Shown piece after piece: positions 1-64,000 of a DNA stretch of 64,000 bases (positions are counted from its first letter, which is position 1; every line of letters begins with the position of its first letter). The translations under genes were made by a program, and so were the position numbers. The stretch comes from Sphaerodactylus townsendi (lineage: Eukaryota). Location of the stretch: positions 25,854,001-25,918,000 of the forward strand of contig NC_059438.1 in the NCBI RefSeq assembly GCF_021028975.2, in the 5' to 3' direction. Under the pieces are notes generated by a model. The model made no database searches and had not been told where the DNA came from. It saw nothing but the letters and a program-made list of their open reading frames with translations.

Positions 1-1901
1 GACATAGTTTTGAAAATGGAGCCGAAAACAAAAGTGGATGATCCCAAGGAGGACAGCTTCAAGAGAGTGGCGTGTTCGGTTGGAGTTCTGGTTTCTGAGT
101 CAGCCAGGTTGTTTTTAGGAAACAGAGTGACAGCTGAAACGTCTAAAAACAAAGTAGATGCCAGACTTTCAAAAGCTCCAGAAGACACTGCGAGCGAGGC
201 GGAGGGCCGGAGGGCCGGCTCGGTCGGACTCTGGCCAGGAGTAGGCCAGCCGGCTTCTGCTGGAGCCCTGGAACGAATGAGCGGCCCCTCGCAGGGCCTG
301 GCTGCTTGTCGCTGTGGGGCCCAGAGCCACCACCTTTGCCACTTGTCCCAAGGCCTGGCTCCGGCTCCTGCCTTGACTCAGGACGCGTGAACGTGGGGCG
401 GAGTCCGAGGCCTGGCATCCCCGGCATGGTGTGTTGCACACGGAGACCGGTGGGATGTTATTTTTCCTCTTGCTAATGTAATCCATTAGCCTGGCACATG
501 CATAATCAGTTTAGAGTGCAGTTAACTGGATGTAATCGAGTTCTTGCCTCGCTGCTGGAGAAAATCCTCTCCAGATGCCGCCTGGGTGAGAGAGGGAGAC
601 GCTCAGGGCTTATCAGGCCTGAAATCCCCCTGCCTCTGCCTTTTGGCCGCTTGGCTTTCCACTGGCTGCTCGAGTGGTGCAGGCGACGCTGGGCCGCAGC
701 TCCGGCACCCAGCCTCTGGGGTGTGGCTGGTCTGCAATGCAACTTCAGAGGATCCAGGAGCTTTGCGAGCACCAACTCAGGTTGTCGAATCAGGAACCAG
801 AGTTGAGGCATGAAGCCAGAAGTAAGAGGCTGGCCAGCTCACTCCCTGCATGGGTGGTGCGGACAGCTCTCAAACAGGGGAGAGGTGGCTAGCTTGAAAG
901 GGGAGCTCTTTCTGCTGGTGGGTTTGCTTTTCTCTGCTGCGGGGGGGGGGGTGTGTCCAGTGGTGTTCTGTCTGAGGAGGGAGGAAAGGAGTTGATTGGT
1001 TGGCTCTCTTCCTGTTCCAAAAATGCTTTGCTCTGCCTTCAGGGTCTTCTGTTCCCCACAGAAAAGGCCCCGGCCGAAATGTCCTTGCTCTCATGGCAGC
1101 TCCCTCCGTTCATCTGCTTTTTGACAGGTGGGCGGGATGCCTGGTCTCGCACCCCCGGAGGACCAAGATGCCAGGGACGGTAGCATGGATGGTCCTTCCT
1201 GTGCCCCCCATCACCACTGCAGGGGCCCCTGACCTTGGGGTGGCATGCCTGTGGTGCTTTGCCCAGCTCTCCACGTTGCCTGCCTGTGCCCTCCAGGTGT
1301 TGTCCCCTCCCGGAGTCCCGCCTGCAGAAGGCATGTTGTGGGTCCTCTTTGAGCCTGAGCAGCAGAGCGCCCTCGTCCGTCTGATGGAAGACCGCCAGAC
1401 AGCAGCCTGGTCTCTGGACAGCCCGTTTAGGTGGCTGCCACTGAAGGATGGCCGTGGCCAGGGAGGCAGCCCCGAGCCCTTTCTTCTGTGCAGGTCTCCA
1501 GGGTCTGTGGGAAGAAACTTGCCCTCTGACTGGGGCTTGGAGAAGAAGCGCCGAGCCTCTTGGGTGCAGAGTGATGCCAGACAGGCCGAGGCCTTTGGAC
1601 AGCCAGCTGGGCTCTTCTGACATGTCTTCCCCCCCCCTTCTGCAGTGTCCTTTTGCTTCTCATGGCAACAGCCCAGATCTGGGGCTGAGTTGGCTTGAGG
1701 CCTGTGGGGAAGGGGAGAGAAGGGGAAGGGGGCAGTGGCAAGGGGAACCACCAGTCCTGGCCCCAGACAACCTGCCCCCCAGCTGGATGGACCAGAGTCT
1801 GCTGAGTCATTGCAGTGGCCTGGTTCGTATGCAGGAATCCTTCCAAGGGCCTCCCTGCCTCACCTGCAGTTTCTGCTCCAAGCATTCAAAGGCCTGGATT
1901 T

Positions 1902-2203
1902 GAAGAAGAAAAAGAAGAAAAGTTGGATTTATATCCCCCCTTTCTCTCCTGTAAGGAGACTCAAGGGGGCTTACAAACTCCTTTCCCTTCCCCCACCCCC
2001 ACAATAAACCCCCTGTGAAGTAGGTGGGGCTGAGAGAGCTCGGAAGAATTGTGACTAGCCCAGCTGGCGTGGGTGGGAGTGCACAGGTTCATCTGAATTC
2101 CCCAGATAAACCTCCCCAGCACAAGCGGCAGAGCAGGGATTGAAACCCAGTTCCTCCAGGTTAGAGTACACCTGCTCTTCACCACTTCGCTACTGCTGCT
2201 CCC
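1902..2203 (-). mobile_element. tRNA-derived SINE, Squam3-like (gecko type), near full length
   Basis: The reverse complement starts GGGAGCAGCAGTAGCGAAGTGGTGAAGAGCAGGTG (A-box-like) and ends GATATAAATCCAACTTTTCTTCTT with a (CTT)n tail. Homologous to the copy at 50611-50889. Confidence 0.85.
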
Positions 2204-5200
2204 TTTGGGTATTGCGTATTGAGGCCAAGTTGAACCCTTAAGACATGGATTGGTCTCTGCAGCTGTGGACAGCGTTAGGACTGCAAGGTCTGTAGGTGGT
2301 CAGAGAAGACCCTGGGCTGACCCACAAGGGCTGTCTCAGAGAGAGGGAAAGGGCTTGTCAGGTTCCATGGGCTGATCAGGTTTAATGGAAAGGCTGACTC
2401 GTATAGAAGTGTCCAGACGCCTGCAGCTCTGCCCCTCCTGGGAGGGCAGCTGGTTGACACTTTGGCAGAGTCTGTGGTGCACAGGAGCCGCCCGGGGGGC
2501 TGAGCAGGGCAGCTGGGGCTCTGGGGGAAACCCCCCTGCCTCAGACCTAGAGCTCCAGGCTGACCCCTTGGCGTTGTGGGTGGGAGGCCATCGCTCACTT
2601 GGCTGAAGGAAGGTCGCTCAGGCTTGCCTGCACTTTGGTCAGTTGCAGCTCAGGCCCCTGATGCTGCAGAGGAGTGTCCCTTGGAAACCAGGAGCCCAAA
2701 GACGGGGCTGTTGGTTGTGAGGCAGTCACGTGTATTTCCTGCTCTGAGAGCTGCACAGATATGTATGTGTGGGTCAGAAGCAACCGGAGAACACCGACGC
2801 CCCATGAGGGCGGGGGATCAGGGAGGTGTGGAGAGGACGGATAAAGGAATTTCCCCATGCCAGAATGTCACCCGCTTCCTTCCTGTCCCATGGTTTTAGC
2901 TGCCCCCTGAGTTCCAGGCTGCAAGCCATCCACATGGCTATTAGATACAATTCAAGAAATGCTATTTGGATTACATTGTCCCCTTACACCTGTGTAGGTT
3001 GAATAAAAATGTTCCCTCCTCCTGGTAGCCGGTGCAAGCGTCTTCGTGGCAAGAAAGGAGAGAACAGGTTGTGACACCTTCATTTTGGAATCCTCAGAAA
3101 GGTGGAGGAGTTCTTGAAAATGTCTAGCGTTCAATGCCAGTCAGTCACCGCCATGAAGGAGTAGACTCGCAAGCCCTCCCTCTTCGCTTGGGCCTCTGGG
3201 AGGCTGGAAAACCCCAAATCTCTGCCTGGTGACACTGTCCCTTTCCTTCGGCATCCACAGTTACAAAAACAAAACGAAAACTGTGCAACCGTCACGGCTG
3301 CTAGCCACTTGCCAAAGAAACACAGCCCCCTTTCCCTGCACTCGGTCCTTCGCTGGGACAAGCCTGTGTTTGGCTCATCAGAATATTCTCAGGCGGAGCC
3401 CGTCTTGCGTCTAGCAGAAGCCCGAGCAGCTTTCTGGTGCAGCTGGGCAAAGAAAGGGACCGTCCCTCCTTCTCAGGCTGTTTTCATTCTCCTTTCTTCA
3501 ACTGCGAGATTCCTCCTTGGCCTCGGCCAGCCCTGCCTGTACCTCCTCATCCCAGAAGAGTCCAGAGGCACCGATGGCTCCAGGCAGATTCCTGAAGGAG
3601 CGGTCCCTCAGCAGATGCTAGCCCTGGTGACTGAGGGCATCTGCAGCAGCAGTAGGGGAGGGCCTTGGTCTGGGGGCCCTGCTTGTTGCGCCCTCTCCCA
3701 CCAGGCATGGGGCAGGATGCTGTACGCGAGGGACCACCCTGGCCTGACCCAGCAGGGTGGGCTCCCCTGGAGTTCTGGAACCCTGCCTAGTTCTTCAAGT
3801 GCCCTTAGACAAGTGCCAGGGTCAGCCCAGAACCAGCGTCTGAGGCTCCCAGACTTCCTGGAAGAGATGGCTGCTTGTTCCCAGGCTGACTAGAGCAGCT
3901 TTGGCACGTGGCTTGGCTGCGTGGGAGGAGTGGCTGGTCCGAGGGGGATAATCCAAGACCCGTCTGTGTTTCTGAAGATGAATTGTACCTTAAAAATAGC
4001 AGCAAGAGGCAGAGAAGACCCAGACTGGGACTGGGGGCAGTTAGGGTTTCTCAACTGGACCTGCTGGACGTCACCACAGAAGGGAGGGGGGCTGTTGGCA
4101 GCTTTGGGCTCCCATTGAGGAGAAAGGGAGAACAATTAATGAATGGGGACCATGGCCAGCGTAGTAGTAGACTGATGGTGGTTTTTTGGGTGATGGCTCG
4201 TAGGAGTTGTGTGGGAGAGTACACTGTGTTTTTTTAGATTTGTAGATGTAGGGAGCATAAAATCTCACACGTATCAATTTAGATAATCAAGTTACACATT
4301 CACTGTATTAGCTTTGAAGGTCCTATCCAAATCGAATCTGAAATATTCTTACCTATATGTCTCCCCACCCCCACCCTGCCCCAATGGGTGGGTGCTCTTA
4401 ATTGCCTGTCAGCTGTGGCACTAATTAGTCGCACGCGTGCCGAGGGGGCCCGGTGGCCTCCGTTCTGTTGGAGGACCTGAACGGACCACCACCGCCAGTG
4501 GACAGAAGGCCCGGTTGCTTGGGGGTTTCAGAAAGTCTTGGCAGGAGCTGTCCATGCCTTGGGCTTATTCTTAAACACCGAAAGGAAACTATATGCTTGA
4601 TTCTCAGGGATTTTTAATTATTCCATTGAAGACAGTTTCTGCATAAAACTTTGACTTTGTTGAACATTTGAGCCACGCTTGCGTCATTTTTTTCCTAATC
4701 AAATGTTTCAGTCTGAATATGCATTGCTATTGAGACGCAAAGGTAGAAGCGGGGGACTTTAAGAATGTGTTTATTCAACACAAGTCAAAATGAATGTGCT
4801 ACATTAGGACCTGCTCTGTTTAGGGCATCCAGTGAGTTTCTGGCAACTTTCTGGTACTTTTTTTTCTGAAAAAAGCTCCTTCCTGGAATGGGGCAGCTGG
4901 GTTCTTTCTGTCCGCGGGAGAGCAGCTTTCCTCTTGGGCCAGGGGGCCCTGCCTTCTGCCGGAGCAGCGAGTGCGTATTGGCTCTCCTGGCCTTGCAGCC
5001 CAGCATGCCTTGGGCTCAGGTGCTGCCGGAGAGGTGGCTGTGGGCCCCCTCCCAAGTCCCCTGCTGGCGTGGCAGCCCCTTGCCTCCTCCACACCAGCTA
5101 CCCAAACACCTGCAAGCTGGAAGAACTTGGTGCAATTGATTTTTTAAAACTTGGACACCAAAATCACTTTTAGTCAATTGGCTGCGACCTTTGTTAGACG

Positions 5201-5280
5201 TCTGGGCTAAAGCCGTGAAAAAAGGAAGCGGTAGACCGGCCTGCATGGAGGTGAAAGCAGAGAACTGGTCATAGCACATG

Positions 5281-5516
5281 AAGCCAGTCTGGTGCCATAG
5301 TTGGAGAGTGTTGGGCTGGGAACCGTCAGGTCCAGGCTCAAATCGCCACTCTTCCGCGGAGGCTAAGCTGCAAGACAGTCAGCCAGACACTCGCACACAG
5401 CCTAGCCTACCTCACTGGGTTTTTGTGGGCATAAATTGAAGAAGTGGGGGGGCAGCCAGACCATTTGGGTCTTTATTAGGGAGAAACAGATGGAGTAGCT
5501 GTGAAGTAAATAAATT
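5281..5516 (+). mobile_element. Old, diverged tRNA-derived SINE
   Basis: agccagtctggtgccatagttggagagtg head, ggctcaaatc B-box remnant, gcctagcctacctcactgggtttttgtg core, (TAAA)n tail. Confidence 0.55.
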
Positions 5517-6010
5517 GTGTTGATAGAACTTTCCCCCAGCATTGAGACAAATCCAGAACCCACCAGCCAGGATGACAAAAAACAGTGTGCAAGCTTTTGG
5601 GTTCACCAGAACTCTTCATCAAGTGTTGCAGAAATTAAAAAAATAAATGAAGGGGAGTGGGGGAGAACAAGGTGCCACCTCGGGCCGCGATCTGGTGATG
5701 CCGGCTGCCTGGGCCAAACGCTGAGTCCATCAGCCTTGCAGGTTTTAAACAGAGCTGCTCCCCTCAGTCCGTGGCAGCCGGGCGGCACAAAGGAAGGGTT
5801 GGCTTCTCTCCTCTGAAGCAGGCCCGTCCGGTCATTGTCTCTGCCATGTCTCTCTCACAGCCCCGTCGCTGAGGGCAGAGCTCCTCCCAAGTAGATTTCA
5901 TTAAGCTTCAAATCTTTCTATCAAACTCTCTGTTTTTGTTTTAATGTAGTTAATGTTTCACAAATGCCTGATTAATATTTGGCAACGTTAATTTACTGAA
6001 GGATGTATAC

Positions 6011-6653
6011 CAGGGGTCCCCAAACTTTTTAAACAGGGGGCCAGTTCACTGTCCCTCAGACTGTTGGAGGGCCGGACTAAAAAAAACTATGAACAAATTC
6101 CTATGCACAAATGATTGTAAAATGTTTGATTTCACCTTTCAGCCTTTCTGTCATGGTCTATTTTTAGAACAGTGACCAAAGTATGTCAAATTACAGGGTG
6201 GGCTCCAAATATTGTTACTGGGGAGGCTGTGGAATACCTTCCCCTGGAAGAAAATAAAGCAGAACGTTCCCAGTGAAGCATTCCATTTACCCCAGCATCA
6301 GGTATCTTCCTGGGGTATTCCTCCCTAGCATCCAGCGAGAGATTCGCCAGCCTGGCTGATGCCAATGGGAGTGAGGCGGAACAGAAAGCCTGCGAGCAAC
6401 ACATGGAGTAGCTGAGAGGGAAGGGCGGAGCAGGCGTTGCCACATGTAAGGTTTCCAACTCTGGGTCAGAAAATTCATGGAGATTTGGGGGCGCCATCAT
6501 GTAACTGCAGTCAACAGCCGTTGGGGCCAGTTCCTCCTTTCCCTCGAGCCCCCACTGCACATGAATGGAGCCATCGCTGCCATGCCTGGCGGGCCGGATA
6601 AAAACCTTCAGGGGGCCACATTTGGCCCCCGGGCCGTAGTTTGGGGACCCCTG
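6011..6653. mobile_element. Non-autonomous hAT (Charlie/OC1-like) DNA transposon
   Basis: Terminal inverted repeats (TIRs) CAGGGGTCCCCAAACT / AGTTTGGGGACCCCTG and a perfect 8-bp TSD ATGTATAC at 6003-6010 and 6654-6661. Confidence 0.95.
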
Positions 6654-7529
6654 ATGTATACTGTCCCCCCCCCCCCCCGCATCCAAAGTTTAACTCCTGG
6701 CTCATTTACAGTGAAATCAACATAATCCCAGCAATATGTCCAATTTCTATCAGACAGCCTGAAAAGATGCAGCTGCCCTTTATAGCTTTCCACGAGAGAA
6801 TCTGATTCTTTGTTCACCTTCCCAAAACAGGTAGCTTGGCATGCTTGGCAGGAAATAAGGCCTATGGGAAGCCTCCATGTCCCCTTGGGCACGGCTTCTG
6901 GCATAACCTCCTCCTGCCCCAGAAGTGCCCTTGCCCAGCTGGAGAAAGAAGAGGTGGCACTCCAAGCAAGCCCCCAGAAGGGCGCTGGAAAATGTGGCCC
7001 CGTGAGGTATGAGCCTCTCAGACCATCCCTGGAGGGAAGGGCCAGGGCCTCGAATTGGCTCTAGGTAACTTGCTCATGAGCTACACCTGAAAGAAGGTGT
7101 TCTTAGAATCTGTGCCCACTTACTTTCCTGTCAGTCAGGTGCAATCCGAGAAGATACTTGAGCTCTTTAATGGCTCTGTTAGAGGTAATCTGATCCCATC
7201 TACTGCTGGCAGCCTCTGACAAGAATCTCTGCCTTCCCAACTGGCATTGATTCTGTCCTGACTAGATTCATTTCCAGTTTGTTTTGGGTGAGTCAACAAA
7301 CACTTGCTTTTTTTGACCCGTCCCTCAGTGCCCTGATCCTGCTTACTTTCCCTGCAGTCGGCCAGCATCCAACGGGACTGCTCAAGTGCTGAAGGACCCT
7401 GAGAAGGGTCGGGGGACCATGATGTCGGGGTGCAGAAAACAATTCAAGCAGACGGCACCAGGCGGGCAATGGCTCTGCCAGAGCCCCACGAGGGTTCCAG
7501 AAATTAGGCAGCCAAGCAAGCAGGATGCT

Positions 7530-8030
7530 GTCTACCCAGGACAGAAGTGATTTCCCCACAATTCCATGGGGTCCCTCCCCCAAGTTCTAGTAGTATGAGA
7601 GAGGATGAGAAAGTTCCCTCTCTCCACTTTCTCCAGCCTACACAAAATTTAACTAACCTCTCTTACGTCTCCCATAGCGATCCTTTTTCTAGACTGAAAA
7701 GTCCTGGACTCTCCAGCCTTTCCTTGTAGGAAGCCCTCTCATCAATGTGGCTGCTCTCCTTTGTACTTTTTCCAGTTTTGCCATGTCTTTTAAGAGATAA
7801 CGGTGATGAGGACTACACACAGAATTCCAAAAGGGACCGTGTCATAGAACTAGACGGAGGATTACAATGTGGGCTATTTTATTTTCAGTTCCTTTTCTCA
7901 CCATTCCTTGCATGGAGTTTGCCTTTTTCACTGCTGCCGAGCACTGGATTAACATTTTCATCATGCTCTCCACTACAACCCCAAGATCTTTCGTTCCCAG
8001 CAGCAGCCAATTCAGACTCCGTTGGCACGC
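7530..8030 (-). mobile_element. CR1 LINE ORF2 fragment (boundaries approximate)
   Basis: Typical antisense CR1 motifs such as ctctctccactttctcc, tttttctagactgaaaagtcc, ccagttttgccatgtcttttaagagat and actacaaccccaagatctttc. Confidence 0.7.
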
Positions 8031-8619
8031 ATGTATTCACGGTTGGGTTATTTTTGTCCCAATCTGCATCGCTTTTTACTTACTTACATGGAATGATCCT
8101 ACTAAGCAAGAATGCTCAACGTCTGCAAAACAGCTTCTTTCCAGAGAGCTGCCAGGGCTGCAAGTTGCAACCATTTAAGAAAGGTTCAAATAAGATACTA
8201 TAGACCTGATCCAGTTTTGGTCAAGAAAATAATTCAGCACAAGGCTTCTCAAGGCGGATCCAGCTTAGCTCCGCCAAGGAAAATCTGGCTTTCCCCACGG
8301 TCCAACATGTTCCAAGTGCCGGTGAAGTCTGGCTCAGAGGGCAGCCCGAGCGTGACTGAGGATTGCTCAGGACGGCTGAAGTGGCACACGAGGATTCAGA
8401 CATGAGCCCTCATTTGTCTTGTGGATAAGTCTGGGCAGTCCTCTGCTGGGCTATCCAGGCTCCTCTTTGTTCTAAAGGGCATCTACTTGTGCTGCAAGTC
8501 ATAGCTCTTGTGTTTAAAGAGGACTGCGAGAAAGCCCCTTTATGAAGTAAACAGCCTCGAGGCAAGCAGGAAGTGCACAAAAGTCTTCGGGGTCTTCAGT
8601 TTTTATTCACTGGGTGGAA

Positions 8620-9240
8620 GGATTCTCTCCCCCCTGGAACGTCTTGTTTGCCGCCTTCTGTATTTTTTCCAGCTCTGCAATATTATTTTTGAGATCTAGT
8701 GAGCAAAATTGCACACATTTCTCCAAATCAGGTGTCACTCCAGCTTTGTACAAGGGCGTTACAATATTAGCCACTTTCGTTTCAATTCATTTCAACCCAG
8801 CGTGGAGTCGGCCTATTTCAGCTCAGCTCTGCACCGTAGGGGAACGTTTGCAAGGAGCTGTCTGCTGTAGCAAGAGGCAAGCAATAGCTGAGCACCCCGT
8901 TGGTCTCTTGCCTTGAAAGTCCTTCCAGCTCATCCTAAGTCCGCTGACCCTTGACAGCAGCTTCCACCATTATGTCTTGTAACCCTGAGATCTCTTCCGC
9001 TCACATTGTCAGCCAGTTCACACCTATTTGCATACATTTAAAATGGGGATATCGTGCAGCTCCAGTATGACCTTCTACTTGCCTAAACATGTCTGTGTTC
9101 ACTCATCTAATACAGAGAGGTTCTCCTAGAGCTCTTCATAATCCACCTTGGTTTCTACCATTCTGAATGCTTAGGTATCATCTGCAAACTTGGCCACTGT
9201 GCTGCTCAATTAAACAGCACTGGTCCCTGTAGCAATCCTT
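8620..9240 (-). mobile_element. CR1 LINE ORF2 fragment (boundaries approximate)
   Basis: tttttccagctctgcaata, tatcatctgcaaacttggcc (antisense of the KFADD reverse-transcriptase motif) and ttaaacagcactggtccc. Confidence 0.7.
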
Positions 9241-10122
9241 GTGGGACTCCCCCCTCCCACCCCCATACTCACCTCCCTCCTTTGTGAGAGATCTGTCTGC
9301 TTATTTGAATTCTCTGCTTCCAGATGTTCCTGGTACCTTTTTGTTGGCCTTCTAGAAGATGGGGCTGAGTGGTGGGGAAGGGGTGATGAATCCAGGACCT
9401 GCCTTCTGGTTCTCTGTTGTTGCTTCCCCCACCCCCACCCCCCTTCTGGCTGCAATTCAGTGGAAGCTCGTGATGGTCGAACTGTTCCTTTTTATCTGTT
9501 TGATTTTCCTGCTGTGTTTGTGGTCTTTGATGAGGTGAAGGTTTTATCGTCTTAGGTTGCCCTTCTCCTTTCTGCTGCTGCTGTTTGCATGTCGGCGTCT
9601 GTGAGCCGTGCTGGGTGTCTTGGCCTAAGGCTGGCCTGTAAACAGGAAGCAAACCTAGGCGATGTGCATTAGGAGGGCTTGGCCAGCAGGAACGGGGCTG
9701 CTTCTGGGGACCTGGTAGCTTTGACATCTAAAGCGAGTGGTCACCTGGGCAGAGTCAGGTGGGAAGAGATTCACTTCTTTTAGCGTGGGAGTGGAGGGGA
9801 CCATGGTCCTTTCCAGAAGGCGGTGCGGCTTGGCGGGGGCCCCATTAGAATGGTCTTCCTTGAGGAATGGCTATAATGAATGATTAATTAGCATGCTTGG
9901 AACGGCTGCACCCTCCTCACGGGGGCAGGGGGGCGGACCTGGTTTGGCCCTGGCCTCTCCGCCACATGTCCAGCTTTCCCCAGGGAGGGGGCCGGTCTGC
10001 TCTCGGAAACCCGCCTGCCGAGCCGCCTCGTTAAGAGCAGGTCCGTTTAGCTGGCCTGCCGAAGCTGGGCCTTGGCCTCCCCCTGGGCTTTGGCCCCTCC
10101 TCATTAAGCAGGTTGGGGCTAT

Positions 10123-10502
10123 NNNNNNNNNNNNNNNNNNNNNNNNNNNNNNNNNNNNNNNNNNNNNNNNNNNNNNNNNNNNNNNNNNNNNNNNNNNNNN
10201 NNNNNNNNNNNNNNNNNNNNNNNNNNNNNNNNNNNNNNNNNNNNNNNNNNNNNNNNNNNNNNNNNNNNNNGAGAGGAACAAGGCTGACATCTTGGAACAA
10301 TTGTATTTACAATTNNNNNNNNNNNNNNNNNNNNNNNNNNNNNNNNNNNNNNNNNNNNNNNNNNNNNNNNNNNNNNNNNNNNNNNNNNNNNNNNNNNNNN
10401 NNNNNNNNNNNNNNNNNNNNNNNNNNNNNNNNNNNNNNNNNNNNNNNNNNNNNNNNNNNNNNNNNNNNNNNNNNNNNNNNNNNNNNNNNNNNNNNNNNNN
10501 NN
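10123..10502. other. Two assembly gaps (10123-10270 and 10315-10502) flanking a 44-bp sequence island
   Basis: Runs of N. Confidence 1.
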
Positions 10503-11889
10503 GCTCTCTGTCTTCAGGCTGAGCAGGATTGGCTTATAATGAGGCTCTGGGGGTGGGACACAAGCCCACCGGCCAGGTGTTTGCTCCAGTTATTGGGGGG
10601 CTCAAGGAGATTCCGGTTCAGCAGCAGGAATTGGAGGCTCCTCTTGCCCGCATGCAGCAGGGTGTCCGTGTGCCCCCGGAGGTGCCACCTGGTTCCATCT
10701 GCAAGAGGTGGGAAGGAGCAGTGTGGGTAACCCAAGGTCAGAATGATACAGCTGCTCCTTTGAAGAAGCTGAAGTCCCCCCCCCCCCCCGCTGTTCCTGC
10801 CTCTTGGCTCCTCTCCCACCAGCCCTGGGAAGGAGAGGGGGAGGCTTGGCTCCATCGGGTGGGGCACAGGAGAAATCCGGTCATGGGTCCTCTTGTGCTG
10901 CTGCACCCGGGGGCGGGGCGGGGGGGGGGCTGAGGATCTCCTTCGTGCTCCCAGTGGGGTAGCTGGAGGGGAGCCTGAACTTCTGTTGAGCAGATAACTC
11001 CAAATCCCCTCCAGAGAGCGGGGCTGCCTGGCTGTTGCGGTGCGCGGCTGATGCCCTGTCCACATGCCTTGGGAGGCCCTCGTGCCCCCCCACCCACCCC
11101 CCACCCACCTCCCCAGCCGATGCAGAATGGATCTTGGAAGGCAGGAAGGTGACTTAGCAGCTTGGGCATTGGGAACTGCTGTGCTGCAGTGCGTGTAAAG
11201 GGTCCAGATCCCAAAAAGTTCAGCTCTCCTGACCCCATGCAGCTCCCACTCAGTGACAGGGAGTGAAGGGCAGGTCTCCGCACTGCTTTTCTGGCTCCCT
11301 TGGGACGGGGGGGCACTAGAAAAGCCCACGGCCACCTCCAGGGGCGAGTCTCAAGGGGGGACGGCAGGCAGGGTGAGCATCCCAGAAGCACACGGCGGCA
11401 GCCTCAGGAGCTCACCAGAGAAAGCACGGGGTTGGAGAAGAAAGAGGATACTGGGCCAGAAGTCCTGCAGTGGACATCTGTCTGTAGCCTCCGTCTTGCA
11501 AAGCAAAAGCAGTGCCTGCCCGGGCCAGAGGCTGGGCCTCGTCCAGAAAGTCTCCTCGCCCCCGCTGCCCTGGGCCAGTGCTGTATCGCAGTGGGCTACA
11601 GTATGGGTGAGAAGGCAGTGCTCTGTTGTGGCTTCGTGGGAGATGTCACCTGGAATAGAACCAGAGACTGGAAAAATGTAGGATTGCGCTTAAGCCCCGT
11701 GCTTCCGGCATCATGTTCCCAACACCTCCCATTTTCAGACCCCGTGCCACCGGCTGCCGTCTCGCGCCACCTGCTCTGCAAATTTAGGCTGTCTTGAAGG
11801 TGCCGGTCAGGACAGATGGACCAAAGCCACTCTTCCTGGTTCTGCTACTACGCAGGTGAGCCGCCTCGACTCGTGCCATTTAAACCCAA

Positions 11890-12545
11890 GTACAGAATCA
11901 TAGAGTTGGAAGGGCTATACAGACCATCTAGTCCAACCCCCTGTTCAATGCAGAATCAGCCTAAAGAATCCCTGGTCAGTGTTTGTCTAGCTGGGAGCTC
12001 ATCAACTCTCCAGGCAGCCGACTCCACTGCTGAACTACTCTCGTTGTAAAGAAATGTTTTCCTAATGGCTTTCTGCCCATCATTTATACCCATAATTGCC
12101 AGTCCTGTCCCGTGCTGTGAACTGGAATAGCCCCCTGCCCTCCTCCATCATGCCCCCCTGAGCCTCCTCTCCTCCAGACCGAACATTCCCGAGTCCCTCA
12201 GCCTTTCCTCCTGGGGTTTGGTCTCCAGCCTCCCCCCCCTCCTCCTCGCTCTCCTCTGCACCCACCTCACTTTTGGCCACAGCCCTTTTGGAGTGAGGCC
12301 TCCAGAACCACATGCAAGACTCTGGGTGAGGTCTGACCCAAGCAGTGTTGAGTGGGGCCATGACATCTTTCAATGTGGATGTTATCGCATTAGCCTTTTT
12401 TGTCTCAGCATCACCGTGCCTGCTCATCTGTAGTTTACAGCCCACCTGTACCCCAAGATCTTGCTTGCACATTCTGCTACTCAGTAGTTCACACACACAC
12501 ACTCCCATCCAGTAGAGCCAGGATTTTTCAGCTCTGAAGCCTGGG
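11890..12545 (-). mobile_element. CR1 LINE 3' end
   Basis: agaatcatagagttggaaggg...ccatctagtccaacccc is the reverse complement of a CR1 3' terminus, followed by ORF2 C-terminal remnants. Confidence 0.8.
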
Positions 12546-13315
12546 GGCTTTCTGTGGAGAAAGAGACGGTGCTTCTGGGTCACACTCCCTCTGACAACTC
12601 AGGGCAGCGTCCGTGGTGGCTGCTCCCTTTGGTCCTCACAACCACCCTGCGTAGTAGGCTTGGATGAGTGGTGGGACACAACCAGCAGGCATCATGACTG
12701 AGCCACTTAGGGGCCTGAACACGGGTCTCCTGAAGCCGGCTGCATCACTTTGAACGCAGGGGGACCCTGGAACTCTGGCTGCTTGGAAGCCCGCCGGTGG
12801 CCCGCCTGAGTGGGGCTTTGGCCACTGCCTGGCTCTGTGGGCAGCCCCTCCTTGAACAATGCGTGGTCCTTTCTGGGCCAGGGGTCTGATTAACCCCTTC
12901 TTGGCCTAGTTTCGCTTTCCTCTGCCCCCTTCCCCTCGGGTCTTCCTCCAACCTCCCTTCCTGTTCCTCTGTTGCAGTCAGCTGGCTCCTCTGCGGCATC
13001 TTCTCCTTCCTTCAGCCTTCTTGCCTCCAGGCTGCTGGTCCTTTCAGCTTTCCTTTGCCCAGGACCTCCTGGCCATTCGCAGCCAGAGGCGCTCTTCCCA
13101 GCCCCGCTGACCATTCCTCCTTCCCTGGCAGAAGGTGGGCCGCAAACAGTTTCTGCAGCAGCTCAGCTGGGGGGTATCCGGAGGCTTCATGGCGGACTGC
13201 GCCAGCCCCGCCAGCCTCCGCCTCTTCTTTAGCCCAACGGTCCAGGTTTGGTCTTCTGCTGTGCTGAGGGTGGCCGAGGGTCTGGATCGATGCTGCTGCC
13301 GCTCCCTGGGTGATC

Positions 13316-13422
13316 CAGTGGTGGGATTCAGCAGGTTGGTACCACTTCGGCAGAACCAGTTGTTAAATTGTGTGAATCCCACCACCGGAACCGGTTGTTG
13401 AACTAGCTGAATCCCACCGCTG
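13316..13422. mobile_element. hAT-type MITE (TIR CAGTGGTGGGATTCA)
   Basis: Inverted termini CAGTGGTGGGATTCAGC / GCTGAATCCCACCGCTG. Same family as 31513-31613; the TSD is degenerate. Confidence 0.8.
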
Positions 13423-15024
13423 CCTGGATCCCTCGGTGATGCTGACCTTTCTCACAGGGGACCAAGTCTGTTGGGAAGGAGAGGGGCTGTTTGCCTACAG
13501 GGGCCTGCCGGTCATGGCTGCCCCCCTTCAGGTGCTTCTCAGGTGAGGGGCTTCTGTGAGAATGGTTGATTCCCCTTTAAAAAGAAAAGCTGGACTCACC
13601 GTGACCAATATTTTACATTCCACGTGTGAAGAAGATTCATGCGTCAGAAGATTCCTATTATTGGGATGGGGGAATATTCCCCGCTGGATTTATGGACTTT
13701 TGTTAAGAACCTCATTCATATGTGTTAGCCAATGAGTTCTTTGGGTTTGTCGTCCCAGGAGCTGAGGGCAGGCTTCCGCTGTTTTATCCTTACAATGATC
13801 AAGGGGAAGTTGAGACGAAATGAATGGCCCAAGCGCCCCCCTGCCTCCCCCCCCCCCCACGCTGAGATTCCTGGTGAGCAGAGATGGGCAGGTGGGTCCC
13901 CCAGATCTTATACTGACAATGCTTCCCCCCCGCCCAGGCTAAGCCTTTTCCTTGGGTGCTCTTTGAATGACACTACTCTCCGGCCCCACTCGACACTCCC
14001 CATACTAGCTGCCAGCTGGGCATTGAGGTCAGGTCACCCCTCTGGTTCTGTTCATGTCAGAGGCACAGACCACACGGAAGAGGAGAACGTGCCCCCAGCG
14101 CCCGGGGCTCCAGCCAGGCAGGGGCTCAGGGGCTCAGTGTCCACTTTGCACGCAGAAGGCCCCAAGCGCAGTCCCTGGCCTGGTCAGCCGAAAAGGTCAG
14201 GCGGGAGAGGGTGCTGGTCAGCCAGGACCGGCCATGATGCCCCCACCGCCTGTCAGCCAGGCCCCTCCCTCTTCTCCCTGCTGGGACTCCCATTCAAACC
14301 TGCTGCAGCAAGCATGTTTGGGGCTTCCTTTTGTGGCAGCCGTTCCCTCCTGCCCAAGACTTGATGTTCCCAGAGAGGCTGGGATGGCTTGCACGCCCCC
14401 CTCCCCCCGCCCTCCTCAGCTGCTGCAAGGACCAGCCCAGGTCGCTGCGAGGACTGTTTGGCGGCCGGCTGGGGAGTCTGGTCTGGTTTCTCTTTGGGGC
14501 TTTCCTTGTGAGTGTTTCCCTCTTCAGAGGCCAAAGGCGCTTGCTGCGAGGCCCCTGTGGGGTGTGTGTGTGTGGGGGGGCTTCTCTGGCATTTGTGGTG
14601 GGAGGGTGTGTCCCTGTGCTCACAGGCCTGCGCATAGTTGTCCGTGGAGCTTCCCTATGAACCCCTGGGCTTATTTGGCGCCACTTGCATTGCGATTGGG
14701 GTTAGGCTGCAGGCCGAGGACCTGGGCTGGCTCCCTCCCTCCCCCCAGACCTCCTGCTGCCCAGACTGCCTTTCAAGCCAGGGTGCTCGTGACAGGAGAG
14801 CTTCTGGAAGCTCAACAGGAGCAGCCTTGGCCCTTTGTCTTTCCGGAGCGACGTGAGCCTTTGGTTTGGAAAAGAGGCGCTTCCCAGCCAGGAAGCAGAG
14901 GGGTCTCCAGCCGAGAGAGGGCTGCTCTGTGCTCTGGCCCTGGCTTGAGAGGCCGGCAGCCTCCTCAGGAGTTAGCCAAGTGCCGCCACGGTTGCTCACC
15001 TGCTGCCCCCCTTTGCCCCCGCAG

Positions 15025-15259
15025 CACCTTCAGCACCACGAGATCAGCATGGAGGGGGAGAGCTGCTACTACCACTGCATCCTCTGCAGCTACTCGACCA
15101 AGGCCAAGCTGAACCTGCTTCAGCACGTGCGCTCCATGAAGCACCAGCGCAGCGAGAGCCTGCGGAAGCTGCAGCGCTTGCAGAAGGGCCTCCCGGAAGA
15201 AGAGGACGAGGACCTGGCGCAGATCTTCACCCTCCGGAAGTGTCCTGCGCCTGAGGCGG
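15025..15259 (+). CDS. ZFHX3: ZFHX3 internal coding exon (equivalent to human exon 4), C2H2 zinc finger
   Basis: Polypyrimidine tract + GCAG acceptor ending at 15024 and donor G|GTGAGT at 15260. Translates [78 protein letters not shown], matching remembered ZFHX3. 235 nt, phase 0 to phase 1. Confidence 0.97.
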
Positions 15260-18060
15260 GTGAGTCATGCTCTGACCCCTAACTCTGCCCCTTGTCTTGC
15301 TGTTTCAGAGAGGAGGAGGGAGGGGGCACACACACACACCCCCAGTGCTGGAGGCCCGTTGCCCTGCCACCTTCTTGTGGGTGGGTGGGTGGGTGGTGGC
15401 CTCCGTTTGCTGGCTGCGCTAGAAAGCCAAAGGGCTTTTGCTGGGGGGCGGGGCGGGGCTGCTGCTGGCTTAGCTAGATCCACACAAGGCCGTGGAGGCT
15501 GTGGGGTCGGGGCTGTGACCGGAGGACCGGGGACTTGCTGCTTCTGCACCCTTGCAGGGCCCTGGGGCAAAATCTCCTGCACCCTGCTTGCGGGGGGGGG
15601 GGGGGGGGGCACCACTGTCCTTAATGAGCTCACCAGCCCTGTGCTCCTTTTCCTTTGTGGTCGTGGCCTGGCAGCTCCCTTCAGTGTGCTGCCCAGAAAG
15701 GCCAGGGTGGGGGGCAGGGGGGCACACCAGTGGTCCTGGCCGGCCTCCCATCCACTCGGCCCTGCGTCACTCTTGGCCTGGCCCTGTGTGCTTGGCCTAT
15801 GAGGGTGGCCATAGGTAGAGAGACCCTCTGGCTCCTCAGCTGGCCCGCAGTGCCCACTCTCCAGCCGCTCTGTCAGGCTAAGGGGGAAAGGAGCTGTTTT
15901 GGGGGCGCTGTTCTGTGGCATCGTAGCCAGATGAGGCTGGACAGGCCCAGCGTGGGAGAGGCAACCCAGGAGGCCTGGCAGGAAGTGGCTGTGAGCAGCA
16001 CCGGGGCCACAGGGGAGGTCCGTGGCTTCCAGCAGCTGCTGCTGCTGCCGTGGTAGGGCAGGGTCCTTTCCCTCGGGTGTGGAGGGAAGGACCCGCCACG
16101 CCTCCAGGCATCCTGGGCTCTGCCCCTCCAGCGCCCCCTTGCTCATGCCGGCCTCGTCCTGTGGTCCCGTGGGGCCCTGGGTAGCGTCCGTGAGTCCAGA
16201 CTCTCGGCAGCCTCAGGGTGGGCAAAGGTCTGCTGCCCTTGGGAGGCAGAGTTCTTGTCTTCCACTGCTCGGGTCAGGACCTGCTTTTGTGCTCAGTGTT
16301 TTTGCTGCCAGTGCCTTCCTCAGGAAGAGGCCTCATCCTTTGCATGCAGCTGGCACCGCAGAAGTTGGTGTGGACAGACAGCCCTGCTGGGCTGGCCTGT
16401 GGCCGAGGGCCGAGTGTCGCTCGACCGGGCCCTACGGCTGGGCTTCCCTCACCGCAGGCGTTGGCGGCAGCAGCTGATGGCCTGCGCAAGGGCTCAGTGT
16501 CGGTGACGGGCAACAGGGTGGGTTCTGAAGCCCCGGCAGTGCCTGGCTCTGGCCCCTCCCCCTTCCCACGGCAGGAGTCCTCTTGGGCAACAGGGGTTGC
16601 GTTGGGCTGCCACGGGATGAGAGGGGGGCATGTGGGCATCGGGGTTTCCCTGGGCTTTCTTTTGGGCTGCTCCAGGAGATCCTGGTCGTGTTCCTTTCCC
16701 CTGGCGGCCGGGCACAGCCTGGCAGAGGGGACTGTGGCATCCCATGCTTCTGGGCGGAGAGGCAGGCTCCTCGAGCGGCACCCCTCCTCCCGGCACGGGG
16801 GGGGGGGCATCTTTTACGTGGCCGACCTTGAGCACAGGCTTCAGAGAAAGGCAGCGCATGATTGCTTTCCCGCACTGAAAGCAGCACTGAAGAGTCCCCC
16901 GCCTGCCTGGGGGTCAGAGATTGAAGCATTGCTTTATTTAGACGGCAGCATTCTCCCCCTTGTGTGTTTTTCCTCACAGTGGGTGAGGTGGCTGAGAGAG
17001 AGGGATGGGCCCACAGTTTCCCTGGGAACTTCCGACTTCCTGTCTGACGCTGTCCCCACAATGCCGGGCTGGCGCTCTGGCTCAGCTTGGAGCTGCAGGA
17101 ATAGCCCCAAGAGGGGACAAAACCGGTGGGCAGCCTGGGGTGGCTGGGTCTTGGAAGGGAAGAGCGGCTCCCGTTCGTGGTGGGAGCACCCTGCCCTGCC
17201 TCTCTTTGGTGGGGAGCTGATCTCTGCAGGGTACGAAGGACTTGATCCTTTCCCTTTCCTTGGAAGTTCGTTGCGGACTCGGGAGAGGGGCTGGAGGGCC
17301 TGGTGTGGACACCACCCCCAACCCCCCAAGCACTGTTTTAATGAGAGCCTCCCAGGGAGTGCCTCGTGGGAGGATTGTGGCGCGCAGCAGCGCAAAGGCA
17401 TGTTGCAGCCGCCCGCTCTGAAGCGTGGCAGGAACCTCATCAAGGCCCAGCCGGCTTCGCAGGCGCTTGTCCTCGTCGGCCACGGCTGGCTTTCATTAAG
17501 CAGCAAGAGAGGAAGCTCCGGCGGCGGCGGCGGCTGACTCGTTCCAGAGTGTTTTCCTTGTTCGGCTGCATCCGAAAGCCACGGCTGAGGAGGAGTCAGT
17601 CGGCAGCCGTCCTGGCAGCTCAGCCAGGAGGAGGCTTGGCAGTGCTTTGGGGTCCCCCTGCTGGCAGCTTTTCTGCAGGAAACGTTTCCCTGCCGCTGCA
17701 GTGGGATACGGCGCGTGGGCACGCGTGAGAAAGAGGAGGGGGAGTCCTTTGCAGTCGCCCCTCAAACTCGGCTGGCCGGGCTGGTCCCCTGGAGCACACA
17801 CCCCCTTGCTCCCGCCCGTGGGTTGCCGTCACCAGCCTGGCACTACCTGAGGCTGTTCCCCGTGGGGTGGCACCCTGCACTCCTGGGCAGTCTGGAAAGT
17901 GGCTGTCTCGCCACGCACGGGACGGGAGGAGCTTCTTCCCTGCAACGTGTCTCAGACTTCTGTTGAGGGTTCGTCCACAGTGTGCCACCAAAAGGGAAAA
18001 GCACTCTTTGGGGAAGCCCCCTCACGCTTCCAGGTGTGTGAGGGTCAGTACAGTTTAGGG

Positions 18061-18208
18061 CAGGGGTAGGGAACCTGCGGCTCTCCAGATGTTCAGGAAC
18101 TACAATTCCCATCAGCCTCTGTCAGCATGGCCAATTGGCCATGCTGGTAGGGGCTGATGGGAATTGTAGTTCCTGAACATCTGGAGAGCCGCAGGTTCCC
18201 TACCCCTG
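18061..18208. mobile_element. Palindromic hAT MITE, 148 bp
   Basis: Two 74-bp arms centred on CCAA|TTGG with only 3 differences, and a perfect 8-bp TSD GTTTAGGG at 18053-18060 and 18209-18216. Confidence 0.96.
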
Positions 18209-19484
18209 GTTTAGGGCATCATGGATTTACAGGGAAAGGAGGGGATTCGAGAACTACTCTGCATTGGGTCGGCGGTGGGGGCTTCTCTTTCTCGGGCGAT
18301 GGTAACACTGAACAGTAGCTGAAGGAGAATGTCTAGGGGGTGGACTGCGGTGCTGACGGCCGCTTTTGCTCAGGCTGGAGGAGGGAGTCTGTTTGCTAAA
18401 GCAGCGGACAAGGCTGCAGCCAGCCGGGGGGGGTGGGGGGGGGCGGGGGGCTGCATGTTCAGGGGTTCTTACAAGATAGCAGGAGATCATTTTTGCAAAG
18501 TCCTGTTTTTGAACTTAAACCCCCCCCTGCGGTGTGAGCCTGCTCCCAGAAACAATCCAGATGTGATCCCCCTAGAGATCCCTTTCTTCAGGGTAACGGG
18601 GGATATGATTGCTCCAGGATGCCCACTTTTGCCCAGTGGTGCTATGACTCCATTTTGACCCTTCTCTCAGCCCAATCCTTTTGAGCTCCCGTTGGGGTTT
18701 CTCCGTGTTCCTCCTCTGGCCAGGCCAAGACTGGCTGTCCTTCAGGGCCTTTGGCTGCTGCTCAGGCCTGCACACGTGCCGTTTTGGCTGAGGGCTGGTT
18801 CTCCAGAAGTGGCAACTGGCCATTGTCACAGGCAGGGGGCAAAGGGAGCTGGCAGGTGGGGTGGAGAGCTCTGAGCACTGGCGGGCAAGGTGGGCTTTTC
18901 CTCTGGGGTGGGGAGGGGCGCAAGATCAGGGATTGCAGCCGGTGGGCTCAGGAACGCTCCATGTTTATGAATCCTGTGAAGACACGAGCGCCTTCCCTGC
19001 GCACGGAGGGGAAGTTTGTGCGTTCAGTGCCAGGGGGGAGGAGGAGCGCTTTGTGGTCTGGTCTCACTTCTGGATCAAAAGCGGCTGCATCTCCAGCAGC
19101 GGGTTTGAGCAGAGGGCGTCCGCTGTGTTCACAGCCGGGCTCAGCCAGCTCGTTTTGTGGTGAACCGCCGTGTAGACAGGCCCTGAGGGGTGGTTAGCAG
19201 GAGGCTTGTTGGTTTGGTTCTCCCTGCTGGACCCAGCGAGGAGGGTGTCCAGGCCCGAGGAGACGGGCTGTGGCTGGCAGTGGTCATGGACATGGCATGG
19301 CTGCTCCACGGACCAGCACTGAGTGTCCAGGTGGGGCAGAGTTGGTGGCCTGGGAGTTTGGTGGTGATTCTGCCCTTCACTTGCCGGGGGCCAGGACACC
19401 CTCTGTGGCAGCCCACCGCAAAGCCGGGGGGCGGGGGTTGGTGTGCCGTGGATGGGACGGGGCAGAAGTCGGAGAAGGCTTGAG

Positions 19485-19780
19485 AGCATTGCAAGCGTCC
19501 TTTTTGCCAGCAAGGTCGTTCATAACTTGGCTGCGCTGCTGATGTACAGTCGGTGATATTGATTGATTAATGTATAAAAAGCACCAAATGCATTTGCTTC
19601 TATGAGAGAGAATAAAGTGCAGGCGAGCCTCTCTTTATTTTCACCTCATCCTTTTGTTTGAAGGACATGCCCCCCCCCCCCTTGTTTTGCAGGCTTCATT
19701 TAAGGGGGCTACAAAAAGCCAGTTTCTGCCAAGTAATGTGTTCACAAAAGGGACATTGATTCACATCAGTATCGCTTGAG
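19485..19780. promoter_or_regulatory. Candidate conserved non-coding enhancer with PBX-HOX-type sites
   Basis: Overlapping TGATTGAT and TGATTAAT at 19560-19571 within an AT-rich island. Confidence 0.5.
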
Positions 19781-21664
19781 TGACCCTTGCTAAGGAGGGG
19801 CCGTTGCATTAACCCTTCTCTGCACCTGCAGCGCGCTCGGCCTCCTCCGGCTTGGAAGGGGACAGCACCAGAGAGGGGTTGCCTCCGCTGCCCCTCTCTC
19901 TCCCCCTGCCCCACCATGGAGCCCCTGGGCCATAGCCTGCTTTGGGATTCCCTCCCAGGCTGCTTGCTGGCTGCGTGTGAAGGAGTTCCCCAGGCAGAGG
20001 CCCGTCCTGGCTGGCCGGGTGGGGTGGGGTGGAGGCCCTTTTCGTTTTCAGAGCAGCTTCCTGGGAGGGGAGCAGCAGGCAAAGAAAGGGGAAGGCAAGT
20101 CCAGGGGACTGGCCAGACGTTGAGGACCCAGGGATGGCTGTGTGGCCTGCTGCTGGAAACAGGGGTTGCCTGGCCAGCCCAGCCCAGTGGGTTCCTTCAG
20201 AAGGTGTGGGGAGATCTTGCAGCAGAATAGGACCTCCATTGGCATAGCCCCCCCCCCTTGTTTGCTCATATGAATAGTCCATCCCCTTGGTGCCCTGGGG
20301 GCAGGCGCTGTCTTTTGTTTGGCTGTACGACTCCTGGCCCAGCCAGGCTCCCAACCACTATGGTGGCCAGAGCGGCTCCAGTGCCCAGCCTTGATTGCGC
20401 AAAAAGAGCCACCTCCCCTTCCCGTGCAGAGGTGTCCTCTGGGGCAAAAGGCAACGCTCTGTGGGGCCGCAGGCAGGCAGGTATGGTGGTTGGCGTTGGC
20501 CTGGCTGCCAGGCGGCTGACGAAGGAGGAGGCTGGCTACAGGGACGCGCACGTCGAGCCAGACGGCCTGCCTGGGGGCTGTCTTTGCTGTCCCGCACGCC
20601 TTTCTCCCTTCCCTGTTCTGATGCGGGGGGGGGGGGGTGCACGTGTTGGGAGCCCCTCTGGCAGAGAGCGGATTTGAAAATGGGGGCAGCTCCTCGGTCT
20701 GATGCGCCTTCCTGCTCCAGGCAGGTCGCTCCTCGGGCTGGGCTGTGATTTCCTGAGGATGTAGTGACTTTTTTCATGTTGCTCTTTCAATTGGACCGGA
20801 GCTGCTCAGGCAGAAAGCGCCCCCGCCCCACCCCGACAAGGTCACCAGAGCAGTGACTGGTGGGGGACATGTTTGTGGGGCTGGGTAGTGTGTGCATGAA
20901 CTCCTGTGGCTTCTGAGAGGAAAATTAAGCTTGCCTGTGCAATATTTGTACAGGATTTTTGGGTACGTGTCTGCAGAATGCTGTGGAGGAGGACGTGTTG
21001 TTGATGGATTCTTGGTGCTGAAGGAAAACATGGCACTAAGAAGCAAAGATTTTAAATCGGGGAGAGTCTTGCAGCTTGAGCGAGCGACTCTGACACGTAA
21101 TTGGTCGGGGCTGAAACAGACCGTTTTCTGCCATGGAGATCTGTGTTCTGACTCTCTCAGGGCGGTGCGTGCAGGTGGGCTTTCTGGAGGTGGCTCCAGA
21201 GGCCCCTTTGGAAATGGCAGGGGGAGCTCCGGGGGGGGGGGGCGGGGGAGGCTTCTGCTGAGTGGTGGGCAGAAGGGGGTGCAATTAAAGGCAGGACCCA
21301 AGAGCATCCCTCAGAGCACAGCCGGGCCAGTCTCTTTCCAGACTTGTGTGTGCAGCCCTGACATGGAGACCCCCGACTTCTTTGCCCTCAAGGCCTGTCT
21401 CCCGGTGGGAGTGCAGAAGGCTGCGCTGGGCTGCAGCTGGAAGCCCTGGCCTGGGAAGGACACCTTGTGCCAAGGTGGGAGGCCAGAGCATCCAGATGCC
21501 CCAATCAGTGCTGGTTGCAAGATGCCAGATGGAGCTCAAGGGTTGCCCTGGTGGCATCCTGGAAATGGTCGGCATCACATTCAGCCTTGCTCTGCTTTCT
21601 GCTGTTGTCTTTGTGCTGGCCACCCACAGCTGTGTTCTGGGGAGGGTTCTTCATGAAAAATGGG

Positions 21665-22012
21665 CTGTCAGTCATGTGCAGGGTGAAGAAAGTGGGTAGA
21701 GAGAGCTTTCTCCTCCTTTCCCACAATACTGGGGCTCAGGGGCCCAAAGTAAAACCAGCTTCAGGACAGATCAGAGGCAACCAGTAACCCAACTGCCCTG
21801 TCCCTGGGGGGCTGGAGAGACCCAGGAGCTTTGAGGCCCCAGGCCGGTCCCAGAAGGAGAGCCCCATCAGTGGCCACCAGCTGTGGGAAGCGGAGGGCGC
21901 ATCCATCTCCTCTGGGGATCCTGTTCGCCAGCCCCCAAGACAGCTGGTTGGTTGCTGTATGAGTCAGGATGCTGGCCTAGATAGGTGGCTGATCGGATCC
22001 ATCCAGGCTCTT
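21665..22012 (+). mobile_element. Highly diverged CR1 LINE 3' end
   Basis: aaagtgggtagagagagctttctcctcctttcccacaatact resembles 32670-32720; ends gatgctggcctagataggt...atccaggctctt. Confidence 0.55.
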
Positions 22013-23689
22013 CCGGTCGCCTTTCTTTAGCTGAGATGCACATAGAGGTGCTGCTCTTTTCCCAGATGGTCCTCAGAGCCGATGAGGCAGCAGCTCCCGA
22101 ATCTTTTTGCCAGATGTTTTCAGCCCTTCGCCTTCAGGTTTTCCTTCCCCGTCGTTCTCCGTGTGGCCCTCGATCCTTCTTGTTGGAAGTGCCTCTTCCT
22201 TTTCCACTTTCCAGCACATATCTCGTGAGGATGCAAAATCCAACAACCAGATCTCTGAGATTTGAGCGTAAAATAAAAGTAAACTCTGCTTGAAAACACT
22301 TTAGCGGGAAGCCGGGCTAATTGTAAATCAATGAGTCTTAAAATGCAGCATTGATCTCTAGTTAGAAGTTTGAAAGGGAAAGCGGTAATTACTGTGCTCC
22401 GAAGGTAGATTTTTTCTCTCCTGAGTTCTGGGCAGAAAGAAGACTCATTAAGGGCAGCGATTTGGAAGGTGGGTAATTAGTTTTAAAAGTGCTTTTCTGA
22501 TGCTATTGCTTGGTCTAGAAAGGGCTGGAGTCCTCCCAGGTTGATAGTTTGAAGCCTCAACAAGGTGTGATTTCCTTGCTGGGCTGGAGGTTGGCCGATT
22601 CTTGGGTAGCCGTCCAGGGCCCCTGCCTGTGACACAGCGTCTTCGTCAGCTGGTGTCTGTTTGTGGGGCTGATGGGGCAAAGGACGTCTTCTTCTTGGGG
22701 GGCAGGTTCTCCACTCCCTTGGAAGTGGGAGGTCCCCCATCCTGGGGCTGCTAGGAAGTGGCTGGTGGGCCTTCAGCACAGGTGGGTCCCGCCCTCGGTC
22801 TCCACCTCGAGGCCCAGAAAGAGGATCATCACCGTGCCAGGCTCCTCTGCCTTGGCAGGTGACCAAGTCACGACTCCCTTAAACAAGGGGCGTGTGTCAA
22901 GAAGGTCTTTCCTGCGGCTGGGCCCTGAGATCCCACAGGGGCCTGGAGATCGAACGGTTGAGCTGCTTCAGGCAACGCAGCAGCAGGCTCCTCGAATGCC
23001 GCAGGGCTGCTGAGGAGATGCCCTCCCTCTTGCTGTGGGGCAAGGGACTGCTTGCTGCTAGAACGAGCAGCTCCGGGCTCCAGCCCAGCAGGCTTTCCCA
23101 GGTGCCCCAGGCGCAAGGCAGCCAGGCCCAAAATGTCAGTCTTGTTGGAGTGCCGGGGAGAGCAGAAGACGTGACGTCCACCTGGGGGCATAAAAGGCCC
23201 CCGGGCCCGAGGAGCATTTGTTGTGCTGGTCTGTCTCCTTGGCCAAGGCAGGCCATTCAGGGAAGGTGGAAGCACAGGCATAGCTGGCAGGTTCAGGTAA
23301 CGGGTCTCCTCGGCAGGATGAGCTGCTGTCCTTGGAGATCAGGCCCCCCCCCGCCCCCCCCAGCTGCCCCTGAGCCTCTTCTCTGGGCTGAGCCCGGGCT
23401 CTTCCGTCACTAAGAAGGAAGTCGGGCCAAGTGGGGGAAGAGCCTGAGGGCAAGGGCAGCTCTTGGCTGGGGTGCTCTGGGTGTGACCCTTGGCTGCAGG
23501 TCTCCCGGCTGCCCTCTTTTGCCCTTGGGAGCTGTGGACTGATAGGGCCAGGCCCTCTCGTCTTGCCCCAGGCATCTTGGGACCTGCATCCTTGAGGGGC
23601 CGCCTCTCCCTCTGTCTGCTGGGCAGCTCAGTGCTCCAAGAGGGGTCTCGGTCCTTGCCAGAGATAGCTTTTGCCAGTCACGGCCTGGC

Positions 23690-24230
23690 TTCCGCCTCTT
23701 TCTGGAGTGCCTGTGAAGTTTGGGCTCTTCTGAAGAGAACCCGCATGAGAATCTGGTGGGCTGCCCAGTGTGCAGATGGACCTCCCATGGGCCAGGGGTA
23801 CTTAGGAGTCCCTTGGCTTCTGATCACAGTGTCCACTGGGGGTTATAACAGAAGAGAGGGGCACGCAAATATCCTGGACCCAGACCATGAAGGGCTTTAA
23901 ACATCAGCATTAAAACCTTGAAGCCGATTCAGTTCTCAACTGGCAACCAGTGCAGTTCGCGCAACACCGGTGATGTATGTGTGCGCCACGGTGACCCCGA
24001 GAGGAGCCGGGCAGCTGCATTCTGGACCAGCATAGAGTGCGTCACAGTAATCCAATCTGGAGGTGACCATCGCGTGGGTCACTGTAGCCAGGTCAGAGAA
24101 CGATAAGTAGGGGGCGAGCTGCCTTACCTGGCGAAGGTGAAAAATGCCAGTTGGGCAGCCTTGGTGAGCTGGGCCTCCATAGACAACGTGGAATCCAGGA
24201 TCTCTCTCAGACTCTTGACCGTTGAAGTGG
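23690..24230 (-). mobile_element. L2-type LINE ORF2 C-terminal fragment
   Basis: Minus-strand translation across frameshifts gives ILDSTLSMEAQLTK..HLRQVRQLAPYLSFSDLATVTHAMVTSRLDYC..VQNAAARLL..SPVLRELHWLPV, which are hallmark L2 motifs. Confidence 0.85.
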
Positions 24231-24335
24231 GTTCAAGTGGTAGCAGAACAATCAGGAAGAAGCTGGAAGGAGTGGGCGGCTGAATGAATGTGCACACCCG
24301 GTTTTCCTTTTGTGGAAAGCAGGCCTGCCATTCAT

Positions 24336-24529
24336 NNNNNNNNNNNNNNNNNNNNNNNNNNNNNNNNNNNNNNNNNNNNNNNNNNNNNNNNNNNNNNNNN
24401 NNNNNNNNNNNNNNNNNNNNNNNNNNNNNNNNNNNNNNNNNNNNNNNNNNNNNNNNNNNNNNNNNNNNNNNNNNNNNNNNNNNNNNNNNNNNNNNNNNNN
24501 NNNNNNNNNNNNNNNNNNNNNNNNNNNNN
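24336..24529. other. Assembly gap
   Basis: Run of N. Confidence 1.
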
Positions 24530-24684
24530 CAGGGCAGGAGTGGGTTTTGACCGCAGACCCAGCTGTGGCAGAAGGGGGGCTAACAGAAACATCTGCTCAT
24601 GGAAAAGCGGAGGCCCTTGGCATAGCAGAGCGGCGTGGCTCTAACTCCAGCCTTCTGGCAGGCGTTGAAGCGAGTGGCAGCCGC

Positions 24685-24885
24685 TGGCCAGAAATTGATT
24701 ACATTAATTGATATGCCAATAAGAGAGCTTGTTACCTCTGCCATTGGTTAGGCCAGCTAACAAGTCCTGCTGATCAATGAAACCAATCAGGGTTTCAGCC
24801 TTTAATAAGCAGCGTGGTAATTAATGTAACCCATAAATGAATTAGCCAAAGTAGCTAATGTTCCGGTTAGTGCATTGAATGGCCG
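24685..24885. promoter_or_regulatory. Candidate conserved non-coding enhancer (homeodomain and CCAAT motif cluster)
   Basis: AT-rich non-repetitive island in a GC-rich intron with many TAAT/ATTA cores, several CCAAT/ATTGG and CCATAAA. Conservation is inferred, not tested. Confidence 0.55.
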
Positions 24886-27800
24886 GCTGTGGTTTGGGTG
24901 GGCAGGAAGGTGTCCAGGCGAAAAGTGGGTGACCTCTGGTCTCCAAGCAGCAGGCCGGGAGTGGGCGGCTGGTGGCCTCTCCTGCCGGGGCCTGCGGAGC
25001 TCCAGCCCCAGAAGACCACTCCGTCTCTGTCCGAGGAGCAGGAGGGCTGACTCTTGTGACGCGGTGGGGATGGGGGCAGTGCCGTTCATATACTGAAGCC
25101 ATTAAAATCTCTGCTCCCTGCATTTGCTGTTGGTTCAAGGTGGCTTGCAAGCATTAATTAAAGCATTGCAGATTAAAACCAAATAAAATAGCCCCACCCA
25201 CCCCCAAAGATGCTGGCTCTTCATACGTTAAGATGGTGTAGAAGTGCAGAGAGTTATCTTTTGCTTAGTCCTTCCTGTGAAAGGCATCGGGTAAACATCT
25301 GGTGGAAGGGAGTGGCCTGGCTGTGCTGCCTCAGAGTGGCCCGGCTGCTCAGACGCAAGGGAGGAAGCCGAGCTCAGGAAGTCCGGCTTCCAAGCCCAGC
25401 CCTTCATAGACCAGAAAGTCTAGGGTGGCTCTTTTCCGTCGATGGCTCTGCACGACCCTTTCCTGGTAGCCCCCCTCCCCACTGAGCATGTGGTCATCAT
25501 GGAGATCTCTCGAACGAGGGGTCAGGTGGAGAAGGTCCGTCTCCCCCTCTCCCGGTCTTTGGGTAGCCCCGTGACATTGGCAGCCAGTGAGTTCAGGACA
25601 AGACAAAATGAATTGGTAATTGATGGTTTACTTCCTTTGTCCCTGGCCGTTCTCCCCAGTGGGAGCTCAGAGCAACTGGCACCGTTCTCCTCCTTTTTAT
25701 TTTGCCCTCACAAGGACCCTGCGAGGTAGTTCAGGCTGAGTGGCCCACAGCCACCTTGTGAGATTCCGTGGCAGAGCGGGGACCCCAGAGCCTAGTCCCG
25801 CCCTCCGACCACCACAACAAACTGGGTCGTGACGGCAGTTTGGATCCCCTGTTTTCAAGTGGGGAGGGGAACTGCTGGAGGGCAGGTCTGTGTCTGCCCC
25901 CCAGGCAGACTGCTGGGGCACGGGCACAGGGCGAAGTGTTGGCCACTCTGCCCTGTTGGGGGACCTCCCAGGGGATCCCCCGCTCTGCCCTTGGGTGAAG
26001 GACTCTGCTGGGTCGGCCCATGGGAGTGTTGCTTCCACCTGCCTCAGCTTCCTCATTGTAAAGGTGGGGTCGGACGATAAGAAATGGGCCGGAGAAAGGA
26101 GCATCCTGTGGCCTGCAGGGAAGGGAGTGCAGCTGGTATGGGGGGGGGGCTGAGAAGGCCACCAATGGGCAGAGGGTGCCCAGAATGCCACTCGCAGGGC
26201 CTCCCAGCGCCAAACGTGAGACTTCCTTGCGGCATTTCCTTTACATTGTTAGGTATTGACCCTGGGAGACCCCCTGTAGACTCCCTAATTGGAAATTAAT
26301 ACTAGATCAATGCCGTGAGCTATTTGCATATTGATCATAAACAACTTTGAAGGCACCAAGTGTGTCTCGGATCAATAGGGCTCTCGGCAGGCTGCGGCGG
26401 AAGTCCTTCCCGGCTTCAGTGCTCAACATGCAGTTAATGATTGGAGACGTTCAGTGAGAGCTGGGGGGGGGGGGAGGGGAGCAGTGGAACCAGCCGCGCC
26501 TTTTTGGGCTGGGGGTGGGGGGCAATGACATGGGAGTGGTCCAAGCCCAGCCTTTCTCACCCCCATTGCCGGGTCAGCTGAAGGTGGCTTGCAGCCAGAG
26601 CTCTGGGGCCGGCTTCCGACCGTGACTGCAGGGCTTGAGCCAGGAGTCTTCTGGGAGAGGGTGGCTGGAAGCGGCAACACTCCCCTGCCAAGGGTGGGAA
26701 GGAGGCCCGCGGGTTCCTGGCCAAGTGGCTGAGACCAGGCCTCGAGCCCCTGTCCAGAGGGCTAGCAGAGGGGCTGGGCCATCAAGGGCTCACGTGTTGG
26801 CCCTCGGGTGTGGATTTGGAGCGTGACCCCAGGGGAGCCTCCTGAAGAGGAGGAGGGAAGGCAGAGTTGCTCCGTTTGTCCAACTCTGAGTGGCCTCCCA
26901 GGAGGAGGAGCTCCTGGAGTCGCAGGCTGAGGTTCCTGGGCAGCTGCAGGCCTGGCTTTGGGGAGCTGTTTGTCGGGGGGGGGGGGCTGTGGAGAAGACG
27001 GTTGGGGCCGCCTCACATGGCCCTTCATGCGCAGCAGTCATGAGACCCTGTTGGTCGCTCCTGCCAAAGGCCTCTGTCCATGGGACCAGGTGCCTCTCCG
27101 GCCGTCTTTTGCAGAATTTAGTCGCTCTGCGCCTTTAAGCTCCATCCTGCTTTTTGGGGTCCTTTTCAGTGGAAGGCTGCAGACCCTTCTCCTGTTCCAA
27201 AGGGGCAGCAGGGCTGGGAGAATTTCTGCCCGAGCCTTGGAGGCCGGAGGCGTCACCTGGGCAGCTTCATCGGAAAGGGCGGGTGGCCGTTACCAGGCTC
27301 ACAAGCTGCTTTAGTTTCGGCTGAGTCGGATGCAGGCGTGGTCTCTTCTGACCGGTGTGGTCTCTTCTGACCAGCGGGGCCTCTGACAAAATGAGCTTCG
27401 ACACGCAAGTGTTTGCACCCTGGGAAATGTTGTTGGTCTTCGAGGTGTTCCTGGATTCGAACGTGGTCCAGCCCCAAAGGAACCCCGTTACCCTCCCTTC
27501 CGCCTTTCCTCCTGCTCCACAGGCTTCCAAATGGGTTAAGAGCCTGTGGGAGCCCCCAAAGAGCAGAGCTGGGCCACCACTCTGCTGGGCATAGAGAGCC
27601 GCTCCTCCACAGCGGGGGGCTTCCTTCCGTAGCCATTGTCAAGGGTGACCATGGACTAGTCTTGGCCTAGCCTGTCTCACAGGGTTGTTGTGAGGAGCCA
27701 GTGAAGGACAGGAGAGCCGTTGGGGTCCCAGCTGGTGAGAAAGATGGCACCGGAGACATGAGGGAAATACACAACCCCGGGAAATCCGCGTGGAGGTGGG

Positions 27801-29343
27801 GAGGATGCTGCTGTCGGGGATGAATATCTAAAGAAATAAAACCCTTCAGGGTAACACTGAACAAATAGTTATCCAGTATTGCAGCTGATGAAGGAAGGTG
27901 TCGTGCCGGGTGGCAGCCCTCTCGTTCTGGGCCACTAGCAAGGCTGACCCTTTTCCAACAAACTTTCAAGAATAAATGTAACGTTTCTTCTTCCCTAGTA
28001 GATTAATGATGTACAGACCAGATTTCAAGTCTGAGCTCTCCAGACAGGTGTGAAATTCTGGGTGTGCCCAGGTAGGTAGCTGAGGAGCAGGACCATTTAC
28101 TGAGCATTTGCGTACGTGTCAACTTCCGTGATCTGCTGTTTGGAGCCTGACACAAGCTGCCTCCCTGTTGAGGCCGCTGGGGGGGCGAGGTGGCCCACGG
28201 AGGGTGCTCAAGGGGCCCCACCCTCTCGCCACCCTCCTCTGGGTGCTTCAGCTGTCTCCCAGCCCCATTGGCTCCCCTTGCAGAGCTCCCGGGGGTCTGG
28301 AGGCAAAGCAACTTCTCCACTGTGGAGTTGCTACCTAGAAGCCTGCGTGTCGCTCTGACATGGGTTCCGTGGTGCCTTTAAGGAGCTCAGGCTGGTATTC
28401 TCCCTGCCCCCTTCCTTCTGTCCTCACAACAGCCCTGTGAAGTGGGTGAGGCTGGGGAAACGGGAGCCTGCCCCCAAGGCCCCCGGGAGCTGCGTGGCTG
28501 GAGCGAGGCCTCCTGGCCCAACCTTGACCCAGCCTGGCTGTCCCTCCCAGGGCCACAGTCTGGCGGGAGGGTGGGTGGGTGTCTTGCCTGCCAGAGCAGC
28601 TGCCGGGTGGTGCTTGGAGGGGGCTTTCTGGCTAGGTGGGGGCAGGGGCACCCTTTCATGTTTCAAAGAAGCAGCTCTGTGTACAATTAGAACTTGTTTC
28701 TGATAAACCTCATTCCAGGAAGACGAGCTTTTAACAAAAGGCTTTTGACAGCTGCAGGGTATTTCAATTTTTTTTAAAGCCGAATGAAAAATCAATATAT
28801 TTTTTCTGGGTTATACATATTCAGAACAGGCGGGATATTTCCATTATAATGGAAAATGGGAGTCTGCTCCCATCTCGCCTGTCAGAGCTGGACCGGCGCA
28901 TTTTCCAAGCCACTGCTAAATATTTCAAACCCGATTTGATTGTGGTTCATGACAGCTAATGTTTCTCGGCTCTTGAGGTGGGGGCGGGGGTGGGGGGGAC
29001 ATGCTCTATTTCCCCCCCTGCTGCACTCTCTTTCCCATCTCTGCTTCCTGAAACTCTGCGCCTCTTTTGATGAAGGCTGTCATTGTGTTAAAGGAATGCT
29101 GCTGGGGGTGGGGGGGCAGGGGAGAGCTCCACAGAACCTGGCTGTTTTCTGCGGGGGGGTCGGTCCATGCACTTGGGGGGGCACTTTTGTTCTGTGATAG
29201 GAGGCCTGGGGCGTTGATGTGGCTGTTGGTTGTGTTTAGGTCAGGGGTTGGCAGAGTCCTGGAGGGAGAAAGCGGGGCTTGGGCAGCAGAGCTTTTTCCC
29301 CTGCTGCCACCCCCCACGCCCCAATTGGGTGGCATGCTCTATT

Positions 29344-29369
29344 GGAGGAGGAGGAGGAGGAGGAGGAGG
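29344..29369 (+). repeat. (GGA)8 microsatellite
   Basis: Read directly from the sequence. Confidence 0.93.
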
Positions 29370-30343
29370 CAGGCACGTCTTGCTCCTGGGGACAGGAGGG
29401 AAGCCCTCTCCCACATTTGCATGCCATCCTCCAGGTGGGGCCTGGGGATCCCCATAGAATTGCAGCGCCTTTCCAGACTCTGTAGAGGCCAGTCCCCCCG
29501 GAGGAAAGGGGTGCTTGGGAGGGAGGGAGGGCTCCGTGGCCTGGGGCCCCCCGAGGTGCCTGTCCTTTCCCGGCTCCACCAGCAAAGCTCAGCCTGGCTC
29601 TGACACCCTACCTGAGTGGCTTCCCAGGAAGGCTCTGTGGTGCCCCAGCCCAGAGTGGGGCATGTTGTGCCCTCCCTGGAAATTGCTTTGGGGAGGGTGC
29701 CAGAAAGGCCCATGGGGGGCAGAGACCGTTTCCTCTCCTACTTCTGTCCCGTTTGCTGGCTGGGACCCAGAGGCACGGCTGGGTCTCCTTTGCAGGGCTG
29801 AGAGGAGGAGAGAAATGGCCGGTGGGGATCCGTGTGTCTTCCTCATTTTTCTACCTTGATTGGTATTCATAGCTCACATTTCCCTGTTGCTGTCAGCCTG
29901 GGCTTTCATCCATTTTAAAGAGCTATTTTCCCTCTGTTGATGATGATGGTATAAAGACAGATGGTGTAAGTGCTTGTGAATGTCCTATTTTATTTCCTCT
30001 GAACCAGACGGCCTGCTGGAAAAGGCCCATTGTTTCCACATGCTTCTGAGAGCTGCCCGAGAGCCCCGGCTCCAAGCAGCCACGGGCAGCCCCTTACTGG
30101 CCACGCGGAGGGTGACACCTCCAGTTGACTTCTGGGATTGCAGGAGGAGCTGCCGGAGGGGAGCCAGCAAGCCCAGCCCCCCTTGCCACTCTGCCCTACA
30201 GGTGCTTCCCGGGGCTCGAAGAAATATGCCAAGCAGCCCTGCTTCAAACCGTTCTCCCCACCCCCGCCCCCCAGTTTGCTGCAACAGCAGCATATTTTAA
30301 AGATCCTCCTAAAACCACGACCAGCAAAGCAAAAAGGCTTCAC

Positions 30344-30600
30344 AATCATAGAGTTGGAAGGGGCCATCAACCCCCTACTCGGTACAGGATCACCCAGTCA
30401 TAGAGTTGGAAGGGACCACAAGGGCAATCCAGTCCAACCCCCTGCCATGCAGGAACACACAGTCAAAGCACTCCGGGTCATCCTAGAGCATCCCAGACAA
30501 GCGTTTGTGCCGCTGCTGCTGCTGAAAGACTGCCAGTGCGGGGGATCTGGCCACCTCTCTAGGTAGCCGACTCCACTGCTGAGCTACTCTTCCGGTGAGC
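30344..30600 (-). mobile_element. CR1 LINE 3' end(s), with the terminal motif present twice
   Basis: CATAGAGTTGGAAGGG at 30347 and 30399, then ccagtccaacccc and gccgactccactgctga as seen at about 12016. Confidence 0.7.
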
Positions 30601-30743
30601 AGGACCTGGCCCTGCCGGCAAGTGGCCGGGGTGCTTTGGAGGGCTTGTAAGCGGAGAGGTTTCTGCTTGGTGACGTGGCTTCTCCCACCCGCTGCCCTTC
30701 TTGCCTTCCAGGAGGCTCCGTGGCAGATTCTTCACTCCAAGCT

Positions 30744-30770
30744 TGCTGCTGCTGCTGCTGCTGCTGCTGC
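30744..30770 (+). repeat. (TGC)9 microsatellite
   Basis: Read directly from the sequence. Confidence 0.95.
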
Positions 30771-31219
30771 CACTTCAGTCGGCTGCTGCCAGCTGACCTG
30801 GGGCGCCCTTTCCGTACCCCTCTTTCTTAGCAGTTACAAACCCCCCAGGTCTTAAGCAGGCTCAGACCAGGTTTTGCTCCAGGCGCTGCTCTGCTTGCTG
30901 CTGATCTGCTGGGGTGAAAAAGAGGGTTGCTGAGAGGACTTGTTTCTGTGGGTCCCCAGCCCGCAACCGGAGGCCAATTTCTGGGCCATCCAAGGTGATG
31001 TTCTTGACCCACCTGGTTCCTCCTCACCTGTGGGACTGTGTGACCCTTGTCCTCCAGGGAGTTTGTGAATGCGGCTCCTGGGGGCTCAGCTGCAGCCACC
31101 CAACGCCCCACTGTCTGTTGATGCGCAGAAGTCTGAGCAAGCCCTGTGTGGGGCCTGCCCTCTGGTGTCCAGTGTATGGCTGTTCCTGGGAGATCAGGGA
31201 AGCATGCAGAGATATGTAC

Positions 31220-31790
31220 CATAGACTCAAAAAGCTGGAAGGGCCCTAAAGACCACCCAGTCCAGCCCCCTGCACCATGTAGGGTGAAGCACCCCTGACT
31301 AATAGTCATCCAGTCTCTGCTTAATGGCCTCCAAGGGGGGGTGCTCTCACCATCCCTGAGTGATGGATTCCACCGTGGCTCTGCCCTTATTGTTTAAAAG
31401 TTTTCCTTCCTGTCTCCCCCCACTTATAATTTCAATCCATTAGTACAAGTCCTGTCCTCTGCTACCAGCAGAAAGAGGGTCCTACCCTCCTCCAAATGAC
31501 AGCCCTTCAAACCAGTGGTGGGATTCAGCAGGTCCACACCCCTTCGGCAGAACTGGTTGTTCAAGTGGTGCTTGTAAACAACCGCTTGTTAAATTATTTG
31601 AATCCCACCACTGCTTCAAACCCTGGTATTCCCCGTCTTCCAGCCTCCTCTGCTCCAGGCTGAATATTCCAGCTTCCCGCAGCTGTTCTTTGAATGGCTT
31701 AGTCTCCATAACCCAAACCATCCCTGTTGATCTCCTCTGCGCACACTCTACGTTTCTGGTGAACATTTCCTCTAGAACCGGGCACGGCCT
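31220..31790 (-). mobile_element. CR1 LINE 3' fragment interrupted by a MITE
   Basis: catagactc..gctggaagggccc..cagtccagcccc terminus; the minus-strand ORF contains KPFKEQLREAGIFSLEQRRL. Confidence 0.8.
31513..31613. mobile_element. hAT-type MITE nested in CR1
   Basis: TIRs CAGTGGTGGGATTCA / TGAATCCCACCACTG and a perfect 8-bp TSD CTTCAAAC at 31505-31512 and 31614-31621. Confidence 0.93.
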
Positions 31791-32122
31791 TCCAACGGGG
31801 GGCTGCCCAGCGCAGGGTCCAGTGGAGCGCCTTCCTTTTGTCTCCCAGTACGGCGACCGGTGCAGCAAGGTCTCCTCGGCCTTGAGCTACTGATGGGAGA
31901 GCCTCTCCCCATCGGCTGGGGGGCCCCAGGCCATGCAGCTGCTACAGGGACCAGGAGGCCCCCCTGGAGGGAACGTTTTGGCAGCCTTCCTTCCTGGTGC
32001 TGGGGGGTGGAGATTCGAAGGGCCTCTCCAAGGCACCGGCTACCAGTTGGGCTCCTTGGCTTGAGAACTGCTCTGTTTGCGTTCTGCTTCTTTGCCTGAT
32101 CTCTGTTTTCCTTGACTTTCAG

Positions 32123-32230
32123 AGGAGCCGGTTGAAGACACCGAAGGGCCCAGTGAGATGGCTGCCGATCCAGAGGAGCCTGTGCAAGACTCAGACAGCG
32201 CGGCCGACAAGGAGCAGAGCCAGTGGGCAG
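32123..32230 (+). CDS. ZFHX3: ZFHX3 small coding exon (equivalent to exon 5); not in the supplied ORF track in this frame
   Basis: ctctgttttccttgactttcAG acceptor and CAG|GTAGGT donor. Translates (E)EPVEDTEGPSEMAADPEEPVQDSDSAADKEQSQWA, similar to remembered human [24 protein letters not shown]. 108 nt, phase 1 to phase 1. Confidence 0.92.
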
Positions 32231-32656
32231 GTAGGTGGGCCCCGCTGCCCCTCCCCCCTCCCCAGTCCAGCTGGCCCCCTGAAGCTTCTCCCCGATATTC
32301 TCTCAGTCTGTGAGCTCATTTCCTTCACGCACACCCTGCTGCTGCTGTCACTTTTCCTTCCCTGGGCTGGCTTTTGAACGTTCCCACAAGGAGAGAGTCG
32401 ACACACGAAGCGCCTCCCCCAGCTTGGGGGAAACAGTCGCTGGATGAGCAGTGGGATGGATCTTGGGGGCAGGAGCCAAACTTAAGGGGCTCTGAGCAGA
32501 TGTTTGCACATTTAGTTGTCCAGACAAGCACTGTTTGCTCGTGAAGAACCAGTTGGGGGCAAAGATGGACACGTGTGCTGCTGCTGCAGGAGGGGTCGGG
32601 GTTGTGCCGCTGCCACTCCCCTCCCCCTGTTTTCAGAGGGGAGCCGGTTTGAAGCC

Positions 32657-33101
32657 TATAAAATTATGGGGTAGAAAATGTTGACAGAGAGAAATCTTTC
32701 TCTTTCCCACAATACTAGAACCAGGGGGCATTCATTGAAAATGCTGGGGGGAAGAATGAGGACTAATAAAAGGAAACACTTCTTCACACATCGTGTGATT
32801 GGTGTTTGGAATATGCTGCCACTGGAGGTGGTGATGGCCACTCACCTGGATAGCTTTAAAAGGGGCTTGGACAGATTTATGGAGGAGAAGTCGATCTATG
32901 GCTACCAATCTTGATCCTCCTTGATCTGAGATTGCAAATGCCTTAGCAGACCAGGTGCTCAGGAGCAGCAGCAGCAGCAGAAGGCCATTGCTTTCACATC
33001 CTGCAGGTGAGCTCCCAAAGGCACCTGGTGGGCCACTGCGAGTAGCAGAGTGCTGGACTAGATGGACTCTGGTCTGACCCAGCTGACTTGTTCTTATGTT
33101 C
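32657..33101 (+). mobile_element. Young 5'-truncated CR1 LINE (ORF2 C-terminus + 3' UTR)
   Basis: Translates SHNTRTRGHSLKMLGGRMRTNKRKHFFTHRVIGVWNMLPLEVVMATHLDSFKRGLDRFMEEKSIYGYQS*; ends gctggactagatggac...gttcttatgttct. Confidence 0.95.
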
Positions 33102-35067
33102 TCATGTTGGTCTGCAGCAGAACAGCCAGGTGGGAATCCAGGAGCACCTTAGAGACAACAAGAGTTTTGGGGCAAGAGTTTTCAGGAGTCAAAGCTGCCT
33201 TAGTCAGATCCTTCAGTACCTAGTACTTGACAAAGGGGGCTCTGACCCTCGAAAGTTCTGTTGGTCTCCAAGGTGTTCCTGGACCCCCGTCTGACTGAGC
33301 TGGATCCAGGGGGCCTCTCAGCTCGTGGCCTCCCTTTTGGTGCCTTGCGCGATGCCTGAGGGCAAGTGAGCCAGTGGCTGCCTAGGAGGTCTCTTTCCTC
33401 TGCAGGAATCTTTGTGCTGACCTCATCTGAATGTCTCAGGCGGAGGCAGACTTCTTGAGTACCAGGGGCTGTTCCTTTCTCCAGGGTCTCCCATGGAGAA
33501 GGGTCTTTCTGGTCCCCTCCGGCCCGAGCCAGCAGGAGTGGAGCCAGGAACCTTCCACAGACCAAGGCAAGGCTCAGTTCCTGAGTTGCAGCCCTGCAGC
33601 TGGCTGGCGCCTTGCTCCAAAATGGCCTGCCAGGACCACCACTGTGCATGTCCTGGGGCGTCTGCCTCTGTGCCGCTGTCACGTGGAGCCCCCCCTCTCA
33701 TTTCCCACCACTGAAAATGGTGGCTTCTTGTTCCTGGATGCAGGTTTGCCTCTGGCTCTTGGTCTGAAGCTGTTTCCAGGGCGGCTGGGGGCACACTTTG
33801 GATCTGGTTCCCATCTGGGTTGCCTGCTTGGCTGTGTCCATCTGCTGCTGTGGTTTCCTCCATGTTGCAAATGCACTGACCTTATTTATGTGGCCCGACA
33901 TGGCCTCAGGGACTTCCTAACTGGTAACTCCAGAGGCCTCCTGGTGCTGCAGGCCCTGCTGCTCTGGGTCTCACTTCTGCCTGACATGGGCCCCTGCAGC
34001 TCCACCTTGAAGAAGTTGATTGGCTTGGCTTGGCTTGACCTCTGTGTCCCTTGGCTTTCCTTGGCTTTGGCTCTCCTGGGGGAGCGTTTTCCAAGTGGAA
34101 GCCCCTGGGAAGATTCTTTCTCTGCTTTTCTCTCCCTCTTCTTCTCTCCCCCCCCCCACGTACCCCCCCAGCAAGTTGGGGCTTCACAAACCCTTGGGGA
34201 CTTCTGCCCACTCTTCAGTCGGAGGCGTTGCTTCCAGCGCAGCCGGCATTCTGGTCAGCGGCTGAGGCAGGCGGGGTGATCAATGCAGACAGCAAACTCC
34301 TGGGTGTGCTGCTGCTGCTGCTGCAAATGTCCAGGGCGGGTGGTGAGCTACTTTACGGAATGTGAGAGCTGAGAACCCCGGCTTACGGAAAGCCGCATGA
34401 ATTAATAATCATTTAATTGGCTCCTCTGTTACGCCGCTGGGTTAGTGAGTGCGAGTGATGGTTCAGTGAGGAGAAGAGGGTGGATGGGAAGGGGCAGGCC
34501 TTTGGGGCGGGGGCCCACTCTCCCCCCGCCGGCTAAACTTGGACTGGGGCTTGACTCTGTGTGGCACCGCCAGATAGGAAAAGGCAGCGGCTGCCCTTTG
34601 GGCCAGTCCTGAGCACTTCAGCCAGCTCTTTCTTGGGGGGGCGGGGGGGGAGGGCATGGAGGACAAGAGGCATTTTATTCCCACAAACACCTTCTGGGGT
34701 AGGGTAAATTGTGCAGGGGCTGCTGGCTTACCCCTTCCTGTCTTGAATGCAGCACGAACCCTGTCCCTTCCGGGTCCTGCAGGGCTTCGTCTCCCTCCAG
34801 AGATGCCTCCTCGTGGGCGATTCTTCCCTCCCCCCCCTTTCCCTGATGCCTGGAGGGGCCTCCCAGAGCACACCTGCCCCTCCCTGCCCCTGCACCAGCC
34901 CTCCCTTCCCGGGATGAAGCCAAAGTCTGCGGAGGGGGCTGGATGGGCATGTGGCGTGGCCGATTTGAGACTGGAAGCTCCCTGGGGCGAGGACTGGGCG
35001 TTCTGCTTTTTGCTGCCAGGCACAGACGTGGCTTCTCTCTGTCTGCCTGCCACTGGCAGGCGTGAGG

Positions 35068-35068
<1 letters not shown>

Positions 35069-35111
<43 letters not shown>
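35069..35111 (+). repeat. (CTG)13 trinucleotide microsatellite
   Basis: Uninterrupted CTG units from 35071 to 35109. Confidence 0.97.
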
Positions 35112-35112
<1 letters not shown>

Positions 35113-37347
35113 CCCTGCCAGGGGTCGCCTGTGGACAAGCCACAGTCCTGGGCTACCTTCAAGACAAGCGCCATCTTCTTTCTGCAGAGGCTTTTATGTT
35201 ATACAACACTGGAATCAGTGGCTTGGCCCTCCAGGTGCCACCTGCCTCCCTTGGACGCCCTGCTGGAGCTCCTGGGCAGGTCCCCTTGCTGGCCACGGCT
35301 GAGTGCCCTCCCGGCGCGTTTCCAGAGAGCGACGGGGCTTGGGGGAGGCCTGGCTAGCTGAGAGCGTTAAACCGCCTAGTTAATTGTCAGCCAGTCCATC
35401 ATCTTAAATATCTACCTGTCATCTATTACCTTTCAAGTGAAAATGAATAACTCCCATTAAGGGTGGAATGGGTTTGAAGTCGATTTGAGACAGATTAAAG
35501 TACTGTTATGAATGTGTGTGTGTTCAGGGGGGCTGTGCATAATATGCTTCTCCTTGTAGGTTTTAAATAATAGATGTCCTGCACATTTATGTTCTCCAGG
35601 ATACAGAGTTCAGAGGTCATGAGGCGGGCATTCTGGGAAGAGCACCCACTTCCTGGAACGCTCTCTGCCGTTACTCCTGCCCACCCCGTGTTTAGGGAGG
35701 GGGGGCGTGTCTAACCTCTAGTTGTTCTGTGGTGCAGTGTTATTGGGCCGCAGGAGCTGATCCCAGGGTGGGTGGGTAGGAAGTGCGCTGTGCCGGGCCG
35801 CGTCAGGAGGTGACTTGATGGGTCTCAGTGGTTATGAGCAGGAGCAAGTGCTAGAAAAGGCACCGAGAGACCACCCCGCTCCCAGCCACATGGAAAATGT
35901 GTGCTTCCTGTCAAAAAATATTTGTCCAACTTGTGGGCGCTATGAAGTAGTTTCCGCTGGCCCAGAGCAGCACGCAGAAGCCTCTGATGTCAGGACAGGT
36001 TCCCGGCAAAGTAGCAATTCCGTTGGTTGATTGGTTTTGGGAATGTGTCAGTGACTTCTCTGTGCACAAAGCATCTCACAGTACAACTCCATAAAACAAA
36101 ACAAAAAAGCAAAAACTTGCAAATAAGAGCAGGCAAAAAGGAATCAAACGAGCAGCAAGTGTAACGTCATAAGCAGGGACCACCCACGATACCCGAACTG
36201 AAGGCCCAGACAATTTTTTTAAAAATCACCCCATGCCACACCTCCCTCCAGGCACCACTGGAAGAGCCCTGCCTCTGGCCACGTCAGGCACTGCAGGTCG
36301 GCCGGAGGGAAGGCCGTCCTTCCTGCCTTGCTCCCCAGCTGCCCTCCACCCTGTGAGAGAGGCCGGGGTCCAAGTGTTTCGACAGCATCTTAACTTTGGC
36401 TGGGGAAGGGAGCAGTCCTGCTTCTTCACCATCTCTGCAGGGACATCTGAGGATTTTTTCCAGCATTCCAGCCGCTGGAGATCTTGGAAGCTCCTCACAG
36501 TGCCCGAACCCATGACCCCCACACTCCCACTGTATACATCCTGCTTGCAACACACACACACGCACACACCCCGAGATTCCTGGCCCACGGGTCTTGACGT
36601 CCTGCTGAGCGACAGCTGCCTTGGGCCTTCTCTTTGGCTTCCTGCAGGGCCCCTGAGATCTACCAGTGAGACAGGAGTTGGGGGTGGGGGGGCGGGCAGC
36701 AGTCAGTCATCCCAGCAGAGACTGAAGGGCGGACTTTTAAGAAGTGGAATTCTTCTGTTGTCCAAAGAGCTCAGGGCAATCCACATGTTTCACCGTCCCT
36801 CCATCTGGTCTTCAGAACAGCCCTGTAGGAGAGAATGGTTCACCTCAGTCCCTCCGTGGCCAAACTGGAGGCGGGGGGGGGGGGGGGGCATCAGGTCTGG
36901 CAATAAGATGTTCCAGTTGCGCAGCAGAAAGTCCCAGGGTTTTTTTTATAAGTGCTGAAGAAGATGCTGGTTGCAGCTGCAGGAAAGTGCTTTTGATGAT
37001 CATTCAGGAGGCTCTAGATACACAGATGCGCGTGCATGCGCACACGCACACATATCTGAGCTCTTGTCTGTGCTTCAGATGTTTGCTGGCCCTCCCAGAA
37101 AGATTCTCTTGCTCTCTGGGTTGCTTGGTGAGAAGGCATCCCCCTCCACCCCTTCCCTTGGCCCTTGTGCGTGTCTACTGCTTGTCTAAGGGATGCCAGG
37201 TCTTTCCCCAGCTCTCTTTCAAGCTGTGCTCTCTCTGCATGCATCAGCTGCATGACTGGCGGGCGGGGCTGCTGCAGTCCAAACTGACCCGTCTGCCCAG
37301 GAGTCCTTGGGGAGCTGACACCCGGTCTGTTCTCCCTTCTTTTGCAG

Positions 37348-37478
37348 CACAAGCCACCCAGGCAGAGAAGGAGCTAGCGGAGTCCCCGGCATCCTCCAGG
37401 TGCATTGCGTGTCCAAGAGGATCGGAGTCACCCAGCACCAAATGGCCAAAGGTGTCCGAGGAGAGCAAGCCCGAGCAG
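37348..37478 (+). CDS. ZFHX3: ZFHX3 coding exon (equivalent to exon 6)
   Basis: tctcccttcttttgcAG acceptor and CAG|GTCAGG donor. Translates (A)QATQAEKELAESPASSRCIACPRGSESPSTKWPKVSEESKPEQ. 131 nt, phase 1 to phase 0. Confidence 0.93.
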
Positions 37479-38415
37479 GTCAGGCGGGAGGGGGGCTGGG
37501 CCTTGTTTTCAGAAGCTGGCTTTTCACTCCCCCCAGGGCAGCTCCACGTACAGTCTGAACACAAAAGCATAGAAACGCCGCAGCTGCCAGGAGGGGGAAA
37601 CTCTGGGCAGGTTGACTCTGGCCGTCTTCTTCAGGACAGAAACAGCTTCGTGGGCTTTCACCTTTCCACAAACATGTTTAGAAGGCAGTTTACACAACAC
37701 TTCCGACTAAGCTCCAAACATCTGGTGGAAGAATGCTTGCCCACCTGCGACTGCCAAGAGATCAGGAGGACCCCGTGTGGACTCCTCAGGACCCTATTTT
37801 GTCACTCTGGAGTAACCACAAAGAAGGCCCTTCTCCTGGCTTCCCTGAAGGGGGTGGGGGTGGGGAGGGCCTCATGGGTGGCTTAAACCTTTAAGGGATG
37901 TTATGGCATCAGGTGCATGGCTCCAGATTGGGTCCAGACCAGAAATGAAAGCAGACACGGGTATTCTTTACTGCCAGCAGTTTCTGAACCATCTTCAAGG
38001 GCAGCACCACGCAGAGTGCATTATCGTAGTCTAATGTGGGTGGGACGTCAGGGCATGAATGAGAGTGGCGAGATGGCCGCAAGGTGAACCTCTCCCAAGA
38101 GGCAGTCCAGGCTTGGGCCGCTGCCCCCCCTCAAAAATGCAAGCGCCCTCTTGGGTCCAGGAGTGCCCCCCGCCTGTGAAGGAAAGTGGGATCCACGCAA
38201 CAGCAGGCGTTTCTTCAGCCAGCCAGCCAGACAACAAAGACCCCTCATTTTGCTGGCTTGTCCGCCTTGAGCTTGTGCTTACTCACCTGGCCCAATCACG
38301 CCCCCCCCCCCCCCCCGCCCCGTTCCAGGAGGGCTGTCGTGGGTTGAAGGAAGCGCCCCCGGGGCCTGGCTCTGACATTGCCCCACCGCGAGCACTTCTC
38401 TCTCTCCCTCCTCAG

Positions 38416-38616
38416 ACGTATCAGTGTCCGTACTGCAAGTACAGCAACACGGACGTGAACAGGCTGCGGGTCCACGCCATGACGCAGCACTCGGTGCAGC
38501 CCCTGCTGCGATGCCCCCTCTGCCAGGACATGCTGAGCAACAAGATCCACCTGCAGCTGCACCTCGCCCACCTGCACAGCGTCTCCCCCGACTGCGTCGA
38601 GAAGCTCATTTTGACG
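38416..38616 (+). CDS. ZFHX3: ZFHX3 coding exon (equivalent to exon 7), two C2H2 zinc fingers
   Basis: tctctccctcctcAG acceptor and ACG|GTCAGT donor. Translates [67 protein letters not shown]. 201 nt, phase 0 to phase 0. Confidence 0.97.
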
Positions 38617-40457
38617 GTCAGTTCCGAAATGTGGGCGAGGGCGGGGAGGAGCGGCCTTTGCCCTGACGCGGCCTTTTCTTCTCCACTTGAGCGTGTTTTT
38701 AACACTTATTTGCAAAGAATTCCTGGCCATCTTGTGCCTCCCTCTTTTCCTCCTCCTGTCAAAAGCCAGAGAATGAGGGCTTCTGGGCAGGGAACCCCCC
38801 CCCCCCGGGTCAATGGCTGGGTTCTAGAGCAGCAGAGACCCTGGTGGTGCCCAGAACAATCACAAGGGAGGTTGCCGAAGCAGGAGCTGCCCCCAGCCAC
38901 TGCCTGGGCAGCAGGGCCTTCTGGGGTCCGTGGGCCAGGTCTCACTGACTGTGGGAAAGGTGCCCGCTCATCACACCTGCTCATCAGATGCATTTGGGGA
39001 ACCGGCTGGGTGGAATCTGTCTGTTGCCATGGTGATGCCTCTTTGCCAGTGTACTCTGTGGGCCACAGCTGGTTCCTGTGAACCCAAATCGTGGTCTGTG
39101 ATGGGTGTGTGGGTTAAAGAGGATGCTGCATCTGGGCCCTGAGGGCAGGGGGCCCAGCACGGCACAGGAGGCCCAAGGGCCGCTTCCCACCCTTGAGGAC
39201 TGCACTGCTTTGGCAGGGTGGTTGTCAGGAGAGGCAGCAGCAGACCCTCAGGTGCCCTGCAAGGGCCATGCTCAGAAAGCCCTCCCTCCCTCGCCCGCCC
39301 GTGCCTGTTCCCTTCCCCCATTGTCTGCATCTCCCTTCTTGCTGTCATTCCACTCCTCCCTTCCCTCCCCCCCCCCCAATTCCCCATCTCGGATGAAGGT
39401 AATGAAAATCATCGGCCTTCATTAATTCCGAGCCCTGCGAGATGATAGCCCTTTGGAGCCATGTTTGCCAATTAGACGGTCTAAATTAGAAGTGACCTTG
39501 GTACTGTGCCATCGCTTTACCTCTCTGGGCCTAATGAAGCTTTTCTCTCCGGCACACGCAGTGCGCAGCGCACGCGCCCCCCCCCCCCCCCCCCCCGCCT
39601 TTGTAATGGAAATGGCCTCCTTTGTCTGGCTCCGGATCCTTCTCTTCCCCGTGGCACGGACAGGGAAGATGTTAATGTGTCTCCTCAGACTCCTCGCCTT
39701 GAAGGTTTCATTTCGGACCAATTAGATTTCAGCTATCTGGGGAGGGGGGAGGGGGCGGTGCGTGAGGAAGGGGCAGCCAAGAGGTCTGGTGGAAGCAGGA
39801 AGTGAAAGGGCCTCTGTGCTTGGGGGGGGGGCTTTGGACCAAAGGTTGCTCCCCAATGAGGGGGGTTATCTGGGGGCAAAGGGAACAAAAGCCCTCGGCT
39901 GCTGCAGGCTGGCCAATCAGGGCCACTTTGGTTCCTTGACTCTGGGAAGTTAATCTTTGGGCCCTGACTTGTTCTGGAGAGAGCTTCCAGATTTAGCAGG
40001 ACCCTTTCCCCACCCCCCCGCCCCCGAGGAACCCACCATCCAGCGTCTACTTTTTTGCAGCTGCAGTTCTGGGGGCAGCTGATCTGGGACCTGGCTGGAC
40101 TGTCTGTCCCCGAGGAGAGCGGCTCCCTGCTTTGGCTGCCCAGCTCTTTGGGCTGCCTGCCTGCCTGCTGCCCATCCCCACTGGCGACGTTTTGAGAAAA
40201 GGGATCAGCAAAGTCCGCCTCCTCCGGAAGGAAGGGAGGGTGGACAGACAGAGGGACGGACGGATGGACGGACCTGTTGCTTTGGAGCTGCAGATTGAGA
40301 TGCAGAGAAGCCCGTGAGGCTGATGATTATATTTCAGGGAGAGTTAATTGACGGGAGGTGAAGGAAGGCAAACTCTGGCTGCTTTCTGCCTTCCTGAATC
40401 TCAATCAGAAATTATGATTAAAGACACGGCAAGACAGCCGCCGCCTGATGAATTGCG

Positions 40458-40460
<3 letters not shown>

Positions 40461-40494
<34 letters not shown>
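40461..40494 (+). repeat. (TG)17 microsatellite
   Basis: Read directly; embedded in an AT-rich island. Confidence 0.95.
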
Positions 40495-40496
<2 letters not shown>

Positions 40497-42879
40497 GCCG
40501 TCATTCACACTTGATTGACTTCAACCTTTCAAGTGCAAAAAGCTTCTCTTTCCATTATTATTCGTAGCTATCTGAGTTTTTCTAATTAAAGTGTATGAAA
40601 AACAATTACGGGAGCCATGGCCAGGAATCTGTTTGGGGATGGACGCCGCCCTGGACTTCTGGGGAGAGACCATGCAGTGTTTGTCAGAAGGTGCAACCCA
40701 GGGGTTAGATAACGTTGTTTTCTTTCTGCACTCTTGTTTCCTTTTTTAAAAATCTTTCTTGTGGTTTGTTTTTATTACTTCTGCAGAGGCCAATCAAATG
40801 GTTGCCCTCCTGACTGGTCGTGAGAGGGGCCCTTTCTCCTCCCCACTCTCTGAGAGGCAATATGGAGTGGAGGCGGAAAGGACTGGGGGCCCCTCCCGGC
40901 TCCACCCCCTCCTAACGTGGGCTTCTCTTCTAGGCCTCCCTTGAAAAGACCCTTCAGAGTGTAGATCGCTCCGTGCCCCCGTCCCGTCCTTTTCGGGGGT
41001 CTGTGCCCTTGTCCTCTCTAGGGCCTCTGTGAATGCCTTGCCTTGCCCTGGCTGCTGAGAAGCAGAGCAGGATCCGTTTCCACCCAGTGTCCTGTTTTGG
41101 GCAGAAGCAAACTAGATTCCTGTGGAAAACGTACAAGCAGCACATGAAAGATTGTCGGGCTCTGTTGCTCAGAGCCGCACGGCCTCCACTCGGCTCCACT
41201 CATCTCACAGCCATTTGGAGCAATCTGCCACGATTTGGGACAGGCTATCCCAGCTGGTGGTCCTCCGCGCACTGTGTGAAGAAATGCTGTCCTATGTCAG
41301 TGCTGAGCCCGTGGCCACCCTATGCCATGTTCTGTGGGAGACTCTGCTCTCTCCCCACTCCACTCCTCGGTCGCCCTATCAGGAGTCCCTCCTAGCGGCT
41401 GCTTTTCCCTCACACTAAAGGTCCCTCAAGGCTCCCATGCTGGGAACGTGTGGTTTGCCCCTTTCTGTCCCTTTCCCTGCTTCATGGTGTCCCTTGGGTG
41501 CCAAGGCCGGAATTTCCGGTGAGGCCTTCCCATGCGCTGTGTAGAATGGGGCAACAAGGGGTTGTTGAAACCCTTGGATCAGATGTCCGCCTGGAGAACT
41601 GGCTCTTCGGGCTGCTTTGGCCTGCTTTGTGGTGAGCAAGATTTCCATCCACACCAAAGGCCTGTTTGCTTTTGTCTCCCGGTTCCCCTCGCCCCACGCT
41701 CAGGGCTGCTCCCCCTCGCTTCGCTGTGCTCCTTGAATGAGGGAGACCGCTTGTCTGGACCCTCAGGCAGCACTTCCTGGGTGTTCTTAAGCTGCCCCTC
41801 CCTCCCCCTCCCCAGACACCCCCTCGCCCAAGAGCTCCAGCTGGCATTCACGGCTCTCTCTCTTCCTCATTTCATATTTACAACAACCCTTTGAGTTGGG
41901 TTATACCACAAGTCAGCTTTATGGTGGCAGGTCCTGCTTTCACACACAAACACACCCCACACACACACCCCTCGTGGCTCCTCTCCCCATCTCTGTGTCT
42001 CTCTCTCTCCCTCTCAAAATGGTTATTGGCTGGCTCTGGCCATCCTCCTCCAGCACTTCTGGCGGGCCCTTTCTGTCCTCTGTGTTGGGTGACCGGATGC
42101 TTTCCTGTGCCAAGGTGTGCTCAAGTCATGGCATAGAAACTAGGATTCTTTGCATGGGAGCACCTGGTCCCAGAGCTGAGCAGATGTCAGCTCCCTCAAG
42201 GATGCTTGGGAACTATTTCAAGTGAGGCCTAGAAAGAGGGCATCCCTGAAGTCAAGGAAGGTGCCACAAAGTCTAAAAGGATACCTGCATGGCTGAGGGC
42301 CCAGTCCAGAGGGATGAGGGGAAATGGCTTGTGGGAGTGGTGCAGGGCCGTACCAGCGTGTTTGCCCACTCCACCTACGTCGGCAGAGAGAGCAGAGGTA
42401 CCAGCAGGTGGATGCCACACAGCTCCACAGCCCTCAGACCTGGACAGGCTGCTGCTCAGAAGTTGCACATTGCGTGGTAGAGCAGGCCAGCCCAGTGGGG
42501 GTGAGCCGGAGGCATTCCCAGGGGAGGAGCCAGCTTCCGGCCCAGGAATGCCCCCGACCATGGCTGCAGACGGATGCCACCAGAAAGAGTGTTAAGCCTA
42601 GGGGCTGCTTGGGCGGCAGCAGCATTTCTCAATCTCCCTCCCTTCTGTGTCACCAGAAACTCCTTTGGAGGCAGGGCAGATTCACCGTGCCTCCTCCCCC
42701 CCCCCCCCTCGCTGCTGCAGGGGCCACACACACACACATCTCCATCAATCTGGATTCAGCTGCCCATCAAAGAAGCCACAAAAGGAAAGAGAGAGGTTTT
42801 TTCAATTAAAAAAAGAGCGGAGGGGTTTCCTGAAAGGGATGAGCAGTCAGGAGCACAGATCCTGGCCAAACAAATTTAA

Positions 42880-43850
42880 GTTGGCCATCAGGAAAGCAGA
42901 AATAGAAACATTACGACAAACAATAAGCATTTCTTCAAATATATCAATAGCAGTGGTGGCGAACCTATGGAACTCCAGATGTTCATGGACTACAGTTCCC
43001 ATCAACCCCTGCCAGCATGGCCAATTGTAGTCCGTGAACATCTGGAGTGCCATAGGTTCGCCATCATGGAGCTAGAGAGACAGTTGGGCCATTAGATACC
43101 AAAAGAATGAAAGAATAGCTTTAAAAAGATGGGGAAAATGACTTGTTTGCATCCATTTTCACTGTACAACATGTAGGGCACAGATTCACTTCGGAGCAGC
43201 TGTTTTGGGGAAAGGTTGTCTGAAGAATTGAGTCAAACTGGGACAACAAGAGGAGGTTCTGAGTCCACATGAGGGAAACTGAAGAGGAGCAAATCTGCAG
43301 CTCCAGATGGCTGACATCTGATGCTCCTTGAGAAACTCCGTTGTGAAATTGTTGACCTACTAACAAGCATATGTAATTTATCACTAAAATATGGACTTTA
43401 TGACTGGGAAGTAGCAAATACCACCACGGTTTTTATCAGGGGTCCAGAAAGGATCCAGGGGATTATGGAGCAGACGTCCCATCATCTGTTGTGGGTAAAT
43501 CAGAAGAAACTGCATTAGGGCTTTCTGCTGTGAAATTTACACTGTCATTGGAGTACCTGTTATTTATGACTTGAACCCAGATTGGGAAATGTTTTTATAA
43601 CCTGTGGTTTTAATTGTGTTTTTATATGTTGCAAGCTGCCCTGAGGTCAGGGGAAGGGGAAGGGTGGTATAGAAATGTAATAAACAATAAAAATAAAATG
43701 ATAATAATGTTACAGATAGAATTTGTAAGCACAATGAGGAACAAAACCTGCTGAGGGAAAGTCAGCATGGCCTCTGCCAAGGGAAGTCCTGCTTCACTAA
43801 CTTCCTGACGTTCTTTAGGCGAGTTAATAAGCTTGGGGACGAGGGCGGCC
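42880..43850 (+). mobile_element. Old CR1 ORF2 fragments with nested insertions
   Basis: NNKHFFKYI-like and VGPLD-like motifs, tttgcatccattttcact, EKLRCEIVDLLTSICNLSL, DWEVAN, and cagcatggcctctgccaagggaagtcctgcttcactaac. Confidence 0.7.
42951..43069. mobile_element. Palindromic hAT MITE related to 18061-18208, internally deleted
   Basis: Arms GGCGAACCTATGG..CTCCAGATGTTCA / TGAACATCTGGAG..CCATAGGTTCGCC; shares the CAGCATGGCCAATT core. Confidence 0.85.
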
Positions 43851-44220
43851 ACAGAGCGGTAGAGTTGGAAGGGGCCTTAAAGGCCATCTAGCCCAGCCCC
43901 CCCGCTCATCCACTACCATGAACGTCCTCAGCTGCGTAAGGTGGTCTTTCAGCTCTCCTGTTGAATTGGTGGCACAAGAACCTCTGGACAAAACGTTGTC
44001 AGTGGTCAGCCTCTGATCGGAGGGCCAAGAAGAAATCTTGTTAACAGAACCGCTGGCGTGTCTGCTGGTGTTGGGAAGAGCAGAAGCCCTCCTGACCGAA
44101 TTGAGCTTTGCCCAGTAGAGGCCGGTCTGCAGAGAGGGCTGGAGCTGGGATGTTCTGCCGCCAGCTGAAATGTTTCAACCTGTCTCTGTGTCTCCCTTCT
44201 TCTCTCCTGGCCGCCCACAG

Positions 44221-44323
44221 GTGACGTCGCCGGAGGTGATGATGCCCAGCACCATGTTCCTCCCAGCAGCCCCCCCAGACAGAGATGGGAACGCCAGTGC
44301 AGAGGAGGCGGCCCGGCAGCCCG
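44221..44323 (+). CDS. ZFHX3: ZFHX3 coding exon (equivalent to exon 8)
   Basis: cccacAG acceptor and G|GTCAGT donor. Translates [34 protein letters not shown]. 103 nt, phase 0 to phase 1. Confidence 0.95.
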
Positions 44324-45075
44324 GTCAGTCCCCTGAGGGTCAACTGGGGGCAGGGAGGGCCCATCAGGAGCGCTGGGCATTCTGGCACTTGAGCCTCTTT
44401 GGGGAGGGCTGAGCACAGGCCTCCGTGTGCCGGGAGGGGCCCTGTGGCGTGAAGGCCGTTGCTCTCCAGCCACAGCAGGTGGGCAGCCCCCGCCCTCTGC
44501 TGCTGGCCTAAGCAGCCTTGTCTCTCTCCACACCGCCCCTGCAGCCCTTGATGCCAAGGGATGGCGCCAGAGAGGACCCCTCGGCAGGCGTTTGGGGGTG
44601 TAAGCTGGGAGGCAATTGGGAGCATCACCCTGCCTCCACCATTCTCCGTCAGAAGGGCTCGTTCCATGCCTGAATAATTGGGGGGGGGGGGGGGGCTCTC
44701 CCACAATCTTTTTCTCCCGCCCACTCTCCACAGTTATGTGGTCTGAACAGCAGTAGAGCCGGTGTGTTACAAAGTGCAGTGCTCATTCCTAGGGCCAAAC
44801 AGAAGTGGGCCACCAGGTGTGTTGGGAGGCTGGGGAGAATGGAAGGTGATGGTGGGCCCCATAAACAGGGAGAGAGGGAGGGCTGGGAGCCAGGGGAGGG
44901 GCAGAAGGAAGCCTGTTTCCTACTCCCGATCTAGCTGTCAGTCACTTGACATGGAGTTAACCTCTGGGTGTGTTGGAGAGTAGCCGGGGTAGGATTCCAG
45001 GGGTGAACCTCGAGTGCCTAACCCGAAGCGAGACTGAGTGCCCGATGCCCCCCTTCTCTTTCTCCATCTCCACAG

Positions 45076-48000
45076 AGCCCCCCGCAGACCCAGGGAAAGG
45101 CTTCCAGCCTTCGAATAACCCGGAGCCTGGGGGAGAACCGAAGGCTGTCCCGACGGACCAGGCCTCTGCCCGAGAGGACGGCGGGTTCCTCTGCTGGAAG
45201 AAAGGCTGCAGCCAAGGATTCAAGAGCTCCACTGCTCTCCAGGCACATTTCAGTGAGGCGCACACCAAGCGGCCACAGCTGCCTGTCTCTGACCGGCACG
45301 TGTACAAGTACCGCTGCAATCAGTGCAGCCTGGCCTTTAAGACCATCGAGAAGCTCCAGCTGCACTCCCAGTACCACGTGATCCGGGCAGCCACCATGTG
45401 CTGCCTTTGCCAGCGCAGCTTCCGCACTTTCCAGGCCCTCCAGAAACACCTGGAGACGAGTCACCTGGAGCTGAGTGAAGCCGACATTCAGCAGCTGTAC
45501 AGCGGGCTCCTAATCAACGGAGACCTCCTGGCCACGGGCGACCCCTCCCTGGCTGAAGAGCAGACCCTCATTGGGGAGGAAGACAAGGAAGAGGACAGCG
45601 ACTCGGAGGACAAGCAGAGCCCCACGGGGAGCGACTCCGGGTCGCTGCAGGAGGACTCTGGCGCCGAACCAAAGCGGGCTCTCCCATTCCGGAAGGGCCC
45701 AAACTTCACCATGGAGAAGTTCCTGGACCCGTCCCGTCCGTATAAGTGCACAGTCTGCAAGGAGTCCTTCACACAGAAGAACATTCTTTTGGTCCACTAC
45801 AACTCTGTGTCTCACCTGCACAAGCTGAAGCGAGCCCTCCAGGAGTCCACGACGGGCCAGCAAGAGTCCACCGCCAGCCCAGACAACAAGCCCTTCAAAT
45901 GCAACACGTGCAGCGTGGCCTACAGCCAGAGCTCCACCCTGGAGATCCACATGAGGTCCGTCTTGCACCAGACCAAAGCACGAGCGGCCAAGCTAGAAGC
46001 TGCTAGTGGTGGCAACGGAGCCGGCGGTGGCAGCAGCAGTGTCTCCTTGGGGCCCTCCACGCCCAGCCCTGTCAGCACCACCCATACCCCCACCACCGGC
46101 ACCACCCCTGCCAGCACAGCTCCTGTCCCCAACCTCCTCAGCCAGGGCTCCTGCGAGAACGTGGGGGGCCCTCCTCTTCACACACCCCTCAGCACTGGCA
46201 GCACACCAGCCTCCGCTCCCGGCCCTTCGGAGCCCAAAGAGGTCAACCGCAAGAAACTGGCTGACATGATCGCCTCCCGCCAGCAGCAGCAGGCGCACGC
46301 ATTGGCGCAGGTGCAGGCCCAAGCGCAGGCCCAGCTCCAGCAAGAGCTGCAGCAGCAGGCCGCCTTCCTGCAGTCGCAGCTCTTCAACCCGGCCCTCCTG
46401 CCGCACTTCCCGATGACCACGGAGACCCTCCTGCAGCTCCAGCAGCAGCAGCCCCAGCCCCACCTGCTCTTCCCCTTCTACATCCCCAGCGCAGAGTTCC
46501 AACTGACCCCGGAGGTGACTCTTCCCGTGACCAGCGGCACCCTGACGCTGACGGGGGCGGGGCCCAGCCTCTTGGATGACTTGAAGGTGCAGCTCCCCCA
46601 GCCCAACCACCCCCAGCCGCTGCCCCACGGCGTCCTCTTGCAGCCCAGCCAGCTGCCGGACAAGAAGGCCAAGCCCGCCACGGTCAAGGAGAAGGACGGC
46701 CAGAGGGAGCCGGAGATCTACGAGAAAGGGGACGGCACCCCCGCCTCCCAGGAGCCCCCGCCCAACCCCCCCAAGCCCAGAGACAAGCCTGACTTTGGAG
46801 CCGCGGGGCCGGCAGAGCCGATGTTACTCCCCCCGCGCATTGCGTCTGACGCACGTGGGAATGCCACGAAAGCCTTGCTGGAAAACTTTGGCTTTGAGCT
46901 GGTCATTCAGTACAATGAGAACAAACAGAAGGTGCAGAAGAAGGCGGGGAAGCCCGAGGAAGGGGGCGGGCTGGAGAAGCTGGAGTGCTGCTCCTGCGGC
47001 AAGCTCTTCTCCAACATCCTCATCCTGAAGAGCCACCAAGAGCACGTCCATCAGCACTACGTCCCCTTCAAGCAGCTGCAGAAATTTGCCCAGCAGTACC
47101 GTGAGCACTCACTCTAATAAGCTGTACCCTATCTGCGGCCTCAGGACTCCTCGGAGCCAGCTTCAGCCTCCTCCTCTCCCAAGCCTCCTGCCCCCCCACA
47201 GCAGCCTCCCACCCCGGTGGCTGTGCCTGCTGCCGCCCCACCCGTCTCCTCTCCCTCTGTTGCTCCATCTCAGCCGTCTTTGCCCCTCACGCAGCTCTCC
47301 ATGCCGATGGAGCTGCCCATCTTCTCCCCCCTCATGATGCAGACGATGCCCCTGCAGACCCTGCCCGCCCAGCTGCCGCCCCAGCTCGGCCCCGTCGACC
47401 CCTTGCCTTCAGACCTGGCTCAGCTCTACCAGCACCAGCTGAACCCAGGCCTTCTGCAGCAGCAGCAGCAGCCGCAAAGCAAGAGGCCGCGCACCCGCAT
47501 CACCGACGACCAGCTGCACGTCCTGAGGCAGTACTTCGACATCAACAACTCCCCCAGCGAGGAGCAGGTCAAGGAGATGGCGGACAAGTCGGGCCTGCCC
47601 CAGAAGGTGATCAAGCACTGGTTCCGGAACACGCTGTTCAAGGAGCGCCAGCGGAACAAGGACTCTCCCTACAACTTCAGCAACCCTCCCATCACCAGCC
47701 TGGAGGACCTGAAGGTGGACCCCCAGCCCCCCTCCCCGGAGCCCCAGAGGCACGAGTACTGGGGCAGCAAGCGCTCTTCCAGAACTCGCTTCACGGACTA
47801 CCAGCTGCGGGTCCTGCAGGATTTCTTCGATGCCAACGCCTACCCGAAGGACGACGAGTTTGAGCAGCTGTCCAACCTGCTGAACCTCCCGACCCGCGTG
47901 ATCGTGGTGTGGTTCCAGAACGCCCGCCAGAAGGCCCGGAAGAACTACGAGAACCAGGGGGAGGGCAAGGAGGGGGAGCGGCGGGAGCTCTCCAACGACC

Positions 48001-50466
48001 GGTACATCCGGACCAGCAACCTCAGCTACCAGTGCAAGAAGTGCAGCCTGGTCTTCCAGCGCATCTTCGACCTCATCAAGCACCAGAAGAAGCTGTGCTA
48101 CAAAGACGAAGACGACGAGGGGCAGGACGACAGCCAGAACGAGGACTCCATGGACGCGGCCGAGTTCCTGACCCCGACCAGTTCTTCCTGCAGCACCCCC
48201 ATGCCTTCCCAGGCATACGGCACCCCCACCTCTTCCGCCAACACAGCCTCTTCCTCCGCGGCTTTTCTGACTCAAGCGGCCACTGAGGCAGACGATTCTT
48301 CCTCCTCCTACGCTTCTAGAGCGGAAGCGACAGATGAGAAACCAAAGCAACTCGAACCTCCAAATACGCAGCAAAACCAAACTCCTGAGAAGCAAGTGCA
48401 GCCAAAGCAGGAGGGGCCTCCGCCACAGCAGCCAGAAGACCCCGGCGAGCAGCGGGCCGGCTCCACGCACCCCAGGCCTTCCCCCCCTATCCTGCAGCAG
48501 CCGGTCCAGCCTCCCGCCTGTGTCCTGTCGCAGTCGAGCCCGAGCCCCTCGCAGACCTCTCACCTGCCGCTCAAGCCCCTCCACACCTCCACGCCCCAGC
48601 AGCTGGCAAACGTGCCTCCGCAGCTCATCCCCTACCAGTGCGACCAGTGCAAATTGGCCTTCCCCTCCTTCGAGCACTGGCAGGAGCATCAGCAGCTGCA
48701 CTTTCTGAGCGCCCAGAACCAGTTCATCCACCCCCAGTTCCTGGACCGGACGCTCGACATGCCTTTCATGCTCTTTGACCCCAGCAACCCCCTGCTGGCC
48801 AGCCAGCTCCTCTCTGGGGCGCTCCCGCAGCTGCCACTGAGCTCTGCCACCTCCCCCTCCACCCCGACGTCCACCATGAGCACCCTGAAGAGGAAGCTGG
48901 AGGAGAAGGCCAGCGCGAGCCCCGGGGAAAACGACAGCAGCACTGGTGGGGAAGAGCCGCAGCGGGACAAGCGCCTCCGCACCACCATCACGCCAGAGCA
49001 GCTGGAAGTCCTCTACCAGAAGTACTTGCTGGACTCCAACCCCACCCGCAAGATGCTGGACCACATCGCCCACGAGGTGGGCTTGAAGAAGCGCGTGGTG
49101 CAGGTCTGGTTCCAGAACACTCGAGCGCGAGAGCGGAAGGGGCAGTTCAGGGCGGTGGGGCCCGCCCAAGCCCACCGGCGCTGCCCTTTTTGCCGGGCGC
49201 TCTTCAAAGCCAAAACGGCCCTCGAAGCACACATCCGGTCCCGCCACTGGCACGAAGCAAAGAGGGCCGGCTACAACCTGACCTTGTCAGCGATGCTTTT
49301 GGACTGCGACGGAGGCCTCCAAATGAAGGCCGACCTCTTTGACGGAACAGGCTTTCCGCACCTGCTCCCCAGCACCAGCGACGGCCAGGCCCTCTCGCCA
49401 GTCAGCAAGTGTCTAGAGCTCTCGCCGCACACCCTGCTGAGCCCATCGTCCATCAAAGTAGAAGGCGTGGAGGACTTTGAGAGCCCGTCCCTGTCCTCCG
49501 TCAATCTCAGCTTTGACCAAGCCAGGCTGGACAATGACGACTGCTCCTCCGTCAACACAGCCATCACGGACACCACCACGGGCGACGAGGGCACCGCCGA
49601 GAACGAGGGTGCCTCCGGGCTGGGCATGGAAGCCAAGTGCCTGCCAGGGCCGAGCGAGGGGCTGACCAAGGCTGCCATGATAGCCCTGTCTGAGTATGAG
49701 GACCGGCTGTCTTCTGGCCTGGTCAGCCCAGCTCCCAGCTTCTACAGCAAAGACTATGACAACGAGGGCATCGTGGACTACAGCGAGACCTCCAGCCTGG
49801 CAGACCCTTGCTCGCCCAGCCCTGGCGCAAGCGGCTCCACGGGCAAGTCTGCGGACGGCGGGGACCGGCCAGGGCAGAAGCGCTTCCGCACCCAGATGAC
49901 GAACCTCCAGCTGAAGGTCCTGAAGTCTTGCTTCAGCGACTACCGGACGCCCACCATGCTGGAGTGTGAGGTGCTGGGCAACGACATCGGGCTGCCCAAG
50001 AGAGTGGTCCAGGTCTGGTTCCAGAACGCCCGGGCCAAGGAGAAGAAGGCCAAGCTCAGCATGGCCAAGCATTTCGGCATCAGCCAGACGAGCTACGAGG
50101 GACCCAAAACCGAGTGCACTTTGTGTGGCGTCAAGTACAGCGCCCGCCTGTCTGTCCGTGACCACATCTTCTCCCAGCAGCACATCTCCAAAGTGAAGGA
50201 CACCATCGGGAGCCAGCTGGACAAGGAGAAAGAGTACTTCGACCCGGCCACCGTCCGCCAGCTGATGGCTCAGCAGGAGCTGGACCGGATCAAGAAGGCC
50301 AACGAGGTCCTCGGCCTGGCTGCGCAGCAGCCGGGCATGTTTGACAGCCCCCCTCTCCAGGCCCTCAACCTCCCTGCAGCCTACCCTGCCCTCCAGGGGA
50401 TCCCTCCGGTTCTGCTGCCGGGCCTCAACAGCCCTTCCCTGCCCGGCTTCACCCCTTCGAACACAG
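45076..50466 (+). CDS. ZFHX3: ZFHX3 giant coding exon (equivalent to exon 9): many C2H2 fingers and all four homeodomains; interrupted by in-frame TAA TAA at 47115-47120
   Basis: ctccacAG acceptor and CAG|GTGAGT donor; 5391 nt, phase 1 to phase 1. ORFs 44970-47117 and 47217-50672 are in the same frame. Homeodomains start near 47478 ([12 protein letters not shown]), 47766 ([12 protein letters not shown]), 48966 ([12 protein letters not shown]) and 49875 ([12 protein letters not shown]). Confidence 0.97.
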
Positions 50467-50610
50467 GTGAGTTGCGTGGGCTGCACCAGTGGAGGGCGAC
50501 AGCTGCGTTGGCAGGAGAAGTGAGACCTGCTTGTGGGAGTGGGGAGGGTAGGACCCAAGAAGGACCAGCATTGTCCTGCCTCAGCATCTGCAGAGAGAGT
50601 GCAGGCCTTT

Positions 50611-50889
50611 GGAGCAGCGCTGGCCTAGTGGTTAAGAGTAGGTGCACTCTAATCTGGAGAATGGGGGCTTGATTCCCTGCTCTGCCAGTTAAGCTGTGGA
50701 ACCAGATTAGCTTGTGCAGTCCAACATATGCCAGCTGGGTGACCTTGGGCTAGACACAGTCCTTCTGAGCTCTCTCAGCCCCCCCTCCCCCCAGGGTGTT
50801 TGTTGTGAGGGGGGGAAGGAAAAGGAGATTGTCAGCCCCTCATCTTTTTACAGGAGAGAAAGGAGGGATATAAATCCAACTCTTCTTCT
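50611..50889 (+). mobile_element. tRNA-derived SINE, Squam3-like, in the last ZFHX3 intron
   Basis: A box TGGCCTAGTGG at 50621, degenerate B box GCTTGATTCCC, tail GATATAAATCCAACTCTTCTTCT. Confidence 0.85.
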
Positions 50890-52054
50890 GTGTGAGCGGC
50901 TGGCTCAGAAGGGGGCCTGGGGGGCAGTTGCCGCCTGCCTCTTGCACTGCTAGAGGCCCCTTGTCGTGTGGAGGTGGCTGCTGCTTTTGGAGGGGAGAGA
51001 GCAGCAGGCAGAGCCCCAGGAGACTTTGCAGAGGGCTCAGGAAAGAGTCCTTGGTCCTGGAAGGAACTGGCTCATCAGCCAAGGCCGGCGCCTGCTTAGC
51101 ACGCTGGCTGGTGGCAGGCTCCTCACGGCAAAGTATTCTGTCAGCCAACTCTTCTCTGTCCCGACAGGGCCAGGGCCAGGCAACGCCTTTGTGCAGGGAG
51201 CTCCACAGAGCCAGCCGGAGACTCCCAAGCAGGATTGCACCCAGCGGGCCGGTGTCGCTTGGCCTCGGGCCATGGCAAGGGCCTGCGACAGACCTGCCAA
51301 GGTGCTTTGCATGCCCCTCGTGCCAGGCCATGGGGATGATGCCACCTCTGGCATAAAACTGTGGCATCTCTGAAGGCACGGGGGGTGTATTTGTGCAGGT
51401 CTGAGTTAGAGTGCTTTTCTGAAGTTGCCTTACAGAGTGAGGTCAAATATGAGGCCTGTTCCAAATTAGCCACTTGCCACATGTGCCTTCTGGCTAACTG
51501 GTGCGAGTTTGAACATTGGCACCTGGGTGGGGTGGTGGGTGGGTGCCAAGCATTTGTGCTGCAGCTTCTGGTAAGGTCTGTAGCTGGTGTCCCCACCCTT
51601 CTTCAGACTTGCCCCGAGCGGAGATGGCTCTCCACCTGTCCCATCCTTGCGGCCCTCCAGCGGCTGCATCCTACGGCCGGCATCATGGAAAGCATTCCGT
51701 TCTTCCAGCCCAGCTTCCTGGGGCTTCTGTGAAGGGGGCGTTCCAGCATCTCTGCAGTGTCCACAGCAAACAGCCGGAGTCCATCCCCCTTCCTTGCGCT
51801 GCAGGTTTCCACCTGCTCTCCTCCTCCTCCTGCCCTGCTGTGCTCTGCCCAGGCTGGTGCCCTGAACAGCTGCGTGTGGTTGTAGGCTGCTGGGGCGTCT
51901 GCCTTCATGCCTGTTTCCAGACTTGTGCTTGACTCCAAGGGTCAGGGTGGGGCGAGGAGGGGCGGTGGCCTCGTCCTTCTCACTGGGCAGCCACGGGGCA
52001 GATGCGCAGCCAGCTTCCCCTGCCTAATTCTTGCTGCTTCTCCTTGCTTTCCAG

Positions 52055-53562
52055 CTTTAACTTCTCCCAAGCCCAACCTGATGGGCCTGCCCAGCACAAG
52101 CGTCCCCTCGCCTGGCCTCCCCACCTCTGGATTACCAAATAAACAGCCATCTGCCTCTCTGAGCTCCCCCAGCCCAGCCCACGCGACCGCAGCCTCGGCC
52201 CCGCAGCAGCCCAGCCAGCCCACGCCTCGGAAGGACAAGGAGAGCGAGAAGGCGAAAGAGAAGGAGAAGCCCCCCAAGGGGAAGGGCGACTCCCTGCTGG
52301 CCCCCAAGGACAAAGCAGAGGCGCCTGTGCCAGCAGCCCTTCCCGCCGCACTGCCTGCCCTGGAGTACTCTGTGGAGCCCACCCAGCTGCAGGCCCTGCA
52401 GGCCGCCCTGAACTCCGACGCCACGGCTCTGCTGACGAGCCAGTTCCTTCCCTACTTCGTCCCCGGTTTCTCTCCTTATTACGCCCCTCAGATCCCCGGA
52501 GCCTTGCAGAGCAGCTACCTGCAGCCCCTGTACGGCATGGAAGGGCTGTTCCCCTACAGCCCGGCTCTGTCGCAGGCCCTGCTGGGCTTGTCCTCGGGCT
52601 CCCTGCTGCAGCACTACCAGCAATATCAACAGAGCCTGCAGGACGCGGTGCAGACGCAACAGCGGCAGAGGCAAGTGCAGCAGCAGCAGCAGCAGCAGCC
52701 GCCCCCCAAAGGAAGCCAAACCCCGGTCCCCTCAGGGACAGTGACTCCAGACAAAGACCCTGCCAAAGAACCCCCCCAGCAAAAAGAGCAGAAGGACGCA
52801 TCCCACGAGGTGTCCCCCCACCTGCCCAAACCCCAAGAAGAGCCCGAAGCAGAAGGCCACAGCGCAGGCCCCGCCCTTTGGGACCCCTACATCGTGCCCA
52901 AGGTGAAGTACAAGCTGGTCTGCCGCAAGTGCCAGGCCGACTTCGGCACCCGGGAGGCGGCCAGCGACCACCTGAAGTCCCTCTGTTGCTTTGGCCAGTC
53001 TGTGGTGAACCTGCAAGAGATGGTGCTTCATGTGCCCGCTGGCGGCAGCGGCAAGGGCGGCGGCTCATACCAGTGCGTGGCGTGCGAGAGCACGGTGTAC
53101 GGGGACGAAGCCCTCCGACAGCATCTTGAGTCTGCCCTGCACAAACATCGAACAATCCCAAGAGCAGCGAGAAACGCCAAAGAGCACCCCAGTCTATTAC
53201 CTCACTCCGCCTGCCTCCCCGACCCCAGCACCGCATCTACCTCGCAGTCTGCCGCTCACTCCAAGGACAGCCCTTCCCCCCCGCCCCCCACTGCCCCCCA
53301 CGCCTCCAGAAAGGCCTGGCCTCCCCTGCGGAAGCCGCCGCCGCCGCCGCCTCTCTCCTCATCTTCAACGGTTACCTCAAGTTCACGCAGCACCTCAGGG
53401 GTTCAGCCCTCGATGCCAACAGATGACTATTTGGAGGAGTCTGACTCGGACCTTAGCCAAAAGTCTGACGGACCGGCTAGCCTGGCGGAGAGGCCTGAGG
53501 AGCCGAGCTGCCCCAAGGACCGCGGTCTCGCTAGCGCAGAAACGGACACTTTTAGATTGTAA
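52055..53562 (+). CDS. ZFHX3: ZFHX3 terminal coding exon (equivalent to exon 10), two zinc fingers, ends DTFRL*
   Basis: Branch-point-like CCTAAT at 52023-52028 and ttgctttccAG acceptor. Translates (A)[25 protein letters not shown]...TDTFRL, with TAA at 53560-53562. Confidence 0.97.
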
Positions 53563-55830
53563 GCTTTGAAGATGAACAATTTAAAAAATGAATTTAAAAA
53601 AAATTAACAAACCAATTTCAAAAATAGACTAACTGTAATTCCAAAGCTTCTAACCAAAAAAGAAAAAAAAAAGAAATGAAAAGTGTGGGGTGTTTTCCCA
53701 TATAAGGATGCCGGCAGGTTTTCCATTGCTTTCTTTTGAATGAAGCCCCATTGTCTTTTAGCTCCACTTTGTTGGTCTCGAAGGCACGAGATTGAGAGAT
53801 AGAGAGAAGGCAGGCAGGCAGGCTGGCTGGCTGGCTGGCTGACAGGCATGTTCCCACTGCCTGGCCGCTGCCAGCGGGCCCCCGGCCCCCCTTCCAGGAG
53901 AGCACAGCTGAGGCCGGCGTACCTGTATGGGAAAGCAGACCACCTGGTTCCAGTTTTAAATGTCTTGCTATCATAGCGTTCCGATACCAATGGCTTGCTA
54001 AAAGAAAAAGAGAGAAATGTAACGTCTTTTGATTCTCAGGTCAATCGCTCACACTTGGTTTGGTTTTCAGGATCATTGTTTTATATAAATATATATATAA
54101 TTTCTTTTTGGTTTTGATTTTTTTCCAAGAAAAGGATTTTTTTTTTGTTAATTTAAAAATGGGCAGAAAGTATTCAAGAGACAAACAATGTGAACTGAGT
54201 TAGCTTTCTGGGGATTCGAATGACAGTTTCAAGGGGGAAAGTTCAGCGCTCCCACTTTTCAGAAAAAAAGGAAACGCAGCAACACAAAGAGTGTTAAGGA
54301 CTTGGAGCTTAAAAATACGTTTTAAAAACAACTGACTTTCTGTATTTATGAGATAGCTATGACCATTTTTGGTGTTGAGTAGATTGTTGCATTGGAAATG
54401 GACTGAAGCCGTGCGGTAGATTTAAAAGCAGACCCCCCTTTTGTGTACATGGAGCTTTTTTGTATGGTCCTGCGGGCAGCAGCTACCCATTCGATGTCGT
54501 CTTGTCCATTCCTAGCCAGATAGATCCGCCATCGATCCGCCGAAGCTTTTTCCCCTTTGTACCTTGACTCCCTTCGCCATGCTGTAATCTTCCACTTGCG
54601 GTCGCTGCCTTCATTTCTTAGAGGGTGGTTGCATAATTATTTTATAAAAACTAAGGGAAAAATTCAAAGGGTTTGGGGGTCAGTAGGATCCCTTGCAGAA
54701 TATTTTTGTTGGGGGATCGAAACTTTTTAAGGTGTATACATGTCTGTTACCCTCGTGCACTTAACTGTGTCTTCTTTTTCTGCCTTTGACTTCTTCCTTT
54801 CCACATTTTGTAAATGTGTCGAAGGCTGTTTGGAACTGTCGGCCTTTGCTTCTCTTCCGGTGCTGAGGGGCACCTGTTCCTTTTCCAAATGACTTTTGGT
54901 TTTTGTACGTGTGTGTGATTTTGGTTTTGATTTCCTGTTTTTGTTTCCTTTTTTTTCCTCAAAAAGAAATTCATGCTTTAAATAAAATCCAAAGACAAAC
55001 CCTTTTCACCACGGTGCAGAATGAGCAAAAGGCGTATTTTGACTTGAGGATTTGTTTCTGATTTCAGCCACAATACTCAGTTTAAATAAAGAAACTCCAA
55101 AAAGAATCAGCATGTAGGTTGTGCTCGTCTGTGCTTCGGCTGCCACCAGAGGAGCAGCGGTTCCTGCGGACCAAGCCCCGCCCCCCGCGCCCCCCCTCCA
55201 AGCCACATGGGTGGAGGGGCCTCCCCAGCATCCCATCCCCAAAGCACGGTGTGAGTCTCTGCTTTGCGGTCTCCCCGCTGGTCTGGACGTTGCCAGGGGA
55301 ACTTGCTGCTGCTGCTGCAGGGTGGAGCTTGGAGAGGAGCAGCGGCCGTGGAAGCATGGCTGGGCCAGAGGGCAACCATTCCCCTCCCCTGCGTGGATTC
55401 TGTGTCCCACCCCCCCTCGCCCCCTCTGGTTTCGAAAGGGTAGGAAGATGGCAGAGGCAGGGGTGCTCTGTTCCAGCTCCACCCACCCACCCCTGCCCTC
55501 CACTAAGCTTTTCTTTCTGCACCTCTTGGCCTTCCTGTGCACAGAGGAGCCCACCTTGAACAGCTGTACCTATTTCTAATGAGGCAGATGCAGAACGCCA
55601 AGTTTTTTCTTTCCTTTTTGAAGTTGTCCTGACCAGAGAAAGCACCGCTGAATATTCCTGCCCAGAGCTGGACTACGGCAGTGCCCCGCTCTCCCTCGAA
55701 CACACCCACACCCCCCCGCGTGCTTCTCCCTGTGCTTGGGATGAACTGTTTTTACATTTAAAAATTGTACAGGTTTCCCCACACACACACACACACACAC
55801 TATTTTATCTGTTCCATTTACATACACACC

Positions 55831-55836
55831 AATAAA
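55831..55836 (+). terminator. Candidate proximal polyadenylation signal AATAAA
   Basis: Canonical hexamer followed by TGTA repeats and U/GU-rich sequence at 55865-55950. Confidence 0.4.
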
Positions 55837-56933
55837 CATGCATACATACATACATAAGTACACCTATGTATGTATGTATGTGAAGGCCATGTAACGGTTG
55901 TATGTTACTTTGTATCCTATAGATGGGACGTTGCTTTGTTTTTGGTTCTCTGTGGTATAAATTAATCAGTTTTCAGGGGAGCGTTTCTGCCCCGTTGGCT
56001 TTGGGCTCCTGTTCCTGCCCCCCTCCCTCCCCTGTGGGGATTGATCGCTGGGACAGATTCTGGGTTCTCCTCCTTCCTGTCCCGCCCACCTCCCAGTCAG
56101 ACACATTTCAGTGCCTCCGTCTGAAACAGGCCCCCATGCTGCCCCCGGCCCCTTTAGCCAAGACCCCGTCCCTGCCACGGTCTTGGGGGTCATGGCTCAG
56201 AAGGGGGGTGCTGGGGAAAGGAGGTTGGGGAGGGGAGGGCCGGGCGAAGCCACGCCTGCCTGCGCATTTGGATTTCGGAGCCGTCCTGGTCTTCTCCTTG
56301 GCCTGGCTTGTTCACAATTCTCCCTTGATGCTGGAAACCGACCCAAGTGAGAGGCCAGCAGTGATTTTAATGTCACGAGTGAGTCAGTGGCCCCCGGGCA
56401 GGCAAAGGGGGACCGAGGCGCAGCAGGGTTGTCAACTCCACTCTTCGCTCTGGGCACCGTGCCCCTCAGAACCCCAGCCTGGCACCCGCTTCAGGGTGAG
56501 GGTGCCGGTTGGTGTGATGGCACTTGCTGCCCACTGTGAAACACAAACCTTTGACTATTTCTGTTTGTTGTGCTGCTTGGGAGGGCTGATGTGGGCGGGA
56601 TAAGTCAGGATAGAGCAGACAGCATTGGTGAGGTGAAGAGGACTCTGAACAGCCTTTGCAATGTACGAAATAATAGAGCAACTGAAACCAAAAACGATGT
56701 TCTTGGTGTTTTTCTATGATGTCGTCTTGTTAGCTTTTTTTGTTTCTGTAACATCTGATCTGGGACTGTGTGACGGCGCTTGGAGACTGGCCAAGAGGAA
56801 CCACACGGAACTTTGAAAGAAACCAGATTTGTCACCAAACACTTTGTTGTCATAGTTAAGTTGATTGTAGATGGTAATTGAATATACTCCTTTGAAAATA
56901 TTCCTCAAGTATGTTTCCTGCTCATCGTGATAC

Positions 56934-56939
56934 ATTAAA
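56934..56939 (+). terminator. Probable distal polyadenylation signal ATTAAA
   Basis: Lies at the end of the last AT-rich UTR block (56810-56945) and is followed by GU-rich sequence. Confidence 0.55.
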
Positions 56940-58684
56940 AAAATGAGCGCAAGATCTCGTCTCGGCTGTGCCCAGGTGTGAACGGGGAAGCCCGCAGCAG
57001 TTTGCCGTGTCTGCTGTTGGGGGGGGGGGTGTCTCTGCCAACCAGCCCCTTGGTTGTTGGGAGAAGGCATCATCGCGTGCGTGCGTGCGTGACAGGTACC
57101 CTGCTTTGTGAGGAAAGGGGGCTAGAGCCCAGCTGGAATGAATGCCTTGGAGACTGGGGCTGGCCAACCCAGAATTTTTTCCTTCTGAAATGAGTGGCAA
57201 AGAGGTAAGTTTTGGGGCTGCCCTGAGGACTGGCCACTGGACGCGGAAGGCTCGGGAGCTGGGCACATCGATTGCTGGCGGGACTCTTGTGTGTCTCTTA
57301 GGATGGGGGGTTTCCTGGGATTTCTTGGCCACCCCCAAACTCTGGAACTGTCTCCTGCTGTGGGGCAGTCTTTAAGTGCTCTGTGTGGTGACCGTGGCCC
57401 CAAAGCTAGGCAGGTCAGAGGGCAGGCAAGCCAGTGGTTGAATCCACTAAGGGCAGTGGGGTGGCAAAGGACCCCCTGAGGTTGGCAGTCTGCAGGAGAC
57501 CCTCCCTGGCAGATCATTAACTGGGGAGAGCTTTTCGAAACTGGCATCTATCCAGAAGGGACACCCCTCCCCCAGTACCACACACACACACACACACACA
57601 CTTTACTGGACCAAGACCTGGGGCTGGATGGGAACCTCTTATTCTCCCACAGAGCCAAGCACCCTCATCTGGGACCTTCCCATTGGTCTGGCCCTACTGG
57701 GAGTCACCGCGGGGCGGTGTGGAGGCTTGTGGAGGGCAGCCAGTGAGGAATGTGAGCCTGGCTGCTGTCAAGGGCTTCCCTGCTGTCTGCCATGGCAGGC
57801 TTCTGCCACAACGCAAAGGAATGTTTCAGCATCTCTTTCTCTCATGAGGATGCTGAAGGACCCGAACGCTGCCCAGCATCTTCCACCCCCGGTCTGAGCT
57901 GAGGCCTGGCTGCTGCTGGCAAGGTGGACGCAGAGCAGACATTCCCACTTGGTCAGGAAGAGCTGCTGATGGCGGAGGGTGTCTTGGGGGAGGCAGAGAG
58001 TGGCCCTGCTGGTCAAGGAAGGGGAAGGGTCTGCCTGGCTCTGGGGCAGCAGGGGTCAGAACCTGCTTGCTTGCTACAAAGACCTCTCAGCGGTTCTCGG
58101 CACCAACGCTGGCCCAGCCTACCCTGTCTTAAAGGGCTTTTGCAGGGTAAAATGGGAGTAAGAAGGGACATGTGTGTCACCTGGAGCACCGTGGGAAACA
58201 GAGAAGGCTGCAGAATCGGGCCCTTGGGAGCCAGGTCATTACCATCTAATGAATTGGCTGCCAGCTGAAGGGCCATTTCAGTTCTGGGTCCCTGAAGGAG
58301 GCAGCCATTTCCTCACCACCCCCACCCACTCCAGCAGCAGAAGGGGCAGGAACATCCCAGGGAGGAGGCGCGGTGGTTACTCATGCATTGGGCTTGGTGT
58401 TGGACGGGTTCAAATCCCCTCTTGCCCTGGTGCTCAGAGGGTGACCTTGAGCTAGTCACGCACTCTCAGCCTAATCGACTTCAGCGCTGTGAGGATGAAA
58501 TGGAGCACAGAGAACCATCTGCTGCTTCCTGAGCCGTGGGGGTGGGGGTGGCAGCAAATGCAGTAATTTTGTCCCCACTGTCTGCCTCAGATCAAGGCAA
58601 GGGCTGGCATGGTCAGTAGTGAGCCAGACACTTCCTACTGGTCTAGGGCCAGATGCTCACCCCCATCAAAGATCCCTTAGTCCA

Positions 58685-58716
58685 CAGGTGTCAAACTCGC
58701 GGCCCTCCAGATGTTC
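58685..58716. mobile_element. Truncated end of a related hAT MITE
   Basis: CAGGTGTCAAACTCGCGGCCCTCCAGATGTTC resembles the left arm of the palindromic MITEs; no partner end is seen. Confidence 0.5.
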
Positions 58717-59949
58717 TGAAGCAGCAGCTCCATGAATGATTCGTCTTCCTGAGAGGTCTGGCATCCAGGCAAGGGAAATTCCTCGATGACAACAGAGGGG
58801 CAAACAGCAGAAGGTTCAAGAGGAGGGCCTCCTTTAGGCAGAGGAAGGAAGGTCAAGAGCCCACAGGCTGTGAAGGGGCTCGACGCAAAGGGAAGCGTTC
58901 AGCTCTCCTAGCTGGTAAGCGAAGTTACATGGCAAAGCAATGTAACCAACGGAAGACCCTTCACAAGGAAGAGGCCCCAAGAACAATGCACATTGGTGCG
59001 CTGGAATCACAGTGGCACAGAAGCCACTGCAACTCACGACAAGGCAACGGCTGAGCCAGAGAAGATACCCATGTCCTAGAGATGTCTCGAGGCTTGGAAG
59101 CCTTTGCATTGTATCTCAACACTTGTGCAGAAAGTTAAGTGGTAAGGAGAAGTCTTCCAAGATGGAGTCAGTCAGTGGACAACCAGGGCAGAAGGAAGGT
59201 CTCCAATCCCGGCTTCTTCTCCATACCTGTTGCACCGAGGTTAGAGCCTTTCATTCAGGGGAGAAGAAGCGGCCAGAAAAACTGGGCTGCTGTGCCAGAT
59301 GGCAGAGCCTTGGGGAAGCAGGTCTTTCAACAGGTGAGCATCTTGTCCTAGATCACCTGGAAGCGTCTGACTCGCTATTTACCCACGCCTGTCCTTCTCT
59401 TGCTCTGAAGCTTTATTATTTGTTATTTATTAAAATAATTACCCTCCGCCTTTCCTCTTAGCTCAGCAACTCACTAGACTAGGGAATAAGACGTTGTACA
59501 CTGTGCTCCCCCGCCCCAAACAGCAGCAGCAAGAGCAGGTGAGCAAGTGTGGAAGCCTCACAGCCAGGCAAGATCACCAGAAGGGGCTTGCCGGCAACCC
59601 TCCCACTTGCTCTAAGCCCAGGGGCCCATCCAGGTGCTGCAGCTACTAGGCCTGCAGCAGAATGCAGTCTTGTCCAGGACTCCTGAAAGGCCACGGCTGC
59701 CCACGGGCTGGCGTGAGAAGGGGAAGCACCCCTTTGTCATGGCTGCAATGGAAGTGGCCAAATGAGCTCCAGAGTGCCGAGACGGACATTCGGTGCCGGG
59801 GGTCTCCTTAGGTCTGCTCTTCCTCCCATGAGTGGGTGATAATCGTGCCTGGCCTTTCCAAACCCTTCTCTCCTGTGGCTGCTGGAATGGTAGTGGAGGA
59901 GAAGTAAGCATCGCTCTCATCCGTGGCCACTTAGGAGGCCAAGAGCGGA

Positions 59950-62200
59950 GATTCCTAGTTGCCTCTGATCTTGGGGGAGAGCAGCATGGATTATGTAGCT
60001 GGGACTGGGCTATCACAGCCATAGCTCCCCTGTCCTCAGCTGGCCTTCCATTGTGCTCTGGGGGATTGCTTGAGGCTTTGCACCGTCATCCTCCCTAAAC
60101 ATAACGTGACGACCTCTTGGGAATTTGTTCCCACCTTCCTCCAGGAAGTTCAGTTGTCCTCTCCTGTGTTTGATCCACACAACAGTCCTGGAAGGCAGGT
60201 GAGGCTGACAGCAGATGGGTGTCACAGGTGAGTGGCATTTTGAGCCTGCTTCTCTCCTGGCTGAATCCCACTCTCTTTCTTGATCTGCTTTGAAAAGCAA
60301 AATACATGTGGGCCTTCTGTTGACAGCCGTTGGTCATCGTCTCTGAAGATGCTCCCTGAAAGTATTTAATGACTGCTGTCGTTCGGTTAGACCTGGAGGG
60401 GAAAAGAATCGTCGTTCAACAGGTCTTAAATGTAGCCCTGTTGATTGTTTCGCAACACAGTTTGTGCCAACGATTCCTGGGTGTGCTACAGGCGGCATAG
60501 GCAAAATGGTTCATTTTTGGACAGGCAATTAATTCTAGTAGCTTTTGAATGGCTTGAATTTCTTGGGTTGTTCCTCAGCTGGCGATCCCTTCCCCAACCA
60601 GTTTGAAGCAGGACACTGGGGGACCCCGAACAATTAATCTTGCCCTTGATCGGCTTGAAGAGGTGCACCAGAAGAAGGACAATGGAGGAGGCACCTCCCC
60701 ATCAGGGATATGACGTGACAACTGGCCCGAAGCATCCACATTTGCCATTGTTTGTCCAGGTTTGTAGACCAGTGTGCAGTCATACGCTCTAAGCAAAATA
60801 TGTGATGGGGGTCTTAAGGGGGTAGTTCCATCGACTGAGAACGTTCCTAACAGCGGCTTGTGCTTCTTCTCAGTCAATTACTGCATCATTTCTTTCAGTG
60901 GAGGACATAGTTCTAGTGGTGTCACTGGACCTCCTGGTAACTTGTGGCCAAGCACATCTCCAACTCTAGCTGCAAGGACTTTGTGTTTGTTTTTATAATG
61001 CATCAGCTGGGCAACAGAAGTCAGGGACTTCTCAACGTGCTGAAATGCACCTTTGTGCTGGGGAGTCTAATCCCCAGGGAGGTCTTCGCTCAATCGGCAG
61101 TGGAGTGGCTCTCTAACGGCTGCCTTTGGTGGAAGGAAGAGGTGGTAAAAGTGGAGCAACTCCAGGAAGGCTTGAAGCTCCCATTTTGTTTTTGGAAGCT
61201 GGTACCTTCTCGTTGGTGGGACGAATGTCAGAAACATCAATGTGAAGTTCCAATTTAATAATTTTCTTTTTTAATATGAAGTCCTGATTTATCACAACAA
61301 CGTGGGATATTGTGCAACTAGACCCTCTGTGGAGCCCCTACCAGGACATCTTCAAAGTTTCAAATAACTCCTGGAACGCCGGACCATCAGGCCTCCGTGA
61401 ATTGTTGAACATTCTAGGATCCGTGGAAATGCTGAACTGGTGATTCTTTGCCCAGAAGGCTCCTCGATGTGTGATGATTGTTCAGGCCACGGCCTACCTG
61501 AAGGAGTGCCTGCGCCCATAACCCTGGTTCTGGTGGTACCTCCCCTGCCAAGGAGCAGGGGGCAGGGGCCTGCTGGTGAGCTGTCTCTGTGATTGACCCA
61601 GGCTCTGGCATCTCTCACCATGCACTTGTCCTTTATGGGTTGAGGTACATGGCAAAGACCTTCCTTTTCATCCAGGTATTTGGTTGCTGCTGATCTGGGG
61701 GGATGGGGTTGGGAGGGACTGGGGGTTATTTTAATGTGACTTTCATTGTTTTATTTGTGATATTTTTATTGTTTTTAACCTTTGTAAGCTGCCTAGAGAA
61801 ACTAGTATGTGGCGGGGTACAAATATTTTAAATAAATAAATCTGCTGTTGCACTGACAATCAGTTACCGATATGCTTGGGCAAGATCCAGTTTTACAAAG
61901 ACTTTTCCTCGAGCGAACTAACACCAACCCTGATGAGTACACCATTCAGACATTCCCCAAAACTGCAGGGGCTGAAGTGGTCTGAACACCCACAGATAGA
62001 AGGCACAACGTCTTTGGACACACACCACGCCTTCTAGCGCTGGATTCCAAAGGTCTACCTGTGCAACTCACCTGGATTGAGGGCTTGCTGACTCACCTTG
62101 GGCAGGTTTTGTTGTGGGCCCTTTGGCTTCCCTGGGAGCAAGAAGACTCACTTGGGGTCAAAGTCTTGGTCATCCCACACTGGTTCCATGACCGGATCTA
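59950..62200 (-). mobile_element. Decayed Ty3/Gypsy LTR retrotransposon internal region (gag?-RT/RNase H-integrase); boundaries approximate
   Basis: Minus-strand remnants in the expected order: AFQHVEKSLTSVAQLMHY..VGDVLGH (RT/RNase H junction, about 61050-60945), HKPLLG..LRAYDCTLVYKPGQTMANVDA (RNase H end, about 60860-60735), KFKPFKS..LPVQK and HPGIV (integrase zinc-binding region, about 60560-60465), TNG (integrase core, about 60330). Many stops and frameshifts; LTRs not located. Confidence 0.75.
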
Positions 62201-64000
62201 GACACGACCAACCCACCCGTTGTGTGGATCCTGACCTTTAGCATCTTCAGAGTGATACTTGGGCCACCAGTGGTTCCCAGCACAGATGGAGTAAGGCTGG
62301 GCTTTTGCTGTGGCTGCAAGCTTTCCATGTGTGACTCCTGGATCAGAGATTCTCTCTGGAAATATTTTTGCTGAGGTGGAAAGTGGCTTTTGAAGCAGAC
62401 CAGTCTTTCCTGGTGCATCATTGTGAGAAACATGGAAGTCCAGATGGTTTGGGAAACAAGGGAGGAAATTGGGGGTGGGGGGGGAAGCAACAGATCCCAA
62501 ATGAAGTGTTGAGGAAGCTCCAGCATAGTCCAGTCAGGAAGGGCATCCAAGCCATTGCAACATCCGTGCCGGTGGAGCAGCACTGCCCAAGGTGTGACCT
62601 TTGTGGTTTCCCGCTCCTGGTCCCAGCTCAGCGTCTCCTCGTCTGTAGACCCGGGAAAGAGGTGGGGCCTCCAGGGTCATGAGGGTCCATTGGGGGCATC
62701 TTCACCACCACGTGAAATGGAAGGGAGATATTTTGGGACTCACCAGTTTGTGCTCGGGAACTCTTCAGCTTCCGGATCTGGATTCAGCTTTTCTGTGTGA
62801 ACGGAGCCCCATAAGAATGGAAGGGGCCCTTGAGGCCAGATGTGCTGCAGATGTTGCAGAGATTTGGTTATTCGGGAGCTCTCTGCTGAGCGGCCCAAAG
62901 TGAGTGCCTCATGCTCTCCTGGCGCCAGGGCAGACAAGCGGCCGTGTATCTTCAGTGCCTGCCTGCCTGCCTGCCTGCCTGCCCGCCCCTCCTTGTGAAC
63001 TGCTCCTTGGTGGCTGATGTGGGCTTTCTGTGTAGCTTTTGCTCCTGATGTTCTGCCCGCATCTTGGGCTGGCATCTTCAGAGGCATCACAGTGAGGTGT
63101 GTTTCTTCCTTAGCGGACCAGGCTACAGCCCCACGGGGGCCCAGCTCCGTTGTCCTTGTTCCGGGCTTTTCTCTTTTCCGCCCGAACAGCAGCCATTCAG
63201 CTGCTCCAGTGGTGCTGGTCCTTGCTCCTTCTCCAGACCAGCATGGTGCAGCCCTGCAGCCCAGCCCAGCCCAGCCCTGCAGCGCTCACCTGTGGGAAGC
63301 TTCCAAGGGATGCCCTCCGCCCCCCTGCTCAGGTGCAGTCATTTACAAACACAATATTTGCACTGCTCCCTATTTTGATGGCCCACCAAAGTAACAGACA
63401 CAGCAAGCGGTCCTCCCCCCCCCCATCCCTGCCGCTTGCCGCCCCCTCCACAGAAAGCCTCATGAGCAAAGCAGAAGTGGGAGCTGCCCAAAATGGTGGG
63501 GGGGGGGGAGCAGCGGTCTCTTTGATCTCGAGGAGGGCACCAAGCGACGAAGAGTACGTAGAATCAAGGGAAGGGTGCAGTGTTTGGGGGACTCAGGTTG
63601 CCCGGGGTCATGCATTCATTTATTCATTACCTTTATTAGGCACAGGATAAAACAACAATCAGGCTAACAATAACAACAATAAAAGGTGATCAGGTGATCA
63701 GCAGGAGTGCACAGTTGTTGATGAAGCTGTTGCCAAAAACTTTGCTACGTGCGCAGTTCTTCTCGTGGTCTGTGGAGCCGGGTGAGGGGCTGCGGGGGGA
63801 GGAGAGACACATGAATTGCTGAGCGGCCGGCTTGCTACCGCCAGCCACGCCTCTGCCTGCAAGGGAGAATGGGCTTGTGTGAGTGTGCCTTTGGCAATAT
63901 GATATGAGGGAGGTACCAGGAGACATCTCCCTGAGGGAACTCCCGGCGGCCTACTACAGTTGCCTACTGCAGCTAATGTCTAGTAGCCTCGCTTGTGAGA

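What the first reader, a model, noticed from the sequence alone, without database searches (positions are those of the whole stretch)
47101..47200. Tandem premature stops in the giant ZFHX3 exon, upstream of all four homeodomains
Seen: the frame reads QYREH-SL-TAA-TAA (47115-47120). The expected KLYP peptide appears in the +1 frame (47119-47130), and an extra AT at 47131-47132 restores the original frame (LRPQ). Against the remembered conserved QYRDHYDKLYPLRPQTPEP there are about +4, +2 and +3 nt insertions within about 50 bp, next to a C-rich poly-proline tract. The other roughly 2,500 codons and all splice phases are intact. Inference: clustered small insertions in an assembly that also has short N gaps suggest a low-quality gap-filled patch. 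If real, it would be a null allele or a decaying copy of a normally highly constrained developmental transcription factor.
Basis: partly seen in the sequence, partly recalled or inferred. Interest (0 to 1): 0.7.

Follow-up and report, generated by a model that had tools for sequence, protein, structure and literature searches.

The report
False ZFHX3 stops from assembly error
The two stop codons that seem to break this gecko's ZFHX3 developmental gene are in the assembled genome text, but contigs from public sequencing runs (one likely of the same species, one of a close relative) read the normal open protein there, so the stops are most likely an assembly error and the gene is likely ordinary and intact.

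Summary
TAA TAA at 47115-47120 is in the window, in the frame of the giant ZFHX3 exon and upstream of all four homeodomains. It is very probably not in the animal. Of 4 runs laid (19 listed), 2 gave a contig: X2 (110 of 110 letters identical, likely the same species) and X7 (a close relative). Both leave the window at 47109 and continue in frame as Y-DKLYPLRPQ, without stops. No run showed the stops; X3 and X4 gave nothing, which is uninformative. 41 of 42 orthologues carry the same motif. The other 2,556 codons, six GT-AG introns and four homeodomains are intact, with no faster evolution after the stops. No second ZFHX3 copy was found. Both contigs end 46-55 letters on, in a C-rich proline tract, which suggests an unpolished consensus there. 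A private allele in the assembled animal is not strictly excluded. The scan noted another error-broken gene in this genome before (e1-9516502, unchecked). Verdict: artefact, interest very low.

The parts
47115..47120 (+). TAA TAA in the frame of the giant ZFHX3 exon; most likely false
   Evidence: Seen; absent from the contigs of X2 and X7, which leave the window at 47109 in an open frame
47110..47190 (+). Disturbed tract, net +9 nt (+4, +2, +3) plus substitutions, running into the C-rich proline stretch; right edge approximate
   Evidence: Pairwise alignment to the 30-letter loose end covers 47110 to about 47146; the rest rests on protein alignment, 11 of 26 residues private to the window
47000..47109 (+). 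Read-supported left flank (end of a C2H2-like zinc finger and QYREH)
   Evidence: 110 of 110 letters identical in X2; one synonymous change (47030 G>A, AAG to AAA) in X7
45076..50466 (+). Giant ZFHX3 exon, 5,391 nt, AG acceptor and GT donor, phase 1-1
47478..47657 (+). Homeodomain 1, 57-58 of 60 residues identical to six orthologues
47769..47948 (+). Homeodomain 2, 57-60 of 60 identical
48966..49145 (+). Homeodomain 3, 59-60 of 60 identical
49875..50054 (+). Homeodomain 4, 58-59 of 60 identical
15025..15259 (+). ZFHX3 coding exon, 235 nt (first one inside the window)
32123..32230 (+). ZFHX3 coding exon, 108 nt
37348..37478 (+). ZFHX3 coding exon, 131 nt
38416..38616 (+). ZFHX3 coding exon, 201 nt
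44221..44323 (+). ZFHX3 coding exon, 103 nt
52055..53562 (+). Last ZFHX3 coding exon, ending in the true stop TAA 53560-53562

Best explanation
The stops are most likely a local consensus error of the assembly inside a likely intact, single-copy ZFHX3 gene: read contigs continue in an open frame exactly where the window's text turns into stops. Shown: the window and two read contigs agree up to 47109 and then part; the contigs encode the conserved peptide. Inferred: accurate short reads stop in the C-rich proline tract just downstream, so this stretch was probably taken from noisier sequence (such as long reads or a gap fill) and never corrected, leaving clustered 1-4 nt insertions that happen to sum to +9. 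Inferred: an annotation made on this text cut the protein at the false stop (P0001, 872 aa).
For:: 2 of 4 runs laid gave a contig; 2 of 2 have a loose end at 47109, agreement 1, depths 24.1 and 42.9; translated in frame DKLYPLRPQ after a TAC codon. The two loose ends differ by one synonymous letter (CTG/TTG). No contig with the stops was laid in 4 of 4 runs. Both contigs end 46 and 55 letters past 47109 (tables 7, 8), where C content rises to 0.52-0.56; 41 of 42 orthologues hold Y[DE][KQ][LMQ]YP; identity to the nearest gecko protein is 0.84 upstream, 0.39 in the tract, 0.93 downstream; window-private changes 22 of 631 upstream, 23 of 1043 downstream, 11 of 26 in the tract; up/down ratio not different from two other geckos (Fisher p 0.48 and 0.86); only ZFHX3, a ZFHX4-like and a ZFHX2-like locus found. 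PMC13066153 (passages): homozygous deletion is embryonic lethal in mice. PMC9516821 (passages): false indels and stops arise in GC-rich coding sequence.
Against: These are contigs, not raw reads: they drop rare variants and may collapse a heterozygous site (tool text). One contig per run; only 30 letters of each loose end are printed; no contig spans the tract or covers 47110-47280. X3 and X4, the other two samples of organism A that were laid, gave no contig. Whether S1 is the assembled animal is not known. The source of the error (long read, gap fill) was not observed. Homeodomain 1 has two private changes (His for Arg, Val for Ile) where 24 of 24 pattern-matching orthologues agree (18 of 42 did not match the pattern). 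A net +9 that restores the frame is also what a real compensated change would look like.
Confidence: 0.96

Rival explanations
1. A real complex mutation, private to the assembled animal or heterozygous in it, makes a null ZFHX3 allele that would be cut before all homeodomains and likely destroyed by nonsense-mediated decay.
For: The text is in the assembly and in UniRef entry P0001, though that entry is likely derived from the same text. Contigs can hide one allele of a heterozygote. A very recent null would show no downstream decay.
Against: It needs at least six separate small changes in about 36 bases and more beyond. The X2 contig, identical over 110 letters, has the open frame. Loss is lethal or harmful in mice (PMC13066153, passages).
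Confidence: 0.03
2. The window holds a decaying duplicate (for example on a sex chromosome), while a working ZFHX3 lies elsewhere.
For: The read-supported 30 letters are found nowhere in the assembly (0 matches), so the assembly might lack a copy.
Against: DNA and protein searches of the own genome find one ZFHX3 locus; the two other hits are ZFHX4-like (83 of 97 identical to P0075) and ZFHX2-like (69 of 89 to P0020). The read contig is identical to the window's left flank. 2,556 other codons are open.
Confidence: 0.007
3. The stops sit in a 21-nt micro-intron (GT at 47101 to AG at 47121) that would be spliced out in frame.
For: 47101-47121 begins GTGAG and ends AG, is 21 nt long and holds both stops.
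Against: 21 nt is far below the usual vertebrate intron minimum (own knowledge). The product would lose the conserved motif. Read contigs do not contain the stops at all. PMC9516821 (passages) describes such short introns as false annotations around indel errors.
Confidence: 0.003

Closest known systems
Vertebrate ZFHX3 (ATBF1), Zfhx family of the ZF homeobox class (PMC2211742, passages)
   Same: C2H2 fingers and four homeodomains in one giant exon; 82% identity over 1,819 aligned residues to gecko P0034.
   Different: Only the 47110-47190 tract, which read contigs do not support; two private changes in homeodomain 1, unchecked against reads.
False gene losses from false indels and premature stops in GC-rich coding sequence (PMC9516821, passages)
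   Same: Clustered small indels in a GC/C-rich coding stretch of an otherwise intact gene, contradicted by read data, with a truncated annotation as the result.
   Different: That study tested each site by read pile-ups; here only contigs of 2 runs could be seen, and the site lies in an internal exon rather than a 5' one.
UniRef P0001, labelled Sphaerodactylus townsendi ZFHX3, 872 aa
   Same: 100% identical over the 104-residue query and ends at QYREHSL, the residue before the first stop.
   Different: It is likely a product of the same assembly text, so it is no independent support; it lacks all four homeodomains.

Membership tests
ZFHX3 orthologue | Four homeodomains plus C2H2 zinc fingers | tested here: met
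   Pfam: 4 homeodomain stretches downstream, zf-C2H2 families on both sides
ZFHX3 orthologue | Best matches are ZFHX3 rather than ZFHX4 or ZFHX2, which exist separately in the genome | tested here: met
   Top hits named ZFHX3, 87-92%; paralogue-like loci on C9 and C15. No tree or synteny was computed.
Assembly consensus error (false premature stop) | Independent read data show an open frame at the site | tested here: met
   2 of 2 contigs laid, from 4 runs
Assembly consensus error (false premature stop) | Raw reads of the assembled individual do not support the assembly letters | not testable with these tools
   All 19 listed runs are kept as contigs; link of S1 to the assembly unknown
Assembly consensus error (false premature stop) | Site lies at a low-coverage, composition-biased stretch | tested here: inconclusive
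   Both contigs end 46-55 letters on, in the C-rich tract, but a filter also removes records, so missing cover proves nothing
Unitary or duplicated pseudogene | Further disabling changes and relaxed constraint downstream of the first stop | tested here: not met
   No other internal stop or frameshift in 2,559 codons; 23 of 1043 private changes downstream vs 22 of 631 upstream. Protein level only; no dN/dS.
Unitary or duplicated pseudogene | Lesion present in the species' DNA | tested here: not met
   X2 contig has the open frame
Unitary or duplicated pseudogene | A second, intact copy (for the duplicated kind) | tested here: not met
   One ZFHX3 locus found; counts from these searches are lower bounds

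The most novel reading that the evidence does not exclude
A living gecko carries a real, heterozygous, multi-indel null allele of ZFHX3 that the assembly happened to pick and the read contigs collapsed away, showing that loss of one copy of this dosage-sensitive gene is tolerated in a reptile.
Probability: 0.03. Interest if true: 0.4.

Novelty: not a real feature. Interest (0 to 1): 0.04.

Why it matters
As biology it does not matter: the gene is likely ordinary. In practice it is a clean example of a false gene loss that has reached a protein database: P0001 is an 872-residue ZFHX3 without homeodomains. Gene-loss screens that use this assembly would miscall ZFHX3, and other single-site lesions in C-rich tracts of this genome should be checked against reads before they are believed. 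If the 3% alternative were true, it would be a natural null allele of a gene whose loss kills mouse embryos.

Tried and rejected
No RNA holder was listed; this says nothing on expression. X3 and X4 gave no contig on 47000-47280, and no run covered 47110-47280; a filter drops records, so this is no evidence. No read data were obtained for the rest of the exon or its splice sites. Word shares of 0.91-0.93 in the four organism-A runs fit a loss of 2-6% from the tract plus other differences; too loose to use. Third-position GC in the tract is low (0.52 vs 0.83; 40 of 1,769 windows as low or lower) but lower still near 48255-48330, so it is inconclusive. My first motif pattern was too strict (34 of 43) and was replaced (41 of 42 with P0001 left out as the same text; the miss, P0064, lacks the segment). 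A first set of exon coordinates was off by one or more bases and was corrected. N stretches were rejected as evidence. Literature: four searches; the listing for ZFHX3/gecko/pseudogene (12 of 336 shown) held no report of ZFHX3 loss in a gecko, and the gap-closing search gave nothing usable. No supplements were read.

Full report
Observation. The window reads ...CGT GAG CAC TCA CTC TAA TAA at 47100-47120. The frame is open for 718 codons before and 1,183 after the two stops. KLYP shows in the +1 frame at 47119-47130. A gecko ZFHX3 protein (P0034) maps to seven exons in the window. Joined by coordinates they give 7,677 nt and 2,559 codons, with stops only at 47115, 47118 and the terminal 53560; 6 of 6 introns are GT-AG and in phase. 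Pfam finds 4 homeodomains, all downstream of the stops.

Identity. The best hits to the downstream 1,113 residues are named ZFHX3, 87-92% identical. The upstream 104 residues match P0001, a UniRef entry labelled Sphaerodactylus townsendi ZFHX3, at 100%; it ends at QYREHSL, the residue before the first stop. It is likely annotated from the same text and is no independent support. In the window's own genome a DNA search gives the window and one 92-base hit at 86%. A protein search gives three loci: the window, one on C9 and one on C15. The C9 locus is 83 of 97 identical to a ZFHX4, the C15 locus 69 of 89 to a ZFHX2; both frames are open. These searches give lower bounds, but no second ZFHX3 was seen.

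Read evidence. 19 runs were listed, all as contigs; four runs of organism A hold 0.91-0.93 of the words. Four runs were laid on 47000-47280. X2 (organism A) gave one contig, depth 24.1, identical to the window over 47000-47109. X7 (organism C) gave one contig, depth 42.9, with one synonymous change at 47030. Both leave the window behind 47109 with a loose end of agreement 1. In frame, the X2 loose end completes a TAC codon and reads DKLYPLRPQ with no stop; the X7 loose end differs by one synonymous letter. X3 and X4 gave no contig, and no run covered 47110-47280; the tool warns that a filter drops records, so these blanks count for nothing. That organism A is the window's species is inferred from the word share and the 110-letter identity. 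That X2 and X7 are whole-genome DNA is inferred from their size (1,551 and 1,790 million letters against a genome of 1,811 million). The read-supported 30 letters occur nowhere in the assembly.

Anatomy of the error. Against the loose end the window has net +4 before AAGCTG, two extra T's at 47130 and 47132, and an extra G near 47145. Protein alignment shows three extra residues in all, so +9 nt. The disturbance seems to run on to about 47190: in 26 aligned columns the window has 11 private residues, two other geckos 0 and 1. The contigs end 46 and 55 letters past 47109, at the start of the proline run, where C content reaches 0.52-0.56. I infer that accurate short reads thin out there and that the assembly kept an uncorrected, noisier consensus. 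That step was not observed. The N stretches cannot support it: they may be masking, and the nearest is over 20 kb away.

Constraint. 41 of 42 orthologues (P0002-P0005 and P0032-P0069, the top ZFHX3-like rows of 150 proteins held; P0001 left out) carry Y[DE][KQ][LMQ]YP; the one miss lacks the segment. Identity to the nearest gecko protein P0032 is 554 of 660 upstream, 10 of 26 in the tract and 980 of 1,050 downstream. Private changes are 22 of 631 upstream and 23 of 1,043 downstream, a ratio no different from the other two geckos (Fisher p 0.48; 0.86 with the other outgroup). The homeodomains are 57-60 of 60 identical to six orthologues. Against my reading: homeodomain 1 has His for Arg and Val for Ile where 24 of 24 pattern-matching orthologues agree; these were not checked in reads. 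A very recent null would also show no decay, so this test excludes only an old pseudogene.

Known context. Homozygous Zfhx3 deletion is embryonic lethal in mice and hemizygous loss raises preweaning mortality (PMC13066153, two passages). False indels, premature stops and false micro-introns in GC-rich coding sequence are a described class of assembly error (PMC9516821, eleven passages). ZFHX2, ZFHX3 and ZFHX4 form the Zfhx family (PMC2211742, passages). A listing for ZFHX3, gecko and pseudogene showed no report of such a loss (12 of 336 rows seen). Two earlier scan notes on this genome mention sequence errors; I did not test them and do not count them as support.

Verdict. Assembly consensus error in a likely intact ZFHX3: 0.96. 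Real private or heterozygous null: 0.03. Decaying duplicate: 0.007. Micro-intron at 47101-47121: 0.003. What stays open is the genotype of the assembled animal itself, which needs raw reads or Sanger sequence. Not a real feature; interest 0.04.

Noticed in passing
window 22426-22472: A conserved piece (13 of 15 residues identical, E 6e-10) matching an extra 16-residue stretch of gecko P0034 lies in the intron between the first two exons. With the AG at 22424-22425 and the GT at 22473 it is 47 nt, one short of keeping the frame: a decayed or frameshifting cassette exon, or another single-base error.
   Followed up: partly
window 47517-47519 and 47568-47570: Homeodomain 1 has His for Arg and Val for Ile where 24 of 24 pattern-matching orthologues agree (18 of 42 did not match the pattern); outside the disturbed tract, not checked in reads.
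   Followed up: partly
P0001 (matches window up to 47114): A public 872-aa ZFHX3 entry ends at the false stop, starts at an internal Met and holds an extra 25-residue stretch not in gecko P0034; a likely annotation artefact.
   Followed up: no
window 47101-47121: A 21-nt GTGAG...AG stretch holds both stops and could mislead gene predictors into calling a micro-intron.
   Followed up: yes
window 48255-48410: Third-position GC falls to 0.37-0.48 in a Ser/Thr/Ala-rich linker, the lowest of the exon, with the frame intact.
   Followed up: no
L004:1381-1791 (-) and L005:1381-1767 (-): The ZFHX4-like and ZFHX2-like loci read through the homologous site and its proline run without stops in this same assembly.
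   Followed up: yes
P0042 and P0044: Two parrot ZFHX3 entries lack two residues right after the same YDKLYP motif, one of them flagged low quality by its source; this spot may be error-prone in other assemblies too.
   Followed up: no
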